Source: an uncultured archaeon
Lineage (GTDB): Archaea > Asgardarchaeota > Heimdallarchaeia > Heimdallarchaeales > Heimdallarchaeaceae
Direction of reading: 5' to 3'
DNA: 24,000 nucleotides
NCBI GenBank assembly: GCA_964534625.1
Contig: CAZHRF010000001.1
Location: 12,436-36,435 of the forward strand
Shown: positions 1-24,000 of the stretch, in pieces
Position numbering within the stretch: position 1 is the first letter of the stretch
Layout of the letters: each line of letters begins with the position of its first letter
Notes under the pieces: model-generated
Databases searched by the model: none
What the model saw: only the letters and a program-made list of their open reading frames with translations
Told to the model about the DNA's origin: nothing
Translations under genes and position numbers: made by a program

Positions 1-120
1 AGGCAAATTATGTGTAACTATAAGGCCACAAACGAGTACAATCGTTGGGAATGTATTTGTGGTGTTAATACTGTTTTAATTTATGTTAATAAGGTTATGC
101 GAGCCGTACAGAATAATAGA

Positions 121-1599
<1,479 letters not shown>

Positions 1600-1605
1600 A
1601 TGTTT

Positions 1606-1650
1606 GGAATAAAAGTTCAAGAGGTCATCTGACCTTTGAACTTCCATTCC
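1606..1650 (+). promoter_or_regulatory. Strong hairpin immediately downstream of 16S (trailer/processing or termination structure)
   Basis: GGAAT-AA-AAGTTCAA-G-AGGTC-ATCT-GACCT-TTGAACTT-CC-ATTCC folds into a nested stem beginning 7 nt after the mature 16S 3' end. Confidence 0.6.
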
Positions 1651-1832
1651 CTTATTATTACAATATTTGCTTAGGGTTCTTGTATTCTGTGGTTTTTTGA
1701 TTAAAAATTATTTCTTCAATTTTTTGACTTTTTATTCTCTTGTTGTTTTTATTAGTTTTTTATAGTATTCTTTTCTTCATATTTCTTCATCTTTCCATAA
1801 AAATTATTATAGAGAACGTTTTAACTTTAATT

Positions 1833-2234
1833 ATGAACTTTCAATCATCTCTCCCCACTCTAATTAAACAAGCAAAAAAAGCCTATTCTTTGGCTTTTGC
1901 GCCTTATAGTAATTTTAAAGTTGGAGCTGCTTTACTGACAGAAGATGGAAACATTTATTCTGGTTGTAATGTTGAATTTGCAGATTATTTAGTTTTACAT
2001 GCTGAGTTAAACGCAATTGGGTCTGCAGTAACTTCAGGCGAAACTAGTTTTGTAGCTATGGTTATTTATTCTAATCGCGAACCTCCTGTTCTCCCTTGTG
2101 GTTCTTGTAGACAAAAAATTTATGAATTTTCGGCTCTTCATAATACTGATATTAGAGTTATTGCTATTAATAATAATACTCAGATAAGTTCTTCGATAAA
2201 AACGCTTTTACCTGATGCAGATATTTTTAATTGA
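1833..2234 (+). CDS. cdd: Cytidine deaminase
   Basis: MNFQSSLPTLIKQAKKAYSLAFAPYSNFKVGAALLTEDG...GCNVEFADYLVLHAELNAI...PVLPCGSCRQKIYEF: cytidine deaminase HAE and PCxxC zinc motifs. The ATG at 1833 is preferred over the upstream TTG start at 1740, which would add a hydrophobic leader encoded by AT-rich intergenic-like sequence. Confidence 0.9.
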   Translation: MNFQSSLPTLIKQAKKAYSLAFAPYSNFKVGAALLTEDGNIYSGCNVEFADYLVLHAELNAIGSAVTSGETSFVAMVIYSNREPPVLPCGSCRQKIYEFSALHNTDIRVIAINNNTQISSSIKTLLPDADIFN

Positions 2235-2277
2235 TTTTTTAAAGTATTAAACACTTAAACGAAATCTACTTTTATGT

Positions 2278-2424
2278 TTATTCTATTACTTTATAATTCA
2301 TACAATTAGCACATAACCAGAAATCCTTCACTTCTTTCAATTCTATATCATCTGGAAGATAATCGTGTTTTTTGATCATTGTTCCCCCACATTTTGGACA
2401 TTTTTTTACATTTTCGTCATTCAT
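2278..2424 (-). CDS. Small zinc-ribbon protein (48 aa)
   Basis: Reverse-strand ORF MNDENVKKCPKCGGTMIKKHDYLPDDIELKEVKDFWLCANCMNYKVIE* with two CxxC pairs (CPKC...CANC). Absent from the supplied ORF track. Confidence 0.6.
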   Translation of the reverse strand: MNDENVKKCPKCGGTMIKKHDYLPDDIELKEVKDFWLCANCMNYKVIE

Positions 2425-2494
2425 TTGTTTTCACGAGATAATATTGAATACCACTATAAATTATTTCTGCATCTTAAGTTTTTTTCCTTCCTTA

Positions 2495-2532
2495 GTAGTT
2501 ACAAAATAGTACTGTAGTTACAAAATAGTACT
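2495..2532. repeat. Two tandem copies of a 19-bp unit
   Basis: GTAGTTACAAAATAGTACT at 2495-2513 and exactly repeated at 2514-2532, between the minus-strand zinc-ribbon ORF and the GC-rich RNA candidate. Confidence 0.85.
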
Positions 2533-2589
2533 CTATTTGTATGATTTTTGTGATGAGTTTTTTAGGCAGTTTTAGGAACTTACCTAAAA

Positions 2590-2945
2590 ATGTAGCACTT
2601 CACCCAACTGGCAACGTGACGAAGAGGAACATGATGTACCTGTAGTCAAGGAGTATACGAGAAGAATCCGGGAACAAAAGGACATACTGGTCCTGTGGCG
2701 ATAGAAGCACAGATGATACGGACAAGGCTAAATGGCACGACCTTAGCGCCCGTAAGCGGGTTCATTGCACTATTGACCCTGGGACTCATGGGTGGCCCAA
2801 CTAGGTTTAGTCAGTCATCCTTAGGAAGACTACCACCTCCAGGGCGACAGACTGGTCATTCACGGAGAAGAACCAGAAACTGTCTGGTACTGCGACCAAT
2901 GGCCGAGTACGGTGAAAGAACGGTATAAAGAGAGGGGGAAATAAG
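2590..2945 (+). ncRNA. Unassigned structured RNA candidate
   Basis: GC-rich island in AT-rich intergenic DNA with several nested hairpins: CCCTGG/CCAGGG (2777-2782/2839-2844), GGTGG/CCACC (2791-2795/2833-2837), TAGTC/GACTA (2808-2812/2828-2832), ACAG-a-CTGGT/ACCAG-aaa-CTGT (2847-2856/2872-2883), GTACT/AGTAC (2887-2891/2906-2910). Boundaries and strand are approximate. I could not match RNase P or SRP RNA signatures. Confidence 0.5.
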
Positions 2946-3469
2946 AGTGAGAATGAAGGTCTTTAATCGTTGAATACTTGGCCATAATTACATAGTTAAC
3001 AAACCGCCTGGCTATGTTCTTGGCACCATTTAAGTCAGCATGGCATAGGCTAAAATTTTCTTTAAGTGGATGGAATCCTTAAATGTTTTCTTAATTCGGA
3101 TTAGTACTATTACTAAAGCTAATTATGAATAAAAATCTGTTTTTTTACCATACGTCTTCTAGCGGGTGTAGAACAAACCAAGATTATAACATTTATACTA
3201 AAATAGAGCGTTTTGTAACAAACACAAATAAGGTGATGAATAAAAATGCCATAAGCATTAAGGTTCTATGAAAATGGAATTTGAGAGAAAAAAAAGATTG
3301 TGTGGAAAATATGCTGTGATTCAGTTTTAAAGCTTCCAATTAAGTAATGGAGTTTTCACATATTCAGAGCGTAACCTTCTTAAACACAACAATGCTTTAT
3401 CTCGTGTTTGATATATCTAGGTATGTCTGATTTAAATTAACAAGTATATACCTAGTTTATTGATGTAAA

Positions 3470-5377
3470 TTGAAGGTGAATATATTGAATCTTGAACAAT
3501 GGATCAACGAAAAAGATTTACAAAAACTTGAATCTCTTAATAATGAAAAAATTATGAAAGTAATCCATGATTTTTTATCCCTCTGTAAACCAAAAGAAGC
3601 TAAAGTAATAGATGACTCAAAAGAAGACATTGCTTCTGTTCGTCAATTAGCTATTAAAAATAGTGAAGAGCAGCAGTTGAAAATGGAAGGACATACGATA
3701 CATTTTGATGGTTTTTATGACCAAGCTAGGGACAAAAAAAACACTTGTATTTTAATTGATCCTGAAGAAAAGGATAAGTATGGTCCTCATCTTAATACAC
3801 TTCCTAGAACTGAAGGTTTAGATGAAATTTTAAATATCATGGATGGTTGTATGAAGAACAAAATTGCTCTAATCAGATTTTTCTGTTTAGGACCAACTAA
3901 CTCTTCATTCTCTCAATGTGCACTCCAAATTACTGATTCTGCTTATGTTGCTCATTCTGAAGACTTATTATATAGACGAGGATATGAAGAATTTAAAAGG
4001 CTTAAGGATCCTAATGATTTTTTTTATTTTATTCATTCAGCTGGTGAGTTGACCGATGCAAATGTCACTAAGAATGTAGATAAAAGGCGTATTTATGTTG
4101 ATTTACAAGAAAATCGTGTTCTTTCTGTAAATAATCAATATGCAGGTAATAGTCTTGGATTAAAGAAGCTTGCACTTCGATTGGCTATTAATAAAGCTAT
4201 TTACAATGGATGGTTAACTGAACACATGTTTATTTCTGGTATTCATTCTCCATTCAAAGAAAGAAAAAGTTATTTTTTGGGTGCATTTCCAAGTGCATGT
4301 GGAAAAACTTCTACTGCCATGGTACCTGGGAATACTATAGTTGGAGACGATATTGCATATCTTCGTTTAGATAATAAGAATATCCCAAAAGCTGTGAATA
4401 TTGAAAGTGGTATATTTGGAATTATAAAAGATGTTAATCCTAAAGATGACCCTGTTATATATAATACTCTCACTACAGAAAATGAATTGATATTTTCAAA
4501 TGTTTTGATTAATGATGGAACCCCCTATTGGATTGGAATGGGAGATCAAGTAGATATTCCCCAAAAAGGAACGAATTGGTCTTCATCTTTATTAGGTGAG
4601 TGGTATAAAGGAAAAAAAGGTCCAGATGGTAATGAATTACCCCCATCCCATCCAAATGCTAGATATACTATAAAAATTGAAGATCTTGAGAACTTTGATG
4701 AAACTTTACATGATCCCGAAGGCGTAATTGTTTCAGGAATTATTTATGGTGGTAGAGATTCTGATACTTCAGTACCTGTTTTTGAGTCATTTGATTGGGA
4801 ACATGGAGTTTACGTAGGTGCAACAATTGAATCCGAAACTACTTCTGCGACATTAGGTAAAACTGGTGTAAGAAAGCATAATCCAATGGCAAACCTTGAT
4901 TTCATTGTTGTTCCTCTTGGTGATTATATCAAGTCTCATCTAGATTTTGGAAAGAAAATACCTGATGACAATAGACCATGTATATTTTCAACTAACTATT
5001 TCTTGAAAGATGAAGATGGTCAATATTATGATGAAATTCTTGACAAGAAAGTTTGGTTATCTTGGGCAGAAGGGAGATATCATGGCGATTATGAAGCAAT
5101 TGAAACACCTATAGGTTACCTTCCAAAATATGAGGACTTAGTAGATCTTTTTCAAAACATTTTTGATAAACCATATGATAAAAAAAGATACCAAAAGGAA
5201 TTTTCTATAAGAGTTGATAAATTCCTCGAAAAATGTGATAGAATTGAAGAAAGTTTCAAACACGAGAACCTCCCCAATGAATTTTATACCCAGCATGACC
5301 TTCAGAAAAAAAGATTGTTAGATATAAAGAAAAAATATAACAAATCTATAATCTTTCCTTCCGATTTTATCAAATAG
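3470..5377 (+). CDS. pckG: Phosphoenolpyruvate carboxykinase (GTP)
   Basis: 635-aa ORF with GAFPSACGKTSTAM kinase-1 loop, GDDIAYL, NPKDDPVIYNTL, IYGGRDSDTSVPV and ATIESETTSATLGKTG, characteristic of GTP-dependent PEPCK. The start codon is TTG in the track; the true start is uncertain. Confidence 0.95.
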   Translation: MKVNILNLEQWINEKDLQKLESLNNEKIMKVIHDFLSLCKPKEAKVIDDSKEDIASVRQLAIKNSEEQQLKMEGHTIHFDGFYDQARDKKNTCILIDPEEKDKYGPHLNTLPRTEGLDEILNIMDGCMKNKIALIRFFCLGPTNSSFSQCALQITDSAYVAHSEDLLYRRGYEEFKRLKDPNDFFYFIHSAGELTDANVTKNVDKRRIYVDLQENRVLSVNNQYAGNSLGLKKLALRLAINKAIYNGWLTEHMFISGIHSPFKERKSYFLGAFPSACGKTSTAMVPGNTIVGDDIAYLRLDNKNIPKAVNIESGIFGIIKDVNPKDDPVIYNTLTTENELIFSNVLINDGTPYWIGMGDQVDIPQKGTNWSSSLLGEWYKGKKGPDGNELPPSHPNARYTIKIEDLENFDETLHDPEGVIVSGIIYGGRDSDTSVPVFESFDWEHGVYVGATIESETTSATLGKTGVRKHNPMANLDFIVVPLGDYIKSHLDFGKKIPDDNRPCIFSTNYFLKDEDGQYYDEILDKKVWLSWAEGRYHGDYEAIETPIGYLPKYEDLVDLFQNIFDKPYDKKRYQKEFSIRVDKFLEKCDRIEESFKHENLPNEFYTQHDLQKKRLLDIKKKYNKSIIFPSDFIK

Positions 5378-5605
5378 CATCTTAATTTGTCAATGAATAT
5401 AGTAGCCTTTAAAATTAGGCTCTATTATTTATTTTTTATACAAAATTCAAAAACTCTAATCTCATAAATGGTGTCTCGAATATTTAACGTACCGATTAAA
5501 ATGATCAAAACGTACACAGCAAAATTTTGAAACGTTTCATTTTTCTATTGAAATAATAAAGGTAAAAATATTTTTTAATGGTTGAATTTATTGTAGATTG
5601 ATAAT

Positions 5606-6133
5606 ATGACTGTTTTATGGAAACAACTAGAAACTGGTCCAAATCCACCTGAAGAGATTTATTGTATAATTGAAAATCCAAAAAATAATAAAAATAAATA
5701 TGAAATGAGTAAAGATGGTATAATTTATTTAGACCGGGTTTTACATTCCTCTGTTCATTTTCCTGGTGATTATGGATTAATCCCCCAAACGTATTATGAG
5801 GATGGTGATCCTCTTGATGTATTGGTCCTAATAACTGAACCAACATTTCCTGGTTGTGTGTTAATGGCGCGTCCTATTGGTGTTTTAAAGATGAAAGATG
5901 AGAAGGGATCTGATGATAAAATTTTAGCTGTAGCTTCTAATGATCCTTTATATATGAAGGTTCACTCTTTGAATGATATTTATCCTCATACAATAATTGA
6001 AATCGCTGAGTTTTTTAGAAGCTACAAAGGTCTTGAACCTTCAAAAAAAACTGAGGTTAAAGGTTGGGAATCTAAAGAAGCTGCTCTAAAAACGATAGTT
6101 GATTCAATGAAATTATATAATGAGCTATTTTAA
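5606..6133 (+). CDS. ppa: Inorganic pyrophosphatase (family I)
   Basis: MTVLWKQLETGPNPPEEIYCIIENPKN...KYEMSKDGIIYLDRVLHSSVHFPGDYGLIPQTYYEDGDPLDVLVL: classic soluble PPase active-site motifs (DGDPLDVLV). Confidence 0.96.
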   Translation: MTVLWKQLETGPNPPEEIYCIIENPKNNKNKYEMSKDGIIYLDRVLHSSVHFPGDYGLIPQTYYEDGDPLDVLVLITEPTFPGCVLMARPIGVLKMKDEKGSDDKILAVASNDPLYMKVHSLNDIYPHTIIEIAEFFRSYKGLEPSKKTEVKGWESKEAALKTIVDSMKLYNELF

Positions 6134-7040
6134 GGATAGCGCCTTATGCTTTCAATTTTTAAAATCTATAATTATTAAATCGAAACACACGATGAATAGT
6201 TCTGATATACTCACTATATGCTTAATCCATCTTATTCTTAACCAAATGTCTTTTTTTAATAATGATCCCTTCATTGTTTGATTTATTGAGACTCAATCAG
6301 AACTAATAATGACTTAATATCCAGTTACAAGACGTGTACTTGGTATAGGAGCCACTATACAATATATCAAGCAAGGTATAGTGTATCAACTATTCATTGA
6401 AACATAGTAAAAATGCATCTAGGCCTCACTCAACCTAACAAACGTAAATTTTTCAAAAGTTTAAAAAAAAGTATAAAAAAACATTAAGGTTTTTATAGTT
6501 TTCCTATACCATACTTTAATCTATAGGAACTAATGTAAAAGGACTTTGTCCGTCATGTCCATCATTTCTATGAGGACCATCGAATTTAGCTTTCATTTTG
6601 ATTTCACCCAATTTTTATTGGTAATTGAATAATAGAAGAAACATTCAAGATACCAACAGAAAAAAAGTGACAGTACATATGTAGAAATTATAGCTAGTTG
6701 GATTAAATCATAGTTGAAACAATCAAAGGAATCATAGAACAATATCTTTTTATCTTAGGCGAGATAAGTAAATATACGAACATCAAGTTCGTAAATTCTG
6801 ATATCTTACTTTAACCAGTAAGAAAATATTAATTTAAAATATTCATATCAATATGTATTTGTTGTTGATAATTGGTGTTTATGATCAAAACTCAAAGTAT
6901 AGTGGTAGTAATTTATATACTTACTTGAAAAAGTTAATGAACACTAATTTTATATATGTAACAAAAACAACAAAGAATGCATATAAGATTAGTATCAAAT
7001 CACCTCCTAGGATGAAAATCCACTAGTAATTACAATATCA

Positions 7041-7068
7041 AACTAGTTAGCTAACAAGAACTCTCCAA
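7041..7068 (+). promoter_or_regulatory. 5' strand of pre-23S processing stem
   Basis: AACTAGTTAGCTAACAAGAACTCTCCAA is complementary (26 Watson-Crick pairs, 1 G-U, 1 mismatch) to 10513-10540 flanking the other side of the 23S gene. Confidence 0.85.
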
Positions 7069-7103
7069 ATAGGCGAAAACTGAATTATTACTATTTTAAA
7101 GTA

Positions 7104-10100
7104 ACCTCAACTATGCATACGCCATGCAGTGGATGACTAGGCTAGGGTGCCGATGAAGGACGTGGTAAGCGGCGAAACGCTACGGGGAGGCGCATACAGC
7201 CATCGATCCGTAGGTCTCCGAATCGGATTTCCGGTTACAGTTGATAAGACTGTAACAACCAGTAATGGTGGGGAACGGCGGGAACCAAAACATTCAAGTA
7301 CCGCCAGGAAAAGAAAACAATCGTGATTCCGGTAGTAACGGCGAGTAAACCCGGAACAGGTCAAACCGAATGCCTATATTAATAATATGGGTGGATGTGG
7401 TGTTTTTGACTATCAAAGGATCGTCAGAGCTAAGTCGAAATAGCTTATGAAAGCTATGCCAAAGAAGGTAATAGCCCTGTAGACGTAAACTCTCGACCTG
7501 ATAGATTTCAAGATTAATGTGGCTTGGATTTGTCGCATGAATTTGGGAAAACTTAGTCCCAAACCTAAATACATCCCTAGACCGATAGCGAACTAGTAAC
7601 GTGAGTGAAAGTTGAAAAGTATTCGAAATACGAGAGTGAAAAGTCCCTGAAACTGTATGGTAACAGACGTGAATGGCTTAAAAGAGTAGATTCTGAGTGA
7701 AGGAAATCATTGTGAAGTGTGAGTACGAATTCAGAGGATCGAGGTCATTCGTTCCGTCTCGAAACACGGGCCGAGGAGTTTAAATCTGTGGCAAGACAAA
7801 ACATTAGTGGTGTCGTAGCGAAAGCAACCAGCACGCAGCCGTAAGGTCAGGTGCGACGTCCGACAAGGGCGTGAAGTCACAGGTTTAAGACCCGAAAGCA
7901 GTTGATCTATCCCTGGTCAAGATGAAGCGCTTCGAAAGGGGCGTGGAGGTCTGAAGAGGTATTGATATGCAATTCATTCTTCTGAATTGGGGATAGTGGC
8001 AAAAGACCAATCTAAACTGCTGATAGCTGGTTCCTCCCGAAGTATAACCACAGTATAGCGTCATTGGAGGTCGTATGTGCGGTAGAGCGACGGGTGGGGG
8101 TTTCCGTGGAGTGAAATCTGCGCGCCCCTTTCCAACTCCGAACTTGCATACACCATAGAAGATGATAGACGGGCGCATATCCGCAAGGGATATGGCCGAA
8201 AGGGGATCAACCCTACGATGGGTTAAGGGCCCTAAATCCCGGTTAAATGTTAAACAGAATGGCGTCCAACAGCGAAGACAATGAGGCGGTAAGCTTAGAA
8301 GCAGCTAACCGTTAAAAAAAGCGTAACAGCTTACTCATCGAGTTGTTGGGCCCAGAAAATGGACGGGGCTAAACCGGGTCCCGATACCTGTCCGGACTTC
8401 AAAAGAGTCTCGGGTAGGGAGGCGATCGGATTGGACAGAAGCTGGGAAGTGATTTCCAGTGGACCGTTCTGATTTGCAGATCTCGGCGGTAGTAGGAGCA
8501 TAGTGAGGTGGGAATCCTCATCGCCAAAAGCCCAAGGGTTCCTTGGCACTGTTCGTCAGCCAAGGGTTAGTCGGTCCTAAGGTGGAACTTAATACGACAA
8601 ACCGAAAGGGAAACAGGTTCATATTCCTGTACCATACGTATAGTCGCGGCAACGCAAGTTCCGAGCTGACACTAGTGGGTAGGTGGTCTAAAAATCAAAT
8701 TTTAGTTAAATCAAGAAATCTGGGAAGAACCGTTATGGTGAGAACCAGACGAATTGATGAATAGGCGAGCCATTGGTTGCTTGCTACCATTGATCCCAAT
8801 AGTCCGTGAAAAAGCGAAGAAAAATACGATTACGTATGACCGTACCCAGAACCGACACAGGTGTGGCTAGCTGAGAAGGCTAAGGCGTGTTAGGATAGTT
8901 TAGGTGAAGGAAATCGGCAAATTGGCCCCGTACCTTGGGTATAAGGGGTGCCTGGAAAGGTGAATGCCTTACCAGGTCGCAGTGACAAGGGGCACCCGAC
9001 TGTTTAATAAAAACATAGCAAACTGCAAGGGTGAAAACCTGTGTACAGTTTGTGAATCCTGGCCAGTGCAGGTGATTGAAACCGGGGTACAACTCGGCTA
9101 AGACCCTGTAAACGCCGGAGCTAACTATGAGCTTCTTAAGGTAGGCAAATGCCTAGTCTGCTAATTACAGACGTCCATGAAGGGACCAACGAGGTGCCCG
9201 CTGTCTCCACCTAAAACCTACTGAACCCACAGTCCAGCGAACAGTCTGGAACGCACCATCGGGAAGAGAAGACCCTGTGGAGCTTTACTGCTGTCAGGGG
9301 CTGTTATACTGGTGTGCATGCATAGAATAGTCAGGAGATGTTGATGGTGTGTTCTCCGGGACACACTGAAGTTGATCTTGAAATACTGACCATGTGCATT
9401 GGTATGACTTACCTCTTGCGAGGGGGACACCCCCTGCCTGGCAGTTTCACTGGGGCGGTAGCCTTTTGAAAAGATATCAAAAGGGCCCAAAGCCGAGCTC
9501 AACCGGGACAGAAATCCGGTGTAGAGTGCAAGGGCAAAAGCTCGGTTGACTGTGAATCCAATTAAACGGTTCGCAGATGTTAACGCAGGGCCTAGCGATC
9601 TTTCGCATTTGCCATATGTAGGCGGCGGAAGTGACAGAAAAGTTACCCCAGGGGTAACTGCACTTCTAAACGGAAGTGGCTTAAAAACTGGGTAACAATT
9701 ACATTTATTATCTTTCAAAAAGGTTTATCAAAAAGGCAAAAATTTTTGGGTCTTCCTAAACGATTTATATAGTGAGGAAATAGTCAAGTAACTTCAGTTA
9801 CAGGCCTATTGATTTGAGCAGATAGATTAACCTGATATTAAGAAACCATCAGAACACAGTAAAACTATAAGAGCCATTATTCCGTGAGTGAACGATAGAT
9901 AGGTTAAGAGATTGGTAACTTGCCTTTACAGGCCGACAACTGGTCTCTAATAACCGATGTGCAAAAATATTTTGTGCAAGTGCAGCCCTGAACAGAGTTG
10001 TCGTGGGTAAGAGTTCACATCGACCTCACGGCTTGCTACCTCGATGTCGGCTCTTCCTAGCTTGGTGGTGATTAAGCCACCAAGAGTGGGGTTGTTCGCC

Positions 10101-10480
10101 CATTAAAAGGGAACGTGAGCTGGGTTTAGACCGTTGTGAGACAGGTTGGATTCTATCTGATGGTGCTGGCGGGCGATTGAGAGCAAAATCTCCACAGTAC
10201 GAGAGGAACAGGCGGTTGGGGCCGCTGGTGTACCGGTTGTTCTAAAGAGCATTGCCGGGTAGCTAAGCCCTTGACGATAAGAGCGGAAAGCATCTATGCT
10301 CGAAGCGTTTCTCAAAACGAGTCGCCCATTCTGCTCTATTCTGGGGACTGGTGACAGTAACCTTAAGAGTAGACGAGAGCGCGGAAAAAAGATCCGTTTG
10401 ATAGAGCGGGGGTGTAAGCGTCGAGCTTTGGCGAGATGTTTAGCCTACCGCTACTAACTGCTCAAGCATAGTTAGGCCAA
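7104..10480 (+). rRNA. 23S ribosomal RNA (interrupted near its 3' end)
   Basis: Conserved LSU segments: CCGATGAAGGACGTG (~7149), CTGATAGCTGGTTCCTCC (~8020), AACTATGAGCTTCTTAAGGTAGGCAAATG (~9122), GAAGACCCTGTGGAGCTTTACTG (~9268), GTTACCCC (~9642), CTACCTCGATGTCGGCTC (~10036), GAGCTGGGTTTAGACCG (~10107), CACAGTACGAGAGGAAC (~10193). Terminal helix AACTATGC...GCATAGTT. Confidence 0.97.
9656..9990 (+). other. Putative self-splicing (group I-like) intron in 23S rRNA at the site equivalent to E. coli 2449
   Basis: The conserved core AGTTACCCCAGGG(A/G)TAACAGAG...GTCGTGGG is split: AGTTACCCCAGGGGT | 335 nt | AACAGAGTTGTCGTGGGTAAGAGTTCACATCGACC. The preceding exon ends in U and the insert ends in G, as in group I introns. 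No BHB motif fits. The P3/P7 core was not resolved by eye. Confidence 0.7.
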
Positions 10481-10512
10481 ATGAAGTGGTAATATTCAGT
10501 TGCTAAATACTT

Positions 10513-10540
10513 GGAGAGTTCTTGTTAATTAACTAGTTAT
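10513..10540 (+). promoter_or_regulatory. 3' strand of pre-23S processing stem
   Basis: TTGGAGAGTTCTTGTTAATTAACTAGTT pairs with 7041-7068. An inner stem, 7078-7091 with 10491-10503, continues toward the gene. Confidence 0.85.
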
Positions 10541-10650
10541 TTTTTATTTATTGCTTTTAAATTTCAAAGTGAGACATACAGATTTATTTTTGTAAAATTT
10601 TTATAAAAATGCGTGATGTGGAGTTTTTATATAATAAATAGATACTAATT

Positions 10651-13467
10651 TTGATTAACTCAAAGAGAAGATATAAATTGATATCAAAAAAATATAAAAA
10701 CAATTCATCCGGAAATCATTCAATCATTGCATTACTCTGGAAATTATTTTGTGGTTTTTTGAGGTTCCTTTTACCATACATTAATTCGTTTTTAGTGGGT
10801 TTTTTTATTCTATTAGTATTATTTCCTTCTACAATTGACTATTTTCCTAAAAGTAACTTTAGAAATGTTTTTCTCATTTTTAAAAGTATATTATCATTGA
10901 ACTTAACCATGTATATATTTTCCTATGAGTGGATCCATTATTTTTGTATAACTATAGTTGTAATTTTATTTTTATTTTGTACTAAATTTTTACCATACAG
11001 GGTATGTATCAAAGATAATGTGTATTACCAGAAGAAAACTTTTTTCCCCTTATATCGCTCTTTTAGTATTATTGCCGTGAAATCTCCTTTAGACTCTTAC
11101 TTTCTTAAAAATGATCGTTATGCAAAAACAATTCATCATGACTTTATTGAGCATCTCTCAAAAAATCTATCAAAGTATAACTTATTGATTACTAAGATTC
11201 AATCTAACGATGGGTCTATATTTGGTTCTGATGTTCCTTTTTTTTTGGTTATACCAACGACAAGTTTTTTTAGACATAATCTCATTAAAAAAACAGAAGC
11301 CAATCTACTATTTGTAAAACACTCATTGAAAGTTTTCTACGATGCCACTTCGACCGTTTTAACACCGGATGAAATTGACTGGTTCTTCAATTTTTTAAAC
11401 AGTTATAAACACCGAACTGTATTTTCTCCATCATATAAAGAAACAAAGATCCCAAATTTGACTGAACATATTTATTCATTATTTATAAATGAAACTATAG
11501 GCGATGCACAGTTTCTTTTCCATATTTCAAAAATAAATGAACATGACTATTATTTATGTGCTTCATGTCTAACTAGTAACAAAGAAACTAGTACTAAAAT
11601 ATATGAAACCATTGGTTTTAAACACAAAAAAAATTATCATATCCCCTTCAATAGAATTCAAAACATTCAAGCATTTTTTTCAACAGCGATCTCTAAAAAA
11701 ACAAGATTTAAAATAAGTCTAAATAATTTAAGTAATTATATTCATATACCCAATGGATATCTTGGTACTATAATAAAAAGAAAAGAGTTTTTAAGTACAA
11801 GTTTGACTTCAGAAAAGGATAAAATAGTTCTAGGGAATACTACTGATAATTTATCTTTTCCTATTTGTTTAAAAAAAGAAGATTTACTTTTCAACATAGA
11901 AATTTATGGCATGGTTGGGCGCGGAAAGACTCAATTAGTTAGTCTGATTTTAAAACAACTAATTAGTATAGATGTAAATATGTTAATTTTTGATATCAAA
12001 GGAGAATATGCCAGAGAATATGTTCAAAATCCAAATGTAGAAATTTATACTATAGGGCGTCCAAATCCCTTGTGTGTTAATGTTTTTGAGACTCAAGATG
12101 AAGACGATGTTCGTAGCACATTACTGATCTTAGAAGAAATGCTGAAAACATCTAATCAAGATTTTTCTCCTGCTATGAAAAATCTATTCGAAACTGCACT
12201 ATTTTTAACACATAAAACTAAAAGAAGACATCTTAAAACGTTTATAGAAAATCTAATAGACGTCACATCAAATCTCCGTATTCAAGGCAACAGTAATTAT
12301 GTCCAACAGACATTAGATGCTGTTTTAAATCGGTTAAATTTTATTTTCAATCCTATAAATTTTGATATATTTGGTGTTTCAAGAACCACTCTCGATTTTA
12401 CTAAATTTGAAAATGGAAAAACTATAATATTGGATTTTTCAGAGTTCCAAAGGAGGGCAGCAAGACCTTCTGATATATATCTCATTTGTAATATAATATT
12501 AAAAATGTTCTATAGATATGCAACGAGTAGAGGTGTGACAAATAAACTTAGATATCTAGTTGTACTTGAAGAGGCGGTAAATATTATTCCTAGAATATAT
12601 ACGAATGAAAGTTCGGCTTCTTTAATAAGCTCAGAAAACAACTTTTTGTTGGGAAGAAACCTTGGAATTGGCCATATAACTATTTCACAAATGTGGGATA
12701 GCGTTAGTAAGATTGTTCATGGTAATTCTTCTACAAAAATTATTTTTAGAAGTAGTGAAAAAACCGATAAAATAGCTCGTGCATTGAATATTGGAGAAGA
12801 TGAAATAAATAATTTACATAAATTACCAATTCAGCATTGTTATGTATTCAAAGACGGTTTTGAAAAAGCTTTGGAACTTAAAACAAATAATATTTCAACG
12901 AACTCTTACAATTACTCTAATTATCTCTCTCTACTAAGAAGAAAATATCCATCACGTCAATATCCCTTGTTGTATGAAAATTTTATTGAAATGCGAACAT
13001 CACTTTATAAACAAGTAAATAAAATTCAGACTTTTGAAAAGGACAAATCTTCTCAATCGGACCATTATCCTATAGAGCGAAATAAGAATGAAAATCTATC
13101 ATCTGTTAATAGATCAATATATCATAATCAAAGTACTATTACTATAGATCAATTATATCAAGATGATATTTGTAACCAATTATGCCAATTAAGTAATCAT
13201 TCTGTTCACTGTTATAAGGGCAAATACATTGCTATGATGTTTGTTGGAGAACTTCAAAAAAGATATAAGGATAAAGAATTACTAAATATAGTATTTAATT
13301 GCGACCTCTTTAATTCTGTTACTAGCCATGTAGAAAAAAATATTGGTATAAATATAGATCAACCAATAAAATTTTGTATCATTCAAAACCTAATATTCGA
13401 CTTACTAAAAAAAACGAATCTGTCTGAAAATAATGCAGTACAAATACTGAGAAAATATGTAGAATAA
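10651..13467 (+). CDS. Membrane-anchored HerA/VirB4-like ATPase (conjugation/translocation-type P-loop ATPase)
   Basis: 938-aa ORF with several hydrophobic N-terminal segments (FLRFLLPYINSFLVGFFILLVLFP; WIHYFCITIVVILFLFC), Walker A YGMVGRGKTQ, MLIFDIKGEYAREY, RYLVVLEEAVNIIP (Walker B-like), LGRNLGIGHITISQ and KIIFRSSEKTDKIARALNI. The start codon (TTG) is uncertain. Confidence 0.8.
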   Translation: MINSKRRYKLISKKYKNNSSGNHSIIALLWKLFCGFLRFLLPYINSFLVGFFILLVLFPSTIDYFPKSNFRNVFLIFKSILSLNLTMYIFSYEWIHYFCITIVVILFLFCTKFLPYRVCIKDNVYYQKKTFFPLYRSFSIIAVKSPLDSYFLKNDRYAKTIHHDFIEHLSKNLSKYNLLITKIQSNDGSIFGSDVPFFLVIPTTSFFRHNLIKKTEANLLFVKHSLKVFYDATSTVLTPDEIDWFFNFLNSYKHRTVFSPSYKETKIPNLTEHIYSLFINETIGDAQFLFHISKINEHDYYLCASCLTSNKETSTKIYETIGFKHKKNYHIPFNRIQNIQAFFSTAISKKTRFKISLNNLSNYIHIPNGYLGTIIKRKEFLSTSLTSEKDKIVLGNTTDNLSFPICLKKEDLLFNIEIYGMVGRGKTQLVSLILKQLISIDVNMLIFDIKGEYAREYVQNPNVEIYTIGRPNPLCVNVFETQDEDDVRSTLLILEEMLKTSNQDFSPAMKNLFETALFLTHKTKRRHLKTFIENLIDVTSNLRIQGNSNYVQQTLDAVLNRLNFIFNPINFDIFGVSRTTLDFTKFENGKTIILDFSEFQRRAARPSDIYLICNIILKMFYRYATSRGVTNKLRYLVVLEEAVNIIPRIYTNESSASLISSENNFLLGRNLGIGHITISQMWDSVSKIVHGNSSTKIIFRSSEKTDKIARALNIGEDEINNLHKLPIQHCYVFKDGFEKALELKTNNISTNSYNYSNYLSLLRRKYPSRQYPLLYENFIEMRTSLYKQVNKIQTFEKDKSSQSDHYPIERNKNENLSSVNRSIYHNQSTITIDQLYQDDICNQLCQLSNHSVHCYKGKYIAMMFVGELQKRYKDKELLNIVFNCDLFNSVTSHVEKNIGINIDQPIKFCIIQNLIFDLLKKTNLSENNAVQILRKYVE

Positions 13468-13560
13468 TTATTGTGATTACTTTCGACCATTGAATCTTTT
13501 CGAAACTTTTAAATTATAACTGAATACGATTGATTTAACTACAATAGATATAAAAATGTT

Positions 13561-13646
13561 GCCAGGATAGCCAAGCGGACTAAGGCGCTGGTCTTGAAAA
13601 CCAGTTTTCTTTGAAAGCCGGGGTTCAAATCCCCGTCCTGGCTCCA
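13561..13646 (+). tRNA. tRNA-Ser (anticodon UGA)
   Basis: GCCAGGA...TCCTGGC acceptor, CTGGT-CTTGAAA-ACCAG anticodon arm, variable arm TTTC-TTT-GAAA, T-arm CGGGG-TTCAAAT-CCCCG, encoded CCA. Confidence 0.95.
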
Positions 13647-13678
13647 GTTCTATCTAAATATATAAGGAACTTATTCTT

Positions 13679-15763
13679 ATGATTGATCTACCAACATTTT
13701 ACACAATAGGTATATCAGAAAAACCTCAAGCTGCAAGAAGGATTGCTTGGGCTTTGGATGAAAAAAATGATCCTCAGTTTTATCGTCTTAATGGTGTTCC
13801 AATCTATCAATGTGAGAGAGGAGGAAGAATAATTATTATCGTTCCTGCTGTTGGTCATCTATTCACTCTTGATCAAATTGGGAAAACATGGAACTATCCA
13901 ATCTTGGATTATGAATGGCTTCCTACTTATAAAAAATCTTCAAAATCTTATACAAAAAAATTCGTTGAAGTTTTTAAATTATTAGCTGAAGAAGCTAATG
14001 ATGCAATAGTAATGACTGACTATGATAGGGAGGGTGAAGTAATTGGATACTTGATTTTAAAATATCTTCTTAAGAAAAAAGTTGCGGAAAGAATGAAATT
14101 TTCAACTTTAACTAAACGCGATATAATAGATGCATATAAGAAAAAAGATCCATATTTAAACAAAGGACTATTAAATTCAGGGCTCATTAGACATTATGTA
14201 GATTGGCTTTTTGGCATAAATTATACAACAGCATTGAGTACATCACTAAAAAAAACCACAGATAAGTTTAAAACCATTTCAATCGGTCGCGTTCAAGGTC
14301 CAACTTTAGGGTTCGTTATTGATAAAGAGGAAGAAATTAATTTGTTTATGCCTACTCCTTATTGGAGGATTCATTCATCAGTACTTATTGATGGTGAGAC
14401 CTATGAACCCATATATGAAAAAAAAGAAATAGAAACTAAAAATGCAGCGAATGAAATAGTAAATGATTGCTTCAGATTGAAAGGTGTTGTTAATGAAATT
14501 ACTGAAAAAAAGAATGTTCTCTATCCTTTCCCTCCTTATAATCTTAGCCACTTACAACGTGATGCGTATTTTTATCTTAAATACTCGCCAAGTAAAACTC
14601 TTGAATTAGCAGAAAAACTATATCTAAAAGCATTAATATCTTATCCTAGAACTGATAGTCAAAAATTACCTATGAAACTAGGTCATAAAAAAATCTTAAT
14701 AAAACTAAAAACGCAAAACGAATATTCAGATTTTATCTCGGAAATTTTAAAACGAAAAAAATTCAAGCCAATAGAAGGAAAAAAAACTGATGCTGCGCAT
14801 CCCGCTATTCATCCAACTGGGAAAAAACCTAGTGCTACCCTATCTGAAGAAGAGAAGAAAATATATGACATGATTATTAAAAAATATCTCTCTTTATTTG
14901 GTCCAAAGGCGATTCAAAGGGTAGTAAACTTCGAAATTATGATAGATTTTCATAAGTTTTCAATTGAAGGTAAAAAAATTACCACTAAAGGTTGGATAAA
15001 ATATGCAACACCTTATGTTTTCTATACTGATACACCTATTCCCAATTTGGAACTAAAACAGATTATAAAATTTGATCTTATAGAAAGTAAAGAAGAGTTT
15101 TCTGAACCACCCAGACGGTATAATGAATCTTCTCTTCTTCAAGAGATGGAAGCGAATGGACTTGGAACTAAAGCAACAAGAGCTTCTATTATTGAAACTT
15201 TATTTAAAAGGGGCTACATAGGAGGAGGTATTATTACTCCTACTGAATTGGGTATTGCAGTTGTTGATGTTCTTAAAATACATTATTCTATTATAGTGCA
15301 GACAAAAATGACAAAGAAGTTAGAAACATTGATGGAAGACATTAAAAACCGAGAAACAAATGTAGAAGAAGAAATATTAAGGATCAAGCAGGATTTGTTT
15401 AAAGATCTAAAATCCTTTCATGATAAAGAAACAGAAATTGGACTTTCACTCTATGAAAATATTAGAGAACTTGAGGAACATGACATTATTATCTTAGGTC
15501 AATGTCCAAGATGTAAAACTGGTAATTTAAGAGTTTTAAAATCTAAAAAGTCTGGAAAGTTATTCGTAGGTTGTAGTTCTTATTATGAATCAGATATTAA
15601 GTGTGAACTAACTTTTCCAGTACCTTATGGAACAAATTTCAAACCCACTAATGAAATTTGTCCTCATGATAATTTACCATTAATCGAAAAGAGAAATAAT
15701 GGAAATAAAAAGTTAGTATGTATCTCTCCTGATTGTGATTATTGTATTGATAGGAGTGATTAA
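13679..15763 (+). CDS. topA: DNA topoisomerase IA with C-terminal zinc-finger region
   Basis: Toprim motifs (ISEKPQAARRIAWAL; VMTDYDREGEVIGYLI), SIGRVQGPTLGFV, catalytic LISYPRTDSQKLP, MEANGLGTKATRASIIETLFKRGYI, and C-terminal CPRCKTGNL/CSSYYESDIKCELTFP Cys clusters. Confidence 0.95.
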   Translation: MIDLPTFYTIGISEKPQAARRIAWALDEKNDPQFYRLNGVPIYQCERGGRIIIIVPAVGHLFTLDQIGKTWNYPILDYEWLPTYKKSSKSYTKKFVEVFKLLAEEANDAIVMTDYDREGEVIGYLILKYLLKKKVAERMKFSTLTKRDIIDAYKKKDPYLNKGLLNSGLIRHYVDWLFGINYTTALSTSLKKTTDKFKTISIGRVQGPTLGFVIDKEEEINLFMPTPYWRIHSSVLIDGETYEPIYEKKEIETKNAANEIVNDCFRLKGVVNEITEKKNVLYPFPPYNLSHLQRDAYFYLKYSPSKTLELAEKLYLKALISYPRTDSQKLPMKLGHKKILIKLKTQNEYSDFISEILKRKKFKPIEGKKTDAAHPAIHPTGKKPSATLSEEEKKIYDMIIKKYLSLFGPKAIQRVVNFEIMIDFHKFSIEGKKITTKGWIKYATPYVFYTDTPIPNLELKQIIKFDLIESKEEFSEPPRRYNESSLLQEMEANGLGTKATRASIIETLFKRGYIGGGIITPTELGIAVVDVLKIHYSIIVQTKMTKKLETLMEDIKNRETNVEEEILRIKQDLFKDLKSFHDKETEIGLSLYENIRELEEHDIIILGQCPRCKTGNLRVLKSKKSGKLFVGCSSYYESDIKCELTFPVPYGTNFKPTNEICPHDNLPLIEKRNNGNKKLVCISPDCDYCIDRSD

Positions 15764-15764
15764 G

Positions 15765-16010
15765 ATGACGGAACTAGAAAAAAGAAAAAGATGTGTTATC
15801 TGTAATAGAAGAAAACTTAACCATTCAATATATTGTATTAAGCATTTTGATGCAAAAAAGATTTTGATGAAATATTATGAGCAATGGCAAAGAGCTTATG
15901 GAGTTTTATCTTGGGAATCTTATATTCAAAAAGTGCTAAAAATTGAAGATAAAGTAGGTATTTGGATAATAGAAGTTATCAAACACGAATTATATTTCAA
16001 ACCATCGTAA
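15765..16010 (+). CDS. Small Cys/His-containing protein of unknown function (81 aa)
   Basis: MTELEKRKRCVICNRRKLNHSIYCIKHFDAKKILMKYYEQWQRAYGVLSWESYIQKVLK...: CxxC...CxxH putative zinc knuckle. Starts 1 nt after the topA stop. Confidence 0.75.
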   Translation: MTELEKRKRCVICNRRKLNHSIYCIKHFDAKKILMKYYEQWQRAYGVLSWESYIQKVLKIEDKVGIWIIEVIKHELYFKPS

Positions 16011-16356
16011 TATCTAAAACGTTTATTAAAAAGTAATTATTGCGTATAAAATCATAATCAGACAACACATAGGGAAACAAGATAAAAGGCAAAAAGTAGT
16101 ACGAAATACTAATGGTTGATATTGTAAAGTATAGATTTTGGTGAAAATTTAGTACTTGCGAAATAGTGCTTTACTTGTATAATTTATGTGGTAGAATACG
16201 CTAAATACACTTTAAATGGATAGAACATTGAATATTTTCTTCATTTGGAAGTACTAAAATATAACTATACAAGAAATTGAACCAATTGCTCGAGATCACA
16301 TTAATTTTTACTATAAATTAATGTGATATATTTACTCTAGATCCTTCCTTAATAAT

Positions 16357-16605
16357 CTAAGAGAAAAGTGCAGTATGTATTTGATCCAATTCTGGTATTC
16401 CTTCAAGCATTACATCACCAACAATAATTGTTGGTAGTGATTTTATTGATTTTACTCTAGTATTATGTTTTTGTTTTTTTTTATCTATGTGAATACTAGT
16501 ATAAGTAAATAACCCTTTATACTGTTCAATAGCTTCTCTTAATCGTTCTTCTGCTAAAGTACAATATGGGCATTCACTTGAAGTATATAAAATGATTTTT
16601 TTCAT
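16357..16605 (-). CDS. Glutaredoxin/thioredoxin-fold protein
   Basis: MKKIILYTSSECPYCTLAEERLREAIEQYKGLFTYTSIHI...VKSIKSLPTIIVGDVMLEGIP: CPYC active site and cis-Pro (SLPTI). Confidence 0.85.
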   Translation of the reverse strand: MKKIILYTSSECPYCTLAEERLREAIEQYKGLFTYTSIHIDKKKQKHNTRVKSIKSLPTIIVGDVMLEGIPELDQIHTALFS

Positions 16606-16700
16606 TTTTTGTTCATTTATTTTCACTTAACGTTCCTTAAAAAAATCATCAATAAAAACTGGACTCAAAACTTTCTTTTTTGTGTTAGTTTAGACTTGAT

Positions 16701-16961
16701 TTATATCTTACATCTACATGGATTAAAATGGCATTTTGGACAGTTTTTATTATATTTTTCTGTTGTGACCATCTGTGTATCAATTTCAAGCAAATTTGCC
16801 AGACTTAGTGTCCATGCTATAACATCTGCAATCTCTTCTTCTATTTTTCTTCTGTCCTTTAGTAAAAGTGCTTCTGATAGTTCTCCAATCTCTTCAATAA
16901 GTTTTAAAAAAGTTTTATATAAGCCTCTGTTTTTATCTTTTTCATAAAATAATTCCATCAT
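16701..16961 (-). CDS. MazG-like nucleotide pyrophosphohydrolase with C-terminal Cys cluster
   Basis: LIEEIGELSEALLLKDRRKIEEEIADVIAWTLSLANLLEID (ExxE...ExxD MazG metal-binding pattern), ending NCPKCHFNPCRCKI. Confidence 0.85.
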   Translation of the reverse strand: MMELFYEKDKNRGLYKTFLKLIEEIGELSEALLLKDRRKIEEEIADVIAWTLSLANLLEIDTQMVTTEKYNKNCPKCHFNPCRCKI

Positions 16962-17014
16962 GAGTTTTTGTAAGTTTTTTATTTATCTCACCCTCTGTAA
17001 AAACTCTTAAAATG

Positions 17015-17203
17015 TTATTGAAATGTTATTGTGATATTACCTACAAACACAGCTATGATTAGTATAATGGCTGTAGCAACAACAAACCACGGACCTACTT
17101 TTACACCTGGTAAATCTTCGTCATAATACCTCATGAGCCCAGCACCTGTTGCTGGCATTGGACTTGATTCTTTTTTCTTTGTTCTTCTCCTTGACTTACT
17201 CAT
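17015..17203 (-). CDS. Preprotein translocase subunit Sec61-beta (SecG-like)
   Basis: MSKSRRRTKKKESSPMPATGAGLMRYYDEDLPGVKVGPWFVVATAIILIIAVFVGNI: basic N-terminus, GLxRYYxED-like motif and a single TM segment. Confidence 0.88.
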   Translation of the reverse strand: MSKSRRRTKKKESSPMPATGAGLMRYYDEDLPGVKVGPWFVVATAIILIIAVFVGNITITFQ

Positions 17204-17280
17204 TTTTAACCATGTTCATCCTTTGAATATATATTTATATGGTTTTTCATAATCAATAAATTTTGTAAAAAAAATATTGT

Positions 17281-17357
17281 TGGCGATCCCGATGAGATTT
17301 GAACTCACGACCCCCAACTTAGAAGGCTGGTGCTCTATCCTGCTGAGCTACGGGATC
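17281..17357 (-). tRNA. tRNA-Arg (anticodon UCU)
   Basis: Reverse complement GATCCCGTAGCTCAGCAGGATAGAGCACCAGCCTTCTAAGTTGGGGGTCGTGAGTTCAAATCTCATCGGGATCGCCA: full cloverleaf, encoded CCA. Confidence 0.96.
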
Positions 17358-17478
17358 TATTTTCTCTTTTAACTTTACTTCAATCTTTTTGATTGCTATA
17401 TTAAACTTTTTGATTCTAGGCTACTATTTTATTTCGAAAATTATATAATGATATGTTCTCTCTTCTTTTTGTATATTA

Positions 17479-19005
17479 ATGGATTCCTCTCAGATTTTAA
17501 AGAAATTATTCGCTGCTGGATATCAACTGACACCAGAGGCTTATGAATTTCTTGTATCGTTATCTTCTAAAAGAGTTATTATCGAAAGAATAATTAAATC
17601 TAAATCAGATTCTTTTTTACTAACAATAGACGAAATAAATAGTTTTAGAGAACAGGCAATAGATGAAAGTAATTCTAAAAAAAAGAATATTCTTGAAACA
17701 GAACAATCTCCGTTTAGCGAAGATAAAAAAACAAATCAATTCTCCAATTTGATATCAAATAAACAAGAAATAAATATTGAAATAATTTATTCACCAAATG
17801 CAGTTCCACCACCTCCTTCTACAACAAGTTTCCAAAAATATTTTACAAGTCGATATTTGCAAGTATCATCATTATTTAAAGGAAGAAAAGATATTACAAA
17901 CATTGTTGGATCTTCAAGCTTATTAAATAAAATCAAGATAAACTCTATGTCTTTTATTGGTCTGATTAAATCAAAGACATTCACTCGGAAGGGATCTTTT
18001 ATTCTTGAAATAGAAGATTTGGAAGGTTCGATTAAGGCATTGATTCCTTCTTCAAAACCTGATCTAATTCAACAATCCCATTATATCCTAAATGATTCGG
18101 TTCTCTGTTTTAAAGGTACCTGGTCTAAAGATATCTTGTTTGTGAATGAAATTAATTGGCCTGATATACCCTATACTCACAAACCCAATCGTTCTGATAT
18201 TGATGTTTGTGCACTTTTTCTTTCTGACATACACATTGGTTCAAAGCAGTTTTCAAATGTTCTTTTTCAAAAAGTAATTGATTTCGTCAATGGAAAACTA
18301 AAAGATTCACAATATAGATCTGTAGGTGAAAAAATAAAATATATTTTTATTGCAGGTGATTTAGTTGAAGGTGTAGGTGTGTATCCAGGTCAAGAAAATG
18401 ATTTAGTAGTAGATAATATTCATATGCAATATTTTTTGGCGAGTGAATTTATAGAGAAAATCAGATCTGACATAGAAATTTTTGTTATACCGGGAAACCA
18501 CGATGGTGCAAGATTTGCTGAACCCCAAACACCTATCTTGAGAGATTATGCTAATGAATTATATGAGTTGAAGAATGTACGTCTTTTAGGCAGTCCAGCT
18601 TATATTAAAGTTTCAGGAGTTGAAATTCTTATGAACCATGGAAATTCCATAATAGATATTAATGCTGCTATACCCAATATTAACCATGCAAGTTCAGTTC
18701 CTGCGATGGTTGAAATATTGCGCAATAGACATTTGGTTCCTATATATGGCCAAAGAACCCCAATTGCACCAGAAGCTGAGGATTCCTTATTCTTATCCCG
18801 AATACCTGATGTTTTTCATACAGGACATACTCATTTAGCTGCAGATGGGTATTATAAGGGAATAACTCTGATAAATTCGGGAACATTTCAACTACAAACA
18901 GATTATCAAAAAAGTATGAATATAAATCCAAATACGGGTATTTCATACATTATGAACTTAAAGACCCTCCAACGGACACGAATCGATTTTAACCAAATTA
19001 TGTAA
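17479..19005 (+). CDS. DNA polymerase D small subunit (DP1)
   Basis: C-terminal phosphoesterase motifs ALFLSDIHIGSKQF, FIAGDLVEGVGVYPGQ, FVIPGNHDGARFAEPQTP, LMNHGNSI, VFHTGHTHLAADGYYKG, LINSGTFQLQTDYQK, as in archaeal PolD DP1. Confidence 0.95.
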   Translation: MDSSQILKKLFAAGYQLTPEAYEFLVSLSSKRVIIERIIKSKSDSFLLTIDEINSFREQAIDESNSKKKNILETEQSPFSEDKKTNQFSNLISNKQEINIEIIYSPNAVPPPPSTTSFQKYFTSRYLQVSSLFKGRKDITNIVGSSSLLNKIKINSMSFIGLIKSKTFTRKGSFILEIEDLEGSIKALIPSSKPDLIQQSHYILNDSVLCFKGTWSKDILFVNEINWPDIPYTHKPNRSDIDVCALFLSDIHIGSKQFSNVLFQKVIDFVNGKLKDSQYRSVGEKIKYIFIAGDLVEGVGVYPGQENDLVVDNIHMQYFLASEFIEKIRSDIEIFVIPGNHDGARFAEPQTPILRDYANELYELKNVRLLGSPAYIKVSGVEILMNHGNSIIDINAAIPNINHASSVPAMVEILRNRHLVPIYGQRTPIAPEAEDSLFLSRIPDVFHTGHTHLAADGYYKGITLINSGTFQLQTDYQKSMNINPNTGISYIMNLKTLQRTRIDFNQIM

Positions 19006-19054
19006 AATATCAACCCACAAAAAATAAATAATAAGTGTATAATATTTAACTAAG

Positions 19055-19477
19055 ATGAGACTTGAAAGAAAAATAGCAATAGCTTTAGCAAAAGAGTTGA
19101 AACGCATAACACAAAAAGCAAAATTAGAAGCATTGGCTGTTTTAACCGCAACAGGAGATAGAATTGCTTTTTATGCTGGTGACAAACGTGCTAATTCAAC
19201 GGAACTCTCGGCAATAGGTGCTGCATTGGTTGCAGCAGCTCGTTTGGCATTAGAACGCTTAAATTTTTCACCTATTAATGATGTGATGGTTAGAGGTAAA
19301 AAGGGCTTTTTGATTTTGAAATCAATTGGTGACTTTCACTTGGTTGGTGGAACCAGTGACATTGAAGAGTTCAAATCGGCCATCTCTGTTCTATCACAAC
19401 ACGCACCAAAAATTGCAGATATCCTAACATATGTGAATATTGATGAAGATGGTGGAATTATTGTTGATACAGATTAA
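19055..19477 (+). CDS. Roadblock/LC7-type domain protein
   Basis: 140 aa: KLEALAVLTATGDRIAFYAGDKRANSTELSAIGAALVAAARLALERLNFSPINDVMVRGKKGFLILKSIGDFHLVGG, a Roadblock/LC7 pattern. Confidence 0.8.
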   Translation: MRLERKIAIALAKELKRITQKAKLEALAVLTATGDRIAFYAGDKRANSTELSAIGAALVAAARLALERLNFSPINDVMVRGKKGFLILKSIGDFHLVGGTSDIEEFKSAISVLSQHAPKIADILTYVNIDEDGGIIVDTD

Positions 19478-19680
19478 GTCTAAAGGCTACTTTTAGCCTT
19501 TTATGTATGTTGTTCTTCTATTATGATAAGTTTTGGATATTATCAGAATTACATTCTAGATTGTACTAAAAACGTTTTTTGTATTTTCTTTCCATAAGTA
19601 ATCTTTTTAAATATCCGTAATTAGACATCACTAAAGTAAAATCTATTATATTAGGATAGATTACAATAGGTGAATGATGC

Positions 19681-21939
19681 GTGTCTGGTAGAACTGAAAT
19701 GTCTGGTATATTCGGTAACTTTTGGGAAAAAGTCGTTGATCATTTTGAAGACTATGAAATTGATAAAGAATTTTTATTACACAAACTTGCTCTAATTTGT
19801 ATACTAACTGCAGGTATCATTATTCGACTTTTTTCTTTAATCAAGGGTTATGATATTATTATTAAAGCATTTGATCCCTATGTTCAATTTATAAGTGCCA
19901 ACTATATTGAACGGAATGGTTTTATAGATTTTGTTCATTGGGTAAAAAATGATTCTTGGTATCCTTTTGGGTTCCATATAGGTAGGGAATTGTATTGGGG
20001 CGTACCTATTAGTGCTATTGTTCTCCATTGGTTTCTTAATCTTCTTACTTTTAATGTAACAATGCAACAAGTTGCATATTTTATTCCCGTTATTTATGGT
20101 GGATTAACAATTATTGCCTCTTATTATTTGGGAAAAGAAACGATCAGTTCGAGAGCTGGACTGTTGACTGCACTATTTATGTCTATACTTCCCTCTTATG
20201 CCTCCCGTAGTGTAGCTGGCTTTTTTGATAATGAATATATTGGAATACTTTTTGTTGTATTGTCTTTATACTTCTTTTTGCGTGCCCTAAAAAGAGATGA
20301 TACCTTATCAGCATTTTTAGCTGGCATATGCTTAGCTGTGCTTATGGGCAGTTGGGGTGCATATAGATATGTGCTTGATTTACTGCCTCTTTGTGTGTTG
20401 TTCTTACTTTTATCGAGAAAAGTGACTTATAATCTAATAAAAACTTATACTATTACTAATTTTGTTGCTATAAGTTTGGGATTTATTGTTAAAAGAGTTA
20501 TTATGAATAAATTCTTTGGTATAGAAGTAATGATACCCATTTTAATGATAGCTTTGTTAATCTTTGTTGGGATAATACAAAATATATCAAGAAGTTTGCC
20601 TGAAAAAACATTCAAACAAGTACTTCTGATAGGGGCAATAAGTTCAATTTTATTACTTAGTATCATTGTGGGTGTGTTACTTTCTGTTGGTATATTTGAT
20701 AACATAGCTGCCAAATTCTGGGCTGTGATTATTCCACGGGGTAGGGTAGATATACCTATTATTAATTCAGTGAGTGAGCACCAACCTATGCCTTGGGGTT
20801 CACTATTCAGAAACTTCCACATACTAACATTTTTCATGCCGTTAGGGATATATTATTGTTTAAAAAAGCCAACTGATGTTAATATATTTATTCTAGTTTT
20901 TGGTGTTTCTGCTATCTATTTCACTGGATCTATGATACGGTTGGTCTTACTTTTAGCACCCGCTGCATCATTATTAAGTGCATTAGCTATAGATAGGATA
21001 CTATACCCTTATTCGTTGAGTGCTCATGGAAAAATAGCTTTAACTCGAAGGAAAGTACGTATTTCCAAATCAATAGGGCGGGATGAAGCAATGATTGCCT
21101 ATATTGTGATATCCTTACTCTTGTTGACTTTTGTCTTCCACTGTGTAAAAATCTCTGAAGGTTATGCTGCACCGGAGATGGCACCGCCGTCACCATATGG
21201 GAATTCTGTACCTATGACTGATTGGCAAGATGCATTAGCTTGGTTAAGAGAAAATGCTCAAGGACCTGGTGTTATTCCTAATAGCCCTTCTGTTGTTTTG
21301 AGTTGGTGGGATTATGGTTATTGGATAACCAATTATGGTAATGCTACTACTCTAGTAGATAATGCTACGACAAACAAAACGCAGATTGGTACTGTGGGTA
21401 CTATGCTTATGTGGAACCTCACCGAATCTATACGGTTAATGTATAGATATAATGTCAAATACGTGTTGGTCAATAGTCAAGCTGGTGTTACTTGGTTGGG
21501 TTCTGATCTAGGAAAATCTGCTTGGTGTATCCGTATTGCAGAAGCCGATGTCCCTCATTATGGGATTAAAGAATCTGATTACATTGTAGAAGAAAGTGAT
21601 GGGAGGCGCATTTATGCGAAACCTTTCTATGAATCAGTTCTATATAGATTATCGGCATATGACAAAGACACTGGTTTTGCATTTGACGGGCAGTATGGGC
21701 CCACAGGCCAAAATGCTCCATCTATATTTGCAAAAGCATCAGATTATCCTGTTAAAGATTTAAAAGGGCCTGATGGTCATATATACTTTACTGAGGTTTA
21801 TAGAAGTTACGGATTGGGAACTGACTCCGCAGGTACAGGAAGAGCCTTTCCGGGTGTGCGTATTTATGAAGTTATTTATCCTCCAAATATAGCCCAATTA
21901 GCAGCTGAACTTGATATGTTATATCCTAAAAATGGATAA
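19681..21939 (+). CDS. aglB: Oligosaccharyltransferase catalytic subunit (STT3/AglB family)
   Basis: Polytopic protein with GYDIIIKAFDPYVQF, SRSVAGFFDNEYIG, and the STT3 signature SWWDYGYWITNYGNATTLVDNATTNKTQIG. GTG start at 19681. Confidence 0.93.
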   Translation: MSGRTEMSGIFGNFWEKVVDHFEDYEIDKEFLLHKLALICILTAGIIIRLFSLIKGYDIIIKAFDPYVQFISANYIERNGFIDFVHWVKNDSWYPFGFHIGRELYWGVPISAIVLHWFLNLLTFNVTMQQVAYFIPVIYGGLTIIASYYLGKETISSRAGLLTALFMSILPSYASRSVAGFFDNEYIGILFVVLSLYFFLRALKRDDTLSAFLAGICLAVLMGSWGAYRYVLDLLPLCVLFLLLSRKVTYNLIKTYTITNFVAISLGFIVKRVIMNKFFGIEVMIPILMIALLIFVGIIQNISRSLPEKTFKQVLLIGAISSILLLSIIVGVLLSVGIFDNIAAKFWAVIIPRGRVDIPIINSVSEHQPMPWGSLFRNFHILTFFMPLGIYYCLKKPTDVNIFILVFGVSAIYFTGSMIRLVLLLAPAASLLSALAIDRILYPYSLSAHGKIALTRRKVRISKSIGRDEAMIAYIVISLLLLTFVFHCVKISEGYAAPEMAPPSPYGNSVPMTDWQDALAWLRENAQGPGVIPNSPSVVLSWWDYGYWITNYGNATTLVDNATTNKTQIGTVGTMLMWNLTESIRLMYRYNVKYVLVNSQAGVTWLGSDLGKSAWCIRIAEADVPHYGIKESDYIVEESDGRRIYAKPFYESVLYRLSAYDKDTGFAFDGQYGPTGQNAPSIFAKASDYPVKDLKGPDGHIYFTEVYRSYGLGTDSAGTGRAFPGVRIYEVIYPPNIAQLAAELDMLYPKNG

Positions 21940-22243
21940 ACTCTTTTCTTCTTATTTTTTCTATTTTTTATTGGAATATTTGAAGAGATGTTTTAGATTA
22001 TTCTTATTTGTAATATAATCTTGGTACTTTCGCTCCGTTAGTCTTTGTAGTCTTAGTACTATTTGTTACACTTTTTACATAAAGAATTGAAATTAATCAG
22101 AAATATAGAAGATATGTATGTGTTCAGTATAGAACCTCTCTTTCAATTAGTGTTCAAAGATGGGACTAATTTTAGTTAAGCTAATAGGTTGCTCTTTAAT
22201 AGTAAAATTTTAATTGTTTTGATGATGAAATAAATTGAATAAT

Positions 22244-23005
22244 ATGACTAATTTTATCCATAAAATCATAAATCTATTTAAAACAGAGGAAACAAAATTT
22301 AAAACAGAAATGACAGAGAGACTAGAAAAAGAAAAACATATTAATTTAAAGACCGTCAATACAAAACTGCCCATAGATAACCGTATTTGTTTATTTCAAG
22401 AAATTGTGAAAAAAAGAAGAATTAACGGTGTTTATCTTTCGAAACACTATCATTTCTTTTTAATGTCTGAAATGGATATTTCAAATATAAAAACAAAATT
22501 AAAAAGAGAAGGAAGAATAGAAATAAAAGATTTTTTCCAAAAGTGGAATGTAGACAAGAAAGTAATCGCTAGTTTACTAAACCAATTTGAGCGGGGAATT
22601 ATGGGTAAGAGAGAATATTACGCTATCTCTCACCTAGAGAATAGTTATTATTCAAAACTTAGGAACGTTGATGAATATGAACTTGAAAAACTAGAGGACG
22701 AAAACAAAGATTTGTCTATGGAACAAATTCATAGCATCATAAATAACCTTATTGAGACAAAAAGATTAAAGGGCACTATACAAAGCAATTCAAAATATCT
22801 TAGTGGTTCTAAATTCAGAGAGATTATGACCGAATATCTAGAAAAATTAGCAGAAAAATTTATTGAAATTTCTTTTAGTAAAATTAGCAGAGAACTAGAA
22901 ATAAAAAAATCAGAAATTGAAACATTTCTGATTGAATATGTAAAAAAGAATCCCAGCAAAATTACTATATATCCCTTAGACCAAAAGATTATATTCAAAA
23001 TATAA
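22244..23005 (+). CDS. Winged-helix protein with UFL1-like motifs
   Basis: NGVYLSKHYHFFLMSEMDISNIKTKLKREGRIEIKDFFQKWNVDKKVIASLL; IINNLIETKRLKGTIQ; YLEKLAEKFIEISFSKISRELEIKKSEIETFLIEYVKKNPSKITIYPLDQKIIF resemble UFL1/DDRGK-type winged-helix units. ATG at 22244; the track starts at an upstream TTG. Confidence 0.45.
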   Translation: MTNFIHKIINLFKTEETKFKTEMTERLEKEKHINLKTVNTKLPIDNRICLFQEIVKKRRINGVYLSKHYHFFLMSEMDISNIKTKLKREGRIEIKDFFQKWNVDKKVIASLLNQFERGIMGKREYYAISHLENSYYSKLRNVDEYELEKLEDENKDLSMEQIHSIINNLIETKRLKGTIQSNSKYLSGSKFREIMTEYLEKLAEKFIEISFSKISRELEIKKSEIETFLIEYVKKNPSKITIYPLDQKIIFKI

Positions 23006-23149
23006 GATAATAGGTACATATCTTTAATAGAATAGATCTCTTTCTATCAAAAACCACTAAAATAAGATGGGATTTAGAAACGGATTAAAATTAATCTTGA
23101 AAAAGTGTTGAGTTTATTTACTAAAGTTGTTTTATTATAACAGATACAA

Positions 23150-24000
23150 ATGGAAAACAAAAAAAGAATTTCTTCAGGCATCACAGGTTTGGATGCCCTA
23201 ATGTATGGAGGGCTAGTAAAAAATACAGTTAACTCTATTGTGGGAGGCAGTGGAACAGGGAAAACAACATTTTGTTTATCATATATGCTTCAAGGATTAC
23301 GCGAGGATGATCATATTCTATATCTGTCATTTGAAGAAACACCATCTAAATTGCTTGTTGAAGCAAAATCATTAGGAATAAACTTGGACAAATATGTATC
23401 AGATATAACTAATGTAATACACTTAGTGGAAAGCGAGAAAATTGTTGAATTCATTGTTGATATTTTACCTAGTTTAACAAAAAAGTTGAAAGACCAATAT
23501 ATCAAACATACAAGGATTATAATAGATCCATTAACACCCGTTTTATGGGAATTTCCTTCAGAAAAAGATCAGAGAAAAGTATTAACAAAAGCATACCGGT
23601 ATTTGAGTTCTTTAGGTACAGTCTTACAAACTGTTGAAGAAGCCAACCCTTTCGGACAAGACAACATAGGAACAAGTGAAACTAGGGTCCCCATTTACCT
23701 ATCAGATAGCGTAATCCAAATTCAGAACTTAGGCTTTGGAGGTAAATATAGTAGAACATGCAAAGTCATAAAATCAAGACAAACTGCTCATTACGAAGGT
23801 ATTTACTCAATGAATTTTGCGTATGGATCCGGGATATCGATTGATGTAGAAACTAGAGATAATCACATCTCAAATGAAATAAATACGGAATATGAACGGA
23901 TTTTGACAGTTCTTCAAACTTGGTCCAGAGCTAAGGATCCAAAAAAGAAACTAGTGTCTCAAATTGCAAATAATCTTTTAGATAAATCAAAGAGAACGGT
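23150..24000 (+). CDS. KaiC/RadA-like RecA-family ATPase (truncated by window end)
   Basis: MENKKRISSGITGLDALMYGGLVKNTVNSIVGGSGTGKTTFCLSYMLQGLREDDHILYLSFEETPSKLLVEA...YIKHTRIIIDPLTPVL: Walker A GGSGTGKTT and KaiC-type organisation. Runs off the window, so it is not in the ORF track. Confidence 0.88.
   Translation, partial: MENKKRISSGITGLDALMYGGLVKNTVNSIVGGSGTGKTTFCLSYMLQGLREDDHILYLSFEETPSKLLVEAKSLGINLDKYVSDITNVIHLVESEKIVEFIVDILPSLTKKLKDQYIKHTRIIIDPLTPVLWEFPSEKDQRKVLTKAYRYLSSLGTVLQTVEEANPFGQDNIGTSETRVPIYLSDSVIQIQNLGFGGKYSRTCKVIKSRQTAHYEGIYSMNFAYGSGISIDVETRDNHISNEINTEYERILTVLQTWSRAKDPKKKLVSQIANNLLDKSKRT

Follow-up and report, generated by a model that had tools for sequence, protein, structure and literature searches.

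The window, by which we mean the whole 24-kb stretch of DNA that was analysed, contains an SSU rRNA gene at 120-1599 (Rfam search of the window) and, at 7105-10477 on the forward strand, a gene for archaeal LSU (23S) rRNA (Rfam RF02540, 2419.5 bits, model positions 1-2987) that is complete end to end once one insert is set aside. It also encodes the PolD small subunit, STT3, Roadblock, a UFM1-E3-like protein and a pyrophosphatase that is 72-77% identical to Heimdallarchaeum/Heimdallarchaeaceae proteins. The insert, of 335 nt, lies inside the peptidyl-transferase loop of the 23S rRNA, and the single large insertion required by the LSU model alignment falls exactly at this site; the Rfam alignment and the sequence thus agree with a first-pass annotation of the same DNA, which had described a real insert splitting the peptidyl-transferase segment, with the exon halves placed as we place them.

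The junctions read ...GUUACCCCAGGGGU(9655) AAC UGCACUUC ... GUGCAGCCCUG(9990) AAC AGAGUUGUCGUGGGUAAGAGUUCACAUCGACC, and because AAC is present at both of them, four boundary registers of 335 nt each (intron start 9656-9659) are sequence-equivalent. The rejoined exon sequence, GGGGUAAC, differs from the usual GGGAUAAC; however, the exon variant CCCCAGGGGUAAC is also found in intron-less Korarchaeota/Thermoproteota 23S genes (L023, L039, L047, L074, and L095), and we thus regard it as a natural variant rather than a sign of a wrong junction. No ORF of at least 50 aa lies inside the insert, in line with its earlier description as small and without a homing-endonuclease ORF; only two 23-aa ORFs fall within it, and two longer ones that enter from the exon are taken as spurious.

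Splice-site motif

Only one of the four equivalent registers, 9657-9991, fits the geometry of a BHB motif, with the following elements:

9657..9991, forward strand: intron, 335 nt, bounded by the predicted BHB cleavage sites 9656/9657 and 9991/9992
9651..9654, forward strand: exon GGGG, 5' strand of the central helix H, pairing with CCCU 9986-9989
9655..9657, forward strand: 5' splice-site bulge UAA, 3 nt between H and h', with the predicted cut after A9656
9658..9665, forward strand: CUGCACUU, 5' strand of the intronic helix h', forming 8 bp with AAGUGCAG 9978-9985
9978..9985, forward strand: AAGUGCAG, 3' strand of h', closing the inner side of the motif with CUGCACUU
9986..9989, forward strand: intron CCCU, 3' strand of H, partner of exon GGGG in 4 bp
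9990..9992, forward strand: 3' splice-site bulge GAA, 3 nt, with the predicted cut after A9991 and no closing exon-exon helix in the window

The two 3-nt bulges lie on opposite strands with a 4-bp helix between them (3-4-3), each bulge 3' of its helix strand, and the 5' bulge, for whose closure at least two Watson-Crick pairs are asked, is closed by the 8 bp of h'. The geometry rule used here forms H from exon positions -6 to -3 paired with intron positions -6 to -3 and places the cut after the second bulge nucleotide; checked first on canonical tRNA introns from fetched loci (tRNA-Ala and tRNA-Cys of L045, tRNA-Arg of L096, and tRNA-Ala of L112), it returned 4/4 H pairs and an anticodon stem of 5-6 bp in each. 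Within the window, a motif of the same kind occurs at 2.7e-4 of random site pairs. BHB motifs were also sought, as an in-window control, in the processing stems of 16S and 23S; the candidates were all ambiguous and AT-rich and are not used as evidence. The bounds originally assigned, 9656-9990, are one of the four equivalent 335-nt registers, but the BHB geometry selects 9657-9991 instead, and the earlier statement that no register fits a canonical BHB is incorrect; this register gives a 3-4-3 motif that six lineages conserve with compensatory changes.

The predicted cuts, 9656/9657 and 9991/9992, which in E. coli numbering fall between A2450 and A2451, yield GGGGUA joined to ACAGAG, as in the LSU consensus and in intron-less relatives; the predicted ligated junction reads GGGGUAACAGAG, and across it GGGGUA would be followed by ACAGAGUUGUCG. 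The strict hBHBh' definition requires an exonic helix h of at least two Watson-Crick pairs (PMC7714728), whereas in the window 9650/9993 is A·C and 9649/9994 is C·A, and no pairing of 9646-9650 with 9993-9997 was found in the sequence or in constrained and mini-substrate folds. Helix h is weak in L041/L107, where two C-G pairs lie beyond an A·C mismatch. Because the exon-exon outer helix is missing, the motif is of the relaxed HBh' form, which is still counted in the BHB family (PMC3239211, PMC6379350) and for which a broad-specificity endonuclease would be needed.

Homologous introns and conservation of the motif

A homologous intron occupies the same site in five further Heimdallarchaeia-type 23S genes, namely L041, L107 ('Ca. 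Heimdallarchaeota'), L124, L125, and L142/L143 (a Ca. Heimdallarchaeum aukensis-type contig), and the comparative set thus comprises six lineages with the window included, a small number that limits covariation statistics. The last of these was reached by a synteny walk from the window's pyrophosphatase; this contig bears H. aukensis-named genes and a full-length LSU (2489 bits). Following synteny from the downstream HerA-like ATPase led to no additional copies of the intron, as contigs ended in rRNA or synteny was lost. The pattern GAAAAGYTACCCYRGGGRTAACB was too loose for collecting homologues, with at least 120 matches, mostly natural A2453U/G variants; none of the matches listed for it was of use apart from L041 and L107, and the listed matches did not include the record of the window itself. 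L121, a match to the metagenome pattern that lacks an LSU rRNA, was treated as a chance match. Viral contigs scanned with the pattern of the conserved 3' domain (below) gave no match, comparison of the intron with the rest of the window gave no significant similarity, no further copies were found in 137 loci, and no description of this intron family was found in the searched literature.

Over the six lineages, 71 of the 72 BHB cells are paired (H 24/24, h' 47/48). Two BHB pairs show compensatory changes and three more show one-sided, wobble-compatible changes; in h', A-U is replaced by G-C in three lineages and G-C by A-U in the H. aukensis-type sequence, while the outer pair of H is G-U in five lineages and G-C in one. 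All six bulge nucleotides (UAA, GAA) are invariant in 6/6 lineages. Scores as high were reached by 4 of 500 shuffles, and sliding the partner strand by 1-3 columns left 32-51% pairing. Between lineages, identity is 56-70% in the intron with 81-92% in the 23S exons, and about one third of the intron columns are invariant.

Internal fold of the intron

Conserved elements inside the intron are as follows:

9661..9678, forward strand: local hairpin CACUUC/GAAGUG (9661-9666 with 9673-9678), at the same place and with compatible changes in 6/6 lineages
9677..9682, forward strand: UGGCUU, 5' strand of a long-range intron helix, pairing with GAGCCA 9871-9876
9688..9696, forward strand: conserved block CUGGGUAAC, a near copy of exon CAGGGGUAAC
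9871..9876, forward strand: GAGCCA, 3' strand of the long-range helix, pairing with UGGCUU 9677-9682
9902..9978, forward strand: conserved 3' domain, with 22 pairs predicted by RNAalifold from six sequences, of which 9 show compensatory changes
9902-9905 with 9952-9955, forward strand: 3' domain helix GGUU/AACC (RNAalifold)
9909-9916 with 9939-9946, forward strand: 3' domain helix AGAUUGGU/ACUGGUCU (RNAalifold)
9922-9925 with 9930-9933, forward strand: 3' domain helix GCCU/AGGC (RNAalifold)
9958-9962 with 9974-9978, forward strand: 3' domain hairpin UGUGC/GUGCA (RNAalifold)

As read from the sequences, the long-range helix takes the forms GCUCUC/GAGAGC, CGGCUC/GAGCCG, and UGGCU/AGCCA in homologues, with its outer pair changing from U-A to C-G. 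A possible loop-loop pairing of UCACGU with GCGUGA is present in three lineages and is weak in the window and L125.

The local hairpin and h' are mutually exclusive, both using nucleotides 9661-9665, and in the H. aukensis-type sequence the hairpin has 9 bp against 7 bp for h'; because the 5' strand of h' also belongs to a conserved hairpin, the BHB is not the sole conformer and perhaps not the most stable one. The block CUGGGUAAC, with the next few nucleotides, can pair alternatively with the 3' end of the intron; RNAalifold prefers such pairing (95% of cells pair), which is possible in 5/6 lineages, and since the block is missing from the H. aukensis-type intron (L142), it is not universal. 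Exon-junction mini-substrates (∼110 nt) from L041, L124, and L125 adopt the BHB unconstrained; in full-length folds, the BHB conformer comes to within 3-6 kcal/mol of the minimum. As two conserved elements compete with the BHB strands, our best guess is that the intron fold may organise or time the formation of the splice-site structure.

Other readings of the internal sequence were tried and rejected. For a C/D-box sRNA (GUGAGGA plus CUGA, prompted by a snoR28 match at E=4.4), the GUGA-GGAA stretch is a hairpin loop and 3' strand in homologues, and neither a terminal stem nor a guide arrangement could be fitted. Neither sequence nor Rfam supports reading the conserved blocks as K-turns or as RNase P-like. 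For a nested or twin intron marked by the internal CUGGGUAAC, the 3'-end pairing contains a 2x2 loop but lacks 3-nt bulges, and L142 does not have the block.

Discussion

The motif geometry, the rejoined sequence and the comparison of six lineages together make it very probable that the insert is an archaeal BHB intron of Heimdallarchaeia-type Asgard 23S rRNA, removed by endonuclease splicing. It would thus be a further case of a known kind of archaeal rRNA intron, with the conserved internal fold common to its relatives as its sole unusual feature. The view of the first-pass annotation that the insert is an intron requiring removal from the peptidyl-transferase loop is supported, and where that annotation had left room for another intron type, a BHB intron appears to fit. 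In the most likely course of events, and as sequence and comparison show, CUGCACUU, the eight intron bases that are the first to be paired, pairs with AAGUGCAG near the intron 3' end in the precursor rRNA, and the four exon G's with intron CCCU, leaving UAA and GAA as bulges on opposite strands; the tRNA-splicing endonuclease (EndA) would then cut each bulge after its second nucleotide, at A9656 and A9991. From what is established of the pathway, one would expect an RtcB-type ligase to join the exons into ...GGGGUA-ACAGAG... and probably to circularise the 335-nt intron. Asgard archaea have been reported to possess an (αβ)2 EndA with an L1 loop linked to broad specificity for relaxed BHB motifs (PMC5829648). 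No EndA or RtcB gene lies within the 24-kb window.

The role of the internal fold admits more speculative readings. The intron core, conserved and partly pseudoknotted, could, with the two competitors of the BHB strands, constitute a functional RNA (a splicing-timing switch in 50S assembly, or a stable circular RNA) or else a decayed group I remnant; even taken jointly, we give these a small chance. Less probable still is a hybrid, spliced by the endonuclease at the BHB around a core that is a decayed group I (or other) ribozyme, corresponding to the transitional form of Tocchini-Valentini et al.; descent of BHB introns from group I introns is a hypothesis summarised in PMC6125680. The intron lies one nucleotide away from the classical group I site, its divergence relative to the exons and its share of invariant columns suggest that more of the intron RNA than the 12 bp of the BHB is under selection, and the long-range helices together with the possible loop-loop pairing in three lineages can be counted in favour of such a relic. 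However, the intron has no detectable similarity to any Rfam family, the arrangement of its helices does not correspond to P3-P7-P8, the window and L125 have only a weak form of the loop-loop pairing, and the conserved fold may do no more than present the BHB or may reflect shared ancestry.

Alternatively, one could envision a divergent self-splicing group I intron at L2449, with the exon U pairing with a guide G (GGGU/GCUU) and the last G as omega-G, but we consider this very improbable. Nuclear and organellar LSU rDNA is known to carry group I introns at L2449 (PMC3511172 and others), archaeal LSU genes also contain such introns, and divergent subgroups are known to escape the single group I model of Rfam (PMC6125680). 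A U precedes the insert and a G ends it in 6/6 lineages, a multi-helix fold is conserved, and the tetramer GCUY follows the first hairpin in 5/6 lineages (GCUA in the H. aukensis-type sequence). However, the U and the G, read in the first-pass annotation as group I-like boundaries, are accounted for as the first nucleotides of the bulges UAA and GAA of a perfectly conserved BHB, the invariant G9990, which would be omega-G, being also the first nucleotide of the 3' bulge. Similarly, the hairpin and the GCUU (9679-9682) once proposed to form P1 are present, but the guide nucleotides GCUY form the covarying long-range helix with GAGCC/GAGAGC, which explains them better; a P1 of GGGU/GCUY is possible in 5/6 lineages (three pairs in L142) and would carry a 5-nt asymmetric loop. 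No P7-like strand pair was found beside this helix, with one strand directly 5' of the helix's 3' strand and its partner beyond the next hairpin. The Rfam group I model (RF00028, Intron_gpI), named earlier as a check, gave a chance-level match of 13.9 bits (E=1.3) that straddles the boundary, starting 56 nt inside the exon, with no match to the intron alone and none at E<=10 in L041, L107, L124, and L125. These Rfam runs, at permissive thresholds, and manual mapping of P1/P3/P7/P8 onto the covarying helices yielded no group I core, and this mechanism was rejected; a BHB motif, which the first-pass annotation had named as evidence against group I, is what sequence and comparison point to.

Least probable of all is that the insert is excised without re-ligation of the exons, leaving a fragmented 23S rRNA, or that the 23S gene of the window is a non-functional pseudogene. 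Against this, the catalytic centre of the ribosome is where a break between A2450 and A2451 would fall, the gene is otherwise full length, as is that of the H. aukensis-type contig, and six lineages keep the interrupted arrangement, their splice-site helices showing signs of selection. On the other side, the window holds no sign of ligation, and cleavage at BHB-like motifs can leave archaeal 23S rRNAs with new ends, as with the circularly permuted 23S rRNA of P. furiosus (PMC7758197).

If the insert is, as we think, a BHB intron, the tRNA-splicing endonuclease and ligase of Heimdallarchaeia, usually placed nearest eukaryotes among the archaea, would act on an rRNA precursor at the ribosome's catalytic centre. 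The intron, with its relaxed HBh' motif and 3-4-3 spacing, also offers the Asgard enzyme a defined natural candidate substrate. The conserved internal fold, unusual in an ORF-less archaeal rRNA intron, provides a handle on function versus ribozyme descent; were the group I-remnant reading true, the proposed transition from group I to BHB would have a present-day example in this intron, within the archaeal lineage nearest eukaryotes. Asgard 23S genes with this intron will be mis-sized, mis-aligned, or split by annotation, primer-design, and phylogenetic pipelines unless 9657-9991 is removed.

Group I introns at LSU L2449 (PMC3511172) share with this family essentially the same insertion point, a similar size, a U preceding the insert and a G ending it, and a structured RNA, but the covariance model finds no group I core in any of the five members of the family to which it was applied, and the BHB explains the boundary nucleotides; the archaeal group I introns reported so far lie at LSU 1923, 1931, 2500, and 2593 and SSU 1498 (PMC6125680) rather than at this site. 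The nearest relaxed class comprises the HBh' motifs of non-canonical tRNA introns and of the cbf5 pre-mRNA intron, cut by (αβ)2 or ε2 EndA (PMC3239211, PMC6379350, PMC5829648): there, as here, H and h' close the 5' bulge, and the 3' cut site follows H without an exonic helix, whereas here a 23S rRNA precursor would be the substrate, the intron has 335 nt rather than tens of nucleotides, and its cleavage is a prediction. The rRNA BHB introns of Crenarchaeota/TACK (23S of Desulfurococcus, Pyrobaculum, and Aeropyrum; 16S of Thermoproteales; PMC4496867) likewise occupy a highly conserved rRNA site, with a BHB of 3-nt bulges and a 4-bp helix over the exon-intron junctions; their cuts restore the mature rRNA, as the predicted cuts would here, and ORF-less 'remnant' forms are known among them, stable folding of the intron being a shared trait. 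The window intron differs from them in its Heimdallarchaeia-type Asgard host, in the missing exon-exon helix (relaxed HBh'), and in an internal sequence and fold conserved over lineages, in contrast to the 16S introns, whose folds are reported not to be generally conserved per site (PMC4496867).

Results

The insert and its host gene

The 23S rRNA gene is full length, and its alignment requires one large insertion, in the segment matching the domain V central loop.

Ribosomal RNA genes (Rfam; window positions)
120-1599, plus strand: archaeal SSU rRNA
7105-10477, plus strand: archaeal LSU rRNA, full length (2419 bits, model 1-2987)

Read directly, the upstream exon ends in ...GACAGAAAAGUUACCCCAGGGGU(9655) and the downstream exon restarts after the insert with AACAGAGUUGUCGUGGGUAAGAGUUCACAUCGACC; the Rfam match, the alignment and this reading together confirm the insert in the peptidyl-transferase region that the first-pass annotation had described. 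AAC at both junctions allows four equivalent boundary registers, each removing 335 nt, and an ORF scan of the insert found no ORF of note. In E. coli numbering the intron separates A2450 from A2451, which puts it a single nucleotide away from L2449, a classical group I site. The rejoined exons read GGGGUAAC as compared with the usual GGGAUAAC. Because the exon variant CCCCAGGGGUAAC is also present in intron-less 23S genes of Korarchaeota and Thermoproteota (loci L023, L039, L047, L074 and L095), we regard it as natural; we take it to represent A at 2444 and G at 2448, the latter making a fourth pair of the central bulge-helix-bulge (BHB) helix possible. The variant (window 9644-9658) replaces CCCYGGGGAUAAC and is common to Heimdall-type sequences and those intron-less genes, its form in the H. 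aukensis-type locus L142 being CCUCAGGGGUAAC.

Elsewhere, near its 3' end, the gene exceeds the archaeal LSU model by a 44-nt insertion (10329-10372, uucugcucuauucuggggacuggugacaguaaccuuaagaguag), which may be a small expansion segment of the helix 98/ES39 region, which is enlarged in Asgard archaea. Two Altiarchaeota 23S genes (L072 at ~7026 and L097 at ~3264, both minus strand) stop after ...GCAAGAGUACAC, a point that lies some 25 nt downstream from the intron site, and run on into unrelated sequence, a pattern suggestive of another intron at a nearby position in the peptidyl-transferase region.

A BHB motif at the junctions

The geometry of the motif was calibrated on canonical intron-containing tRNAs found by ARAGORN in fetched archaeal loci (tRNA-Ala and tRNA-Cys of L045, tRNA-Arg of L096, tRNA-Ala of L112): the central helix pairs exon[-6..-3] with intron[-6..-3], and each bulge comprises the last two upstream nucleotides and the first downstream one, with the cut after the second. 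Under this rule the calibration tRNAs had 4/4 central pairs and an outer (anticodon) stem of 5-6 bp.

BHB elements of the window (identified by eye)
Central helix H: exon GGGG 9651-9654 with CCCU 9986-9989 at the intron 3' end
Intronic helix h': intron CUGCACUU 9658-9665 with AAGUGCAG 9978-9985
Bulges, 3 nt each, on opposite strands and 4 bp apart: UAA 9655-9657 and GAA 9990-9992

Only the intron register 9657-9991 satisfies the rule in the window, so the earlier statement that no register gives a BHB was wrong. Among 4.7 million site pairs of the window, motifs with 4/4 central pairs and at least 5 inner pairs occur at a background rate of 2.7e-4. The predicted cuts yield GGGGUA|ACAGAG, the required mature sequence. 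Unconstrained junction mini-substrates adopt the motif in three lineages; when full-length sequences are folded, the minimum-energy structure is 3-6 kcal/mol more stable than the BHB conformer, largely because the truncated context permits an exon hairpin, GUUACCC/GGGUAAC.

Homologous introns and the host

Homologous introns occupy the same site in L041 (an archaeal MAG) and L107 (a MAG titled Candidatus Heimdallarchaeota), among the matches listed in a genome-collection scan, and a metagenome scan added L124 and L125. The window pyrophosphatase shares 72-77% identity with proteins assigned by name to Ca. Heimdallarchaeum aukensis and Heimdallarchaeaceae; walking from the pyrophosphatase gene reached a full-length LSU gene (L142:15361-18784) on a contig whose genes include some identical to those of H. 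aukensis, with a homologous intron of 389 nt (L142:17911-18299). The window also encodes a PolD small subunit, STT3, Roadblock and a UFM1-E3/PCI-like protein; taken with these relatives, this gene content marks the host as a Heimdallarchaeia-type Asgard archaeon. The rest of the window and 137 fetched loci contained no further intron copies, and a scan of viral contigs found none.

The junction consensus of the six lineages is GGGG[UAA]CURCRYUU ... (A/U)(A/G)GYGYAG CCCY[GAA]C. In their alignment, 71 of the 72 BHB cells hold standard pairs; column 22/438 is compensatory (A-U in three lineages, G-C in three), as is 20/440 (G-C in five, A-U in the H. aukensis type), and three more pairs show one-sided, wobble-compatible changes. 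The BHB score was reached by 4 of 500 shuffles, and sliding the partner strand by 1-3 columns gave 32-51% pairing.

Gene neighbourhood

The 16S and 23S genes lie 5.5 kb apart (1600-7104), with same-strand protein genes between them.

Protein genes flanking the 23S gene
1740-2234, same strand as rRNAs: cytidine deaminase
3470-5377, same strand as rRNAs: GTP-dependent PEP carboxykinase
5606-6133, same strand as rRNAs: inorganic pyrophosphatase
10651-13467, directly downstream of 23S: HerA/DUF87-type ATPase, 938 aa

The first three also occur near 23S in H. aukensis-type contigs (L140/L142), in another order and orientation; in L145 they lie close to the 5' end of a 23S gene. The ATPase, whose N-terminal half is long, hydrophobic and poorly conserved, follows 23S in L041, L124 and, more loosely, L107; the adjacency is not kept in H. 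aukensis. A TnpB/Cas12f-like (PF07282) gene follows the HerA-like gene in two relatives, L134 (4964-6532) and L136 (3088-4692), and is missing at that place in the window. Further on in the window is a row of eukaryote-like genes: Roadblock/LC7 (19055-19477), STT3/AglB oligosaccharyltransferase (19681-21939) and a 256-aa protein (22235-23005) with weak PCI and UFM1-E3-ligase-like matches.

Discussion

Intron identity between lineages is 56-70%, with 23S exons 81-92% identical, and 117 intron columns are invariant among five sequences.

Supported helices of the conserved intron interior
3' domain: GGUU/AACC; AGAUUGGU/ACUGGUCU; GCCU/AGGC; UGUGC hairpin
Long-range: UGGCUU 9677-9682 with GAGCCA 9871-9876
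Hairpin (G/A)CAGA/UCUG(U/C): G-U, A-U and G-C all seen

RNAalifold predicted 22 pairs in the 3' domain, 9 with compensatory changes. Two conserved features of the intron are competitors of the BHB. In all six lineages a local hairpin (CACUUC/GAAGUG in the window, 9 bp in L142) uses the same 5' strand as h'. In five, a sequence inside the intron that nearly repeats the exon junction, CUGGGUAAC(R), is an alternative partner for the intron 3' end (95% of cells paired, the covarying column being common to both pairings); the L142 intron is without this block. Some of the conserved blocks could in addition pair with the exons (GGGUAAC/GGUAAC with GUUACCC; GACAACUG with CAG(AG)UUGUC), in columns that are invariant. 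Loop-loop pairing between UCACGU and GCGUGA is strong only in three of the lineages. The conserved fold is most simply read as organising or timing the formation of the splice-site structure, or as stabilising the intron after excision, when it is probably circular. That this competing structure marks a functional RNA or ribozyme relic is improbable. No Rfam family matched the intron.

The group I leaning of the first-pass annotation was not borne out. Rfam Intron_gpI scored 13.9 bits (E=1.3) over 9600-9803, which begins in the exon; it had no match on the intron alone, and none in four homologues at gathering or E<=10. The proposed guide GCUU (9679-9682) is part of the UGGCUU/GAGCCA helix, whose homologue counterparts are GCUCUC/GAGAGC, CGGCUC/GAGCCG and UGGCU/AGCCA; no P7-arranged strands were found around it, and the U preceding the insert and the G ending it are bulge nucleotides. 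The single group I model of Rfam is known to detect some subgroups poorly (PMC6125680), which leaves a small probability of a very divergent ribozyme; nothing supports one.

The strict hBHBh' motif has, next to the 3' bulge, an exonic helix with two or more Watson-Crick pairs (PMC7714728). At this place the window has A·C and C·A; in L041 and L107 a mismatch is followed by two C-G pairs, and mini-substrate folds contain an exon-exon helix farther away, GGCGGC with GUUGUC. The motif is of the relaxed HBh' type, in which helices close the 5' bulge from either side and H is followed by the 3' site. Only endonucleases of the (αβ)2 and ε2 types cut motifs of this kind efficiently (PMC3239211, PMC6379350), and Asgard genomes are reported to encode an (αβ)2 EndA with an L1 loop linked to broad specificity (PMC5829648); the 24-kb window holds no splicing-enzyme genes. 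A long inverted repeat around 23S (6960-7105 and 10466-10650; cofold -96 kcal/mol) forms a processing stem; in it and the 16S flanks we found no unambiguous 3-4-3 BHB, only AT-rich candidates, e.g. with cuts after 6983 and 10596.

In the literature searched, with its incomplete coverage, no paper described this Asgard 23S intron family. Crenarchaeota and related archaea have long been known to carry BHB introns in their rRNA genes, some of them short and ORF-less (PMC4496867, PMC6125680), and the remaining interest of this intron is its conserved internal structure competing with the BHB. Relaxed HBh' motifs are already known from tRNA and cbf5 introns, whereas here the motif lies in 23S rRNA.
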